This document shows positions 1-64,000 of a stretch of DNA of 64,000 nt, piece by piece. A model generated the notes under the pieces. It saw nothing but the letters and a program-made list of their open reading frames with translations. It did no database searches and was not told the DNA's origin. A program made the translations under genes and the position numbers. The first letter of the stretch is position 1. Every line of letters starts with the position of its first letter. The stretch is from positions 1 to 64,000 of the IMG/VR virus record IMGVR_UViG_3300047160_007019; one strand, given 5' to 3'. This DNA comes from a virus (lineage: Duplodnaviria > Caudoviricetes).

Positions 1-55
1 CGGCCGGGTGCTCGGGTACTCCCGCCGCGGCCTGCACGATCCGGCGGCCTAAGCC

Positions 56-289
56 ATGACCACCAAGCCCGAGGTTCCGATTCTGACGGCGGAGATGGTT
101 CAGTTGGTAGATTGCTTTTGGCCGGAAGAACAGGCTGCACTGGACGCCATCGCCAACGGCACCGCCAAGGTCGTGTCGGCGGAGAGGCTGGCGGAGTTGG
201 AGGAACGGGAGAAGGCGTGGCTGCACTTGACCGGCGGTCCGAAGCCCGCCAATTGGATCGACCCTGATGATTGCGAGGAAGAACCATGA
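56..289 (+). CDS. hypothetical early phage protein
   Basis: ORF, translationally coupled (ATGA overlap) to next gene. Confidence 0.6.
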   Translation: MTTKPEVPILTAEMVQLVDCFWPEEQAALDAIANGTAKVVSAERLAELEEREKAWLHLTGGPKPANWIDPDDCEEEP

Positions 290-570
290 GCTTTATCTGC
301 CCATATTGCGGCGCTGAACACGGTTGTATTTCCGGCCTGAACATGCCGCTGTTAACCGAACAGCGTACCGCCGAGCTTGCCGAACTCGCCTCCCTGCGCG
401 CCCAGGTGAAGGCGTTGGAGGCGGATGCGGGGAGGTATCGGTGGCTGCGCGATCAGGTGTTTTTTTGGGATACTTGTGAAGACTGGCTTGACCATAACGG
501 CGACGGGGAAGGCTTGGGGCCAGATGACTGCGACGCGCTTATCGACGCCGCGATGAAGGAGAAGCCATGA
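286..570 (+). CDS. hypothetical protein (N-terminal CPYC, EADAGRYRWLRD motif common in small phage proteins)
   Basis: ATG at 286 overlaps upstream stop; motif recognition. Confidence 0.65.
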   Translation: MSFICPYCGAEHGCISGLNMPLLTEQRTAELAELASLRAQVKALEADAGRYRWLRDQVFFWDTCEDWLDHNGDGEGLGPDDCDALIDAAMKEKP

Positions 571-845
571 GCACGGCTATGAGCAGGACGCCCAAGTATT
601 CGGGCCGCTTCTGCTTTTGGTGTTCCGTCGATTTGTCTCTTGGCGCAGGATTTTTCTGCCGAAAATGCTACCGCCTAAGAAGCAGAGCAATTAAAGAACT
701 AACGTGTGGACTGGCTCCTCGTTTCGGGTCAAGATCGGCTGTGGAAAAACAAATTCGGCCCCTGTTTTCTCCGCCATCGGATGATCCCGTTGTGGCTATC
801 GAAGGACGAAATGGCCTCCTATTTAAGCTTAGGAGTGCAGCGTAA
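567..845 (+). CDS. hypothetical protein with CxxC...CxxC zinc-finger-like motif
   Basis: CFWC...CRKC; coupled ORF. Confidence 0.55.
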   Translation: MSTAMSRTPKYSGRFCFWCSVDLSLGAGFFCRKCYRLRSRAIKELTCGLAPRFGSRSAVEKQIRPLFSPPSDDPVVAIEGRNGLLFKLRSAA

Positions 846-1237
846 TGTCCGCCTACCCCAACCTCGAACGTTTCCTGAGCGCGGATGAGAGGCGGGCGCA
901 GTTCGGACCCGCCGTCTCCACCATCGCCCCCGAGATTCGCGCGCTGCTGGCCGAGACGCGCGCTCTGGAAGATGTACTGCGGCAAATCGTCGAACAGCGG
1001 GACGCGCTGCTGGCCGAGGTCGAAAGGTTGAAGGCGGCGCTGGCCGCGTCGTGCGATGAGCAGCGGCATGAACTGTCGCCATGTCCGCGCGCTGCCGTGC
1101 CGCCCGACCCCGACACCCTCCGCTGCGCGCTCTCCGATGCCTGCCATGAAGCCTTTTCCAACGGCGACGGGCATCTGCTGCCCGAGCATCTGCAGGCCGA
1201 GCTGGCTAAGCGGGGGTTGAGGATTGTGAGGATATGA
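845..1237 (+). CDS. hypothetical coiled-coil phage protein
   Basis: RDALLAEVERLK motif; coupled ORF. Confidence 0.6.
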   Translation: MSAYPNLERFLSADERRAQFGPAVSTIAPEIRALLAETRALEDVLRQIVEQRDALLAEVERLKAALAASCDEQRHELSPCPRAAVPPDPDTLRCALSDACHEAFSNGDGHLLPEHLQAELAKRGLRIVRI

Positions 1238-1244
1238 GAACGTC

Positions 1245-1454
1245 GTGAAGCGAATCCTGGAGATTCTGGCGCTGCTGTCCTTGGCTCTTGCCGCAGCAAC
1301 GATGGCCGGTCTGATAGTGAAGGTGCTGCGCTACCAGGACGCAGCCCGTCACCCGGTTACTGGTCCTCCTGCGTCGCCACGGCAGGTTCGGCCGGCGCTG
1401 CCTTGGGCGAGGCCAAAGCCGGCGGCGCTGCGTTATCGCGTAGACGAGCCCTGA
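1245..1454 (+). CDS. small membrane protein
   Basis: N-terminal hydrophobic helix; 3' end overlaps convergent giant ORF. Confidence 0.45.
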   Translation: MKRILEILALLSLALAAATMAGLIVKVLRYQDAARHPVTGPPASPRQVRPALPWARPKPAALRYRVDEP

Positions 1455-4400
1455 CTCTGGCTCGTATCTCTCGTGGTGGCATGCCGCTTTTTGCCATCTG
1501 TTCGATAGCTTCTCCAGTACGGCCAATATCAATCAACTGATTTATCGTCATCGGTAACTGACTGCGCAGACCGGGGATGCCTTCCTGAATGGCTGGCACA
1601 AAGCCTTTCGTCTCTCTGGAATAAGGCTTACCGCTCAACTGTCCAGTCAGGCTCAAGATAGGCTTGTCCATGTCCATCTCGCGGGCGACCCACTGTGCCA
1701 CACCAGGAACTACCTTGGACTTTGCTAGCTCTCCGAGATAAGTGGCAAGACCTTCCGACATGGTTTTGGACTGTCCGATCTTCTCCCAATCTGCCGTCTC
1801 GCGCAGGAACGGAACTTCGCTGACGAGGCCGAAAGCGCCGTGGAGCATTCCTTCCCACAAGCCTTCATGTTCATCAGGGTTACGCTTGTTGATCGCCATA
1901 TCAGCCACGCGGCGCACTGTAGATCCAAGTTGTGCTGCTTGGAAGGCCGGAGCCTCAGTCACCGACTTAGGCACGTCCACGCCATTGATCCGAACGAATC
2001 CTGGCCGCACATCCTCCGCTGAACGCTTCTCGTTCTTTTGGTAGTACCCACCGAACATCTGCGGAGCGAAGTAACCAAGCAGAAGTAGCGGACCTCCAAT
2101 GGCACCCTTCTTGAGTTCCCGCATGATCTGATCGGCTTGTTCCGGCTCCAGGCTCTCGATGCCTTTCCTGATCGCCAAAGCGTATTTGGCACTGCCAGTA
2201 GCAAGGCCGGCGGCATATTGCATCGTCTCCGCAACGATATTGGTCGGGACTCTAACGATGGGGAATACGGTACGCATAGCTGTGGCAGCGATCTTGCCGC
2301 CAACGCTGGCGTGGCCCTCCTTGTCCTTGCGCTCCATCCGGCCGATGGTTTCGTTGAAAAAGTCTACTACTCTATTGTCGCCCAAGAAGATCGAACGATT
2401 GGCTTCCTTCCAGGCGTTGACCCCCATCTGGAACTTGACCATCGGATCTTGTACGTCAATGCCTTGGGCGATGTAATTGCTAGCTTGTTTCTCGAAGGCC
2501 CTGGCAAACTCGGCTTCCTTCACGGCGTTCTTGAATGCACCGTGGCTCAAGCCGACCCAATCAGCCAGAGAGTCTGGCTGCACGTCACTCTCTTTCAGGT
2601 TCTTATCGGAACCATGGCCGTACAACAGTTCTTTCTCAGTGTCGCCACGCTTGGCGAGATAGTTGCCGAAGTGCTTGTGGTAATTGACCAAGCCCTCTCG
2701 CAGAGCTTTGGCCTCTGCCTTGGCGTTGAGGCCACCGCCTTGGATCGGCGCTCTCTTGGACAATTCTGGCAATAGGTAATGGAAACCTTGCCCAGCCAGT
2801 TCCTCAATGGGGCGCGTCACGAGCCGTGCGGCAGCAGCTGCGGTTAGTTTCCCGAAAACTGCTGGCGACGACAATAGGAAAGCACGGCTCCAGCGAGTAT
2901 AAAAGTCAGCCCACTTCTCGTATCCGCGACGGTTTTCGAGGCGCTTGGTGAGCTTGGCCTTCTGCCATTCTTTCTTGGCTGCGTTAAGCTCGGCTTGAAG
3001 TTTGTTGCCTTCCTCGTCCATGACCAGCGGGCGACGTTCCTTGGCCGAGAAGTCTCCCCTAGCAGTGCGCTCCAAGGTATCCGCGATAATCCCGTGTACG
3101 CGCGTCTTCCACGCCTGTAGGGCGATCCGGTTCTTTTCCTCCGGGGACATGGCCTTCTGGCGCATGTCATTGAGTGTTCCATTTAGCTTGTCGCGCTCAG
3201 CACGCAAGGCTTCCAATTCTGGACTGCTCAGTTTCTCAGGAGCGCCTGGCTTGGAGATGTCGCCAAGACTGATCTTTCGATTCAGTTCGTCAATCCGGCC
3301 GCGGACCTGCGCCATGGCGTCTTCAAGATTTTTCTGCCTGACCAGAGGGTCGGCATTCTTCAACGTCTCGAACTCCTGTTTGAGCGCGTCCCTGCGGGCC
3401 TTAAGAGCGTCAAGTTCCTTGCTGCTGACTGGAGGCTTTCCAGGTTCCGGCTGGAAATCCTTTTCCTTGATGCGCTGCTCGTAACGGTCAATGGACTTTT
3501 GTACCGCCTTCTTGGCCGCCTCGATCCGCTGCTCGTCGGTCATCTCCGGCTTTCCAAAGATGTCATCAAACTGCTGCTTCAAATCGTCTCGATGCTTCTT
3601 CAGCTCCTCGGCCTCGGCGTCGTATTTGACCTTGGTCTTTTCATCGACGAATTTCTTGCCAGTCGCGATCTGATAATCCAGGTCCGATATTTGGTTGCGC
3701 AGGCGCGTCTTAATGCTGGCCAGAGCGCCTTTGAGGGTGTCTTCAGTTTTCCCATCCAAGAAGCCGGCCCGACGCTTAGCCTCGTTTACTTGCTGGATCA
3801 GGCGACGTTCTTCATCGCTGGGCGTGCGCCGCTCCATGCCGGTCTTTAGAGGCGCCTTACCGGCCTCGATGTCCTGAAGCTTGGCGACTTGCTGGGCCTG
3901 TCCGCGTAGATCGCGCAGGGTGGCCTTCACGGCATCCGGATTGAGTTTCTTGAAGTCGCCGTATCCGGAAATGGCATCCATGGTCTGACGACGGGTAATG
4001 TCCGGTGCCACGTGCTGCTTCAGGACTTGGTGAACGGCGTCCACCAGAGGATCAAGTTTGTCGACTCCTTGGCGAATGAATGACTCGCATAGGCGTTGGA
4101 TGTAACTCCCCATATCTTCCAGAGGCTTGCCACCGTCGAAGTCCTTTTTCATTGACTTGACGATTTCGCCAGCATCCTTCTTCGGAGCGCGCTTTCGTCC
4201 AGCCTTGGTATCAGCCGCGTCTTCCCCTTTGACCTTCGTCTTCAGAGCATCCACGACCTCCTTGCCTTGGTCTTGGGATGCTTTCTCGTCAGCCTTGACC
4301 TCCTTCTTATCCACGGCCTTTTTGGCGTCGTTGATCCTCTTGTTTGACTTTTCCACGACCTTCCGGTCAGCGTCAGTTAGCGGCGCGCCATGGGCTGCTG

Positions 4401-7185
4401 TGCGGTATTGTTGGGCCATGGAGGCGAGTTCATAGCTCTCGTCCGCCATCATCTTGCGAGCGGCAAGGCCACGGCCTTGTTCGGCACCTACGGAGCGTAG
4501 AACTTTGTCCAAAGCATCCATGTCATCTTCGATGGCGGCTGTACGAGTGGCGTATTCGCCCACCGTGGCTTCGTCAGAGCCGGCATCGTTCACCAAAGCC
4601 ATGGCCTTCTGATAGGCGTTATGCAGTGTGACACGGCGATGCAACAGCATCGCGTTCTCCACGTCGTTGAGAGGACGTGGCTTGGCTCTTACCTCATCTA
4701 CTAGACGGCCAACCGATTCAGGGTCTTCCATGATCCGTTCTTTGGCCTCGTCCCACGATTGGCCAAAGCCTTTACTTGCCGCCGACTCCAAAGGCGGAAG
4801 TCCGCGTGCCTCACGTTCCTTATCTACCGTGGCGTGCTTGATGCCGGTGATGTTAGAGGCATAGTCAGGGTCCAATGAGAAGTCGGTACTCGCACCGCCT
4901 TCAATCTTCGCCTCAGAACCACTCTGGCTGAATGCCGGCACCGCCTCACCTCCACCACCGCGCTCCGGCCCAATCTCCTCCAGCGCCTGCCGCACTGCAG
5001 CTCTGGCACCTTCGATGTCCTGCACGAAGCGTGATGCCTGACGGCCCAACTGGTCCGGCGTAGCGCCACCCAGGCGCTGCACGGTGCGATCGAGGAAGTC
5101 CTGAACGTGTGCCATGACGCGGCGGAATACGGACGGCTCCAGGACCTTTTGCAGTTCGCGGATGAAGGCTGGGTCTGCGAAGTGGTCGCCTACCGTCTCG
5201 GCCAGGCGCTCCTCGGTCAAATTGTCCTGCGACAAATCCGACATGCCCAATTCGCGTCGACGCTCGAACAGCATCTTCTCGAACCGCTTGCCAACTTCGG
5301 TGTTGAGAGAACTGGCGATGTTCTGCAGCAGCCGGTTGTAGGTGTCTGGCTGCTCGCTGCGCAGGGAATGCAGGAGCTCGTGGCCGATGATCTGTGCATG
5401 CGGCTTCGTCGCATCGGCGTTGATGTACAACTTGTTGCCGCCAATGTGCACGCCCCGGACTTCCGGCACGTCGCCCTTGAAGAAGACAACCTCTCGGCCG
5501 AACATGCGCTGTATGGCGTTGGCCAGGGCGCGGTTGGCCCTGCTGGTGGCTGGGACGCGCTCTAACTTCACGTCGCGGCCCAATTGCTCCGGCTCCGACA
5601 TCTGGTTCTGCAGGTCTTCCAGGCTACCGGGTTCCGCTGCTGTGTGGCGCATCGCTGCCGATGGGCGGTACTGACTTTCTTTTCCATCCTCAACGCCTTC
5701 CAGTGAGAAGAACGGCTCATGTTGGCTGGGCAGTCCCTCACGGCTAGCGGTCAAGCTCCGGCCATTGGCGATGGTGTCGAAATGCCGGATTCCCACGTCG
5801 CGCGCGAATGCCCCGATGTTTGCAGAAGCTTTCAGGTCGGCCGGCGCGTCTCCTGTCTTCAGGATCATGTTAGAGGCGTTGGAGCGGTCGATGGCCCGCA
5901 GCAGCACTCCCGCGCCGCTGGCCGTATCACCAGTACGCAGTTTGCTCATCTCATTGACATTTATCGGCACCCAACCGACCGGTTTGTGTTGGAAATCCAG
6001 CAATAGCACTCCACTCGGCTCTGGCATCTTGCGGGTCAGGCTGATTGCCTTTTCCATTGAGCTTACCGCCTCTGGCCGCTCTCCGACCATCTTCTCGAAC
6101 CGGCGTCCGGTGACCGGGACTTCGCTGGTGCGGACTGCAGGGGCGATGGATATTTCCCTGGAAGCACCGCCATTCTCTATGTCGTAGAACGAGGCTTTGC
6201 CGTCCGGGGTAACCACCACCATGCCCTTCGGGTCGATGCCGGTACCGCGCAGAGCTTTGGTCAACCGGTCGGTGAGCGAAATATCGGCCCGGCTCTGGTG
6301 TACCGCACCACTGGGATGGTTGTGGGCGAACCAGACTTTCTTAGCGCCTGGAACGGCGTGAATGCTGCCCATAAGCCCAGCAGGGTCAACGCTCGCTGCG
6401 TCCTTAACCCCGATGGTGTGCCGCAGCACTGCGAGCGGCTTGCCATCCTTGTCGGTGACCAGGGCCAACATGCTTTCCTGCGGCTCGCGCCGAAGTGGGG
6501 CAATGACATGGGCAGCTTGCTCAGGCGTGGTAACCCGGTCAATTCCAGACCGGAACGTGCCCGTGCGGACCGCCTTTACGGTGCGCCAGAACTTCCCTTC
6601 GGACCGCGGCGGCGCGGCGGCAGTGTCACGACCTTTGGCGGAGAACAGGTCGAGCTGGCCCTGTATGGGGGCGGGGGACTGAATGTCTGCACCCGTTCCG
6701 GCAGCCTTGTTACCCCGTTGTAGGTTGGCAGCTTCTCGCTCATCGTAGTTGTACTCGGTTGGCTCGAATAGGGACTGCTGGCCATGTGCGGTGGCTTCGT
6801 CTGCCGCTCGATCAGATCCGGTCAGGCGGAGGTCATTGGCGGATTTGTCGGCAGCGGCCTTCTTCGCTTCTTCATCCGCCTTGGCCTTTTCGGCGGCAGC
6901 GGCTTCCTTAGCGGCTTTCTCCTTGGCCGTTACGTCTTCGGAGGTATGGGTTTCTAGCTTGAAAGGCTCTTTCTCTGTTGGAATCTCTCCGCCGGCAGCG
7001 ATGATCTGCTTGTGGATGTCGTCGCGCTCAGCGTGAAGGTCGTCCAGGACCTGCTCAGCAGCCCTGCGCTCAGCCTCTCCCGGCTCTATGCCGGAGTCTT
7101 CATTGTGTTTTGCGAGCGCCCTGATCTGCTTGGCGTAGTAGTCAGGCACCTTGGTTGTCAGAAGACATTTGGCTAACTTTTTCAT
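1357..7185 (-). CDS. giant polyvalent/internal virion protein: RadC-like JAB domain, second degenerate JAB-like domain, zincin metallopeptidase, long coiled-coil region
   Basis: QESMLAL...AHNHPSG...SRAD (JAB); GHELLH...EERLAE (HExxH zincin); 1942 aa at the end of the virion operon. Confidence 0.8.
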   Translation of the reverse strand: MKKLAKCLLTTKVPDYYAKQIRALAKHNEDSGIEPGEAERRAAEQVLDDLHAERDDIHKQIIAAGGEIPTEKEPFKLETHTSEDVTAKEKAAKEAAAAEKAKADEEAKKAAADKSANDLRLTGSDRAADEATAHGQQSLFEPTEYNYDEREAANLQRGNKAAGTGADIQSPAPIQGQLDLFSAKGRDTAAAPPRSEGKFWRTVKAVRTGTFRSGIDRVTTPEQAAHVIAPLRREPQESMLALVTDKDGKPLAVLRHTIGVKDAASVDPAGLMGSIHAVPGAKKVWFAHNHPSGAVHQSRADISLTDRLTKALRGTGIDPKGMVVVTPDGKASFYDIENGGASREISIAPAVRTSEVPVTGRRFEKMVGERPEAVSSMEKAISLTRKMPEPSGVLLLDFQHKPVGWVPINVNEMSKLRTGDTASGAGVLLRAIDRSNASNMILKTGDAPADLKASANIGAFARDVGIRHFDTIANGRSLTASREGLPSQHEPFFSLEGVEDGKESQYRPSAAMRHTAAEPGSLEDLQNQMSEPEQLGRDVKLERVPATSRANRALANAIQRMFGREVVFFKGDVPEVRGVHIGGNKLYINADATKPHAQIIGHELLHSLRSEQPDTYNRLLQNIASSLNTEVGKRFEKMLFERRRELGMSDLSQDNLTEERLAETVGDHFADPAFIRELQKVLEPSVFRRVMAHVQDFLDRTVQRLGGATPDQLGRQASRFVQDIEGARAAVRQALEEIGPERGGGGEAVPAFSQSGSEAKIEGGASTDFSLDPDYASNITGIKHATVDKEREARGLPPLESAASKGFGQSWDEAKERIMEDPESVGRLVDEVRAKPRPLNDVENAMLLHRRVTLHNAYQKAMALVNDAGSDEATVGEYATRTAAIEDDMDALDKVLRSVGAEQGRGLAARKMMADESYELASMAQQYRTAAHGAPLTDADRKVVEKSNKRINDAKKAVDKKEVKADEKASQDQGKEVVDALKTKVKGEDAADTKAGRKRAPKKDAGEIVKSMKKDFDGGKPLEDMGSYIQRLCESFIRQGVDKLDPLVDAVHQVLKQHVAPDITRRQTMDAISGYGDFKKLNPDAVKATLRDLRGQAQQVAKLQDIEAGKAPLKTGMERRTPSDEERRLIQQVNEAKRRAGFLDGKTEDTLKGALASIKTRLRNQISDLDYQIATGKKFVDEKTKVKYDAEAEELKKHRDDLKQQFDDIFGKPEMTDEQRIEAAKKAVQKSIDRYEQRIKEKDFQPEPGKPPVSSKELDALKARRDALKQEFETLKNADPLVRQKNLEDAMAQVRGRIDELNRKISLGDISKPGAPEKLSSPELEALRAERDKLNGTLNDMRQKAMSPEEKNRIALQAWKTRVHGIIADTLERTARGDFSAKERRPLVMDEEGNKLQAELNAAKKEWQKAKLTKRLENRRGYEKWADFYTRWSRAFLLSSPAVFGKLTAAAAARLVTRPIEELAGQGFHYLLPELSKRAPIQGGGLNAKAEAKALREGLVNYHKHFGNYLAKRGDTEKELLYGHGSDKNLKESDVQPDSLADWVGLSHGAFKNAVKEAEFARAFEKQASNYIAQGIDVQDPMVKFQMGVNAWKEANRSIFLGDNRVVDFFNETIGRMERKDKEGHASVGGKIAATAMRTVFPIVRVPTNIVAETMQYAAGLATGSAKYALAIRKGIESLEPEQADQIMRELKKGAIGGPLLLLGYFAPQMFGGYYQKNEKRSAEDVRPGFVRINGVDVPKSVTEAPAFQAAQLGSTVRRVADMAINKRNPDEHEGLWEGMLHGAFGLVSEVPFLRETADWEKIGQSKTMSEGLATYLGELAKSKVVPGVAQWVAREMDMDKPILSLTGQLSGKPYSRETKGFVPAIQEGIPGLRSQLPMTINQLIDIGRTGEAIEQMAKSGMPPREIRARVRARLRDNAAPPALASPKAAPAEPAVATQEDQ

Positions 7186-7349
7186 TTGCCCACCATGTCA
7201 AGAAACACCATCGCTATCTCGAATACGTCCCCATCGTTTTCGTCGATCCAGGGTTTTTGTTTTGTAAAACCACTGGGTGCAAAGCCTCCTGACTCAACCG
7301 TCTCGGCAGATGGCTTAGGTGAAAGATTGCATAGCAGGGCTGCGAGCAT
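7182..7349 (-). CDS. small hypothetical protein (55 aa, below ORF-track cutoff)
   Basis: MLAALLCNLSP...DENDGDVFEIAMVFLDMVGK; fills gap, stop overlaps next ATG. Confidence 0.55.
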   Translation of the reverse strand: MLAALLCNLSPKPSAETVESGGFAPSGFTKQKPWIDENDGDVFEIAMVFLDMVGK

Positions 7350-7352
7350 GGA

Positions 7353-10217
7353 TCAATTCAGTGCAGCCTTTGGTACATCGGTCTTGCAGAAATTAACCAC
7401 GTTTGTTTCGCCTGTTGCTGAGGTTGTCAGGCCGAGGTACATGAATTCCTGGGCGGTTCCGGTGTTGATCGCTGCCAGGGTAAGCGCTGTAGCGGCCAGC
7501 GCACCATAACCTGCACCGTTGTGAGTGCGCAGAACCATGGCGGCCGGTGTCACCGATGCTCCCGTGGAGGGCAAGGTCATGCATACCTTGATGTCGGCAG
7601 TATCGATCGCGGCCGTGCCGGCCGAACTGGCAGCCGTGGTAATGAACGCCGCATCGGTGCCTACCGCTCCGGTCGTGCCGTAATGTGCCTTGATGATGTG
7701 TGTATCCGTTCCGGCGGCGGTTTTGGATATGCCCACATCCCAGCAAATTTGCAGTCCTGTCTGTGCCCATTGCGGAGGCAGCTTGACCAGCGTACCTGGG
7801 ATCACAACCTCGGTCGCGGCCGTGCTCGCCAGCGAGTTTCCACTACACCCTGGGCCATTGCTGCCCATGTTGCCGGACAGTGTTCCGTTGCCGGTCCATT
7901 CGAAGATCGGCCCCACCGGCATCTGTGTTGCTGACGCGGTTACGCCTTCGATCACAGGCATCGCGTCGCCATTACCTACCTGATAGCGATCCCAGTAGTT
8001 CGGCCCTGACAAGAACGATTGCAGGGTGCCGGTTGAGGTCAGGCCCATTGCCACCACACCGCCACCGCTTGGGCCGCCAGCGTCACCGTCGTAGAAATGG
8101 ATATTTCTGGAAGTGAAAGCGCCGCTGACTGCACTGGCCTCAAAACGCACGCCAGGACGACGCACGCGGTTGATGGCGCCATCGTTGGTCGAATTGCCGC
8201 CGTTCATCACCTGCTGGTATAAGTTGGCCGAGTCGGCATTGTGAAATTCGAAGCAGGCTGGGCCATAGTTGGTACCGTAGGACCAGCGGCCTTGGTTCAC
8301 GGTGTAAAGGTTGGTGTTTGTGGTGGAAGTGCCCTCCGTCATCCAGCACGACCCGTTGTTGGGGCTGGCTTGGACGATGTTGGCACCCGTACTCATCGTC
8401 GGGTTCTCGCCAGCAGCATCCGTGCTGACGCCGCAACTGGTCAAGGTGGTGGTTCCGCCGCCGCCCTGGCAGTTGATGTAATAGACCGACCCATTGTTGG
8501 CAGTGAACCAGAAATAGCCTGGGGTGAAGAACCCGTTGGCGGCAGCAATGGATATGCTTTGCGATCCGGCGGCTGTCATCACCTGACCGCTGGAACCCGC
8601 CGCAATAGTGGTCGGCGTCAGACTCACAGCGGTTGAGACATTCGACTGCGGTGTGTTGGTGTTGTCGAGTTGTCGCGCGCCGATGTTGTCCATGATCCCC
8701 CGCCCGGTGGACGCGGTGATGCCGGTCATGTTGGCAGTGCCGAGGTCAAAGGCGTTGAGCGCATCGACGACGAACACGCTGCGGAAGTCGAAGCCCGTGA
8801 CATCGATGAGCCTCAGGCCCGTCGCGCATGGGTTCTGGTCGCCATTGCGGCAATCGATTCCTATACCATAAGCTCCGGCCCCATTGATGGTCTGGTTGTT
8901 CGCGGTGATTGCCGAGAACTGGACGAAGCCGTTGAAAGCCGTGCCGCCATCGTTGTTCGTACCCCACCAGACCAGATAGGTTCCTCCAGCCTTGGCATAA
9001 TTGCCGGCGTCCTGGTTGGCAGGCATACCCTGTCCGACAAGGACAGCCCCCTGCGTGAATAGCAACGGCGACGGGCAAGCCCAGCGGTTGGTCGCGCTGG
9101 GCGGGAAGTAAACATGAACACCAGGATAGGCAAGACCGTTGACGTAGCTGACAAGGCTGGCGCACGCGGTGGTGTTGTCTGTACCCCACTGGACTGCGTA
9201 GGCAACACTGGTCGTAGCCGTCACCGTCGTTGCCGGGTTCGGGCTTACATTGACTGAGGTGGTCGAGTTGAACGCGCTGATCGTCCCGACATAGGTAGCG
9301 CCATTGGTGCCGGCGCCGCGAATCGTGATGCGCTTGCCTACGTCGGTCGAGGCGAACGGCGTGGAGGCGCAGGAGTTGGGGCAGTTGATCGTGGCATTAC
9401 TAGCGGTAGCTACAACCTGGGTGCCGGTAGTCGTGATCTCGTATGCAACCTTGTGGTCACCTACCATGCCAAAGTCGGCAGCAGCATCCACATGCCCGAC
9501 GATACGGTTGTAATTGGCCGACGTGATGCCGCCTGGGTTGGTGCTGTTTGCAGGCTGCAAGGTCAGCGTGTTGGTGCTGATCGAGCCGCCATTGGCATTC
9601 GGCGTCGATCCGAACGTGCCCATCTGGATGGCCGTACAGGTTGAACCCAAGGTGCAGGTCTGACCGTTGACCGTGGTGCTGCTGTTAGCCAACTGCGCAT
9701 TGGTCACGGTACCGCTGAGCGATGTGGTGGGGATGGTGGTGCTGGCCGTCCACGCGCTGCTGCCGTTGCCGTAGAGATATCCGGTCAGGCCGGTGCCGCC
9801 GCCGAACGAGGACAGGGGAATCGTGCTGGCCGCAGTAAACGACGGCGCGCCAGTCGATCCGATGAAGTTGCCGAACAGCGTTCCGGTGCTGGCGCTGGTC
9901 AGGCTGAACGTCAGCGCCGGGGTAGTGCTGGCCGTAGCGACCGACGTGGTGAACAGTGGCGATAGGCTGCCCGCGCTGAAACTGGTCACAGTGCCAGAAG
10001 CGCACGGGCCTCCAGCATCGCCCAGTGCACCAGTGGTGCTGCTGTAGTTGGCGCAATCGCTGGTGGTCGTGGCACCGACCGATGGCAGGTTCGCGCCAGA
10101 ACCCGATAGGTTCAGATTGACGTAGCTGCCGGTGTTGGTGTTGAGAACCGATACGGGCTGATCCGCTCCGGCTGCAAAAGTCAGCAGGGCAAGCCCAAGG
10201 GCGAGAAACTTCTTCAC
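7353..10217 (-). CDS. tail spike/fibre-like protein with putative beta-helix (pectate-lyase-like) region
   Basis: DFGMVGD...GTDNTTA..SL...YFPP..W motif typical of spike beta-helix entry; Thr/Ser/Gly rich; GTG start at 10217 with GGAGG SD. Confidence 0.65.
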   Translation of the reverse strand: MKKFLALGLALLTFAAGADQPVSVLNTNTGSYVNLNLSGSGANLPSVGATTTSDCANYSSTTGALGDAGGPCASGTVTSFSAGSLSPLFTTSVATASTTPALTFSLTSASTGTLFGNFIGSTGAPSFTAASTIPLSSFGGGTGLTGYLYGNGSSAWTASTTIPTTSLSGTVTNAQLANSSTTVNGQTCTLGSTCTAIQMGTFGSTPNANGGSISTNTLTLQPANSTNPGGITSANYNRIVGHVDAAADFGMVGDHKVAYEITTTGTQVVATASNATINCPNSCASTPFASTDVGKRITIRGAGTNGATYVGTISAFNSTTSVNVSPNPATTVTATTSVAYAVQWGTDNTTACASLVSYVNGLAYPGVHVYFPPSATNRWACPSPLLFTQGAVLVGQGMPANQDAGNYAKAGGTYLVWWGTNNDGGTAFNGFVQFSAITANNQTINGAGAYGIGIDCRNGDQNPCATGLRLIDVTGFDFRSVFVVDALNAFDLGTANMTGITASTGRGIMDNIGARQLDNTNTPQSNVSTAVSLTPTTIAAGSSGQVMTAAGSQSISIAAANGFFTPGYFWFTANNGSVYYINCQGGGGTTTLTSCGVSTDAAGENPTMSTGANIVQASPNNGSCWMTEGTSTTNTNLYTVNQGRWSYGTNYGPACFEFHNADSANLYQQVMNGGNSTNDGAINRVRRPGVRFEASAVSGAFTSRNIHFYDGDAGGPSGGGVVAMGLTSTGTLQSFLSGPNYWDRYQVGNGDAMPVIEGVTASATQMPVGPIFEWTGNGTLSGNMGSNGPGCSGNSLASTAATEVVIPGTLVKLPPQWAQTGLQICWDVGISKTAAGTDTHIIKAHYGTTGAVGTDAAFITTAASSAGTAAIDTADIKVCMTLPSTGASVTPAAMVLRTHNGAGYGALAATALTLAAINTGTAQEFMYLGLTTSATGETNVVNFCKTDVPKAALN

Positions 10218-10816
10218 AGACCACCTCCAAGTTGGCGCCACGAAACCGTGTCGATAGTGATTGAATCGGCCGCGTTCGCGACCCAGGCTTCTGCCTGCAG
10301 ATTGCCGCCGGTGGTGCCCAGGTTCACCGATACGGTGCCACGCTTGAGCGCAAAGCCGTACATGGAATTGAAGTCGGCCCGGCTATGCAGCAAGTGCACG
10401 TTGCCGGTATGGGCGATCAGGAAGTCGGCCTGCAGCCGCACGATGCCGACTTGCGCAGCGGTGAGCGCCACCGCAAGGGCGTTGCTGGTGTCGGCGCTGA
10501 AATTCAACTGCAGGTTTTTGGCGCCGTTCGTGCCCTGCACGTAGGCCAGCATTTCGCCCCGGAGGATCGTATCCACCGAAAGCGCGCCGGCGGCGATGGC
10601 GCGCGAATCGACCACGTTGCCGCTGGTGGTGCTGTTGACCACCGTGCCGGGGTTGCTGCAATAGCCGTAGGCAGTGGGCTGGAATGGGAAGAAGTGTTTT
10701 ACACCGCTGGTGTCGTACCAGCACGGATAGCCCGTGGCCGGGTCTTGCAACATGACGATTTCGCCGGCCTGCTGGCCCAGCGTGGGATTGCTATCAGGCG
10801 ACAGGTAAAGGCTCAT
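10214..10816 (-). CDS. putative virion structural protein
   Basis: coupled ORF, beta-rich composition. Confidence 0.55.
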   Translation of the reverse strand: MSLYLSPDSNPTLGQQAGEIVMLQDPATGYPCWYDTSGVKHFFPFQPTAYGYCSNPGTVVNSTTSGNVVDSRAIAAGALSVDTILRGEMLAYVQGTNGAKNLQLNFSADTSNALAVALTAAQVGIVRLQADFLIAHTGNVHLLHSRADFNSMYGFALKRGTVSVNLGTTGGNLQAEAWVANAADSITIDTVSWRQLGGGL

Positions 10817-11010
10817 AGGTGCAAGGCCCCCACCAAGTGCAATTGGCCGCCGCTGGTGCCGCTGCCGCTGGCCGCGCAGTGGATTTTTTTGGCGATCACC
10901 TGGGTGTTACTGCTGACGGTGTAGCTGCCAGCGGTAGCGATCTGCACCGGCGGGAAGCTGGCACCACTGCCGCTGGTGTTCAACTGCTTCTGCTGGATGA
11001 TCTGCGTCAT
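10813..11010 (-). CDS. small putative virion protein
   Basis: coupled ORF. Confidence 0.55.
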   Translation of the reverse strand: MTQIIQQKQLNTSGSGASFPPVQIATAGSYTVSSNTQVIAKKIHCAASGSGTSGGQLHLVGALHL

Positions 11011-11013
11011 GGC

Positions 11014-11709
11014 TTAGTACGCGTAGATCGCGCCGATATTGTCGGTGGTGGCGAGGCTGAAGCCGGCATTGGCTGAAGTCCACGTCAGCGTCTGACCGGA
11101 CACGGTGAAGTCGGTACCGTTACGCATCGCCTGACCATTGACGAACAGCACCACCGCCGAGGTGTTGATCGGAAGCTTTGTCAGATTGGACAACGTGTTG
11201 GTTGAGGTACACGTGACCCCAGCATCGTAGTAGAACGTACCGCTCGAACCAGGGAAGCCGGCACTGCCACCAGCCAAGTTCGAGAACAGCGCATTGAACG
11301 GGTAATCGTTGAAGCTGAAGCTGTAGGGGATGCCGATGTTGACGGCCTGATTCAGCGTCGCCGCGTGCTGCATGCCGCTGGCATCGTTGTAGTAGAACGA
11401 GACGGTGTAGACCGACGTGGCGAAGGTGATGATGCCGTAGACAGTGAAACCATCAATCTCAATGGCCTCGTTGCTCGGATAGGCCGCGACCGGGCAATAG
11501 CTGGTGCTGTTGCAGATGACGCCTTCGGTGTTGTAGGCGCCATTGGCGTTCAGGGGAACACTGGTGCCGTTGTTGCCGGCGGTCGCCAAAGCCGTTGTCA
11601 GCGGCGAGGTAACATTGAGCGTCGCGGCCGATGAGACGTTCTGGTTGGACAGAGCGACATAAGCGGCGAGGAATTTTGAAACCTGCTTTGCTTGGAACAG
11701 ATTGCTCAT
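11014..11709 (-). CDS. putative virion protein with LFVNGQ..GTDFTVSG domain
   Basis: motif shared with 11713-12159. Confidence 0.6.
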   Translation of the reverse strand: MSNLFQAKQVSKFLAAYVALSNQNVSSAATLNVTSPLTTALATAGNNGTSVPLNANGAYNTEGVICNSTSYCPVAAYPSNEAIEIDGFTVYGIITFATSVYTVSFYYNDASGMQHAATLNQAVNIGIPYSFSFNDYPFNALFSNLAGGSAGFPGSSGTFYYDAGVTCTSTNTLSNLTKLPINTSAVVLFVNGQAMRNGTDFTVSGQTLTWTSANAGFSLATTDNIGAIYAY

Positions 11710-11712
11710 GAC

Positions 11713-12159
11713 TTATGCCTCTTGGTAGCGGAACTGGACCGCGTCAGTCGCCGCAAGGGAGTAGGCCAGGGTCATCGTGACGGTGTTCCCGCCGACGGTG
11801 AAGTCCTCTCCGAATACCAGCAACTGACCGTTGATGTTGGCCTGAAGGGACAGCGCATCCGGTGTTTCTGGCAGCGTGAATGAAGTTTGCCCAGGGGACA
11901 CGGTAGGGGTGTACACAAACCACGCCAGAGAAAGAGCCTGGATCGCTGCAAGGATCGCGGCCAGAGTAGTGACCACTGGCGAGTCAGAAGCCTCCACTGT
12001 CGGGATGGAGTCGGCCGATGCCTGCTGGCCGATCTTCTCATTGCCCAAGCCATCAACAAGTGACACTGCCTCGGCATCAACGGGTACGCCGCCGATGTTG
12101 TTCCGGAATGTCTGCAGGCTAGCGGTCGTTCCTGCAACTGGAATAGATGCGTCGGTCAT
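11713..12159 (-). CDS. putative virion protein (INGQLLVFGEDFTVGG domain)
   Basis: C-terminal domain similar to neighbour. Confidence 0.6.
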   Translation of the reverse strand: MTDASIPVAGTTASLQTFRNNIGGVPVDAEAVSLVDGLGNEKIGQQASADSIPTVEASDSPVVTTLAAILAAIQALSLAWFVYTPTVSPGQTSFTLPETPDALSLQANINGQLLVFGEDFTVGGNTVTMTLAYSLAATDAVQFRYQEA

Positions 12160-12603
12160 TTACTCCCCCACTTTCTTTGCTGTCATGCGGATAATACGCC
12201 CGTACATATCCCGCTCGTTGACCTTGAACTCCCACTGGCTGGCGGTGTCCCCGCCTGACACGGAAAGTTGTTCAAGGTTTTGCGTGATTCGCTGGAGCAG
12301 TTCCTGCGTGTTGCCATGGTCTGGCGACACAACTACCGGGTTGTCTCGCGCGGCCCTCATTTGTGCGGTCAGCGATAGCACGATGGCCTGGAGGGACTGC
12401 ATGGTGGCATCAAAGACGTGACGCTGGCCGTCCTGTACCTTCACCAACTCCTGCGCCAGCTCAGCAAGCCCGCGGACCATGTTTTCGACGGCCTCGCTGT
12501 TGCCACTGCGATCCATCGGCGCTGAGTCTTCGCGGTCGATCAATTCCGCGACGCCAGCCTTCAGCATCCGCTCCGCGCTGTCTTTCTTCAGGACGCGAGG
12601 CAT
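12160..12603 (-). CDS. hypothetical protein (C-terminal WEFKVNERDMYGRI)
   Basis: ORF in virion operon. Confidence 0.6.
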   Translation of the reverse strand: MPRVLKKDSAERMLKAGVAELIDREDSAPMDRSGNSEAVENMVRGLAELAQELVKVQDGQRHVFDATMQSLQAIVLSLTAQMRAARDNPVVVSPDHGNTQELLQRITQNLEQLSVSGGDTASQWEFKVNERDMYGRIIRMTAKKVGE

Positions 12604-15600
12604 TGGAGCATGTCCTGCATGATCTTGATATGGCTGTGAATGTCTTCGAGCGCCTTATCCGCTGGTTCGCGGATGGTCATGCGCTTTCCAGTGTCCTCGT
12701 TGATGGCGACACGGCGCACCCGTATTTTGGAAAGCGGCTTGGTGGGAGCTCGCTTGGGTGCCTCCGGCTTCTTTACGGTGCCGGGCTTTGCGGTGGTTGC
12801 GCCTGGTTCTCCGGCGGCGGCGGATTGTTCGGATACTGGTTGACGGATGGAGAAATCTGGTCCACCTGGGGTTGGCTCGCCGCCGGCAGGTCGATTTTCG
12901 GCGTCCGCGGCTCCGCGATCCCGCGTCTCTTGTACCTCTCCGCCCGCAGTTCGAGGCCCCGCTTGGCCACCTTCACCCGCAAGGTAGGCGTAATCTTCCT
13001 GCGCGAGCCTTTCGGCGTGTTCATCAGCGATCCTCCTGACGGCATCCATGAAGGCTGCATCGTCGTTCTCGAATTGTACGCTTGCGCGCTCCACCGCGTC
13101 AGGGTCAATGGCCATGGCATGCTGCACCATGGCGTTTTCATCCAGGTCCTGTGCGGTCGGGTTGATGCCTTCCTCGTGGAAAGCGGCGGCTTCGGTCTGC
13201 CGGGCATCGGCTTCGTCCAGAAGGGCCTGTACATGACGGGTTTCGCGGACGGTCAGTGGTTCGCCAGCCAAGGCTTTTTTGACGGCGGCGCGGGTCGCCC
13301 GTCCTTCCGTGTTCTTGGGCAGGCCAGCGGTGCGCTGTACGTCCCCGAACCATGGCTCATTTGGCATCCATGACGTGAGGCCGGTGACATCGCCGGATTG
13401 CGGCGCCATACCGTAGTTGTCTGATTCACCGCCCTTGGATTCGTCTACTGCCCGCTGCAACCGACCCCCGAGCTGAGCCCAGCCGGCGTTGTGCGACATG
13501 CGTTCCAGTTCGGCCCGGCGGACGGGGTCTTGCAGACGCTCGTCCTGCATAACCGCGCGGCGTCGACCGGTCGGCTTTACTTGCTCTTGCGCGTGACCGG
13601 CTTCTGCTTCGGCCCCCGCTGGCTGTTGTAGATTTGCGCCGCCCTGGTCTTGGCTGCGGCCAGCGGCATTTTCTTCTTCAGCTTGTCCCTGATCGCCTCG
13701 TACTTCTTCGGCATTTTCCTTCTCCTCTGGTACTGCGGTGGTTTCCGGGGCACCGATACGCGCCTCGGGGTAGCGTTCCTTGAACTGCTCGCGGAGCTGC
13801 TGCTGCGATAGCGGCGGCTCTTTCTCCAACCGCTTCTGCAGGCGCTTGGCACCTAGATTGCGGGCCATCTCGGCAGCGGCTTCGTCGGCCTTCTCGGCGG
13901 TCTTGCCGGTGGCCAGTACCTTGCCGCTGTTGGCGTCGATCACGACATGCGAGCCGTCTTCGGCCTTCGCGGTGATGACCTCGAAGCGCTTGAGCAGCTT
14001 GCCGTGGACTGGGCTGGTGTACTTGTTTCCATCGGTGTCCAGCACGAAGCGGTTGTCCGGGGCTTCGCCGTCCTGGCGCATCTCCGGACCGCCTGGGGTC
14101 ACCCGATAGGGTTCGGTGCCTACCCGGTTGGTGGTGTTGCCGCGGGCACGGGCCTCATGGGCGGCAGCATCGTTCCATGGCTGCCTCAGCTGCTCAATCT
14201 CGTTCGGGTCGAACCCTAACTGCCGGTCGCGGTGATGTTGAAGTTCGGTCGCTACCCGGTGAGCCTCATAGTAGTCCTTGCCGGCCTGCATCTCCGCTTC
14301 TTCGTCGCGCTCGTGCTTGTCGTCGGACGCCAGCAGGTTGTACGGCTTGAGGCTGGTAGCACCGGTTTCCGGGTCGGTGTGGGTCGCCCATATCCAGTCC
14401 GGCTTTTCCTTGCTGTGGACGGTGGTGCGGCCGTCCACATCGTTGCCGGCGACCAGGCCAACGTTCTCACCGGTGCGGACCGGCAGGCCGTCCTTGTTGA
14501 CCGTCTCCCCGGCGCTGGGCGGCAGGATCGGGTCGCCCGGCTTCGCGCCCTCAGGCGGTGTTGCAGTAGCCGGGTCAAAAGTTGCGGACTCGGCCGGTTT
14601 TGTTGCGGAAACGGCACCTTCTGGTGCGAGTGGGGCCGGTTTTGCGGCTTCCTGGCGCTTCCGCAGGGCGTCAACAATGTCGTTTGGCGTGGTCTGGCCG
14701 GTGACCTCCACCCCGTTCTCGGTGGCGATCCGGCGCAGGTTGTTGGTGATGAAACCGGGGACTCCGCCCTGATCTACCTTGTCGAGCAGGTCTTTGGCTT
14801 CTGGCGTGATCGTTCCATGTGGAACAGTTACTGCCCCAGCAGCTTCCGGTTGTGCCGGTGCGCCAGCACTGCGTTCGCTTGGGCTACCAGCTTGCTGCCG
14901 TGCGGATTCGCCAGAACGGTCGGCTCCGGCGGCCGGCGGTGTTTCTTCGGCCGGTTCTGCCCCGGTTGGAAGTGCGGGTCCTGAACCTGCGGCGGGCTGT
15001 CCTGCCCCGGCAGTGGCTGGGCCAAGGGTATCGTCGGTTGGGTGGGCATTGACAAGTTCCTGTGCGGCTGTGGGATCGTGGCCAGCCAGATCGACCAGGG
15101 CGGCTACCTGGTCAACGGGCACGTCGTTGGGGTGATCGCCGGTCGCCGTGGCCGCGGCGGCGTGTTCGTCGGGCGTGAGCTTTGGGGCCTTGTTGATTTT
15201 TTTCGGCTCAACTGTAGGCGTTTCAGGCGTCTCGTCCGGTCCAGGGACGTAGCCTTCCGGCTGGCCTTCCAGCCGGATCATGCCTTGGTCCTTCCTGGAG
15301 TCCTTCAGCGGCAGCAGATCGTCCAGAGTGGCTTCGTTAGGACCAGGAACATAACCGGGCGGGTATCCTTCAACCTGGATCAGTCCCGGCTTCTTCTCAG
15401 CCTCTCCATGGCCTTCCAGATCGATCAGATTGCTGGCATCCGGAGCCTCCAACTTGGTGCCATAGGCGCCAGCCAGCTTGGCCGGATCGTTGATATTGTC
15501 CTGAAGGAATTTAAGCTCCGACTTCAAGGAATCGGACTTATCCTTACCAAGCAAGGCTATCTTATCTCGATTGCGTTCAACCCCCTTCGGGGTTCCGTCA

Positions 15601-16844
15601 TCATGGAATCCAGTCGGCTCCAACGGACCGTGCAATTGATCCTGGATGTCGCTGATCCGCTTCTTGGCATGGGCCGTGATGTCGTCTACGGAGATAGTAG
15701 GTAGTTCAGGAGCGGCAGGGGGTTGAGTCGGTTCTGGCTGCTTGCCAAGCGGGTCCGCCTTGTCCGCCTTGCCGCGGTAGTAGTCCGCCGCTGCGGTGTC
15801 GCCACGGGCCTGTGCCTTGGCTGCCAAGCGGCGCAGGTCTTGCCCGGCGGCATAGCCACGGTGGAACTTGTCGATGCGTTCACGGACGGCTTTGATCGCT
15901 TCTGGTGTTTTGGCATCTTGCAGATCAGAGTGTAGCTCGGCCAAATTCTCACCTTCAGCCCCCAAACCGAGCAAAACGCCCTGGCCGACAGTTTGAACGG
16001 CTTGACTGACGTCCTGCGGCAAGAGAGGTTGTCGCTGATCCTGTGGCTTACCAACATTCTCGATCGCAGTGGCGGCCGCTTGGCCAGGGATCGAACCAAC
16101 TCCACCGCCGATAGATTTACCAGTGAGGCGTGCTGCCTCCTGAGCGAACGGTTTCGCAGTTGCTGGAAAAGCACTTTTAAACAAAGGGCCAAAAGCACGA
16201 CCACCGATTTCTGTTGTGATCAATTCAGGGATCGCTTCCACAGTACCCTTGGCCGCGCCTTCGACCATCGGCAGCGTTTCACCACTATTTTCTTGCGCTG
16301 CCTGAACCATTCTTTCTTGGCCACTGAACAACATGTTCGCTATGCCTGGTCCTGATCCACCGATAATTCCTCCAATGGCTCCTCCTGGAGTTAAGCGTTC
16401 ATCTGGCTTAAGGCCATAATTTGCAGCAGCAGCACGCAACCGATCAGCTTCCTCGAAGGCATTTACGGATTGTTCAGGCTTGACGCCTGGAATGGATGGG
16501 CCTTGTGAGATGGCACGTAACCGGGCCTGTTCCTCAGGGGATGTCTGAGGTAGACCAAGAGCCTTCATACCGCGCTCGGCATAGTCCTCCAACGCTCCGG
16601 TAGTGGTCAGGACGTTAGCGCCCAATCGCTCCGACTCACCGATGGCGGAGCGAACCATCTGCTCCCCAAACCCAACAGGGGTTTTTGATTCCTCAGAATA
16701 ATTCTGGTCCCAAGGCATCTTGCCGTGGTCGTAAGTTGAGCCATCATCCTCATAGCTCAATTCCCACGGCTTCGGTTGATTGCCTGGCTGATATGGCGCA
16801 ATCGGGATGTATGGGATTGGATCGGCCATTAGATCTTCTTCCAA
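12588..16844 (-). CDS. large internal virion/ejection protein
   Basis: 1418 aa, Ala/Glu/Pro rich, position after pilot-like genes. Confidence 0.65.
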   Translation of the reverse strand: MEEDLMADPIPYIPIAPYQPGNQPKPWELSYEDDGSTYDHGKMPWDQNYSEESKTPVGFGEQMVRSAIGESERLGANVLTTTGALEDYAERGMKALGLPQTSPEEQARLRAISQGPSIPGVKPEQSVNAFEEADRLRAAAANYGLKPDERLTPGGAIGGIIGGSGPGIANMLFSGQERMVQAAQENSGETLPMVEGAAKGTVEAIPELITTEIGGRAFGPLFKSAFPATAKPFAQEAARLTGKSIGGGVGSIPGQAAATAIENVGKPQDQRQPLLPQDVSQAVQTVGQGVLLGLGAEGENLAELHSDLQDAKTPEAIKAVRERIDKFHRGYAAGQDLRRLAAKAQARGDTAAADYYRGKADKADPLGKQPEPTQPPAAPELPTISVDDITAHAKKRISDIQDQLHGPLEPTGFHDDGTPKGVERNRDKIALLGKDKSDSLKSELKFLQDNINDPAKLAGAYGTKLEAPDASNLIDLEGHGEAEKKPGLIQVEGYPPGYVPGPNEATLDDLLPLKDSRKDQGMIRLEGQPEGYVPGPDETPETPTVEPKKINKAPKLTPDEHAAAATATGDHPNDVPVDQVAALVDLAGHDPTAAQELVNAHPTDDTLGPATAGAGQPAAGSGPALPTGAEPAEETPPAAGADRSGESARQQAGSPSERSAGAPAQPEAAGAVTVPHGTITPEAKDLLDKVDQGGVPGFITNNLRRIATENGVEVTGQTTPNDIVDALRKRQEAAKPAPLAPEGAVSATKPAESATFDPATATPPEGAKPGDPILPPSAGETVNKDGLPVRTGENVGLVAGNDVDGRTTVHSKEKPDWIWATHTDPETGATSLKPYNLLASDDKHERDEEAEMQAGKDYYEAHRVATELQHHRDRQLGFDPNEIEQLRQPWNDAAAHEARARGNTTNRVGTEPYRVTPGGPEMRQDGEAPDNRFVLDTDGNKYTSPVHGKLLKRFEVITAKAEDGSHVVIDANSGKVLATGKTAEKADEAAAEMARNLGAKRLQKRLEKEPPLSQQQLREQFKERYPEARIGAPETTAVPEEKENAEEVRGDQGQAEEENAAGRSQDQGGANLQQPAGAEAEAGHAQEQVKPTGRRRAVMQDERLQDPVRRAELERMSHNAGWAQLGGRLQRAVDESKGGESDNYGMAPQSGDVTGLTSWMPNEPWFGDVQRTAGLPKNTEGRATRAAVKKALAGEPLTVRETRHVQALLDEADARQTEAAAFHEEGINPTAQDLDENAMVQHAMAIDPDAVERASVQFENDDAAFMDAVRRIADEHAERLAQEDYAYLAGEGGQAGPRTAGGEVQETRDRGAADAENRPAGGEPTPGGPDFSIRQPVSEQSAAAGEPGATTAKPGTVKKPEAPKRAPTKPLSKIRVRRVAINEDTGKRMTIREPADKALEDIHSHIKIMQDMLQCLAS
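13577..13714 (-). CDS. putative overprinted small basic protein (45 aa) nested in another frame of 12588-16844
   Basis: GAGGAG SD 7 nt before ATG; MPKKYEAIRDKLKKKMPLAAAKTRAAQIYNSQRGPKQKPVTRKSK. Confidence 0.45.
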   Translation of the reverse strand: MPKKYEAIRDKLKKKMPLAAAKTRAAQIYNSQRGPKQKPVTRKSK

Positions 16845-18637
16845 TCCTGCGGGTTGTTTGGATCACCGCCCATGAACATGTAACCGTTGCGCGTATCGCC
16901 CTTCATTGGGCGTTGCACGCGCCCAGGTGTAGCCGGACGCTGCGGCGCTGGTGCCCCGGCATGCGGTGCGGCCTGCGGCTGGGGTGGAGCTGGCGGCGAA
17001 GCGGCGGCTGCGGGTTGCGGCCGGTTGGGCGGGGTGATGCCGCCTGGGGATGGACTTGGCTGTGGTGCTAGGCCGGGCCGGCTCTGAGCCGGTGGGCCTT
17101 CTGCAATCGGCTTGTAGTACACGCTCCCGTCTGGCGCGCGGATTACCTGCATGCGTGTGTGGGTCACGTTTCCCTTTGAGTCCATGGAATCCATCGTATT
17201 CTCAATCTGTGGATTTCGAGGCTGCTTGTCCTTCTGGTGGGCGAAACCGGAAATGGTGGCGTCGCGCAAACCTTCCAGATACTGCTTTCTTTCCGGCGTG
17301 ATCGTTGGGTCCGCCAACTGGGTGTTGATGACGCTCAAGGTCTGGTTCAGCATGCCGCCTTCTGAAGCATGAATCCGCGCTGCCTCAATCTCAGCACCAG
17401 CATGGATATTCGCTTCCTGTAGAGAAGTCCGGCTACGCAACTGCTCGGCCACAATGCTCTGGGCGAAGGCCATCATCTTGGAATCTTTCTCCGAATAGCC
17501 AGCGTCCTTGAATGCCTCGTATGCGCGTTCCTGCTCTGTTGGCATCAGTTCCTTGGGGAGGTCTTTGCCGTGGTCGAAATACCATGCGCGAAGACGATCC
17601 ATCTTCTGAGCCAGAGATTGATTCACTACGCTGGTCGTAGCCTGTTGCTGAGCCTGTTGTGGGGTCGCTCCATTGGCAACGGCCTGATCCCTGGCCTGCA
17701 TGTACTGCTGGGTCATCTGATCGTTTTGAGCGGCCTTGCCAAGGTTCTGGGCTCCGCCGATTGCGGCGATGTGACGCGCAGCCATTGTCTGTCTCTGTGA
17801 AGCCCCATTGCTTTCAGCATTGATGAGCTTCTGCTGGATCGCAGGATCACTGTTTCCAACAGCCATCACCGCCTGCTGGCGCCCCATCATGTCGCTCACA
17901 TCATCAACCGGGTGAACGCCATCCGGAGCTCCCTTCATCCCACGGTAGAACAGATCGTGGTCTTGCGGATGGCCAGAGATGAGAACCGGAGGAGCTAGTT
18001 TCGATGAAACTGTCTTGACTCCATTCCAGTTCCCATTGGTGGCGTGATTCGCCATGTCCTGATGAAGGTCATGCATCGGGCTTGTGCCATCCGGCTGGCC
18101 ATCGCCGTTGTGGTCGTAGTTCGTCACGGCCATGATCGATGGGTGACCGCCCAGGGCGAGGCTGTACACGTCGGAGAAGTCATCGTCGCTCATCGAATGC
18201 GGATCGGCTCCGCGCTTCAACGCAGCAGCATTCGACATGGTGCGAGTCACGCCGTCCTGGACGGGGCCATCTATCATGACGCTGTAGCGTCCTGCCTGAG
18301 CGCTCCTAAGGTCATTGGCGTGACTGTCGATTTCCCTCATCGCAGCTTCGTCGCCACGGTAATATGCAGCCCTGGATAGTTCCTCCAACTGGCCGATCTG
18401 CTTGTCATAGGCTTCAACAGCTGCCTTGTTGAACTCCATGGTCTGCTGCCGGTCGGCGCGCTGTGAAGCCTGATTCTGCAAGCCGAATTCCTGCTGGCGT
18501 AGACCGAACTCCTGTTGCCAGTTCTGCTGCTTCTGGGCGCGGTCGATCATGCCGCCAGCTAACTCTGCGCCACTGGTCAGACCAGAGGAAAGACCGGCTG
18601 CTAGGCCACCACGAGGATATTCCACTCCGTATGCCAT
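16829..18637 (-). CDS. DNA ejection/pilot-type protein
   Basis: GGLAAGLSSGLTSG start, Gln-rich coiled coils, Pro-rich tail. Confidence 0.65.
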   Translation of the reverse strand: MAYGVEYPRGGLAAGLSSGLTSGAELAGGMIDRAQKQQNWQQEFGLRQQEFGLQNQASQRADRQQTMEFNKAAVEAYDKQIGQLEELSRAAYYRGDEAAMREIDSHANDLRSAQAGRYSVMIDGPVQDGVTRTMSNAAALKRGADPHSMSDDDFSDVYSLALGGHPSIMAVTNYDHNGDGQPDGTSPMHDLHQDMANHATNGNWNGVKTVSSKLAPPVLISGHPQDHDLFYRGMKGAPDGVHPVDDVSDMMGRQQAVMAVGNSDPAIQQKLINAESNGASQRQTMAARHIAAIGGAQNLGKAAQNDQMTQQYMQARDQAVANGATPQQAQQQATTSVVNQSLAQKMDRLRAWYFDHGKDLPKELMPTEQERAYEAFKDAGYSEKDSKMMAFAQSIVAEQLRSRTSLQEANIHAGAEIEAARIHASEGGMLNQTLSVINTQLADPTITPERKQYLEGLRDATISGFAHQKDKQPRNPQIENTMDSMDSKGNVTHTRMQVIRAPDGSVYYKPIAEGPPAQSRPGLAPQPSPSPGGITPPNRPQPAAAASPPAPPQPQAAPHAGAPAPQRPATPGRVQRPMKGDTRNGYMFMGGDPNNPQDWKKI

Positions 18638-18648
18638 TGGTCTTCCCC

Positions 18649-19107
18649 TTAAAACATCCTACTGCCAAAATATCCAGCAGCAGCACCGATCAGAGCGCCT
18701 GCTGCGGTTCCCAACCCGGGCACGACCGAGCCGCCAGCCGCACCAGATGCGGCACCGCTGGCTACGGCACTACCAGTACCAACGGCAGCCGTAGTAGCGG
18801 CTGGAGCAGCCACGCCAGACCCTACGACAGCGGCTTCAAAGGCCGGAGTGGCAGTCTCGATGGCAGCGCTCGTTGGAGCCACGGCACTCAACCCAGAAGC
18901 GGCGATGCTTGGAGCATTCGATCCGACCACTGATCCGGCAAGTCCGCCGACCTGAGAGCCTAACTGCCCCTTTGCAGCCTTGGCTTGGGCCTTGATGTTC
19001 GTGTTCTCGATCCCGCGCTGAGTCTCCTGCTTGGCCACGTCATCCATGCCCCTCATGGACTGGTCAAGTTCGCTCTGCCCGAAACCGATTAATCCATAGT
19101 CGGCCAT
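18649..19107 (-). CDS. Gly/Ala-rich pilot/ejection protein
   Basis: PGLGTAAGALIGAAAG motif. Confidence 0.7.
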   Translation of the reverse strand: MADYGLIGFGQSELDQSMRGMDDVAKQETQRGIENTNIKAQAKAAKGQLGSQVGGLAGSVVGSNAPSIAASGLSAVAPTSAAIETATPAFEAAVVGSGVAAPAATTAAVGTGSAVASGAASGAAGGSVVPGLGTAAGALIGAAAGYFGSRMF

Positions 19108-19118
19108 GTAGTTTCTCC

Positions 19119-19550
19119 TTAAGCTTGTGCCCCACCGATAGCGCCAGCCGGCAAAGCAGGCGCAGTCGGCGAACCAGTGAGAGCCATGTTCTGAAGGTTG
19201 TACGTACTGATCGCTGCCCGGTTGGCAGCATCGTCCATCGATGTGGTCTTGGCCACCGCCTGCTGGCGCCCAAGGGCTGCCTTCTGGTCAGGCGTCAGGA
19301 CAATGCCTTGAGACTTTAACTGCTTGTTCAGGCCCTGCTGCTGCGCCTGAAAGGCATTGCCTGCCGTCGCCATTGCCTGCTGGGCAGAAGCAGTCGGCGC
19401 ATTCGGGTCCGTGGCGAAGGAGATAAGCTTGTTCTCCTGTGGGACGAACTGGGCCAAATAATTTTGGTACTGTGAATTTATTACGTTGGCCAAAATGTTG
19501 CTCGCGCTTCCTGGCTGCATGAATGAGTAACTGGTCGAACCGCCGCCCAT
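19119..19550 (-). CDS. pilot/ejection-type protein
   Basis: MGGGS start, Gln/Ala rich. Confidence 0.6.
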   Translation of the reverse strand: MGGGSTSYSFMQPGSASNILANVINSQYQNYLAQFVPQENKLISFATDPNAPTASAQQAMATAGNAFQAQQQGLNKQLKSQGIVLTPDQKAALGRQQAVAKTTSMDDAANRAAISTYNLQNMALTGSPTAPALPAGAIGGAQA

Positions 19551-19563
19551 CGTCGTTCTCCTT

Positions 19564-20175
19564 TTAGCTCATGGTGATGCCGTAGTTCGGAGCCGCTGCC
19601 GGCGGCGCAGAACCACGCAAGGCTGGCTGTAGACCATAAGTCCCAGCGTATCCCACACCAGTACCAATGGCCTGTCCCAAACCTTCTGCATTGGCCGCTG
19701 AGGCATTGGCGTTGGCTGCCGTCACCTCACCGCCAAGATTGGCCAGATCGGATAGAGAAGTGCTGGCCGTAGCCTGCTGGCCCTGGCCAATGGCCATGAT
19801 CTGCTGCAAGCCTTCCAAGTAGCTCTTGTCGGCTGAGGCGTCCGCCGCGGTAACGGCTCCGCCAGTAGCGCTAGCCTCGTAGTTGGCGAACTTTCTCAGG
19901 CCGAACACGTCACGGCCGCTACCCGTCTCCACCCCTGCGTCTCGTAGAGCCATGCTCATGCGCTGGCCTGCATTGCTGAACTGGCCGCGTACATCGGTGA
20001 CGCCTTCGCCACCCAGAAATGCCCTGGTTGGCTGCTGGCTCTGGTCGACCCGCTGCTGGAAGAACTGCACAACCGGCTGCCAGCGCCGCTGATAGTCGGC
20101 GTACTTCTGCTGGAAAACATTGGCCTCGGCAATTTGTTCCGGGCTTTCAGGCACCTGGCTATCACTCCCGCCCAT
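19564..20175 (-). CDS. pilot/ejection-type protein
   Basis: MGGSD start, Gly/Ala-rich C-terminus. Confidence 0.6.
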   Translation of the reverse strand: MGGSDSQVPESPEQIAEANVFQQKYADYQRRWQPVVQFFQQRVDQSQQPTRAFLGGEGVTDVRGQFSNAGQRMSMALRDAGVETGSGRDVFGLRKFANYEASATGGAVTAADASADKSYLEGLQQIMAIGQGQQATASTSLSDLANLGGEVTAANANASAANAEGLGQAIGTGVGYAGTYGLQPALRGSAPPAAAPNYGITMS

Positions 20176-20178
20176 GGC

Positions 20179-20601
20179 TTATACCTCTCTCGTCCACTTG
20201 ACATACGCGATCTTCCAAGGCTCCAGCAGCACCCGCTCGTAGCCGCGGCGCAAAACCGGGTCCAGAAACCCCACCCGCTTGCATTGCATGGTTTGGGCAA
20301 TCTCCAGCACCTGTTCCTCGTACTGCTGAATGACACTGCGACTGGCGCTACTGTAGGCCCACCATACTAGTAGTTCGTAAGCCTGTTCCGCCGCCGGCAG
20401 GGATGGGAGGTAGATCGGCTCGCGTTTCACGATTACGAATCCGTCGTCGCACACAAACAGCTTGGACTGATTCAGCGCCAGGTCCAGGTAGACATCCTCC
20501 GGCCGCATCAGGCCGCGATGCGGTTCCATGGCCGACATCAGGCCTGGCAGGATGCGATCCCACCATGGTCGAAAATCCTCTTGCAGGACGAGCTGGCTCA
20601 T
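20179..20601 (-). CDS. GNAT-like phage protein preceding ejection genes
   Basis: size, position and LLVWWAYS...QTMQCKRVGF...RRGYERV pattern. Confidence 0.5.
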   Translation of the reverse strand: MSQLVLQEDFRPWWDRILPGLMSAMEPHRGLMRPEDVYLDLALNQSKLFVCDDGFVIVKREPIYLPSLPAAEQAYELLVWWAYSSASRSVIQQYEEQVLEIAQTMQCKRVGFLDPVLRRGYERVLLEPWKIAYVKWTREV

Positions 20602-20882
20602 TGTGTCGTGTCCACCTGGCTCACCATTCCCTCCATCTCCTCCAGTGCTTTCTGGATAAACATACGATAGGCACGTTTGGCGCGCTCGTTCCAGTGGGCA
20701 GGAGGTTCTATCGGCACAACCGCGAAGGACCCACCGCTGACTTCCTGCATGATGCTGGAAGCTTCAACTGGCGGCAGGTCCCGCAATGATCGATAGATCT
20801 GCATGATATCAACGGGGGTAGCCCGCCCCTCCTTGATCTTGTTGGCCAACTCCGCGAGCACGTCGATGGCTTCCCTTGGCAT
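20598..20882 (-). CDS. hypothetical protein
   Basis: coupled ORF. Confidence 0.55.
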   Translation of the reverse strand: MPREAIDVLAELANKIKEGRATPVDIMQIYRSLRDLPPVEASSIMQEVSGGSFAVVPIEPPAHWNERAKRAYRMFIQKALEEMEGMVSQVDTTQ

Positions 20883-20894
20883 TGGTCTGGAGAA

Positions 20895-21236
20895 TCATTT
20901 GGGGGTGCGCGACTTCTGCGGGCCATCCCGGAACAGGCTGGTCAGCGTGTCCTGAGATCCTTTTAGGCTCGACATGGTGTGCCCCATTTCATTCAGCTTT
21001 TCGTAGAGCTTGCTGAATTCGGTGGTTAAACCGTCCTTGGTCGGCAGATGCCGCAGTTCACTTTCCAGCGCCTGAATACGGCTCTCATGTCGCTCTACCG
21101 CCGCCTTTTGCTTGTCGTGTTCCTCCCATTGCCGCCTGCGGTTGATATCCTGCCGCGTCGACCAGATGGTCAGGATGCCGATGCCGATGACGGCCCCGGC
21201 GCTGACGATGAGCGAAATGATTTCGCTGGCGGTCAT
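20895..21236 (-). CDS. single-TM coiled-coil lysis-associated protein
   Basis: N-terminal TM helix; coupled to endolysin. Confidence 0.55.
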   Translation of the reverse strand: MTASEIISLIVSAGAVIGIGILTIWSTRQDINRRRQWEEHDKQKAAVERHESRIQALESELRHLPTKDGLTTEFSKLYEKLNEMGHTMSSLKGSQDTLTSLFRDGPQKSRTPK

Positions 21237-21805
21237 CCTTCGACTCCCAGTGCCGCCTGATATTGCGCCCAGCGGTGCCGGCGGTCGTCCAGACCATTGA
21301 TGCCGCCATTGATGCGCCGGGTGATCTTCACGAAAGCCTCGTCGGTGCCGGCGTCCGCGATGGCGCTAAGACCGTGGCGCGACCAGAACCAGCACGCCGA
21401 CTCTGCGGCGTCCGGCTGCACCTTTAGCAGGCTCGGATCGCGCGCGCATCGATCATCCCGGTAGCGGTCCATGCTATAGTCGCGGTGGTTGAAATAGCCG
21501 GTGATCTGGATCAAGCCATGGCCGGCATAAAAATGCCCCGGTGTGTCAGCGTGCGCGGCTGCGAATGCAACCGCTTCCGGCAGATTATTGCCCAGGTCGG
21601 CCCGGTGGTCATATCCAGCCTGCTGCGAGGTCGGACCCCACAACTCGCGCGTCAGTTTGAAGCCGCCGGATTCGTGCGCGCATTGCGCAAGAAACATGGC
21701 CTGTCGTGTCGGCGTGTTGATCTGATAGCGGGCGCATCCTGCGATCAGAGCGTCGATATAGGGACCTATAGCCTTGTCCACCGATAGCAACTGATCGGCG
21801 TTCAT
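21233..21805 (-). CDS. glycoside hydrolase family 19 endolysin
   Basis: AMFLAQCAHESGGF, GHGLIQITG, TRRINGGINGLDDR motifs. Confidence 0.9.
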   Translation of the reverse strand: MNADQLLSVDKAIGPYIDALIAGCARYQINTPTRQAMFLAQCAHESGGFKLTRELWGPTSQQAGYDHRADLGNNLPEAVAFAAAHADTPGHFYAGHGLIQITGYFNHRDYSMDRYRDDRCARDPSLLKVQPDAAESACWFWSRHGLSAIADAGTDEAFVKITRRINGGINGLDDRRHRWAQYQAALGVEG

Positions 21806-22374
21806 GACTTACCTCCAGCCGGCGGCGTTGAGTCCAGGGCCTTGTTCAGCAGCGCATGCTGCGTATCGGTGCTACTGGACGAGCCGAAGTAAAACGACAG
21901 CACCAGGATCAGTGCGGAGTCCAGCGTACCGAGGATGCGCCCGAACACCACCTCCGAGCCGGCCGGAATGGCGTGGGTCATCGCGTAGCCCTCACCGATG
22001 GCGGCGGCGACTACGACGAGGCAGGCCAGGGCTGGGGTGACCCAAGTCTTGGTGCTGACCTGCATGTCGCGCGCGCTGGCACGGTCGGCGGCATCGGTCT
22101 GCGCCAGGGTGATGCCGGCGTTGATGAACTGCTGCTTGAGCGTGTCGTCGGCCTGCTTCATTGCCACGAGTTGTTCCGGGGTCAGGCCGGCCGTGACCGC
22201 GTTCTGGATTGCGCTGGCACGTTGCTCCAGGGTCGAGGTCGGATCCGGAGCAATGCCCAGAACCTTCTCGATCCCGGTGACAGCAGTTGCCCCCAACGGA
22301 CCCAGGAACAGCCCGGCCGCCGTCGGAGCGACCGATGCGAGCGTGCTGCCGATGGTTTGAAGAATGCTAGCCAT
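21802..22374 (-). CDS. putative holin (two C-terminal TM helices)
   Basis: LILVLSFYFGSS motif; adjacent to endolysin; possible second start at 22380. Confidence 0.65.
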   Translation of the reverse strand: MASILQTIGSTLASVAPTAAGLFLGPLGATAVTGIEKVLGIAPDPTSTLEQRASAIQNAVTAGLTPEQLVAMKQADDTLKQQFINAGITLAQTDAADRASARDMQVSTKTWVTPALACLVVVAAAIGEGYAMTHAIPAGSEVVFGRILGTLDSALILVLSFYFGSSSSTDTQHALLNKALDSTPPAGGKS

Positions 22375-22597
22375 TTTCATCTCCCTTCTGCTTGGGCATG
22401 GAAGAACGGCTTTCGCCAAACGCCCAGTTGGCGAAACCGCCGGATAGAGTCAGCAGCCCTCCGAGGATTTCCGGTAACCCGTAGCTGCTTTCCTGTTCGA
22501 CTTTCCCGAGCGCGATGATTCCAGCTAGCGCTGCGGTCACGAACAGCAGCAGAAAGCCGAACAGCATCTTGAGATGGGAAAGGTCGAGTACACGCAT
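22367..22597 (-). CDS. small two-TM membrane protein
   Basis: two hydrophobic helices, lysis cluster. Confidence 0.55.
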   Translation of the reverse strand: MRVLDLSHLKMLFGFLLLFVTAALAGIIALGKVEQESSYGLPEILGGLLTLSGGFANWAFGESRSSMPKQKGDENG

Positions 22598-22599
22598 GG

Positions 22600-23262
22600 C
22601 TACAACTGGAAGCCTTCCGCATTGAGCGAACAGGTCGTTCCACCGCTGACACCGGTGACGGTCAGGATGATCGAGGTTGCCGCAGCAGAAGCAGGCACGG
22701 GCTGAGGGAAAGATCGTTGTAGGCCGGAGAATGCGTTCGTCAGTTCCGTCACCTGGTAGCTCTCCGTGCCCGTAATGACGCCGGCCAAGGTCGCCGTTGT
22801 CCCCACCGCAGTCGATGCCTGGAACTGGCAGGTGATCGAGAAGCCGTTGATGTAGGTGGTCTTGCCGCTCACCCCAGCCAGCGTGCAGGTCAGGTTCGCG
22901 GTGCTGGCTCCCGTGGTCGAACAGGTCAGCGGCGTGCCGGCGGCCGTGGCCTGGCTCGTGACGGTGCCGCTCACTGGCACAGGCGTTCCACCGGTCGCGC
23001 CCTGGACGGTGACAACGCCCGCCGCCGGTGTTCCGGCCGTACCGGAACCGGTGACGGTCTGGGTTCCGCTCGGCGTTGAGGTGACGCTGCCGGTGACGCG
23101 CAGGTTGCCGCTGGTATCCAGAGACAGATTGCCCGGCTGATTGATGTACGGGGTGTAGTTCGGTGCGGCCGAGGTGACCCAGCCGGTGTCACCAGCGTTT
23201 GCGCATGGCACGAACAGCAGCGTAGCGGTCAGCAGTACAGCGAAGCGAAAACAGTTTTTCAT
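22600..23262 (-). CDS. Thr/Gly-rich putative virion protein with signal-peptide-like N-terminus
   Basis: MKNCFRFAVLLTATLLFVPCANA|G. Confidence 0.6.
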   Translation of the reverse strand: MKNCFRFAVLLTATLLFVPCANAGDTGWVTSAAPNYTPYINQPGNLSLDTSGNLRVTGSVTSTPSGTQTVTGSGTAGTPAAGVVTVQGATGGTPVPVSGTVTSQATAAGTPLTCSTTGASTANLTCTLAGVSGKTTYINGFSITCQFQASTAVGTTATLAGVITGTESYQVTELTNAFSGLQRSFPQPVPASAAATSIILTVTGVSGGTTCSLNAEGFQL

Positions 23263-23298
23263 CGTTGACTCCTTTTGGTTAGGTAATGTTTCCTGATT

Positions 23299-23670
23299 TT
23301 AGCGAACGCCAAGTTCGCCTTCGCCCTGCAAGGTCAAAGCGGTCGCAGTATTGGAACCTCCGACGAGAAAGTCGGCCACGTCCAGTGGCATCGCTCCGTA
23401 CCAGTCCACATAGGAATTGGCGGCGACGCTGGTGCCCAGACCCATGAACTCGCTGCCAGCGGCATTGGCTCCGGTCGCGCCGATCCACAACGAGAACGTC
23501 GCCGCCGTACCGGTCTTGTTGACGATGCGGATGTGCTTGAGAATGAAGTACAGGTTGCCGGACGAAGCAGGCATGCCGACACCGCCGGTCGTGGTGCCTG
23601 GGTTCAATATGTTGGTGGTCAGCGTGGTGGTCAGAGCCACTGGACCGAAACGAACTGGTTTGTTTTGCAT
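23299..23670 (-). CDS. putative virion beta-sandwich protein
   Basis: IRIVNKTGTAATFSLWIG motif. Confidence 0.65.
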   Translation of the reverse strand: MQNKPVRFGPVALTTTLTTNILNPGTTTGGVGMPASSGNLYFILKHIRIVNKTGTAATFSLWIGATGANAAGSEFMGLGTSVAANSYVDWYGAMPLDVADFLVGGSNTATALTLQGEGELGVR

Positions 23671-23683
23671 GGTAAATTCTCCT

Positions 23684-24112
23684 TCAGGTTGATTCAGGCC
23701 AAACTTCGATCATCAACTCGCCGGTGCCGACGCGACGATGATCCGTGCCGCTGCCGCCGATCTTTTGTAAGTTGGCGATTGAAGCGGGAATGCCGGCGGC
23801 AATCAAGGCTGCGCATAGGCTTTGCGCTTCGCTTGCAGGTTCTCCTGCCACCAAAATACCGTTGCGTTTGATGCGGCCATTGATCTTCCCGCGCAGGTGG
23901 ACCATCGATCTTGGGATCACCGGCTCTCCCGGCTTGAATGTCGGTTGCTGTGGCAGAACTTGGTCCAGAAATTCCACCAGCGCCACGGCGTCATTCCAAG
24001 GCTGCGATTCGTCGTAGGCGTAGACGACGATATTGGTCTGTGGATGATCTGACCAGTGCGCGGCGATATGCGGCTTGGCATCTGCCAATTGTTGATCGGT
24101 GAATTTTCTCAT
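23684..24112 (-). CDS. hypothetical protein
   Basis: coupled ORF. Confidence 0.5.
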   Translation of the reverse strand: MRKFTDQQLADAKPHIAAHWSDHPQTNIVVYAYDESQPWNDAVALVEFLDQVLPQQPTFKPGEPVIPRSMVHLRGKINGRIKRNGILVAGEPASEAQSLCAALIAAGIPASIANLQKIGGSGTDHRRVGTGELMIEVWPEST

Positions 24113-25296
24113 GGCGTAGAGTGCAACAAGTACATGCCGGCGTTGATCGTGCCACTGGAGCTGTTCTGCGCATCTTGGCCCCAGCCTCTAACACTTGGGG
24201 TCAGCCAATCGGTGCGGCTGACTTGATAGACCTGTGTGTATTTATTCCTTTTTGCGCCGAAATAGAAAGTGAAATTGGTTCCATCATCATGCACCTTCAG
24301 CCAAATACCATCCTGTATGAACGGCGCGCCCATGTTGAAGTAGGTCGAGTTGAAGCTGGTCGGGCTGTTGAGCTTGATGATTTGGAATTCAGGGGCATTC
24401 AGGCCCCCGGCACTAGGAGAATTCGGCATCTGTCCAACAAGGGCAAACACCACAGCTTTTGGAGTTGCGCCGCTCGCCAAGATGGCCAGTCCCCCCTGCA
24501 TATAGCTGCGGTTCAGATAATCAGGGAGGATGAAAATCTCGTGATCGTATGGGGTTGATGGGAGCGATTCGACCTGGAACGCCCAACTATCAGCAGCAGA
24601 CAAACCGGCTTGCAGCAGATAAAGGAATGGCCCAACAGAAGAAATCGTGGCGCTGCCCTGGTTGACCCAAGAAAAGTTTGCTGCTACCGGAGGAGTGACA
24701 ACCTGGGTGCCATATCGAGTGTAGTTGAACGATCCTCCTGCGGTGCTGATTAGTTCTGCTGGCGCATCGGTGCACTGATAAATCTCTGCGCCAGTTGGAG
24801 TACCGGCCGAGGCATAGAGACCAGCGCCAATAGCTGCAATGCCATTGAGGCCCGCTACACCTGTGGCACCAGGAATAGAAAAACCATCCTCTCCTGGAGA
24901 GCCTTCAAGAAACAGCGCTGATCCTTGTGCGCCTGCAACTCCGGCTGCGCCAGGACTGCCCGGCGGACCAGGGACAATGATCGAATCTCCGCCGCCATCT
25001 CCATCTTCAGACAGAATGAACTGAGACGACTCAAAAATGTTGGTGACAGTGCTGCCACCGCTCGGCAGGTTGTTGACCTGATTTTGGAGCTGCCGAAGCT
25101 GCGCCAGAATCTGGTTGACCAGAGCGGTGAGCTGGGCATTGTTGCCACCGGCAGGAATTCCGCTGACAGCCTTGGCGACGGCGCTGGTGATCGCCGGGTT
25201 GATCGACTGCGCCATGCTGATGAGGTCTTTCCTGTGCGCAGGATTCATCCCGGTCAGAGACGGAATTACGACCTGTGCGGTAGAGGAGTTAGCCAC
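24109..25296 (-). CDS. tail fibre-like protein with short collagen-like G-X-Y stretch
   Basis: [16 protein letters not shown]; lower-GC 3' part. Confidence 0.6.
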
Positions 25297-28200
25297 CTGT
25301 CAACTCCTCGACACGCTCGGCGTATTCAATGGTCTGTACCGCTGGGTTTGCGGTTGCTCCCCACGTCAGGATGAACTGGTGATCGTTGCCGTTCCATGGC
25401 TCGATGGTGAATTCGTTGTCGTCCACTGGAGTACGCACCGGTGCCGCAGCACCTTCCACGAAAAGCTGCGTCTGCAAGCCCATGTAGTTGTCGGCGCGGA
25501 CGCGCTCAACTCCGTAGGCCGTTTCATAGGCATCAAGGTAAAGCTTTGAGGACCAGTAGCCAGGGCGGTAGGTTGATTCGCCTTCCCACTGGCAGAGCTG
25601 GTTGGTCGCGGTGGTATCGGAGCCGTTGTAGGTGACACCAGCGATCTGCCAGAAGCCGAAGTCTGGCACGAAGTACAGGGTGTCTCCCGCGGTGTTGGTG
25701 ACAGCGGCGGTGACGTGCACATCCACGCTGGCCAGTCCGAACCCATCCGGGTTCATATCCAGAATCATCCCGGCCTTGAGCTCGGCGGTCAGGCTGGTAC
25801 TGCCGACGGTCTGCGAGTTGTTGACCGTGTACTTTCCACCGCCCAGGTAGGCGGTAATCATCGTCCCCGAGGTGACTCCGGTTCCGGAGATGAGAGTCCC
25901 CAGGCGCAGCAGGCCGCGGTTCGCGCTCGGAACTGCAGTGGCCGTCAGCGTGGTTCCTGAAATGGAGCCAGTGAAGTTGAACGAAGTGTCGAACCAGAAG
26001 AAGTACAGGCGCTGGTTGACACAGGCAGTGATACTGCTCGGGGTCAGACCCTGCCATTCCCGGCGCGTGAACAGCTGGGAAGTGACGTTGCGGATCTGGC
26101 CGAATCCAGCGTAACCGTAGACACCATCAGTCGAGGCAAACACCGCGCCGTAGTCCGGATGGTAGGCGGTGCTGCGCGCACTGACGCAAGCCTGCGGGAA
26201 TGATTCCACGCCCATCTGGAACGCCGATGGATCAGTGCCGTATGCAGTGTACGGGCGTCCTTGAGTCAGGATGCCGATGTTGAAGCCCAAGGCTACCAGG
26301 GCGACGATGGGTGAGTCCGTCGCCAGGGCGTAGGACTGCGGCCAAGCCTGCGGTTGTCCGGCCACCGACAGGTACAGCGTGTTGCCGACGAACCCGGCCA
26401 GAATCTCGTTTGGCAGCGCGATGATGCCAATGAGGTTGGATGGCGGAGGGTCCCAGTCGGCCGATTGCAGCGCCTCACCCAGGTCAGTCGTCGGCGTGGC
26501 GTCGATGTAGGTCCAGCCCGACAGCGTGTGGGTGACACCATACATCGTGAACGAGGTCTGCAACGAATAGGTGCCGCTGATGTTGGCGAAGTAGAACAGC
26601 GTCCCCCCGTTGGCCTGGATGGTCAGCGGTTGCGAAAGTGTTACGGAAGTGTTCGCAACGAAACTGGACACGGTGGTTCCAGGCGGTACTGCGCCGACGG
26701 CATCCGTGACTACCATGCCGTTCGAGATACCGGCAGTGCTGGTCATGGGGATCGTCGCCAGACCCGAGGCAACCGTGCTGCTGCTCGCCTGGATCACCTG
26801 CGGCTCGTAGACCACGGTGTAGGCTTGACCCGAGACTATGGTGCCGGCACCGCTTCCTGCCAGGCTCACCGCAGCTCCACCGTTGAGGGCGATGGTCACG
26901 GCCCCGGTGCTGGTAGCGGTGGCGATGAAGAAATAGCAGGTGTTCTGAGCCGGAGCCGCGCTGTCGGTAGTGGTCAGCGTGATCGCATTGGCAGTGCCTC
27001 CTACCTTACAGATCGGGAAGCCGCCGTCAGAATAGTTGCCGTTCTCGACTTGCTCATACTGGCTGCCGGAACTGCCGGTGGCAACGCGATACAGGTAGAG
27101 CTCGGAATACTCCGCCGCCAGCGTGGACGGCGTGGGGAAGCTGATGATGTTGATGTTGTCGTTGTCAACCTGTACCGACGGCGTGGACGGCGGACTGACG
27201 CTGGATTCCAGGGACAGCGAGTTGGCGCCGGTGAACAGGTAGTTCGAGTAAACCGGGACCAGCGTGGCTGGCGGCTGGTTGACACTGACAATGATGGTTC
27301 CAAAGTAGACATGGCCAGCATCCGGGGCGTTTGCGCCGGCGGCGCTGGCAATCTGCACGTCATCGCCGCAGTATGTTGCGGTCAGGCCGGTAGCCTGCGC
27401 AATGATCGCGCTGGTGGTGAGGTTCTTCACGACCACGGAGCAGGTATAGGTCCGAATGCCACTCGAACTCAGTCCATTGTTGACGCAGGTGATGGACACT
27501 GCGAGAGGCGTGGTAGCGCCGAGACCCGATGTCGTCAAAGAGACCGCTGCGCTGCCAGCACCTTGGTCGGTCCAGGTGATATTGCCGCCGGTCTGGAATG
27601 GGAAGTACAGCTGCGCACCTTGCGAGTTCGAGGCGACAACGCGAATCAAGGCATCCTGATCCTCTACCAAGTCGCTGCCGTCGGTAGAGCTGACATTGCA
27701 AGTGACGGTGAAGTTTACGCTGGTGGCGAAGTCAAAGGCCCCGTCAATGGTCGCCCACGTGGAGTTTGACTGTTGCGCCAGCACGTCATAGCAGGGATGG
27801 GGGATGGTCGGATGGCCACCACTGGCAATAGACGTGACGCTGCCGTAGGCGCCACTCCATCCAACCGACCACCCCGTCATATCCGTGATGTAGGGGAACG
27901 TGCTGGTGTTGTTCACCGATGAACCGGGAATGTTGCTCACCCCAGGCGCGGTGGTCGGGGCAGGCACCGCCAGGTTCTGCGACGCCACAGGGTACGGGCC
28001 GTTCGGTGCTGTGTTGCCGTTAAGCGCCAGTGCCACGTTGGTGATTTGCGGAGCCCCGGTCCCAGCGAAAACCGTGCGGTAGGTCGTGTCGTTGGCGATG
28101 GGAATGCGCGCGACGCTGACCATGGTCGCGCCGTTCTGCAGTTCCGTATTGGCCCACGAGAACCATTTGGTGACGTTGGTGCCATCGTAGTACGGATAGA

Positions 28201-28372
28201 TGGTCGTGGTCGGGCCAGGCTTTCCCAGCGCGTATAGGTCCGAGATATCGTTCCAGGCCTCCAGATCTCCGGACAGCAGGCGCGCGTTCATCGCCACCGG
28301 TGACATTTCGTTCGGCAGTGCCCTTTGTGAAACCCTGGGCGCCTCTCCGCGGAAGTTCTTGATCGATATCAT
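25289..28372 (-). CDS. tail nozzle / tail tubular protein B-like
   Basis: [12 protein letters not shown]...NARLLSGDL start; [18 protein letters not shown]; position after adaptors. Confidence 0.7.
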
Positions 28373-30198
28373 GGATACGGGAACGGCGCAGTCGGCGGTG
28401 TGAAGTTGGCGGTGTAGCGGCCTACTCCTTTGGTGACGCGGACTTCATCGACATAGCCCAGCGAGCTGGGTGGCCCGACGATCTGCACCACGTCGCCGGG
28501 GTTGTGCGGCGACGTGAGGCTTATTCCTGTGGTCGAAACGGTACCCTGCAGCACGCCGTCGATGAAAGCGTACAGAATCTGGCTGACTTGGCTAAAAGCT
28601 ATGTGATGCCAAGTATTAACCGTTACGTTTCCGCCAAAGTTATGGATGAACGGGAAGGCAGTGAATACCACGTCAATATTGGCTTGTCCGGCAATTCCAG
28701 TGTTGCCGCTATTAACCTCCCATGTATAGAAGTCGCCGCTGCTGCTGATGGCTAGCAGGCGGATATTTTGATTGATGGGCGGAGGAGATAGATATGATGT
28801 GACGTAGACCCAACCCTCTACCGTGTAGTCGCCCGTACCGAAGTCGAAGTCGGTGCTGGTCGGACATTCAATGGCTGAGGCGTTGTCCGGAATTGAGAGA
28901 GACGATGGTCCGAACTTGGCCTGCGCAGTCGACAATGCGGCATTGGACCCGTTGGCGGTCCATATATGGCGCCCGGTGGTGTCGGTAAATATCGTGCTGC
29001 CATTGATGCCATCGAAGTGCAGCAGGGCCACCACATCGGAGCTGAACGGATCGCCCGGAACCGTCGCGCTAATCTCGGTGGAGGTCTGCGTCTGCGAGCA
29101 GAGATTGGTGGCGACTACCTTGAAGTAGTAAGTAGTACCAGACGTCAGGCCGATTATTGGCCAATTCAGTGTGCCGCCGCTGCCGACTCCAGTGTAGACC
29201 GGAACGCCAGTCTCGCCGCCCGGCGTGGTGCCCATATAGGCTGCATAGTTGACGTTCTGCTGAGACGTAAAGGACAGGGTGATCTGGCCGATGCCAGGAG
29301 TCGGCGTGACGCTCGGGGCCAGCAGTTGGAACGGAATGATGCTGGCAATGTTGGACGGCGACGACTCGCCGCCGGGGCCTACAGCGGTCACCTCGTAGTA
29401 GTAAGTGGTTCCGTCGGTCAGGCTGCCCACTGGCGTGTTCGTGCTGGTGAGCCCGGTTATTATCTTAGTGTATGGACCACCGAAGGCCGTGGCCTGATAG
29501 ACGTTGTAGGAGGATGCGCCAATTGATCCCGTCCAGGCTAATTGTCCGCGGCCGTCGCAAGCAACAGCGGTGAGGCTGGTAGGTGCCGCCGGTGGCTGGA
29601 TTGCAGGTGTGGCGTTGACTTCCGTGCATGCCCCTAGCCATCCCTTGAAGATCGGCTGCACCAGAAAGTAGTAGGTGGTGCCGTTGGTGAGTCCCTGCAC
29701 CAGCACACCAGCGTTGTTTTGGGTGATCCACGGTTGGCCGGGGATTTGCGTGGTGGGCAGAGGCGTCGGAATTTCCTGGCCAGAGGCTGTTCCCAGATAG
29801 ACGTTATAGCCGATGGCACCGAACACTTCCGTGATATTGAGCTGGACCTGGAACGCCGCTGCAACAGCCGATACCTGCGGCGTCGAGTAACTGGCAAGCC
29901 TACCCAAGTAGGACGATATGCTGCGGCCATCGCCCAGCTCCGCCACGATCTTGAAGGCGTAGGCCGTGAGGTTAAGACCGGTTACGGTGGCCGTGGTCGT
30001 GGTGAGATGCGACACGAACGGGATCATGTTGTCGTCGCGCGTGCCCGTGTAGACGGTATAGCTCACTGCATCCGGTACCGGCGCCCAGGACAGGAACATT
30101 GACTGGCCGGTCAGCAGCAAGATGAACGGGAAGGACTGAGGATTGAATGCCCCAGCGGCATATCCGGTATCGGCATAGATCGTCAGGGGGTTCATCAA
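28369..30198 (-). CDS. virion protein with fibronectin type III repeats and C-terminal LamG/ConA-like domain
   Basis: [10 protein letters not shown] / [10 protein letters not shown] repeats; VALLHFDG...[22 protein letters not shown]. Confidence 0.8.
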
Positions 30199-31124
30199 TT
30201 GATGCTCTTGATGATGAAGGGCGCGGGCTGAACGCGCAGGTTGCCGGACTGGAAGTCGCGCAGGGCCTCCGCTTTGGCCCGCTGCAGGCCATCATCGAAT
30301 AACGACTTGTTGGCCAGAGACGCATCACCGTTGAACCAGGGCGTGCCTATCTGCTTGTACAGAAGCCACAGCGCGCCGAATCCAATGTCGGTCAGGTAGT
30401 TGGCGGCGATCTCGTCCGGAATCTGCACTGCGCCGAGCTTGGGCTGGACCGCGATCATCAGCAGGATCTGATACGGTCCGTTCGGGAAGGGATAGAGCAT
30501 GAAATTCCCAATCGGGGCGTAGGAAAATCCGCGCGGTCGTCCAGAACCGAACTTCGGGTCCATGTCGGCCGGGCTCGCCGGCGCCAGCGGGAATGGCCCG
30601 CAGGCAGCGCGGCGCACACCGATGATTTCCTCGTCCGATGAGAGGCCCAGGAACTGGCTGAACACCGGAATCGTGGGTTCGCCATTGGCCGGTACGTTGG
30701 CCTGGAATGACTGCGGCGTAGTGCTGACCTCGGAACTTGCCGCGCTTGGACCCACGCCGTTGACGGCCTGCACGGTGAAAAAATACTCGGTGCCGTTGGT
30801 CAGGTTGAGCACCACGGCTGCGGTCTGGTTGATGTTGGTCAGGTTCGGCGATTCCTGGCCGGATACGGTGCCCACGTTGATGGTGTAACTGGTGGCGTTC
30901 GGCACCGGTGTCCAGGCCAAGGTGGCCTGCGCGTTGCCGGCGGCGATCGAGACGTTTTGCGGTATGCCCGGAACGGCGCAGGTGAAGTCCGCCTGCCGGC
31001 GCACGTACCAGCTCTTTTGACAGAACATGCGCGCCGCGCGCATCACTGCGTCCTGCATGGTGTCGTCGTCGGCCTTCGGCACCTCGCGCCGGATCTCCTG
31101 CAGGAACACCTCCATATCAGCCAT
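30195..31124 (-). CDS. head-tail adaptor-like protein with inserted FN3 domain
   Basis: VMRAARMFCQKSW; NLTNGTEYFFTVQAVNGVG. Confidence 0.65.
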   Translation of the reverse strand: MADMEVFLQEIRREVPKADDDTMQDAVMRAARMFCQKSWYVRRQADFTCAVPGIPQNVSIAAGNAQATLAWTPVPNATSYTINVGTVSGQESPNLTNINQTAAVVLNLTNGTEYFFTVQAVNGVGPSAASSEVSTTPQSFQANVPANGEPTIPVFSQFLGLSSDEEIIGVRRAACGPFPLAPASPADMDPKFGSGRPRGFSYAPIGNFMLYPFPNGPYQILLMIAVQPKLGAVQIPDEIAANYLTDIGFGALWLLYKQIGTPWFNGDASLANKSLFDDGLQRAKAEALRDFQSGNLRVQPAPFIIKSIN

Positions 31125-31128
31125 GAGC

Positions 31129-32019
31129 TCAGCCTCTCGGTTGTGCAGGATTGGTGTGGCCCGCCTGGATAAGCCGGATGTTCTTCACGTCCTGATCCAG
31201 GTTCTTCATGTACTCCAGGTAAAAGGCTTGGGCCATCTGCATATCGCCGTCTTTGCCGCGACGCTGATACGCCTGATAGACGATGAACAGGTAGGCCGCC
31301 TCGGCATACAGGTCAGGCAGCGGGAACTTGTCGGAGAAGGTGAGCAGCGTTCCCGACGGGATGTTGTACTGCTGGATGTTGTTGCTCAGCGTCACCGATA
31401 CGCCAGCAACGATCGAAAGGACGGTGGTGGCAGGAACCACTGGACCGCCGGTGAGCTGGCCGAATGGCACTGGGTCGCACCACATGCCTACTGTTACCCC
31501 TGCCGTGTTGGTCATCGGTATGACGGCTTGGCCAGCATTCGCCACGCCCGTCGTATAGAGCTGGACGGCGGTGGCATCGTCCGGAACCTGCTGGTAGACC
31601 AACTGGATGTATCCAGGGACTGCAGGCTGCGGCGGCGACACGTAGAAGCGCTTGGGGTCGTTCGGGTCCGCCATGTAGTTTCGCGTGCGTGTCGATGGCG
31701 GTTGTTGCGCCCAGTTCGGACGGCCGCGGCGGAACGTCTCGAAGTCGGCTTCGCGGATGCCGTATCCAGGCACTCCACTGGAATTGGTGTTGAAGGGGAT
31801 GTCCACCAGCGCCACTGCGTCGCCAGGCAGGTTCTGTAGCGCCCCGGCAGCACACAGGAACGGTACGTTCATCATGCTCGCCTTGGGATCAAGCTGCACG
31901 ATGTCAGCCACCCCGGCGTTCATGTTTTTCAAGTGTTCGATGAAGGCCCAGCGGTCGTTCGTCTCGTCGTAGAGCACCTTGCTGGCCCTGGCGATGACGT
32001 TGGCGGATGAGACAGGCAT
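31129..32019 (-). CDS. head-tail adaptor (tail tubular protein A-like), paralog 1
   Basis: VLYDETNDRW..EHL..MN; KRFYVSPP. Confidence 0.65.
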   Translation of the reverse strand: MPVSSANVIARASKVLYDETNDRWAFIEHLKNMNAGVADIVQLDPKASMMNVPFLCAAGALQNLPGDAVALVDIPFNTNSSGVPGYGIREADFETFRRGRPNWAQQPPSTRTRNYMADPNDPKRFYVSPPQPAVPGYIQLVYQQVPDDATAVQLYTTGVANAGQAVIPMTNTAGVTVGMWCDPVPFGQLTGGPVVPATTVLSIVAGVSVTLSNNIQQYNIPSGTLLTFSDKFPLPDLYAEAAYLFIVYQAYQRRGKDGDMQMAQAFYLEYMKNLDQDVKNIRLIQAGHTNPAQPRG

Positions 32020-32022
32020 GGC

Positions 32023-32709
32023 TTACTGAACCTCCGTCGGTTTCTCGCCTGCCTGCGACACAGTGCGGCCGGTGATGAGAGAAACGCCCTGCTGCATAAA
32101 GGCCTGGAACTTCTGGGCGTCGTATCGAGCGGTCTGCTTGCCGTAGCAGAAGGCAACGCCTATGGCGTGTAACGCAGCCAGATAGGTGTCATCCACCACC
32201 AAATCAGTGGCGTCGCTCGTCAGCGCCGGTGGCACTGCGGCGTACTGGCAGTTCAGGGTGCCACTGCCGTTGTTGGCCGGCGATACCATGAACTGCTTGG
32301 GGATGCGCTCGTCGTAGAACCAACGACGTACCAGCGCCTGCTCTCCTGCCGTGGCCTGCCACCCGTAGGGAACACTCAGGCCCTTGTGATCCAGGGACTC
32401 GCGGTCAATCATCTGGACCGTGCTGCCATCGGCACCGTTGCTGTAGATGTCGATGACCTGGGTCCCAACCGGCAGGCTGCCGCTGTTTCCGGCGATAGGC
32501 AATGCCTGCATGGCCCCTGCCGCCAGCGGGATCGTCTCGAACACCGTGTAGGCGTCCGGCTTGATCTGGCAGACGATCTTCTGCGCCTCGTCCACGTAGC
32601 TCAGCAGCTCCGAATCCGCGAACGCCGGGTTGCCCCCGGTAGGAGGCGATGCCGGGTCGTTCATGGTCAAGCGGATCTGCGCGATCACCGTGCTGGCAGG
32701 CAGGGCCAT
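32023..32709 (-). CDS. head-tail adaptor-like, paralog 2
   Basis: ELLSYVDEAQ..VCQIKPDA; KQFMVSPA. Confidence 0.65.
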   Translation of the reverse strand: MALPASTVIAQIRLTMNDPASPPTGGNPAFADSELLSYVDEAQKIVCQIKPDAYTVFETIPLAAGAMQALPIAGNSGSLPVGTQVIDIYSNGADGSTVQMIDRESLDHKGLSVPYGWQATAGEQALVRRWFYDERIPKQFMVSPANNGSGTLNCQYAAVPPALTSDATDLVVDDTYLAALHAIGVAFCYGKQTARYDAQKFQAFMQQGVSLITGRTVSQAGEKPTEVQ

Positions 32710-32712
32710 GGA

Positions 32713-33390
32713 TCACTCCATGGCCGGGATGGCAGGGCGGGGCTTGGCCTGCGGCTGTACCACTTGACCGCCTGGCGCAGCGGCGACCGGCCGGGGGCGC
32801 GCGACAGGCGCTGGAGCGGTTGGGGTAGGCGCAGCGGCAACCGGCAACTGCACGCCCAGCATTTCCGCGAGGTCGACGCGCATCTGATCGTCGGTCTGGT
32901 TCCAGTCCCAGTCGTTCAGGTGGAGTTCATCGCGGATGTACGCCACCATGTCATCCCGGCTTGCGGTGGACAGGTAGAAGGTGTCTCCGCCTTCCTCCTG
33001 TTGCACGAAGTCGCTCATCAGCATCTCGGCTGCGAGGTTCTCGTCGGTGACATCGTGGATGGCGTTCTGCGCTTCTTGCGCAGCCTTGATCTTCGCTGCT
33101 GCCTCCTCCTGCTGCTGTTTCTTGAACTGGTTGGCGGCCGCCGACCGCTGGGCCTCCTGTAGCAGACGCTGGCGCGTCATGGCGTTGAGGCGGTTCAGGT
33201 AGCTGGAGGGAAGGGCCTGCACGCACCGCAACTTCTTCTTGGTGTGCTGGTCGACATCCCACACGTCCTGGTTGAAGGCCAGGATCATACCGTCGGCCCG
33301 GATCATGAACATCGGATTCCTCACCGTGGTCGGCGCGTGGTTGGCGACCAGGGGAATGACGCCTCCCTGTTTCACATTCAATGGTTGCAT
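32713..33390 (-). CDS. hypothetical protein
   Basis: ORF downstream of capsid. Confidence 0.6.
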   Translation of the reverse strand: MQPLNVKQGGVIPLVANHAPTTVRNPMFMIRADGMILAFNQDVWDVDQHTKKKLRCVQALPSSYLNRLNAMTRQRLLQEAQRSAAANQFKKQQQEEAAAKIKAAQEAQNAIHDVTDENLAAEMLMSDFVQQEEGGDTFYLSTASRDDMVAYIRDELHLNDWDWNQTDDQMRVDLAEMLGVQLPVAAAPTPTAPAPVARPRPVAAAPGGQVVQPQAKPRPAIPAME

Positions 33391-33471
33391 CGGTGACTCT
33401 CCTTCTTAAACTCGGATGTGACAGCCGCCCAGCCGATGTTCTGGCCGGGCGGCTGCTGTTACAGGTACTGC

Positions 33472-33684
33472 TTACCGGTTGCCGCCGCCGGTGTTGGGAC
33501 CGGTCGGCGTCACTTCGGTGTTGTCGCTTCCCATGTCATAGGGAGCCGACTTGCCGCGGAAGCCCGACGGCTTGTCGTCCACCCCGAAGGGCTTGGACAT
33601 CGCCTGGCCATTCACCGTCTTCTTGTCGACCCCGGAGTGGGCATCGGCAGGGAAGCCGTCCTTCTGGTTCTCTGCGTACTTCAT
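33472..33684 (-). CDS. small hypothetical protein after capsid
   Basis: ORF with SD (AAGGAG). Confidence 0.6.
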   Translation of the reverse strand: MKYAENQKDGFPADAHSGVDKKTVNGQAMSKPFGVDDKPSGFRGKSAPYDMGSDNTEVTPTGPNTGGGNR

Positions 33685-33713
33685 GGCTTACTCCTTAGCG
33701 CTATTCGCGCCGG

Positions 33714-34523
33714 TTAGATGCCGCTGTAGGTGACGTATCCCACCGCGATGTACGTCGGCTCCACCACGTCGAAGCCCCACAGGCACTGGCCGCGGAAAGC
33801 GGTCCCGAACTTGTTGGGCAGGCGGATGAACTCGGGCAGCATGTACTGCATTGCCCAGGTCAGGCCGTCGGGGTGGATGACCAGCACGTTCTCGCAGATC
33901 GGGTTGCCGGTCGAGCTGTCCACGTACTGCGGCAGGAAGGTGGACTCGAACAACTCCATGCCGTCGAACGGCCCGATGTAGCCCGTCCGGATGCCGCCCT
34001 CGCGGTCGCCGGTGACGTTGGCGGCCTGGAGGTTGGTCTGCATCAGCAGCTCTCGGTACGACGGCCCGATAACGACCTTCAGGCCCTCGGTGTAGACGTT
34101 GAGCTGCGTCAGCACGCGCTTCATCTTGAGCAGGAAGCTCTGCGCGTTGGACGTGGAGATGGATACCGGCGCACCGGCCGCCCCCAGGTTCGTGTCGGCG
34201 TTGATGCCCGCCGTCGCGCCCTGGTTGGTGGTGGCTACCTGCGCCGGGATGCCGGCGAGGATGGTCTTGTCCTGCTGGATCGAGATTTGCCGGACAGCAT
34301 CGTCCGACAGGCGCTCGAAGTTGTTGTTGATCGCCTGGTAGGCGTCCACGTCCTCGTAAACGAAGGCGTAGCCGTGGCGCTGGTTGATGTACAACTGCGC
34401 CGCGGGCGTCGTCGGGGTCGTGTAGGCGCCCTGCGCCACAAGGTCGAAGTCCTTGTCGGCGAAGAAGACCTGCACGGTCGGCGTGCGCGGGATGATGACG
34501 GATTGACCGTACTCGCGGATTTC
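33714..34523 (-). CDS. major capsid protein, exon 3 (269 aa)
   Basis: EIREYGQSVII...INQRHGYAFVYEDVD...F....RGQCLWG; begins right after intron-2 terminal G. Confidence 0.85.
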   Translation of the reverse strand, partial: EIREYGQSVIIPRTPTVQVFFADKDFDLVAQGAYTTPTTPAAQLYINQRHGYAFVYEDVDAYQAINNNFERLSDDAVRQISIQQDKTILAGIPAQVATTNQGATAGINADTNLGAAGAPVSISTSNAQSFLLKMKRVLTQLNVYTEGLKVVIGPSYRELLMQTNLQAANVTGDREGGIRTGYIGPFDGMELFESTFLPQYVDSSTGNPICENVLVIHPDGLTWAMQYMLPEFIRLPNKFGTAFRGQCLWGFDVVEPTYIAVGYVTYSGI

Positions 34524-35238
34524 CGTTTTCTTCATGTCCATGGTTCTTTATCCATGGCTCCTGCCGCTTTCGTCGGCAGACGAGACTATCTCTTTAGGCC
34601 GGTAGCGAATCACAGTGCCGAGACCCTGTTGAATCGCGTGTAGGCGCGCGTGTTGCTTTCTTGGCATCACTTCCAGATTTTCCGGAATGTTGTTGACCTT
34701 GTTTTCGTCGTCGTGATGGGCGACTTCCTCTTTGGTCAACGGACGGCCGAGCTTGCGCTCAGCGATGATGCGATGCTCGCGCACGTAACCCTTGGAGTCT
34801 GCCTCCGGGTGATCCGGCATCTGGATCATCCGGTAGCCGTTCCAGGTCGTGATGAAGCCGACATGGTAGGGGTCCTTGAATGGAATCCCCGCCGCGCGTG
34901 CGTGCTTCTTCACGGTGCCTGGATCAAGGCCGAGTTGCTTCGCAGCCTTCGGCGCAGACATTCCGCTCAGCGCCATGGCTTTGATTTTCTCGACAATCTC
35001 CGGTGTTACTTTCCTATTCATGTTTTTGGCCTATCCCGTTTTCGTGGCGCTATACCGTCCGGTCTGGACTCCATGCGCTAGTCGTTGAACCTTCGCCGCA
35101 TTCCTGCGGCGCTTGGCTGCTGATTGCCCAATCCGAACATTTTTCAGACCGTCGCGCTTGCCATTGCTGGCTACGCTGTGGTGTATTCGGCTCTGAGGGG
35201 TTTCCAGCAATTTACGGGATTTAACGAAGGCTAATTCA
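34524..35238 (-). ncRNA. group I intron 2 (IA-like) in major capsid gene, ORF-containing
   Basis: P1 GAAGGU/GCCUUC with U.G pair; P3 UCCCGU/ACGGGA; P7 GACUA/UAGUC; P8 UAGGCC/GGCCUA; P9 hairpins; terminal G at 34524. Confidence 0.9.
34548..35021 (-). CDS. intron-encoded HNH homing endonuclease (N-terminal HTH-like region + HNH_3-type domain)
   Basis: YVREHRIIAE..LGRPL...AHHDDENKVNN..ENL; lies in P8 loop of intron 2. Confidence 0.9.
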   Translation of the reverse strand: MNRKVTPEIVEKIKAMALSGMSAPKAAKQLGLDPGTVKKHARAAGIPFKDPYHVGFITTWNGYRMIQMPDHPEADSKGYVREHRIIAERKLGRPLTKEEVAHHDDENKVNNIPENLEVMPRKQHARLHAIQQGLGTVIRYRPKEIVSSADESGRSHG

Positions 35239-35247
35239 ACCTTCCCA
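35239..35247 (-). CDS. major capsid protein, exon 2 (9-nt micro-exon, W-E-G)
   Basis: TGGGAAGGT; restores ICNNT-WEG-EI in frame. Confidence 0.8.
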
Positions 35248-35564
35248 CAGGTCGTGTTACCCATCGGGCTTTTTATCCCGATGTTCTGCGACTCTCGCCG
35301 CAGATCAGCATATTTCTTCATCCCCTTGTGATGGGGAGCCGCGCACTCGTGGACCTTCATAGTCCGGTCTGGACCGTATGGCCTATGCGTTGAACCTTCC
35401 GGCCATTCCTGGTCGGCTTGGCTGCAGATTGCCCATTCCGGCGTGCACGCCGAATCCACGATCTTTTCGACCGTCGCATTTGTTCTTACGAACTGTGCTG
35501 TGGTGACCATGGCTTTAGGGTTTTCCTGTCAGTTCACGCGGTTTTTCAACACCTGGGTTAGTTA
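35248..35564 (-). ncRNA. group I intron 1 (IA-like) in major capsid gene, ORF-less
   Basis: P1 CAACACU/GGUGUUG with U.G pair; P10 CCCA/UGGG; P3 CCGCGU/GCGCGG; P7 GCAUA/UAUGC; P9 with GAGA loop; terminal G at 35248. Confidence 0.9.
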
Positions 35565-35711
35565 AGTGTTGTTGCAGATTTCCGCTGCAATAACTTTTCC
35601 GTAGTGCTTCACAGTGCACGTTGTCGACCACAAGGTCGGCAGCAGCGCACCGTTGGCAATCGTTGAAACGTCGGGGTACTGGGACCCCGGAACAATTGGC
35701 AATGCGGCCAC
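35565..35711 (-). CDS. major capsid protein, exon 1 (49 aa)
   Basis: GTG start with AGAGGA SD; LLPTLWS..HYGKVIAAEICNNT then in-frame TAA at intron start. Confidence 0.85.
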
Positions 35712-35766
35712 GTTTGTTTCCTCTTTGGTTCAGAAGTGGTTGAGCGCGCCTGCCATGGACTGGGTA

Positions 35767-36876
35767 TTACCCAGGCCCGATCCGCCCTGCGGCGGCGGCG
35801 GCGCGGATGCGTTCGTGAATCTGGTGCACCTCCCGACCGCGACCCATGTATTTGCCGTGTGTCACGTCCTGTTGGAACTTGAGCACTTGCGATTCCGTGA
35901 AGTCGTACTGCGGTGCCGGTGGCGCTGGATCTTCGCCGGCCGGTCGACCCTCTGGAATCTGGCGACTGTGGGGTTGCGGTTGTGGGGATGCGTGCTGTCC
36001 CACGCTTCGCAAAAACTCTTGCAGCATGTCAACGACCGTGGCGGAATCCAGGGCGGATTGGGCCTCCTGCAGCAGTTGGCCGCGGGTCTTGCCGTACACC
36101 TTGGTTTCCAGCCATGCAGCGAAGCGGTAATCGACCTTGATGCCCTTCTCGTCGTCCCTGAGCGCCCAGGTTTCCCACCCCGGCACGCCCAGAGATAGCG
36201 CGTCGATGAACTCCTGCTCGCGCCGCACCTGTGCTTGATGAGCGGTCTGTTGCTGCGACTGGCGGGTCTGCTGCAACTGCTGCTCCAGCGGCTTCACCCT
36301 GGCTTCCACCAAGGCATTGATCTGTGCAGCGTTGCTTTGCTGCACGACCTTGAGCCGCTTCTCCAGGACTTCATACCCTTCGGTTTCGATTTCCTCGGGG
36401 CTGTAGTAGTCCTCGACCTTCATCACCGGCGGCGGTGGGCGGGTCAATTCGGCGATCTGTTGCGTCAGCCGCGTGTGGTCTTCCCGCAGCCTGCGCTCGC
36501 TGTCCTGGGAAGCGGCAAGCTGCCGTTCCAGGGCCTGGCGCGAGGTTGCATTGGCTACCTGTACGCCCTCGATGGTCCGTAGACGCTGGAGAAGATTGGC
36601 GGGGTCCAGTTCGTTCTGCGGAGCAGGCGGAAGCCCGACGGGTGCTGGCGGAGCGGCGACAACCGGGGCTGGTGGAGCTGGAGCCAATGGCGGAGGCGTC
36701 AGCAGGTCCACGACCGTGGGCGATGGGGCAGGGGAAGGAACCGGCGCGGCCGGCGGATTGGCCGCGAACTGCTGCGGCCGTGGAGGGGCAATCGGGGTCG
36801 CTGCGGCCTGTGCTTTCAAGGTCGCCAACTTCGCCCGTTCAGCGTTCAACATCTGTTGCGTTGCCTGGGATGGCAT
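35767..36876 (-). CDS. capsid scaffolding protein
   Basis: Pro-rich + coiled coil, between portal and capsid; C-terminal A...GRI. Confidence 0.75.
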   Translation of the reverse strand: MPSQATQQMLNAERAKLATLKAQAAATPIAPPRPQQFAANPPAAPVPSPAPSPTVVDLLTPPPLAPAPPAPVVAAPPAPVGLPPAPQNELDPANLLQRLRTIEGVQVANATSRQALERQLAASQDSERRLREDHTRLTQQIAELTRPPPPVMKVEDYYSPEEIETEGYEVLEKRLKVVQQSNAAQINALVEARVKPLEQQLQQTRQSQQQTAHQAQVRREQEFIDALSLGVPGWETWALRDDEKGIKVDYRFAAWLETKVYGKTRGQLLQEAQSALDSATVVDMLQEFLRSVGQHASPQPQPHSRQIPEGRPAGEDPAPPAPQYDFTESQVLKFQQDVTHGKYMGRGREVHQIHERIRAAAAAGRIGPG

Positions 36877-37028
36877 ATTTCAAGTCCTCATCCACTCCGA
36901 ACTACCCGTTCCCTGAGCTCGTGCCTGGGCGCCGCCTGATCCGGGGCGGTCCAGTCGCACGGCGGCTCGGGGCCGGCTACGGGCGGTGGAAGCGTTACGA
37001 CCGAACGGCGGTCGCGGTCCGTGGGCCT

Positions 37029-37331
37029 TCACCGTTTGGCGAAGTGCGGGTTGTCCCGCTGCCCGAAGTTGATGTCCACGGTCGGACGTGCTGCCGGCGC
37101 CGTGGGGGGCTGCAAAGTCTTGACAGCGATGTCTTCCAGCGTCAGGAAGGCGTGCAGTACCTGCGCGCCGCCCTGGACGCGGTACAGGTTCGGCCCTTCG
37201 ATTTCCCGAAGAACCTTCTGCGTCTCGTCCTGCATGTCCTGGAAGATTCCGCATAGGGTCTTAAAGTCCAGGTTGGTCTGGAGCCGGCGCACCGCTGCCG
37301 CCTGCTCCGCTGAGAGCTTGATCTGGAACAT
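37029..37331 (-). CDS. hypothetical protein (LYRVQG motif, typical between portal and scaffold)
   Basis: likely start MFQIKL at 37331. Confidence 0.65.
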   Translation of the reverse strand: MFQIKLSAEQAAAVRRLQTNLDFKTLCGIFQDMQDETQKVLREIEGPNLYRVQGGAQVLHAFLTLEDIAVKTLQPPTAPAARPTVDINFGQRDNPHFAKR

Positions 37332-39951
37332 ACGAATAGGTGTCCTCGTCCTGCTGTTGCTGATCTGCGCCCGGCAGCATCGGGACCGCGCCGGAGTAGT
37401 AGCCGACACCGCCATCCGGGTTCACCGACATGCCGCGGCGGATGTTCGCCACGTTGATCGCGGTACGGTTCTTTTCCTGGTCTGCCTTGGTCTTCTGCGC
37501 CAGCTTCGCGCCCTCGATCTTCTCTCGGCTCTTGTCGTGCGCCTGGTGGGTGAGCGCCTGGAGTTGAGCCGGGTTCGGTGGCGGGTTGGCCATCCGCTGT
37601 TCGATCTTGGCGATGGCCTTCTGCAGGTCCGCGCCTTGGGGGATGAAGTCGGCGGGAAAATGGAGGCCCTTGAAGTAGTCGCGCAGCACGTCGGCGATCT
37701 TGTCCATGCCGGCGAGCTGCTGCACCAGTGGATTTGACAGAACCAGTTGCATGCCCTGCTGGCGTCCCTGCTGCATCTGCTCCTTGATGAGCAAGGCAGC
37801 AGACCCCTTGGGGACCACGTTGCAGTCGCCCTTGATCTGCGGATCGTCGACGTGGAGCATGCACCACACGAACACGTCATAGACCGTCTCGGCCAGCACC
37901 TTCATGTCGATGTTGTTGATGGCTCGGCGGATGCGCCGTGCAGCTGCGCCCATCAGCATGGACAGGCCACCCATCGTCGCGCCAGCGCCAGCCACCTTCT
38001 CGTCGCCGTAGCTGTAACGCGGTATGCCAGTGGCGTCATCGGCGTCACCCATGAACGCCTGGTAGATTTGCAGAAGTTCCGATGCGATGGATTGCGGTTG
38101 GAAGAACTGGATTGGCACCGCAGCTGCGCCAGTCTGCCCCGTCTCCGGCTTGTTGAACTGCCAGATTTTCCATGGGAACATCTGCGTGATGGATTCATTC
38201 GGTGGCAGGCGGTCGCTGTTGATGCCAACCTGCGGGCCGGAGGCGATGCCCATGTTGTTGATAAGCGCGCGCGCTGCAGCGTTGCAGGCGTCCTGCTGAC
38301 TGGCGCAGAGCTCTGGGACAGCACGGCCCCAGATGGAACCCGGAATCTCCTCGAACGAGGCATGGTGATACGGCCGACGGCCCAGCGGGTCATCGTTGAT
38401 CGTGCAGTACACGACGCGGGTGCCAATCAGGATGGCCGACACCTGATAGCGCCTCTCCGGGTCCAGGCCGGCAGGGTCGTTGGTCTTGACGCCCCAGTTC
38501 ATCAACTTGCGTCCCTCGATCGCGCCCCAGTAGTGCAGGGCGTCGATCAGGTCATCCTTGCAGAACCAGTCGAACGTGGTGTCGTTCTCCAGGCGGGCGC
38601 GCTCGGCATCGGTCCAGATCCAGTTGCGCAGCAGACCGCCTTGGTGCTGGTTGCAGGCCCAGCGGATGGCTTCCTCGTCGTAGCCGTCAACGCCGATGCA
38701 CTCGTACAACTCCTCGTAGTTCAGGCGCAGGCGTTCGATAAAGTCACGGTCCTGGCAATTGCGCGCCAGCGGAGCGGGGTACACGTCGAACGGGGATACC
38801 GGCTTCCAGAACAGACGCGGTGCCGTCTCCACCATGGGCTTCCATTCGGAGCTGCTGCCGACTGGCATGATCCACTTGAGCTGCTTGCTGTTCTTCGTGT
38901 ACGGCCCTTTCAAGAAGGCCGTGGGGTAGGTCGAGAAATACTCGATGAACTCCGCGAAAGAACCGTCGAAGTTGCCGTCGTCCATCTGCTGAAAGACGCA
39001 CTCCTCCATCTTGTCGGCGGCCACGCGAGCGCGACGGCGGGTCGCCATCTTCACGTCGTCTTCCATTTGATCGGAGATAGTGAAGATCAGGTCGCGGTAG
39101 GAGTCTCGGTCCATCGCCGGACCGCCCTGCTGGAATGCCTCCACCATGATCTGCTGCGCACGCTGACTCGCGGCTTGCTTGATGATCTCTCGCACTTCGG
39201 GTGGCAGTTGCGGCAGATGACGGGGCTCCAGGCCGCAGGGACGGTCGCCCGGCGCCAGCAGAATCTCCTTCATCCAACTCGCCAGCGCCGCGCACTTGGT
39301 GCTGGACACGTTCATGTAGATCGTGCTGTTCGCGCCGCTGCGCTGAATCTCCGCCATCTCGGAGATGGAGTACACGCTCTTGCGCGCCCGCAAGCATTGA
39401 AGCAGGCGACCGTCGGTGATCTGCTTGGAGAGCTTGTTACGCTCCCAGCTGTACTTGATCTGGCCGCCGATCAGAGAGTGTCGCACGGCCTGCAGGTCGA
39501 ACTGCTCGGCACCAGCCTCCTCAACTTTCACGTCACCGGGCATGGACGTGATGTAGTTGGGACCGGTGTGCGGAGTCTTACCGGCCTCGTTGGCGGCGAA
39601 CTGGTCGTTCGGACGCGTGCTTTCGTCGCTGCCTGGGTTACGTACAGGCTGGTCCATCGGACCCATCGGGCGGATGCCTGGAGCGTCGCCAGGTCCTGCG
39701 CCGGCACCAGTGTTGGGTCCGGAGCCGAAGCGGCCTTCGCTCGCCTGGGAGGCGCGCACGGATGAATTCTGTCCAGGGCCGGGCTGGAAGCGAGAGTTGA
39801 TCGTTTTCTGCACCGAGTCCTGCGCGCCGCGGCCGAAGCGCGCATTGATCCCGCCACCACCCTTGAAGGTGGCCTGGGAGGCGTTCTGGATGCTCTCCGG
39901 GCCTTGGCGGCCGAAGCGCGAGGTGCCTTGCATGTTTTGGATATTGTCCAT
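37261..39951 (-). CDS. portal protein
   Basis: PVSPFDVYPAP, RPYHHASFEEIPGSIWG, INNMGIASGPQ, TMGGLSMLM; follows terminase cluster. Confidence 0.85.
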   Translation of the reverse strand: MDNIQNMQGTSRFGRQGPESIQNASQATFKGGGGINARFGRGAQDSVQKTINSRFQPGPGQNSSVRASQASEGRFGSGPNTGAGAGPGDAPGIRPMGPMDQPVRNPGSDESTRPNDQFAANEAGKTPHTGPNYITSMPGDVKVEEAGAEQFDLQAVRHSLIGGQIKYSWERNKLSKQITDGRLLQCLRARKSVYSISEMAEIQRSGANSTIYMNVSSTKCAALASWMKEILLAPGDRPCGLEPRHLPQLPPEVREIIKQAASQRAQQIMVEAFQQGGPAMDRDSYRDLIFTISDQMEDDVKMATRRRARVAADKMEECVFQQMDDGNFDGSFAEFIEYFSTYPTAFLKGPYTKNSKQLKWIMPVGSSSEWKPMVETAPRLFWKPVSPFDVYPAPLARNCQDRDFIERLRLNYEELYECIGVDGYDEEAIRWACNQHQGGLLRNWIWTDAERARLENDTTFDWFCKDDLIDALHYWGAIEGRKLMNWGVKTNDPAGLDPERRYQVSAILIGTRVVYCTINDDPLGRRPYHHASFEEIPGSIWGRAVPELCASQQDACNAAARALINNMGIASGPQVGINSDRLPPNESITQMFPWKIWQFNKPETGQTGAAAVPIQFFQPQSIASELLQIYQAFMGDADDATGIPRYSYGDEKVAGAGATMGGLSMLMGAAARRIRRAINNIDMKVLAETVYDVFVWCMLHVDDPQIKGDCNVVPKGSAALLIKEQMQQGRQQGMQLVLSNPLVQQLAGMDKIADVLRDYFKGLHFPADFIPQGADLQKAIAKIEQRMANPPPNPAQLQALTHQAHDKSREKIEGAKLAQKTKADQEKNRTAINVANIRRGMSVNPDGGVGYYSGAVPMLPGADQQQQDEDTYSYVPDQALSGAGGSGAPAPDQPGL

Positions 39952-39965
39952 TCGTTACCCCGCGC

Positions 39966-40232
39966 TCATTCTTCTTCTCCGCCGTCGCACTCTTTGCAAA
40001 TGCGACGTTGAAGCAGGGAGGCTCCGGCCAGGATGGTGAAACGCTCGACGCCACGGGCCTGCCAGTCGGTGGTGATGCTGCCGATCCTGTCCACCTTGAC
40101 CACGGCGATTCCCTGGAGTGATCCGGTCAGGGCCTCTTGCATCAGGCGGTCGATGAACGCCACCACGTCGGGGTTGGGAGACGTTCCCTCCGCTGGCGGA
40201 ATGGCGCCGCGAATTCCGACTACTTGGCTCAC
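39966..40232 (-). CDS. hypothetical protein
   Basis: ORF. Confidence 0.55.
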   Translation of the reverse strand: MSQVVGIRGAIPPAEGTSPNPDVVAFIDRLMQEALTGSLQGIAVVKVDRIGSITTDWQARGVERFTILAGASLLQRRICKECDGGEEE

Positions 40233-40594
40233 GATGTCGCTCCTGCCGTGCCAGGGCGTCGGCGCGGCGTTGCTGTGGTGACTTGCACGATTTCCAATTC
40301 CGGCAAGCGCCCTTCGTCCAATGCCTTCTGCTGCGCTTCGGAAAACTGCGATTCCGGTGGAATGACCGGCTGCGCGAGGATCGTCTGCTCGGTCTGCACC
40401 ACCAGCTCAGCCAGCGCGTCCGAAAACTGGTGCGTGGGATGGCTAACGCCGAATCCGATCTTGCGTATGTCCTTCAGCAGAAGCTTCCAGTCCCGCATGG
40501 GCATGGTCAGCGTGATGGTGGCCTCGACCTCCTCGGGGCGTTCCAGGCGGACGGTGGCTTTCATAGCCACTTCACTCCATCTTTCACAGTACAT
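40229..40594 (-). CDS. hypothetical protein (start may be 40564)
   Basis: coupled ORF. Confidence 0.5.
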   Translation of the reverse strand: MYCERWSEVAMKATVRLERPEEVEATITLTMPMRDWKLLLKDIRKIGFGVSHPTHQFSDALAELVVQTEQTILAQPVIPPESQFSEAQQKALDEGRLPELEIVQVTTATPRRRPGTAGATS

Positions 40595-40826
40595 GGAAAT
40601 AACCTTCGACCATGAGTTCTAGAAGCCGGACCACGCTCCAACACGCCAGCGATACCTATCCGCGTGATGTTGTGGTCGATCAGCGTGCCAGAGTCCCGGA
40701 TCAGTTCGTATTCCTCTCCAGCGACGGTGATGTAAACGGCCACCCCATGGCCGTCCGGAAGGCTGTGGAGAGTGACATTCTCCACTTCCCCGATCAGTTC
40801 CAGTAAGCGCTTATTGTCGATGCGGT

Positions 40827-41060
40827 TCACGGCGTAATCCCCATCGCCTTGATGCAATCGACGTACTCGCGCTCTTGGCGCTCCAAGCCGATCAACTTTT
40901 GTTCGGCTTCGGAGAGTGATTGCTGTGCACGTCGCTTTTCTCCTGACGCTTCGTTGATGCCGCACCGGATGAGGTAAAGACCGTGCAGCAGATGTTCCTC
41001 CGGAGTGGTCGGGGAAACAAAGTCCTTGCTGCGCTTTTCGACATACTGCTGATAGTTCAT
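40827..41060 (-). CDS. hypothetical protein
   Basis: coupled ORF. Confidence 0.5.
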   Translation of the reverse strand: MNYQQYVEKRSKDFVSPTTPEEHLLHGLYLIRCGINEASGEKRRAQQSLSEAEQKLIGLERQEREYVDCIKAMGITP

Positions 41061-41404
41061 GGTGAATCACTCCCGTTGACTTCGACACAGCGGCCGGCGC
41101 GGATGTAGCCGTGCCACATGCAGCCGCCGCAGTTGATGCTTGGCGTGAAGGTGGGTGAGGCCGTATTGCCATCCCATATCCACTGCGCAACGCCGCCGTT
41201 CTGTCCGTTCGGATCGTGCTTGATGCCGTGGTGTTCGGTGTGCGGACCCGGTATCAGCAGAAGGTGTCCGCATTCCTCCTCATCCATTCCTGCCGGGCGT
41301 CCGCGGTTGAATACCGGGCAGCGGAAGGTGAAGCGCGCCGGCTTCTGGCCGGCAGGACAAGGCTGGTGATCCAGAGTCAGGAACTGCACGTTCGCTGCGC
41401 TCAT
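41057..41404 (-). CDS. DUF6527-like Cys/His protein
   Basis: WDGN..SPTFTPSINCGGCMWHGYIRAG. Confidence 0.6.
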   Translation of the reverse strand: MSAANVQFLTLDHQPCPAGQKPARFTFRCPVFNRGRPAGMDEEECGHLLLIPGPHTEHHGIKHDPNGQNGGVAQWIWDGNTASPTFTPSINCGGCMWHGYIRAGRCVEVNGSDSP

Positions 41405-41405
41405 G

Positions 41406-42959
41406 TCATTTCCATTTCACGTTGACGATAGGCCGCGCTGGCGAACGCGCAGCGGTCGAAGGTAGGCCAGCAATAATCGGCGCCAACTGCATGCCCATCA
41501 CGCCAGTGCGGAAGGCATCCGCGCAGTGGCTGGCGTCATCGTGCAGGGGGATGTCGCTCCACACGCTCATCGCTGCGTTCCACTTCTTGCGATAGCGTTC
41601 CATTTTCTGGATGCCTTCCGCGCAATGCGATTCATCGAACACGCAGAACGGCAAGGTCCGGCGCACCGCCTCGATGCCGTTCTCGATCGAGCATGGTTCG
41701 ACCACTTCGAAGATCAGGCCGTGATCGGCGGCGCTTTGCAGTTGGGTCTTGCCGGTTGACCAGCGGCCCTGGTTCAAGTCGTGAGGTCCGACACAGCGCA
41801 TGGACCGGACCTTGTTGTCCTCCATCCACTTCTTGACGTAGGCGGCGTAATGCGCAACGCCTTCGCCGCTGGCCTGATAGAAGTCGATCACGTAGATGAT
41901 GCGGCCCTGGCGCTGGACAAACCATATCGCTGTGCCGTCGCCACCGATGTCCCACCAGGTTTCGACCGGCAAAGTAGGATCGTAAGGCACATCGGTGATG
42001 CGCCCGGACTGCCATGCGGCCAGCATCTGCGAACCGTAGTAGGCGCCTTCCGTGGAGGACTTGAACGCTTCCTCTGGGGTGCTCGGGAATTCCCGGTACA
42101 TCATCTCGCCGTATTCGCGCTTCATCAGGCAGTACCAGCGGCGCTGCCCTGGAGTGAAGCGACGGCGGATCATCGCCTCCAGCTTGTTGAGGTACACCGT
42201 CTCGGTATCACGGTGTTCGGCAAACGGCGTGCTGGTGTCAGCGGTGTAGGTTGGCTCCAGGTACCAAGGCAGGAACTTGAAATTCCACAGCGAGTTACCG
42301 GCACCCTTTTGCGATTCCGTGCAGATGCGGGCGAAGTCGCCGCCCTGGCCCATTGCCGTGGACTCGACGACGGTAATGCCGCGCTGCGCCGCAATGAATG
42401 CGCCGGTCTTGATTTCCTCGGCGCGCAGCGGCTGGCGAGCGCAGATGTAGCCGTACTCCGTGACGTGCAGAACCTGCAAGTTGCCGGAGCGGAAGGACAC
42501 ACCGCAGCTGATGTTGGCACCGTTGGCAAAGCCGATTTCAGATTCGGTCCGCTTCACCACGCGGTTCCCAGGGATGTTCCTGATTTCCTCCGGCAGGTTG
42601 TCGTATGGGGCGCAGATTTTGTTCTTGAAAATCTTGCTGGCATCGCCCTTGGTGTGGGCAATGATGCCGATCTGCAGGCCGTCGTTGTTGAACAGGGCGG
42701 CGTCAAGCCACATCGTGCAGTATGCGGTGGTCACCCGCATCTGGCGTCCCTTCAGGATGCAGACCTTTGGCTTCACATAATCGTAAAGCATCTCCTGGGT
42801 CTGGAATGGAATGAAGTTCTTGATCGCGCCATCGTCGTTACGCACCTTGTACAGGGAGCGCAGCCGCCAGCGCCTGTCAGTCAACTTGTCGCGCAATTGG
42901 TCAACGCCAGCATCAACCTCCGCTTGATCCTGTGCGTGCATGGCGCCGTCGTATCCCAT
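41406..42959 (-). CDS. terL: terminase large subunit
   Basis: ILKGRQMRVTT (Walker A-like), VESTA, EFPSTPEEAF, PHDL, HDDASHCADAFR. Confidence 0.95.
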   Translation of the reverse strand: MGYDGAMHAQDQAEVDAGVDQLRDKLTDRRWRLRSLYKVRNDDGAIKNFIPFQTQEMLYDYVKPKVCILKGRQMRVTTAYCTMWLDAALFNNDGLQIGIIAHTKGDASKIFKNKICAPYDNLPEEIRNIPGNRVVKRTESEIGFANGANISCGVSFRSGNLQVLHVTEYGYICARQPLRAEEIKTGAFIAAQRGITVVESTAMGQGGDFARICTESQKGAGNSLWNFKFLPWYLEPTYTADTSTPFAEHRDTETVYLNKLEAMIRRRFTPGQRRWYCLMKREYGEMMYREFPSTPEEAFKSSTEGAYYGSQMLAAWQSGRITDVPYDPTLPVETWWDIGGDGTAIWFVQRQGRIIYVIDFYQASGEGVAHYAAYVKKWMEDNKVRSMRCVGPHDLNQGRWSTGKTQLQSAADHGLIFEVVEPCSIENGIEAVRRTLPFCVFDESHCAEGIQKMERYRKKWNAAMSVWSDIPLHDDASHCADAFRTGVMGMQLAPIIAGLPSTAARSPARPIVNVKWK

Positions 42960-42968
42960 GCCTGGGAG

Positions 42969-43571
42969 TCAACCGGGGCCTGGCAGCGCAGCGGGAGGTT
43001 CCGGCGTCAGCAGGCCCTGCACGCCTCCACCGGCATCCTTGGCACGCTGTACGAGCTCCACGAATCCCTGGCTCATGCCGCGGCCCATGTCCTCTGCCTC
43101 CTTCGCAAAGAGGTTGTGGTGACGCGCCAGCAGCGCGGCGGCATAGAGCTTCTGCTGGGTGGAGATACGGAAACCCTCGATCCGGAAGTCCTTGACGGTC
43201 TTGCCGTTGCGTTCCACCACGCCATTGGCGTTGATCTCGAAACCCATGCAGGCTGCCACGTCCTCGGGCCAGTCCTTGGGGTCCAGTAGCAGACCGTCCT
43301 CGCCGTAGAAGTCTGCAGGCTTGAGCCGGACCACGCGAGACAACCAAGTCACCAGTTCATCGGCTTCAAGCTGCAGCCGCCGCAACTGCGACTGGTGGAG
43401 AGTGCGGATACGGGCCTGCACATTCTCCATGCCGATCAACTGGCTGCCGGCGCTGCGGCTGTTGTAGCCAGCCCGGCGGGCGGCACCTGTGGCGTTGCCG
43501 TCTTTCAGATATTCCCGCGCGAAGCGCTCGCGCATCGGGTTGCCGATGGCAGATTCACGCACGGACGGCAT
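42969..43571 (-). CDS. terS: terminase small subunit
   Basis: FAREYLKDGNATGAARRAGY; directly upstream of terL. Confidence 0.85.
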   Translation of the reverse strand: MPSVRESAIGNPMRERFAREYLKDGNATGAARRAGYNSRSAGSQLIGMENVQARIRTLHQSQLRRLQLEADELVTWLSRVVRLKPADFYGEDGLLLDPKDWPEDVAACMGFEINANGVVERNGKTVKDFRIEGFRISTQQKLYAAALLARHHNLFAKEAEDMGRGMSQGFVELVQRAKDAGGGVQGLLTPEPPAALPGPG

Positions 43572-43854
43572 CGCCATTCCCCTTTGGAGCATGCAGGTAC
43601 TGGTCGCGCACCATGGCGTCGATTCCAGCCGGCAGCGCCAACTTCTTGTTGTCCTTGTGATACGGCAGCAGCACGAACGGCGGATCGCGCTCGGTGCGGA
43701 TCGCGTCATAGGCGCGGCGGAACACGATGCCCACCTTCTCGTTGAACGAGACGTTGCAGTCGCCGGCCACGGCCATCAGCACCATGATGGTGTCGTGGAT
43801 GTCCTTGTATTCCTGTTCCTGGAGCAGGAACGTGCCGTTGCCTTTTCTTTCCAT
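43555..43854 (-). CDS. hypothetical protein
   Basis: ORF. Confidence 0.55.
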   Translation of the reverse strand: MERKGNGTFLLQEQEYKDIHDTIMVLMAVAGDCNVSFNEKVGIVFRRAYDAIRTERDPPFVLLPYHKDNKKLALPAGIDAMVRDQYLHAPKGNGDAVRA

Positions 43855-44134
43855 CTGCTACTTTTCCTTCAATGAACAGTCGTGGTCGACGTTGGGCTTT
43901 GCGCGGTCCTCATGTCCAGAAGATCGGCGGCGCAGACCTCGGCGGCGGCACGGTTGAGAATTTCGGTTGTACCGGCTGCCTCTCGCGGCCAGATGCGGTG
44001 GATCTGCGCCTGAAAAGCCACTTCGCACAGTCTCCAGCCGAGAAGAAAACCCACCACGAACAGGACGGTCCCGGTGAGTGCCAGAACAATCATGTCGTGG
44101 TGGGTCATCTCTCCTTTCCCTTCCCCAGGAAGCC

Positions 44135-44512
44135 TTAGGCGTCCTGCCAGTTGCTGATGCCGTCGGAAACCAGGTTCAGCTTGCCACCGGCGGCGTTGAT
44201 GACCGGGCTGGTGCCGGCGCCGTTGTAGTGGTCGGAGCCGTTGAGGGTCAGCGTCAGGGTGTTGCCGCTGGTGCAGCCGCGGTGCGCGTCGACCACCTTG
44301 AGCTGGACGCCGGCACCAAAGGCGGCAGCGGTCGGCAGCGAGAGGGTGCGGGCACCGGTCAGGGCCACGGTCGTGACGATGACGCGCTCGCCCTGGCCCA
44401 TCACCTTCTGGTTCGGCAGCGGAGTGGCCGGCGGGGTCAGGCCGACCGATTCGTCGCCGATGGTGCGGAGGCCTCCGTCGCTGGGGTAAAACGGGTCTTG
44501 TGTCGAAAGCAT
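44135..44512 (-). CDS. small beta-rich protein resembling fibre/decoration domains
   Basis: RTLSLPTAA..G..LKVVD...LVSDGISNW. Confidence 0.55.
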   Translation of the reverse strand: MLSTQDPFYPSDGGLRTIGDESVGLTPPATPLPNQKVMGQGERVIVTTVALTGARTLSLPTAAAFGAGVQLKVVDAHRGCTSGNTLTLTLNGSDHYNGAGTSPVINAAGGKLNLVSDGISNWQDA

Positions 44513-44608
44513 GTTTCAATCTCCTGCGGTTGTGGTCGGGTGCGGAGCTACGGTCTTTGGCGGAAAGGCCGGCGCTCCGCTGCCGGCACTCCGTTCATCA
44601 AAACGGTT

Positions 44609-44923
44609 TTAAGGCGGCGCCGTGGCGACGTTGTGGGGCTCCTTGGATTCCCCTTGCGCCGGCAGTCCGGCCTGGAAGTCCTCGCGGGCGGTCCGTCGCG
44701 TCTGTTTCAGGTGGCGCTGGTACTGCTTGCCGGTCATGCCCAGCGCAGCGGCTTCCTGGCGCATCCGTGCTTTCTCGGGGTTCGGTACGGCAGGCTTGCC
44801 GTGGGACGGCGCGCCGATCCCGCTCTTGAGCTCGGCGCGACGATGGTGGATCAGCAGTTCCGGCCGCACCGCGCGACCGCCCATGCCGTCGGTGTAGAAC
44901 GGGGCCTTTGGCTTCTCGTTCAC
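44609..44923 (-). CDS. basic hypothetical protein
   Basis: ORF; GMTGKQYQR. Confidence 0.5.
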   Translation of the reverse strand: MNEKPKAPFYTDGMGGRAVRPELLIHHRRAELKSGIGAPSHGKPAVPNPEKARMRQEAAALGMTGKQYQRHLKQTRRTAREDFQAGLPAQGESKEPHNVATAPP

Positions 44924-45061
44924 TTCTTCCGGCCGCCGCCGCGCTTCTGCTGCACCTTCAGGAAAGGCTTTTGCTTCGCCTTCACCAGCTTGAGTGCAGC
45001 CGGCATGTGGCCCTGGTAGCGGGACGGCTTGGGGGATTGACGGACGGTGGTCATGGTGCCC

Positions 45062-45286
45062 TCAGAAGAACGTCGGCTTGGCTACGGCGCGTGTGAGCGC
45101 CATTAAGCCCGTCTGAAGGTCGGTGGCGCCGATGCTGACCCAGCGCTGGTCAATCTCCGGCGCGGCCCGCAGCTTGGCCACGAGAGCGCCCAACTCCTCG
45201 CCCTTGGCCTTGACCTCGTTCATCAGGTCAATCTCGGTCTGGGACAGTTCGCGGTAGCCCTTGATCTGGCGGTGCTGGTTGTCCAT
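45062..45286 (-). CDS. acb2: anti-CBASS protein Acb2 (cyclic oligonucleotide sponge) homolog
   Basis: MDNQHRQIKGYRELSQTEIDLMNEVK...RWVSIGATDLQTGLMALTRAVAKP closely follows the Pseudomonas phage Acb2 sequence as recalled. Confidence 0.9.
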   Translation of the reverse strand: MDNQHRQIKGYRELSQTEIDLMNEVKAKGEELGALVAKLRAAPEIDQRWVSIGATDLQTGLMALTRAVAKPTFF

Positions 45287-45290
45287 GGCC

Positions 45291-45755
45291 TCAACTCGCG
45301 GCTTCGGTCTGGTGCGTCCGCTCTGCAGCGGCGGCCTGCTCCATCTCGGCAGCGGTGGGCGGAGCGGGTTCTTCCTGATGCGCAGCCGGGTTGGGAGCGT
45401 CAGACTCGGCGACCGCAGACCCAGCGGGTGCGGCCGGCGGCTTGACGCTGACCGCGATGTGGACAGCTTCCGGTCCGTGCTTCTCGATCAACTTCTGCAC
45501 GTCGGCCAGGGAGACGGTCTGCGCCTCGCTAAAAGCGGCAGCAGCAACGGCCTCGGTCGCCTTGCCGGTGAACACATCGGTCAGGGTTTTGCCATCGGGG
45601 CCGCGCTTCGGCTGCAGGGTGCCCAGTTCCGCCTCGTAGGCCCCCAGCTTGGCCGTGGCCGATGTGACAATGGCCGTGGCAGCGGACAACTCGGCGCGGT
45701 GGGCCTTGATGAGCGCGGTCAACTCGATCACGCGCAAATGGTTGATTACCGACAT
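45291..45755 (-). CDS. hypothetical Ala-rich protein
   Basis: AGGAG SD before ATG 45755. Confidence 0.6.
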   Translation of the reverse strand: MSVINHLRVIELTALIKAHRAELSAATAIVTSATAKLGAYEAELGTLQPKRGPDGKTLTDVFTGKATEAVAAAAFSEAQTVSLADVQKLIEKHGPEAVHIAVSVKPPAAPAGSAVAESDAPNPAAHQEEPAPPTAAEMEQAAAAERTHQTEAAS

Positions 45756-45759
45756 GGAT

Positions 45760-46050
45760 TCACTCCTTGGGGTTGGACGCTGGCGGGAATGCCGCCAGGT
45801 AATTGGCCTCGCCTGGATGGCCAGGGGTATGGCCGAGAACGATAGTGGTCTGCGGCTTCTGGCCGGGCAGCGCGGGCCGCTCGTCGCCGTAGTCAATGAA
45901 CCGGCCGGTGTCAGGCAGGCCGTTGGCGTCAGCTGCGGCTTTCAGGCCGGCCAGGACGCGGTTGGCACCGGGGGAACGGAGTTTGCGCAGGCCGAGTGCT
46001 GACTGCTCCAGGACTTTGAAGTCGCTGGGAATCTTGGCGTGTTCGGCCAT
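45760..46050 (-). CDS. hypothetical protein
   Basis: GGAGG SD. Confidence 0.6.
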   Translation of the reverse strand: MAEHAKIPSDFKVLEQSALGLRKLRSPGANRVLAGLKAAADANGLPDTGRFIDYGDERPALPGQKPQTTIVLGHTPGHPGEANYLAAFPPASNPKE

Positions 46051-46063
46051 GGGCGACCTCCGG

Positions 46064-46093
46064 AAATTAAAAACCCCACCTTATCGTGGGGTT
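46064..46093 (-). terminator. rho-independent terminator
   Basis: AACCCCAC/GTGGGGTT stem followed by a T-rich run on minus strand. Confidence 0.7.
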
Positions 46094-46483
46094 CCGCCTG
46101 ACGTGGTTGCCCTCGCGCTTTTACGAGGTGTCGTCTCAGCGGTACAGCGCCTGAGATGAGACTGGTGGTCGTTGCCGCCTATTGCTGGCACAAGGCTTCG
46201 ATGCTCGCGCAGCCGCGGCCGTTTCGCCAGCGTCTCTCAGGGTTCGGGGTTGTTCTACATCAGCCGGGGAAGCCCAGCAGCCGTTTGAATGCTACCTGCT
46301 GGGCTCCCCGAAATTCCCTTCACGGTCGGGAGTTTGTTCGCTTCCAGCGCGGCCACCGTGGCGCTGGGGTTCTACTTCGGCCCTGGCTCCGTGGAGCGTG
46401 TCGGTGGCCGGCAAGATGGCGGGATGTGACCTCACCGCCGGGTCGCGCATCGTGTGCCAGAGGCCGCACGGCGCTGAGAATTT

Positions 46484-46533
46484 TGGTAGCGGAGGGTGGA
46501 CTCGAACCACCGACTTCCGGCTTATGAGGCCGG
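46484..46533 (-). pseudogene. 3' part of a tRNA(CAU) (anticodon arm, T arm, acceptor 3' strand, CCA); D arm and 5' strand missing
   Basis: CCGGC-CTCATAA-GCCGG AAGTC GGTGG-TTCGAGT-CCACC CTCCGCT A CCA. Confidence 0.85.
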
Positions 46534-46542
46534 TGAATCCTC

Positions 46543-46767
46543 GTGATCCCAGATCAGCAGCCTGATCCTTCGTTTCAAGTCACCGTTTCGTTCACGGAGA
46601 TTTCGACTCTCCGTGACGAGAATGCGGCGCTCCGACAGGAGAATGCGGCGCTCAAGGCAGACAAGGCGAAACTCCAAACGGAGAACGAAGCGCTTAAGCA
46701 AGAGATTGCCCGGTTGCGTGAACCACGCAGCAAATCCAGGCCGGTCGAACCAGTTAAGTGGAAATAG
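46543..46767 (+). CDS. short coiled-coil protein (possibly 5'-truncated passenger)
   Basis: LRDENAALRQENAALK heptads; opposite strand to late operon. Confidence 0.5.
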   Translation: MIPDQQPDPSFQVTVSFTEISTLRDENAALRQENAALKADKAKLQTENEALKQEIARLREPRSKSRPVEPVKWK

Positions 46768-46813
46768 TAGGCGACTTACTACAGCGATCCACAGCTTAAC
46801 AGCGAGAATCCTC

Positions 46814-47284
46814 ATGTCAGACTTCTCCAATCCGATCTTCCACGATGAAACCAAGGCCCGCGAGTGGCTGGAAGCCCGGCTGTGGCCGAACGGTCCGGTT
46901 TGCCCGCATTGCGGCACCATCGACGAAGCGACGTTGATGCAAGGACAATCCCACCGCGCCGGCCTCTACCAGTGCAATGCTTGCCGCGAGCCGTTTACTG
47001 TGACGGTCGGCACGCTCTACGAGCGTTCCAAGATTCCGCTTCACAAGTGGCTCGCAGCCACGCACTTGATGATGGCGAGCAAGAAAGGGATCAGCGCGCT
47101 ACAGGTCGGGCGTATGCTCGGGTTTAGCAAAAAGACCGCATGGTTCGTTTGCCATCGCATCCGCGAAAGCCTGCGAGAGACGAACCCGGAACTGCTTGGT
47201 GGTGGTCCTGACGGCACCATCGAGGCCGATGAAACCTACGTGGGCGGCAAGGAGCGCAACAAGCACCGCTCCAAGCGCGAGTAG
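46814..47284 (+). mobile_element. IS1595-family transposase, C-terminally truncated
   Basis: DETKAREWLEARLWPNGPVCPHCG zinc ribbon; IEADETYVGGK then stop before the remaining DDE residues. Confidence 0.9.
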
Positions 47285-47310
47285 TGACATAGCGGTGAAG
47301 TGCGCCCTGT

Positions 47311-47577
47311 TCATCGCAGAAAAGCCGATACCCGGTGGCGCACCTTCCGCAATGTCAAACTGGTCAAACTTCCAAGGCTCCGCAGCCGGTAGTATGCAGA
47401 CGCTTTCAGGAATACAGCGGCTGAGCGAAGGTGTGTACCTGTGTTCTTTAGATGATGGCCTGACCCCTCTGACCATCCTCGATAGTCTCGCCACAAAGTG
47501 GCACATTCCGTCTCGTACGTTGTTCTTCGAATCTGATCCGCCGTTTGTCGTGAATCCTGGGGCGTAATTTCGCGCAT
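47311..47577 (-). CDS. hypothetical passenger protein
   Basis: GGAGG SD before ATG 47577. Confidence 0.45.
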   Translation of the reverse strand: MREITPQDSRQTADQIRRTTYETECATLWRDYRGWSEGSGHHLKNTGTHLRSAAVFLKASAYYRLRSLGSLTSLTLRKVRHRVSAFLR

Positions 47578-47587
47578 AGCACCTCCT

Positions 47588-47908
47588 ATGAGCGATTCCC
47601 AGCAAAAAGAGCTAACGCCTGCGCTGCGTCTCAAGATCGCCAAGCCAGGCCACCAGGTAGCGAAAAAGTCAAAACTGACATTCCACGCAAACGAAGCCGA
47701 ACACGTAGCTAGGTGCCTGCTGGCTACTCAAGGTTTGTTTGACGCTTTGCACGAGAAGCATTTCCCCGACGCACGGCCCGTGGTTTACGGGCTTCAAGCA
47801 TTGCCGAAAACACCCTTTCAGCAACTTCGTCTGGACTATCTTCAACTTCTAAACCAGAGAAAAAAGGCAACAGCACGTAGCCGCCAGCAGCGCGCATCTG
47901 GTAAGTGA
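47588..47908 (+). CDS. hypothetical passenger protein
   Basis: ORF inside IS-derived segment. Confidence 0.45.
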   Translation: MSDSQQKELTPALRLKIAKPGHQVAKKSKLTFHANEAEHVARCLLATQGLFDALHEKHFPDARPVVYGLQALPKTPFQQLRLDYLQLLNQRKKATARSRQQRASGK

Positions 47909-47940
47909 TCCTAATGTGTTTTGGTCCGCCGTTCGTCATA

Positions 47941-47965
47941 GTGCTACGTTAAAGTGATAATTCCC
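47941..47965. mobile_element. putative IS1595 (ISNwi1-like) terminal inverted repeat end
   Basis: reverse complement GGGAATTATC resembles the ggnnatTAT end motif; GC content changes here. Confidence 0.45.
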
Positions 47966-48112
47966 CCCGATCCCTACCAGCACCGCCGGGTCCTACTCAC
48001 CAACCCAAGGAACCGTCATGAAAAACCTTCGCGCACGGTTCGTCCGCTGCAAATCCTATGATTTTTAACGTTCAACTGCAAGTAGGACCGCCTAATGGCC
48101 TGTGGATAAATC

Positions 48113-48679
48113 CTACTGCATGGCCTTCTGCAGCGGATTTGCGCAGCTCTCCAGCCACGCTTGCTGGTCGGCCGTGATCTTCCTGCCGCTCATCACCAGC
48201 AGCAGGTAGCGCGCCGGATCGGGCTCGTATGGGACCGCCAGGAGGCGCATGCCGGCCTGCTCGGGCGTCCGGTCGCGCTTGTGGTGGTTGCACTTCGAAC
48301 AGGCGCTGGCTACGTTGGTCCAGACGTTGCGGCCGCCGCGGCTGGTCGGGACGACGTGATCGCGGGTCAGGCCGGCCGGGCCATGCTTGGTGCCGCAGTA
48401 CAGACACAGATGGCCGTCTCGCTGGAACAGTGCACGGTTGGTGAGCGGCGGTGCACGGCGCTTGTCGAACCGGTGCCCCCGGTCGGCCACCGCGATGATG
48501 GAGTTGAGGGCCAGGATCGACTGCTGACCGTCCCGGCGCTGACCGCCACGGACCACGAATGTTGTCTCTCCAGCCTCCCACTTCACCCGGTCGCGGGCGT
48601 AGAGCGTGGCAGCCTCCTGCCAGGCGATCCACTCGACCGGCGATCCGGAAACGTCCAGTTTCAGTATGTGAGGCGACAC
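48113..48679 (-). CDS. HNH endonuclease (McrA/COG1403-like) directly after tRNA array
   Basis: LFQRDGHLCLYCG...TRDHVVPTSRGG..VWTNVASACSKCNHHK. Confidence 0.9.
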   Translation of the reverse strand: MSPHILKLDVSGSPVEWIAWQEAATLYARDRVKWEAGETTFVVRGGQRRDGQQSILALNSIIAVADRGHRFDKRRAPPLTNRALFQRDGHLCLYCGTKHGPAGLTRDHVVPTSRGGRNVWTNVASACSKCNHHKRDRTPEQAGMRLLAVPYEPDPARYLLLVMSGRKITADQQAWLESCANPLQKAMQ

Positions 48680-48735
48680 GGCATTTGCTCCCTATTAGGG
48701 CTAGTCTCTGACAGCTTGGGTCGTTTGCACAATGA

Positions 48736-48811
48736 TGGTACCCCTGGGGAGACTCGAACTCCCGACACCCAACTTAGAACGAAGGGACTCTACCGACTGA
48801 GCTACAGGGGT
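48736..48811 (-). tRNA. tRNA-Arg(TCT), weak anticodon stem
   Basis: cloverleaf, loop GT-TCT-AA, CCA. Confidence 0.75.
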
Positions 48812-48823
48812 ATGGCGGACGGT

Positions 48824-48899
48824 TGGATCAAGCAGCAGGAATCGAACCTGCGTGGTCGACGTTCAAAGCGTCGCTGGGATGCCAGCAACCCATGCTTGA
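48824..48899 (-). tRNA. tRNA-Gln(TTG)
   Basis: loop CT-TTG-AA, CCA. Confidence 0.85.
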
Positions 48900-48900
48900 A

Positions 48901-48975
48901 TGGAACGCCAGGAGGGAATCGAACCCTCGGCCACCCCGCTAGGACCGGGGAGCTCTACCGCTGAGCTACTGGCGT
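48901..48975 (-). tRNA. tRNA-Arg(CCT)
   Basis: loop GT-CCT-AG. Confidence 0.85.
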
Positions 48976-48978
48976 GTG

Positions 48979-49056
48979 TGGTGCGCAGTGTGGGAGTCGA
49001 ACCCACAAGCCGCTCGTTTTGAGCGAGCGAGGTATGCCAGTTCCCTTCAACTGCGC
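48979..49056 (-). tRNA. tRNA-Leu(CAA), no variable arm
   Basis: loop CT-CAA-AA; 5-nt V loop. Confidence 0.85.
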
Positions 49057-49057
49057 G

Positions 49058-49134
49058 TGGTGCCGGGCCGGGGACTCGAACCCCGAAAACGCAAGGTTTA
49101 AATCTGCGATGTCTGCCGATTGCATCAGCCCGGC
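49058..49134 (-). tRNA. tRNA-Leu(TAA), no variable arm
   Basis: loop TT-TAA-AC; 5-nt V loop. Confidence 0.8.
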
Positions 49135-49138
49135 GTAG

Positions 49139-55580: not shown

Positions 55581-56077
55581 CGTTCCGCCTGCAGTATGGC
55601 ATGGGAGAAAGCCTCTCCTTGGCGCGCTGCGTTGCCTCTGAACAGGTCGAAAAAGGATTTGGTGTCGCTGGCGCTGCGCATACTCAAACAGATGCGAGGC
55701 TTAGAGGAGCCGATGGCGCTCCGACCAGTGACCAACATTTCGATGGCGGAGCGCGTTACTGCTTGGTTCAGAAAAGATGATTCAGTTGGCCAACGCGACT
55801 CCGACACTAGAACGAAGCCGCCTCTCCGATACAGCAAATACACCACGTGCTGATTCAATTCCAAGACGCACAGCGGTTCCATGGCATGGTCGTACAGCAC
55901 GACGCGGACCTCACTGCCGCATCTGGCGCGCTCACACTTTTGTTCTGCATGCTGCTTCGCAGCCTCGTTGACTTCGGCTGGTCCTGGTACTTGACTGGCA
56001 GCAAGGCGGGTCAGGTAGTCATCGACCAATTCCTGAGTTGGCAACGCCGCATTGGGGTTTACAGGCAATGTTCTCAT
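55574..56077 (-). CDS. hypothetical protein
   Basis: coupled ORF. Confidence 0.55.
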   Translation of the reverse strand: MRTLPVNPNAALPTQELVDDYLTRLAASQVPGPAEVNEAAKQHAEQKCERARCGSEVRVVLYDHAMEPLCVLELNQHVVYLLYRRGGFVLVSESRWPTESSFLNQAVTRSAIEMLVTGRSAIGSSKPRICLSMRSASDTKSFFDLFRGNAARQGEAFSHAILQAERW

Positions 56078-56754
56078 TCCGGCGCCTCGATCATAGGCCG
56101 GTCCAGACGCGACTCAGGCAGGGCCTCTTGGCGCGGTTGCGGTGGAGGATCGAAGTCCTCACCCAGTAGCGGCTTTCGCTTTGGCTCGGCATCAAGCGCC
56201 TGCTGCATTGCTTCGACAAACTCCACACCTGCAGGCGCATAAGGCTCTGTACCGCCCAGCAGATCGATTGGACGCGGCTGCTCGTCGCTGAGGATGTGCT
56301 GGCGTACTTCGACCACGATGCGGCCAGGTGGCGAGGACAGGCATGCGCGCACAAGTTCCAGATGCCAGATGTCCGAGTCGTCACGGAGCATTCCGGCTTT
56401 GACGATCGAGTCTTCCAACGCCTTCGTCAGATTCGACAGGTCCCTGGTCCGACGGTCTGGTGGATAGCAGATGAGTTTGACGTACAGCGGCATGCCGGAT
56501 GGGAGAGGCTTTGCGCGCTGCTTCTGCAGAACCCTGGCCACGTCCTCGGCGTACTGCCGGCCGCGCTTGCTGATGAGGCTGCGGGCTTGTCCCTTGATGA
56601 CGATGTGGCGCCAGTACGTGTTTGCCGTCGGACTCCACGGCAGCGTCCAACAAGCTAGCAGCGAGTCTTGGCTACTCCGCTCTATCTCGTTGAGGATGTC
56701 GGCGGCGTCGGTCCAACCCTGGTCTAGCAAGTGCTGGAGTGTGACGCTGTTCAC
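56074..56754 (-). CDS. rusA: RusA-family Holliday junction resolvase
   Basis: LPWSPTANTYWR...PPDRRTRDLSNLTKALEDS.VKAG.LRDDSDI. Confidence 0.9.
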   Translation of the reverse strand: MNSVTLQHLLDQGWTDAADILNEIERSSQDSLLACWTLPWSPTANTYWRHIVIKGQARSLISKRGRQYAEDVARVLQKQRAKPLPSGMPLYVKLICYPPDRRTRDLSNLTKALEDSIVKAGMLRDDSDIWHLELVRACLSSPPGRIVVEVRQHILSDEQPRPIDLLGGTEPYAPAGVEFVEAMQQALDAEPKRKPLLGEDFDPPPQPRQEALPESRLDRPMIEAPE

Positions 56755-57005
56755 CAATCCAACTCCGCCGGCTCGCGGGCTTCCCATTCCCCATCGCCAG
56801 AGCGAACGTAATACGTATCACGATTCTCTCCGGAGAAAGTCCATATCGCCGTCACCTCCGGATGAAGCCGCTTGGCCATTTTAATGGCCCCTCTCATGTC
56901 GCAGCAGTTTCCGGGCATCAGGTGAAGGGCTAGGACGCCCGGCATGATGACTTCCCAGGAAACCCAGTGGCATTTGAGGACGGGGCAGTATAGGCCTATG
57001 GCCAC
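56751..57005 (-). CDS. hypothetical protein
   Basis: CCDMRGAIKMA motif. Confidence 0.5.
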   Translation of the reverse strand: MAIGLYCPVLKCHWVSWEVIMPGVLALHLMPGNCCDMRGAIKMAKRLHPEVTAIWTFSGENRDTYYVRSGDGEWEAREPAELDW

Positions 57006-57667
57006 GGCAATTGCGCCTTCTGGACCGTCTCGAACATGCGCGCGGCGTAGTAGTCCCAGTCCGCTTCGAGCATGCGCTCGGTGCGCTCGTCGCCCATCAT
57101 GCCGGCGAAGAACTGGAGCCAGGCCGAGAAGGTTTCGATGCCGAGCTTGGGGCGCTGCGGCGGCAGCACGCGGCTCAGGTCCAGGGGCTGGATCGGGCCG
57201 GGCCGGTTGGCGGTCTGCGCGCTCACCAGGAACCTCCCTGGCGCTCCCGGATCGGCGAAACCAGAGCTTCCAGCGCAGCTTCGAAACCTGGGTCTACCCT
57301 GCCGTCGGATCGAGCCTTGAGGGGCTTCGGAACCGACGTGAAAAACTTGTCCATCGGCCTGCTGCCGGGGAGTCGGTCCTGGCGTTGCTCGCGCTGGTCG
57401 GATGGTTCCAGACCGCTGGCTCTTTCGCCCGTCATCGTTGCGCTTCCCCCACGGTGCGCCTGGTGCTTCGCGGCTTCCGGCCCACTGCCGTCCGGGGCGT
57501 GAGGGCCTGCCGCCTGTTGCTCGGCTCGGGACCCCTTGCGCCTGCCAGCTCCCCCGCCAGGGAACCTCCAGCGCTCGGGTTGTTCGAGCGGGGGTAACGG
57601 GCTTCCGTGCCACAGCACCCCATGGCGGAGCACACTACCCCAACCGAAACCGGATTGCAACTGCCGG

Positions 57668-59062
57668 TCACGTCGGGTAGTCCCGGTAGGCGTCGATCTG
57701 CGACTGGTCGACCCGCTGCTCGAAGCGCTGGATGTTTCCGCGGAACAGCAGCCGCTCGGACATCCAGCCGCGGCGGCCGTAACGGTTTTTCAGCAGGCCG
57801 ACCTCAAGCTCCAACTCGTTTGCGCTTTCGTCGTCGGGCTCGGTGACCGGGTGCAACGCGATGCAGGTCGACAGGTCCTGCTCGATGTTCCCGCTCTCGC
57901 GCAGGTCGGTCAGGCCAGGGCGTCGCCCCGTAGCACCGCGGCCCAGCTGCGCGAGAGCGATGATCGGGATTCCAAGTTCCTCCGCGGTCTGCTTGAGCGT
58001 GCGCGTCACTTCGCCAACAGCTTCGTATCGTTTCGCTCCGTTGCGAAGGGAAACGTTCACCAGCAGGATGTGATCCACCACGGCGAATGCGATGTGTTCT
58101 GCCCTCGCGTAGCGAGTGATTTTCGCGCGGATTTTGCCGAGGTCGAACGTGCGTGAATCAACCCACAGCGGCAGGCTCGTGAGGTCGTGCCTGACGACTG
58201 CTTCGCTCGCAAACTGCACGGCCTGGTCGTAGCCGCCACGCATCGCCGTGAGGTTCACTCCGCCTACGCTGGCGATGCCGCGCAACGCTACGGCGATGGG
58301 GTTTTCCTCCAGCGTCAGGAACAATCCGCGATGGCCCATCTTCGCCGCGTGCAGGCTGACTTGCACCGCGAACGCCGTCTTGCCAACCGACGTTCGAGCC
58401 GCAACGCCGATCAGCTCGCCAGCGCGCATGCCTCCGGTCGCACGGTCCAGTACCGGGATGCCGTAGGGCACGCCTGGCGGTCTGCCGGCAGCGCGTTCGG
58501 CACGACTGCGCTCGATGTCCTCCAGCGCTGCGACCGTGGCTTGGCCGAACGTCACCGCGTCCGCGACACCACGGCTGCGCAGCTTCGCCAACTCCGCGTC
58601 CGCTTCGCGCAGCAGGTCCGCAACGTCCCGACCGCCGGAGTGATACCCGAGCTCGGCGATGTCCTGGCCCAGCGCGATCAGCGCGCGCAGACCGGAGTGC
58701 TGGCGGACAATCTCGGCGTAGCCCATCACGTTCGCGGCGCTCGGGGTTTCGGTGGCTAACCCGAGCACGTAGGCGTAGCCGCCAGCCTCATCCAGTTTGC
58801 CATGCTGTCGCAGATGTTCCTGCAGCGTGAGTTGGTCGACGGTCTTGCGAGCCGTTGCCAGTTCGCTCAACGCACGCCAGACAGCGCGGTGCTCGTGGGT
58901 ATAAAAATCTTCCTCGCACACCAGCCCGGAAATTTCCGCCCACTGCCGAGCGCCGGTGATAATCAAACCACCGAGTACCGATTGCTCCGCCTCGGTCGAG
59001 TGCGGCGGATGCTTGGGACTTGGTGCGAGCTTGCCCGGCCTGGTGTCACCGAGCGGCGTCAC
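57668..59062 (-). CDS. dnaB: replicative DNA helicase DnaB-like
   Basis: PPHSTEAEQSVLGG; AARTSVGKT; VVDHI; LAQLGR; LRESGNIEQD; KNRYG. Confidence 0.95.
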   Translation of the reverse strand: MTPLGDTRPGKLAPSPKHPPHSTEAEQSVLGGLIITGARQWAEISGLVCEEDFYTHEHRAVWRALSELATARKTVDQLTLQEHLRQHGKLDEAGGYAYVLGLATETPSAANVMGYAEIVRQHSGLRALIALGQDIAELGYHSGGRDVADLLREADAELAKLRSRGVADAVTFGQATVAALEDIERSRAERAAGRPPGVPYGIPVLDRATGGMRAGELIGVAARTSVGKTAFAVQVSLHAAKMGHRGLFLTLEENPIAVALRGIASVGGVNLTAMRGGYDQAVQFASEAVVRHDLTSLPLWVDSRTFDLGKIRAKITRYARAEHIAFAVVDHILLVNVSLRNGAKRYEAVGEVTRTLKQTAEELGIPIIALAQLGRGATGRRPGLTDLRESGNIEQDLSTCIALHPVTEPDDESANELELEVGLLKNRYGRRGWMSERLLFRGNIQRFEQRVDQSQIDAYRDYPT

Positions 59063-60090
59063 ATGCCGTCCTCGGCCAACTGTTCCTCCAGCGACTTCGG
59101 CTTGCGAGCCAGTGGTGCGGGAGCGCGAGCTGGGCCAGCCGAGCCGTTACCGCTGCGCCGTTCCAGCGTCGTGCGAATCCAGTTCCGCCAGGTCGCAAGC
59201 CAGTCGGCCTTGCGTGCCTTGGCCGTGGGTGCCGCAACCCAGTAATCTCGAAACCGCTCGGCCTCGCGCTTGGCGTCGTCGTCCGCCATCCCGAGTTTCA
59301 CGGCCTCGGCCAGCCATTCCGGGCTGAGCTTCCAGTCGTCCGGCAGCCGGGAACCTTTCGGGTCCGGCTTGGGCGGTTCGAGCAGTTCGGCCTGGGGTGG
59401 TGCAGCGGTAGCTCCGGGTGGTCGACGTCGGCCGGTTGGGGGTTGGGAAACTCTCTCCCCCACACCCCCTCTCTCGTACTCGGAAAAAGCTTGAAGGGGG
59501 GGTAAAGCTTCTTCTTTTTGTTCTTGCTTATGCTTATGCTTATGCTCTTGCTCTTGGTTTGGCAGTCTGGTATCCAAACCCTTCTCAGACGGTTTCCGGA
59601 CCCATATATCGAACTGTTCCAGGAACCGTGGTCCCAACTGTTCAACATGAGTTCTAAGTGCTTGCCAAGCTTGAACTTTTAGAATGCACTCCGGAATTTC
59701 CTCCCAATGGAAGCGCCAACCTGTCACAACATTTTGGTTTTCGGGGCGGTTGTAACGAAAACCTTGTGGTAACCAGACCAATCCGACGGTCCAATCCGCG
59801 TTCGCCATACCCATGTCGAACAGTTCCTGGAACGATTCCCGGAATCCTTCTATAGACCATTCCAGGGACTCTGCAAAATCACGTTCACGGCCGATCACCA
59901 ATCCAGGCACAGATGATCTGCGGGGACAGGTTAGCAGGTACTGCCAAAGAGACTGCCCGTTGGGTTGTGGCTTGCTCAGAGCCTGGAACCCGGCGTCGGT
60001 CCACATGCGGTAGTAGACCTTGCCGTAGCGGCCTAGAGAGTCGCGGGGAGGGTTCTTCTGCTTGTCCTGATCCTTCGGCTTTCTAGCCAT
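59059..60090 (-). CDS. phage replication initiator (C-terminal DnaT-like domain)
   Basis: MWTDAGFQALS; KGSRLPDDW...FRDYW....KADWLATWRNWIR; upstream of dnaB. Confidence 0.8.
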   Translation of the reverse strand: MARKPKDQDKQKNPPRDSLGRYGKVYYRMWTDAGFQALSKPQPNGQSLWQYLLTCPRRSSVPGLVIGRERDFAESLEWSIEGFRESFQELFDMGMANADWTVGLVWLPQGFRYNRPENQNVVTGWRFHWEEIPECILKVQAWQALRTHVEQLGPRFLEQFDIWVRKPSEKGLDTRLPNQEQEHKHKHKQEQKEEALPPLQAFSEYERGGVGERVSQPPTGRRRPPGATAAPPQAELLEPPKPDPKGSRLPDDWKLSPEWLAEAVKLGMADDDAKREAERFRDYWVAAPTAKARKADWLATWRNWIRTTLERRSGNGSAGPARAPAPLARKPKSLEEQLAEDGM

Positions 60091-60325
60091 TGGCGTTCTC
60101 CGCCGGTTGTCCGCCGCGGGCAATCCTGAGTCGCTGTGTCTCGTAGGCGTCGGCTACTTCAGGATCGCGGAGGTTTTTCAGCTCGACGGCGATTTGCCAT
60201 AGGCGCACGGCCTTGTCGTCATCGGTACCGGCTGCGCCGTAGGCCAGGGCGGCTGCCATGACGGCACCACGGGCGCTTTCGAGACGGGATTGGCGAAGAT
60301 TCAGGTTGAAACGAAGTAGTGCCAC
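60083..60325 (-). CDS. hypothetical protein (CII-position)
   Basis: GAGAGG SD; position only. Confidence 0.5.
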   Translation of the reverse strand: MALLRFNLNLRQSRLESARGAVMAAALAYGAAGTDDDKAVRLWQIAVELKNLRDPEVADAYETQRLRIARGGQPAENANG

Positions 60326-60577
60326 GTTGGCTTACCTCTCAGACAGGTTGATGGGGCTTTCTCGGCCGCTTTGGGCGCGTCTGAGACGCCTACTCACACT
60401 TTCAGGGCATGCCTGCCCACCGCGAAGCTGGAAGGAACTATGCGCCGCCTGGCTTGCGCTGGTCAAGCCGCTGAACCTTATGCGGGGTCCAACCCCAAAG
60501 GGCACAGGGGCCGTGGCGCTGGGCGTGCAGGACGCACTGGTAGGGCGCCCATTGCCGACCTTCCGGACATGGTGCGG

Positions 60578-60652
60578 AATATGCGCCGTCCGACGAGTGG
60601 CAGTCAATAGTGCGTTGCGGAATTTGACAACGGCGGTGATGGGCTTTAATGT
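60578..60652. promoter_or_regulatory. back-to-back divergent sigma70-type promoters
   Basis: plus: TTGACA(60624)-17-TAATGT; minus: TTGACT(60607)-18-CATATT; gene strand switches here. Confidence 0.6.
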
Positions 60653-60717
60653 GGAGTCGTTGCAACTTCTAGCAACACCCAGCGCCTCGTGGGTCTGAAC
60701 TGTGGGCGGAGAACCAA

Positions 60718-60900
60718 ATGAACAAAGCCGTCTTCTGGTACCGCGAATACGTCGCCTGTGTCCGCCGCGCCAATACCGAGCGCAACGCGTTCGGAAAATC
60801 GCAGAACTCCATCTATCTGCGCAACTTGCGCGATTCTGCCAAGCGTGCGCGGCAGGCGTGGCTCAGTGCTGCGCTCCACGAGCGTCTCAACGTCGCCTAG
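60718..60900 (+). CDS. small early protein
   Basis: GGAG SD; first ORF after rightward promoter. Confidence 0.55.
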   Translation: MNKAVFWYREYVACVRRANTERNAFGKSQNSIYLRNLRDSAKRARQAWLSAALHERLNVA

Positions 60901-60917
60901 AACAGGAGGGTTTGAAC

Positions 60918-61256
60918 ATGAGCGAGACGAAACACACGCCGGGGCCATGGAAGGCTGGCCGCTTCAATACCAATCCGGCAGCACCGATCCAGATTTACGG
61001 CCCTGACCGTGACCCGATTGTCACCACTGCGCACTGCTACGGCGATCACGATGCTAACGCCGCCTTCATCGTCCGCGCCTGCAACAGCCACGATGCGCTG
61101 GTGGCGGCGCTGGAGCACATCGTAGAGTCAATCGAGGATGCCAAGCATGTCCTCGGCAGCGACAGCCGCGAAGGCCGCACGCTGGACGCGATCATGTCCT
61201 GCGGCGCGATGATCGAAGTCCGCGCCGCCCTCAAGCTGGCGCGCGGGGAGGGATAA
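60918..61256 (+). CDS. phage protein with KHTPGPW...DANAAFIVRACN motif
   Basis: AGGAGG SD; common phage motif. Confidence 0.75.
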   Translation: MSETKHTPGPWKAGRFNTNPAAPIQIYGPDRDPIVTTAHCYGDHDANAAFIVRACNSHDALVAALEHIVESIEDAKHVLGSDSREGRTLDAIMSCGAMIEVRAALKLARGEG

Positions 61257-61546
61257 GGGATGCGTTCCACACAACCCAGTGTCCGCAATCCAATGCTCGC
61301 GGTGCCCGAGGTCCGGGCGCACCGCGCTCAATCCGATTGAGCAGCAAGCGGCGCGGATGGGTGCGATGGCTTTGAAGCGCTGCCGCACCGAGAACCTGGA
61401 GAGGCTGGCCCAGCGCTACAGCGATCAGTTGGAGTACCAGAACATCATGGCGGACCCGGAGCTGAACGCGCCATGAACTTCATCGGCATCATCCGCATGT
61501 TGCAAAGCAGTACCATTTCCCACAACACAGATTAGAGGAGTTACTA

Positions 61547-62263
61547 ATGCAAACATGGGTCACAGATTCAAATGGTAATCGCTGCAGTATCGAGTATTTC
61601 GGCACCGAGGAATCAGCCCAGAAAGCGCTGGATAGCTTGGAGAACTGCAAAGATTGCATCAATTGCTCGGACTGCTCGGACTGCTCGGACTGCTCGGGCT
61701 GCTCGGACTGCTCGCGCTGCTCGGGCTGCTCGGACTGCTCGGACTGCTCGGACTGCTCGGACTGCTCGGACTGCTCGGACTGCTCGGACTGCTCGGACTG
61801 CTCGCGCTGCTCGGGCTGCTCGCGCTGCTCGGGCTGCTCGGGCTGCTCGGGCTGCTCGGACTGCTCGGGCTGCTCGGGCTGCACGGGCTGCTCGGGCTGC
61901 TCCAATGTGGCCAATCTCTACAATAAGAAAAACCTGAAAGGCGATCCGGACAGCGAGTGGACTGGTGCACCGCCCATCCCGATCATTCCCAACATCCACA
62001 ATGTTATCTACGAGGCCGTCACGCAGCCTAACGCACTCGACATGCGGCAATGGCATTCGTGCGACACCACGCACTGCCGCGGCGGCTGGGTCGTAGCCAA
62101 GGCTGGAGACGCTGGCCGTGCTCTGGAGCGCTTCCACAACACATCCCTGGCGGCGCAGTTGATATACGAAGCCAGCGGTTACAAGATCAATCCTTGCCGT
62201 TTCTACGATTCCAACGAGGATGCACTGGCAGACATGAAGCGTTTGGCTGAAGGTGGCGCGTGA
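61547..62263 (+). CDS. Cys-x-x repeat protein with C-terminal TTHCRGGW domain
   Basis: GAGGAG SD; about 29 C-x-x triplets. Confidence 0.8.
   Translation: MQTWVTDSNGNRCSIEYFGTEESAQKALDSLENCKDCINCSDCSDCSDCSGCSDCSRCSGCSDCSDCSDCSDCSDCSDCSDCSDCSRCSGCSRCSGCSGCSGCSDCSGCSGCTGCSGCSNVANLYNKKNLKGDPDSEWTGAPPIPIIPNIHNVIYEAVTQPNALDMRQWHSCDTTHCRGGWVVAKAGDAGRALERFHNTSLAAQLIYEASGYKINPCRFYDSNEDALADMKRLAEGGA
61663..61903 (+). repeat. in-frame 9-nt tandem repeat (C)TGCTCG(GA/GG/CG)
   Basis: about 27 units visible. Confidence 0.95.
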
Positions 62264-62469
62264 TGCGCAGACAGAGCATAAACAGGCCCGTCATTGGATC
62301 GCAGTACGTCGCGCCAGAAGCCCAAGTGGTATCTCTGGTGCTGCGCAATCGCAGCAGCGGAACACATTACCTGCATCCGCGCGTCCAGGACTTCACCACG
62401 GCCCAGCGCCAGGTAGCGCGGGAGCGCGGCATCCAGGCGTTGATCCGGCGCGTGGCGGGTGCGCCGTGA
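62260..62469 (+). CDS. hypothetical protein
   Basis: coupled ORF. Confidence 0.5.
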   Translation: MMRRQSINRPVIGSQYVAPEAQVVSLVLRNRSSGTHYLHPRVQDFTTAQRQVARERGIQALIRRVAGAP

Positions 62470-62741
62470 AACTGTGGGTGGAGGACTTCACCAGCGCCGC
62501 CCTGGCACACGCCGTCGGCGCAACGCTGAATGACCACTTTCCGGAACTAGTGCCTTGCGTGGTCGGCATCGTGCCGATCCCGCACTTGCGTGTCGTGCAA
62601 GTGGTGTTTCGGGTGCCGGATGAGCTCTACGCGAAGCTCAAACAGATGCGCAACCAGGGTGGCAGGCTGCAGGACGCGCATGGCGTGAGCCTGAGCGGTG
62701 GCGCCGACGGGACGGCTTTTTCGTTGGACACAAAGCCGTGA
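62466..62741 (+). CDS. hypothetical protein (GTG start VKLWVEDF)
   Basis: GTGA overlaps at both ends. Confidence 0.5.
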   Translation: MKLWVEDFTSAALAHAVGATLNDHFPELVPCVVGIVPIPHLRVVQVVFRVPDELYAKLKQMRNQGGRLQDAHGVSLSGGADGTAFSLDTKP

Positions 62742-62971
62742 GAAACCACGGCAACCGTCCCAGCACGGTGTTCTACACCTTGAATCGTCGCTTCCGGGTG
62801 GTGCGCCGGTTTGGCACCTACCAAGTACAGAGAAAGCGCAAGGTCGATCAGGGCAACAACCTCTGGCAGCCAGTGCACTCCTACCTTGGCAGCACTCTGG
62901 CGGACGCTACCAAGTTTTGCGGAGAGCTGGGACTACCTTACGTTTTCAATCCGGAGATTGGCTGGCAGTGA
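62738..62971 (+). CDS. hypothetical protein
   Basis: coupled ORF. Confidence 0.5.
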   Translation: MRNHGNRPSTVFYTLNRRFRVVRRFGTYQVQRKRKVDQGNNLWQPVHSYLGSTLADATKFCGELGLPYVFNPEIGWQ

Positions 62972-63222
62972 GACGAGCGCGATATGACCAGAGAAAGGAT
63001 GTGCGAATCTACTGCGCCCGCGGCTCCAAGCTCCCGCAAGCCAAGTTATCGGAAGACACTGCCAAGCAAATCCTCCTGCGTTACAAGCCGTTTTGCCGGG
63101 TCAACGGAGGGGCTGCTTTGGCAAAAGAATTCGGTGTTCATCCAAACACCATCATCAAACTCACACAGAGGGAATCATGGGCGCACGTAAACGTCCACCA
63201 CAGCCGCAATCAAACGAAATAG
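62968..63222 (+). CDS. stand-alone HTH domain like the C-terminus of HNH homing endonucleases
   Basis: RGSKLPQAKLSE...LAKEFGVHPNTIIKL...SWAHV. Confidence 0.6.
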   Translation: MRRARYDQRKDVRIYCARGSKLPQAKLSEDTAKQILLRYKPFCRVNGGAALAKEFGVHPNTIIKLTQRESWAHVNVHHSRNQTK

Positions 63223-64000
63223 GCTACGAAGCGTTCCTCGCCTCCAAAGCTCAGCAGAACGCAGGCTCCGGTTTCGAGCCGATCTGGCTGCCCGACTTTC
63301 TGTTCGACTTCCAGAGGCACTTGGTCGACTACGCGATTCGCCAGGGTCGTGCTGCGATCTTCGCTGACTGCGGCTTGGGTAAGACTCCCATGGCGCTGGT
63401 CTGGGCGGAGAACGTCGTCCGCAAAACGAACAAACCCGTTCTGTTGTTGACGCCGCTAGCCGTAGGCCCGCAGATGCTGCGTAAGGCCGAATTCTTCGGC
63501 GTTGATGCCGCGCGCTCGCGCGACGGATCGTTCACTGGTAAACGAGTCATCATCACAAATTACCAGCAACTCCATCGCTTCAACCCGGATGACTTCGGGG
63601 GAGCTGTAGGCGACGAGTCCAGCTGCATCAAGGATTTTGAGGCACGCACTACTGCAGGCGTCAAGGAATTCCTGCGGCGGCTGCCGTATCGCTTGCTGGA
63701 TACCGCCACCGCAGCACCGAATGATTACACCGAACTTGGCACGACCAGCGAAGCTTTGGGCTATCTCGGGCACATGGACATGCTGTCTCAGTTCTTTAAG
63801 AACGATCAGGGAAACAGCATCAAAGCCATGCGCAGCCGCAGGTTCGAGCTGGGCGCTGGCCGAGATGAAGTTTCAAAATGGCGCTTCAAAGGCCACGCCG
63901 AGATCCCGTTCTGGCGGTGGGTATGCAGTTGGGCCCGTGCGATGCGCCGGCCATCTGACCTTGGTTTCAGCGACGAACGATTCAAGTTGCCAGAGCTGAT
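63177..64000 (+). CDS. superfamily 2 (SNF2-like) helicase, runs off window end
   Basis: LFDFQRHLV; AAIFADCGLGKT; ITNYQQL; GDESSCIK; TATAAPNDYTELGT; absent from ORF track because it has no stop in the window. Confidence 0.9.
   Translation, partial: MGARKRPPQPQSNEIGYEAFLASKAQQNAGSGFEPIWLPDFLFDFQRHLVDYAIRQGRAAIFADCGLGKTPMALVWAENVVRKTNKPVLLLTPLAVGPQMLRKAEFFGVDAARSRDGSFTGKRVIITNYQQLHRFNPDDFGGAVGDESSCIKDFEARTTAGVKEFLRRLPYRLLDTATAAPNDYTELGTTSEALGYLGHMDMLSQFFKNDQGNSIKAMRSRRFELGAGRDEVSKWRFKGHAEIPFWRWVCSWARAMRRPSDLGFSDERFKLPEL

Follow-up and report, generated by a model that had tools for sequence, protein, structure and literature searches.

Two tandem group I introns around a 9-nt micro-exon in the major capsid gene of an uncultured soil phage

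In the 64,000-nt stretch of phage DNA analyzed here (the window), the coding sequence of the major capsid protein is interrupted by two separate group I introns, which lie 9 bp apart within the conserved N-terminal motif ICNNT-WEG-EI and enclose a micro-exon of three codons (table 1). We consider it probable (roughly 85%) that these are two selfish mobile introns that occupy neighbouring homing sites and splice independently of each other, and that the micro-exon is kept in the mature mRNA. Each intron would leave by the usual route of two guanosine-initiated transesterifications; because each has its own guide, a complete catalytic core, and a terminal G, each should be able to excise itself. 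The joined exons would read ...AACAACACU-UGGGAAGGU-GAAAUC..., with the junctions ACU-UGG and GGU-GAA. Only the doubly spliced mRNA would encode the 321-aa capsid, and unspliced or half-spliced RNA would terminate at the UAA or UGA with which the introns open. The preliminary description of this locus had proposed the same gene model, in which a 321-aa capsid is encoded around two tandem group I introns with a 9-nt micro-exon between them; the model was fully supported, and every one of its coordinates and pairings was present in the sequence.

Architecture of the interrupted capsid gene

Table 1. Features of the capsid locus in the window.
Feature	Coordinates	Strand	Description
Capsid exon 1	35565..35711	-	49 codons, GTG start at 35711 (ORF list)
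Intron 1	35248..35564	-	Group I, 317 nt, without ORF, opens with in-frame UAA
Micro-exon UGGGAAGGU	35239..35247	-	9 nt, codes Trp-Glu-Gly
Intron 2	34524..35238	-	Group I, 715 nt, opens with in-frame UGA
HNH homing-endonuclease ORF in intron 2	34548..35021	-	157 aa
Capsid exon 3	33714..34523	-	269 codons plus stop; first codons GAA AUC (Glu-Ile)
Predicted competitor hairpin, unspliced RNA	35229..35262	-	Folding prediction only

As read from the sequence, an AGAGGA ribosome-binding site (35724-35719) is located 7 nt 5' of the GTG of exon 1, and the 3' end of this exon at 35565 reads AAC AAC ACU, with the in-frame UAA directly after. When the three exons were joined, a coding sequence of 966 nt without internal stops was obtained. 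It had been anticipated that ORF callers would miss this structure, and this was indeed observed: the capsid was begun at an AUG (34541) within P9.1 of intron 2, giving a 275-aa fragment that starts inside the intron, and exon 1 was left as a 49-aa orphan ORF. A 159-aa ORF (35510-35031) that runs through both introns and the micro-exon had no credible family match and was judged to be spurious.

The exon 3 ORF matched Pfam Phage_capsid_4 (PF25209; 34.3 bits against a cut-off of 27) and the major head protein family phrog_267 (5e-20), and the closest cultured relatives are annotated as major capsid proteins. The gene has an SU10-type portal on one side and an SU10 adaptor on the other, and no other capsid gene was found in the record, which is estimated to be 94% complete. 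The source is a roughly 77-kb uncultured soil phage, with the portal and adaptor of SU10 type.

The spliced product was compared with uninterrupted homologs. With the homolog P0001, 285 of the 321 residues were identical (89%) and the alignment was gap-free at both junctions; exon 1 showed 86% identity to residues 1-49 of P0001, and exon 3 showed 90% identity to residues 53-319. Alignment to intron-less capsids had been proposed as a check of the gene model, and across the five uninterrupted homologs aligned, the product was colinear with no gap at either junction. The junction region reads ICNNT-WEG-EI here and ICNNT-WNG-EI in an uninterrupted homolog, and the residues that correspond to the micro-exon are W-[EN]-[GA] in the homologs, with the Trp invariant in the alignment (A1). 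In addition, the W/Y-E-G-E-I motif, which had been named for this capsid class, proved to be real, as the homologs carry NTWNGEI, NDWEGDI, NTWEADI, and NWEGEI, and a distant homolog carries TDYEGEI.

Core blocks common to many other phage introns partly match this region, and an assembler could in principle have joined intron copies of other phages into the capsid gene; however, each junction was bridged by separate Logan contigs, and such an artefact is hardly credible. The contigs of four soil runs matched all four junctions with no differences, spanning 33824-34629 (X1), 35224-35374 (X2), 34788-35463 with the micro-exon included (X3), and 35400-35621 (X4). In the contigs of these four DNA runs, the splice sites showed no joint that lacked one or both introns, and the joints and loose ends that the contigs contain were short pieces of the conserved cores of other introns. 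Among the public runs that matched the sequence, no RNA run was found.

Structure of the introns and of the HNH endonuclease ORF

In intron 1, P1 (CAACACU/GGUGUUG) forms 7 of 7 pairs, with U35565.G35553 as the splice-site U.G; the guide GGUGUUG is at 35553-35547, the P10 guide CCCA at 35557-35554 (P10, CCCA/UGGG), and the terminal G at 35248, and P7 is GCAUA/UAUGC. In intron 2, P1 (GAAGGU/GCCUUC) forms 6 of 6 pairs, with U35239.G35231 as the splice-site U.G, the guide GCCUUC is at 35231-35226, G34524 is the terminal G, and P7 is formed by GACUA/UAGUC. For intron 2, P10 is weak; when read by eye, 4 of 5 pairs form between GAAUU and GAAAUC, and the computed pairing AUU/AAU gave no stable duplex. 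A helix check demonstrated complementarity in both introns for P1, for P3-P9.1, and for a nested P7.1/P7.2, and the P7 base pair that makes up the G-binding site is intact in both. P7.1/P7.2 consists of GGCC/GGUC enclosing GUCC/GGAC in intron 1, and of GCGC/GCGC enclosing GUCC/GGAC in intron 2. Extra helices of this kind, inserted after P7 and before the 3' strand of P3, are the mark of subgroup IA, by which the two introns appear to be IA-like. When four related introns were analyzed with RNAalifold, P1, P3, P4, P5, P6, P7.1, P7.2, P9, and P9.1 were recovered, double changes maintained 31 of the 72 pairs, and the outer helix of the P7.1/P7.2 pair covaried. The splice-site U.G was aligned in all four of these introns, and compensatory changes were observed between intron 1 and its relatives.

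A search with the Rfam group I intron model, which had also been suggested as a check, gave a mixed outcome. In a permissive scan with Intron_gpI (RF00028), a full-length match (model positions 1-253) was obtained for each intron (intron 1, 41.0 bits, E 1.8e-8; intron 2, 44.1 bits, E 2.2e-9), and we judged both matches to be well beyond chance; in a genome-wide search the E values were 1.4e-10 and 5.9e-10, respectively. However, both scores are under the gathering score of 50, and thus a default scan misses both introns; at the gathering threshold, the window gave tRNAs only. The P1 that Rfam placed for intron 2 (CGACCU/AGGUUG) was rejected, as it has no U.G splice site agreeing with the protein alignment; it represents the competitor hairpin instead. 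The sub-threshold scores, together with an intron 1 that lacks any endonuclease gene, might be taken to mean that one or both introns are decayed or protein-dependent, and that the gene is crippled or the phage defective. This is very unlikely, given that every core helix is intact, that the exons match an intact homolog at 89% identity and are free of frameshifts, and that the same arrangement was assembled from several soil runs.

The ORF of intron 2 is intact, begins in the P8 loop, and overlaps P8', P7', P9, and the 5' strand of P9.1 with its 3' end. Its product consists of an N-terminal helix-turn-helix and a C-terminal HNH_3 domain (PF13392; 35.7 bits against a cut-off of 24.8), matched HNH endonuclease families of PHROG down to 6e-21, and would presumably cleave alleles without the intron. 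It showed 54% identity to the ORF of the intron at the same site in a distant relative (L096), although the two capsids share only about 30% identity; both have the exon flank GAAGGT-GAAATC. Phage introns of subgroup IA with homing endonuclease genes include those of T4 td, nrdB, and sunY and the SPO1 DNA polymerase intron with I-HmuI; these open with a stop codon, have P7.1/P7.2 inserted after P7 and before P3', and carry an endonuclease ORF that is looped from a peripheral helix and overlaps core 3' strands. The present pair is like them in P7.1/P7.2, in the intron-opening stop, and in the looped-out ORF overlapping core 3' strands, and unlike them in the host gene and in the helix-turn-helix that is N-terminal to HNH_3 in the putative endonuclease.

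Fate of the micro-exon and order of splicing

Within the micro-exon, the P10 guide of intron 1 pairs with bases 1-4, and P1 of intron 2 takes up bases 4-9; the earlier claim that these two helices overlap at one G was correct by our pairing check. Because the guides, P3, P4, and P7 are not interchangeable between the two introns, the micro-exon should stay and not be skipped. Skipping, as described for the intron pairs of Twort orf142 and the Coxiella 23S rRNA, would give a second capsid isoform (ICNNT-EIREY). The reading frame would be kept with 3 aa fewer, as the preliminary description had stated, and skipping of 23-nt and 34-nt exons between tandem group I introns has been published, as summarised in PMC10136302. 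Here, however, it is highly improbable. The Trp that would be lost is invariant in the homologs, energy calculations gave no pairing of exon 1 with the intron 2 guide, the chimeric P7 helices were unstable (+0.5 and +1.8 kcal/mol), and the chimeric P3 had half of the cognate energy; moreover, distinct splice-site guides favour inclusion (PMC10136302). Unlike a Twort-type skipping pair, these introns are neither similar enough to form one hybrid ribozyme nor provided with shared splice-site guides, given their identity of ~70%, the unstable chimeric P7, and an exon 1 that does not pair with the intron 2 guide.

The shared bases had also been suggested to impose an order on the two splicing events and, by this, to make splicing a timing or regulatory gate on capsid production, with intron 1 forced out before intron 2. 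Between them, the P10 helix of intron 1 and the P1 helix of intron 2 use all nine bases and have one G in common, and P10 without this G falls from -4.1 to -0.8 kcal/mol. In the unspliced RNA, a hairpin was predicted in which the 3' tail of intron 1 folds onto the micro-exon and the very start of intron 2, with part of the intron 2 guide covered; its MFE of -12.6 kcal/mol is better than the -7.0 kcal/mol of intron 2 P1 alone, and it is predicted to disappear after the excision of intron 1. Transcription also reaches intron 1 before intron 2. On the other hand, the hairpin is only modestly better than shuffled sequences (z -2.1, with 8 of 200 shuffles equally good) and has no comparative support, and the identical product is chemically possible from either order. 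In relatives, this capsid is encoded by genes that have no intron at all or a single one, at site 1 or at site 2, which indicates that neither intron is needed for regulation. The order part of the claim stays plausible, with intron 1 first, whereas the gate was not upheld, and ordered splicing with a regulatory role is unlikely.

We regard as possible but doubtful that removal of the upstream intron licenses that of the downstream one, in an obligatory two-step ribozyme cascade acting on the most abundant protein of the phage. In such a cascade, the 9-nt exon would be wholly used by both guide pairings, and the tail of intron 1 would mask the 5' splice site of intron 2. A related and equally doubtful idea is that the double-intron allele persists as it would be immune during co-infection to both homing endonucleases, LAGLIDADG at site 1 and HNH at site 2. 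If the two introns splice independently, as we prefer, transcription polarity together with the masking hairpin would still make intron 1 likelier to leave first. Several features count against this two-intron model: two docked ribozyme cores would have little space on an exon of 9 nt, the intron 2 P10 is weak, the Rfam scores are below 50, and the origin of a double-intron allele is hard to explain, as each intron breaks the flank of the other's homing site.

Intron occupancy among relatives and comparison with known systems

Among the relatives compared, DNA alleles with no intron at either site (L001 and L006), with site 1 only (L002, whose intron of 883 nt contains a LAGLIDADG ORF), and with site 2 only (L003; L007, which is one and the same contig as L086; L087; and the more distant L096) were observed, and both sites were filled in the window only. 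This occupancy pattern is that of dispensable mobile elements. Where an intron is present, the exon-final base is U (ACU, GAU, GGU), and the same position without an intron is A or C (ACA, ACC, GAC, GGC). Pattern scans of IMG/VR found neither an intron-less allele that has these exon sequences nor more site-1 introns, and the capsid, HNH, and LAGLIDADG ORFs were all without a match in NCBIfam. We did not adopt selection for 'orthogonality' of the intron pair as an explanation, because intron 2 has diverged just as far from the lone intron at site 2 of L003 (73% identity) as from intron 1 (70%).

Both capsid introns and tandem group I introns have been published, and this locus is a clean, extreme case of a known mobile-intron arrangement. 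In mycobacteriophage LittleE, the major capsid gene houses a group I intron that carries a homing endonuclease gene, and the spliced product was demonstrated experimentally (PMC3706429); the major capsid gene of lactococcal phage Tuc2009 also contains a group I intron (as cited in PMC3706429). The present locus is similar in that a group I intron interrupts the most highly expressed virion gene, and different in that they describe one intron with splicing shown, whereas here there are two, 9 nt apart, with splicing predicted. In Twort orf142, the highly similar introns I2 and I3 surround a 23-nt exon, and skipping was observed (Landthaler & Shub 1999, as summarised in PMC10136302 and PMC3073962). 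Both loci have tandem, related introns of subgroup-IA type around a very short exon of a phage gene; however, the exon here is 9 nt and the introns are only ~70% identical, with guides and P3/P7 that are not interchangeable, and thus inclusion is predicted here, unlike in Twort. The intron pair of the Coxiella burnetii 23S rRNA differs in its 34-nt exon, its location in an rRNA gene, and its introns of different subgroups, IB2 and IA3 (as summarised in PMC10136302). The internal 9-nt exon is shorter than these 23-nt and 34-nt bacterial and phage examples found in print. Organellar mini-exons of less than about 4 codons are likewise missed by gene callers and revealed by conserved residues (PMC10352661); like them, the micro-exon is an exon of a few codons between introns of self-splicing type, but it is located in a phage structural gene and not in a fungal or protist mitochondrial gene.

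The locus leaves knowledge of how group I introns work unchanged. With the capsid truncated by gene callers and the introns missed at the default Rfam threshold, capsid-based classification of such phages is distorted. Taken with its relatives, the locus forms a natural allelic series of two homing sites 9 bp apart (none, site 1, site 2, and both). This makes it a compact system in which to study by what means tandem group I ribozymes keep an exon from being skipped, whether or not a splicing order is enforced, and the coexistence of two homing elements, each of which disrupts the target flank of the other.

The capsid gene and its predicted spliced product

Searching with exon 3 returned uninterrupted capsid homologs of 319-328 aa, which read ...EICNNTWNGEIENYGQ... 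(P0001, 90% identical), EICNNDWEGDIKTMGQ (P0003), EICSNTWEADIKSMGQ (P0005), NDWEGDIK (P0006), and SNWEGEIK (P0008) across the junction region. Joining 35711-35565, 35247-35239, and 34523-33714 gave 966 nt encoding 321 aa with no internal stops, and the predicted spliced product (...EICNNT-WEG-EIREYGQ...) was identical to P0001 at 285 of 321 positions, with both junctions ungapped. The micro-exon Trp was invariant in the alignment with five homologs. The capsid-intron stretch was present in many soil-metagenome DNA runs, and the junctions were each reproduced by separate Logan contigs with 0 differences. The arrangement proposed in the preliminary description, a 321-aa capsid gene split by two tandem group I introns around a 9-nt micro-exon, was confirmed.

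Exon 1 ended in ...AUC UGC AAC AAC ACU (35565), immediately followed by UAA. The exon 3-containing ORF scored 34.3 bits with Pfam Phage_capsid_4 (cut-off 27) and matched phrog_267, the PHROG major head protein family, at 5e-20. The HNH ORF had a helix-turn-helix at its N-terminus and HNH_3 at its C-terminus (35.7 bits; cut-off 24.8), and its matches to PHROG HNH endonuclease families reached 6e-21; it started in the P8 loop of intron 2, and its frame crossed P8', J8/7, P7', and P9 as far as the P9.1 loop. Because an SU10-type portal and adaptor adjoin the capsid gene, the locus is a tailed-phage head module, and the capsid gene was single in its 76,993-bp IMG/VR record (estimated completeness 94%). 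A 159-aa ORF spanning the intron 1 core, micro-exon, and intron 2 core had no credible family match; it is probably open by chance and could be picked up by gene callers. Elsewhere in the window lay a dense tRNA array with 24 hits at Rfam's gathering threshold; one member (49393-49479) matched the tRNA-Sec model barely above its cut-off (48.7 bits versus 47) and may be a plain tRNA with a long variable arm.

Features of the capsid locus, supporting contigs from soil-metagenome runs X1-X4, and intron occupancy at site 1 (exon 1/micro-exon) and site 2 (micro-exon/exon 3) in relatives
Feature	Position	Strand	Details
Capsid exon 1 ORF	35711 (GTG) to 35565	minus	49 codons; AGAGGA ribosome-binding site 7 nt upstream
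Intron 1	35564-35248	minus
Intron 2	35238-34524	minus
HNH ORF	35021-34548	minus	157 aa; between exon 1 ORF and 275-codon ORF
Exon 3-containing ORF	34541-33714	minus	275 codons; ~1 kb downstream of exon 1 ORF
159-aa ORF	35031-35510	minus
SU10-type portal	37261-39951		neighbour of capsid gene
SU10-type adaptor	32023-32709		neighbour of capsid gene
tRNA array	48739-51807	minus
X4 contig	35400-35621		spans exon 1/intron 1 junction
X3 contig	34788-35463		spans micro-exon
X2 contig	35224-35374
X1 contig	33824-34629		spans intron 2/exon 3 junction
No intron	L001 (encodes P0001), L006		L001: ...AAC AAC ACA TGG AAT GGC GAG ATT...
Site 1 only	L002:2097-2979		883-nt intron after ...AAC GAU; then uninterrupted TGG GAG GGC GAG
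Site 2 only	L003, L007 (same contig as L086), L087		404-nt intron without ORF after TGG GAG GGU; site 1 empty
Site 2, distant capsid	L096:1624-2519	minus	~900-nt intron; ...TDYEG/EIAGFG
Both sites	this window only

Folds of the two introns

At the default threshold, the Rfam scan returned only tRNAs and no intron match. A permissive scan with the covariance model, a check suggested in the preliminary description, gave two full-length Intron_gpI matches (35597-35286, 41.0 bits, E 1.8e-8; 35259-34561, 44.1 bits, E 2.2e-9), with E-values of 1.4e-10 and 5.9e-10 when the whole genome was searched. Because neither match reached the curated gathering score (50), the folds were inspected directly. All expected helices (P1, P3, P4, P5, P6/P6a, P7, P8, P9, and P9.1) were complementary in both introns, and nested P7.1/P7.2 helices, which we take to mark the phage-type subgroup IA and by which we assigned both introns, lay between P7 and the P3 3' strand. 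In intron 1, P1 was CAACACU/GGUGUUG with the splice-site pair U35565.G35553, the P10 guide CCCA (35557-35554) faced the micro-exon UGGG, and the terminal G was G35248; in intron 2, P1 was GAAGGU/GCCUUC with the pair U35239.G35231 and terminal G34524. Given the U.G and terminal-G rules, no other register is possible at either intron.

RNAalifold, applied to four introns (both window introns and those of L003 and L096), independently recovered P1, P3, P4, P5 with its extension, P6, P7.1, P7.2, P9, and P9.1, with two-sided changes maintaining 31 of 72 pairs and the splice-site U.G found in all four. P7 covaried between intron 1 (GCAUA/UAUGC) and intron 2 (GACUA/UAGUC), and both kept the outer G-C pair, presumably the guanosine-binding site. 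At the two sites in the loci compared, the exon-final base was U wherever an intron was present (ACU, GAU, GGU) and A or C where the site was empty (ACA, ACC, GAC, GGC), as the U.G requirement predicts, which independently supports both splice sites.

Predicted micro-exon inclusion and splicing order

Since both introns come with a guide, core, and terminal G of their own, two independent self-splicing reactions would be the default predicted from sequence and fold. An in-frame stop opens each intron (UAA in intron 1, UGA in intron 2); thus, translation of RNA that is unspliced or half-spliced would end in peptides of 49 or 52 aa, and capsid would come from doubly spliced mRNA only. Tandem group I introns can also skip a short exon through one hybrid ribozyme, or when the downstream intron splices distally, at the upstream junction, and distinct splice-site guides favour inclusion (PMC10136302). 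In computed duplexes, the intron 2 guide did not pair with exon 1, the chimeric P7 helices were unstable (+0.5 and +1.8 kcal/mol; cognate helices, -3.3 and -3.4), and chimeric P3 had about half the cognate energy. For these reasons, inclusion of the Trp-Glu-Gly exon in the mRNA would be the expected outcome, which is consistent with the invariant Trp.

The overlap of intron 1 P10 and intron 2 P1 at one G, noted previously, was located at G35244; together the two helices covered all nine micro-exon bases, and without G35244 P10 dropped from -4.1 to -0.8 kcal/mol. The local minimum-energy fold of unspliced RNA was a hairpin (35262-35229, -12.6 kcal/mol) in which the intron 1 3' tail paired with the micro-exon and with the start of intron 2, where it took up some of the intron 2 guide. 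Intron 2 P1 alone was weaker (-7.0 kcal/mol) and became the predicted fold once intron 1 was removed. The hairpin, which rests on the only double-intron allele known, had a modest advantage over shuffled sequence (z -2.1; 8 of 200 shuffles as good). This predicted hairpin and transcription polarity make removal of intron 1 first the likelier order. The ordered splicing suggested previously is plausible; chemically, the introns could leave in either order.

Phage capsid genes with group I introns are known from LittleE (PMC3706429) and, as cited in the same paper, Tuc2009. For tandem group I introns, PMC10136302 and PMC3073962 describe skipping of a 23-nt exon in Twort orf142 and a 34-nt exon in Coxiella 23S rRNA, whereas the micro-exon here is 9 nt. 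Organellar introns regularly flank mini-exons of less than ~4 codons (PMC10352661). With all these elements already published, the locus is a rather extreme example of a known arrangement and not a new mechanism; its value lies in annotation and as a natural system for tandem ribozymes and neighbouring homing sites.

Intron occupancy and probable mobility in relatives

Because relatives carry zero or one intron at these sites, the introns are dispensable, and the sequences offer no support for the timing or regulatory gate on capsid production raised in the preliminary description. The L096 intron, found by an intron motif scan, had the same architecture as window intron 2; its HNH ORF was 54% identical (E 2e-50) and the 12-nt exon flank GAAGGT/GAAATC was identical, in a capsid only ~30% identical, which suggests that the intron and endonuclease move as a unit among distant capsid lineages. 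The site-2 intron of L003 and L007 had one A.C mismatch in P7 and a ~120-nt non-coding insert in the P8 loop (L003:2730-2850), the position of the window's HNH gene; this insert may be what is left of an endonuclease ORF since lost.

Both window introns and the L003 intron shared 70-76% identity over the core, a long P5 extension, and P7.1/P7.2. The sole other site-1 intron (L002) was a compact group I relative without the P5 extension; it shared the CCCA P10 guide with window intron 1 and carried a LAGLIDADG_2 ORF (2235-2900) between P7 and the P3 3' strand, compared with P8 in window intron 2. Based on the P5 extension, core identity, and ORF placement, the window site-1 intron resembles site-2 introns more than the L002 intron, which would be compatible with movement of an intron to the adjacent site. 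The motif GGTTCAACG-N13-GTCCAGACCGGA, common to these introns, occurred at 17 other IMG/VR loci (L088-L104); ORFs flanking 10 of these were tested, and six encoded SU10_MCP capsids and one a P22-type coat protein. The lineage bearing this motif repeatedly invades phage capsid genes, those of other capsid families included. Several insertions lay near a conserved ...TL(H/F)EWQTD.L motif. At one locus (L093:5181-5714, minus strand), an ORF with an HNH-like end (...CPSCHHSRH) extended up to the P4 region in a related intron; therefore, the endonuclease gene there appears to lie in the 5' part of the intron, unlike in the window.
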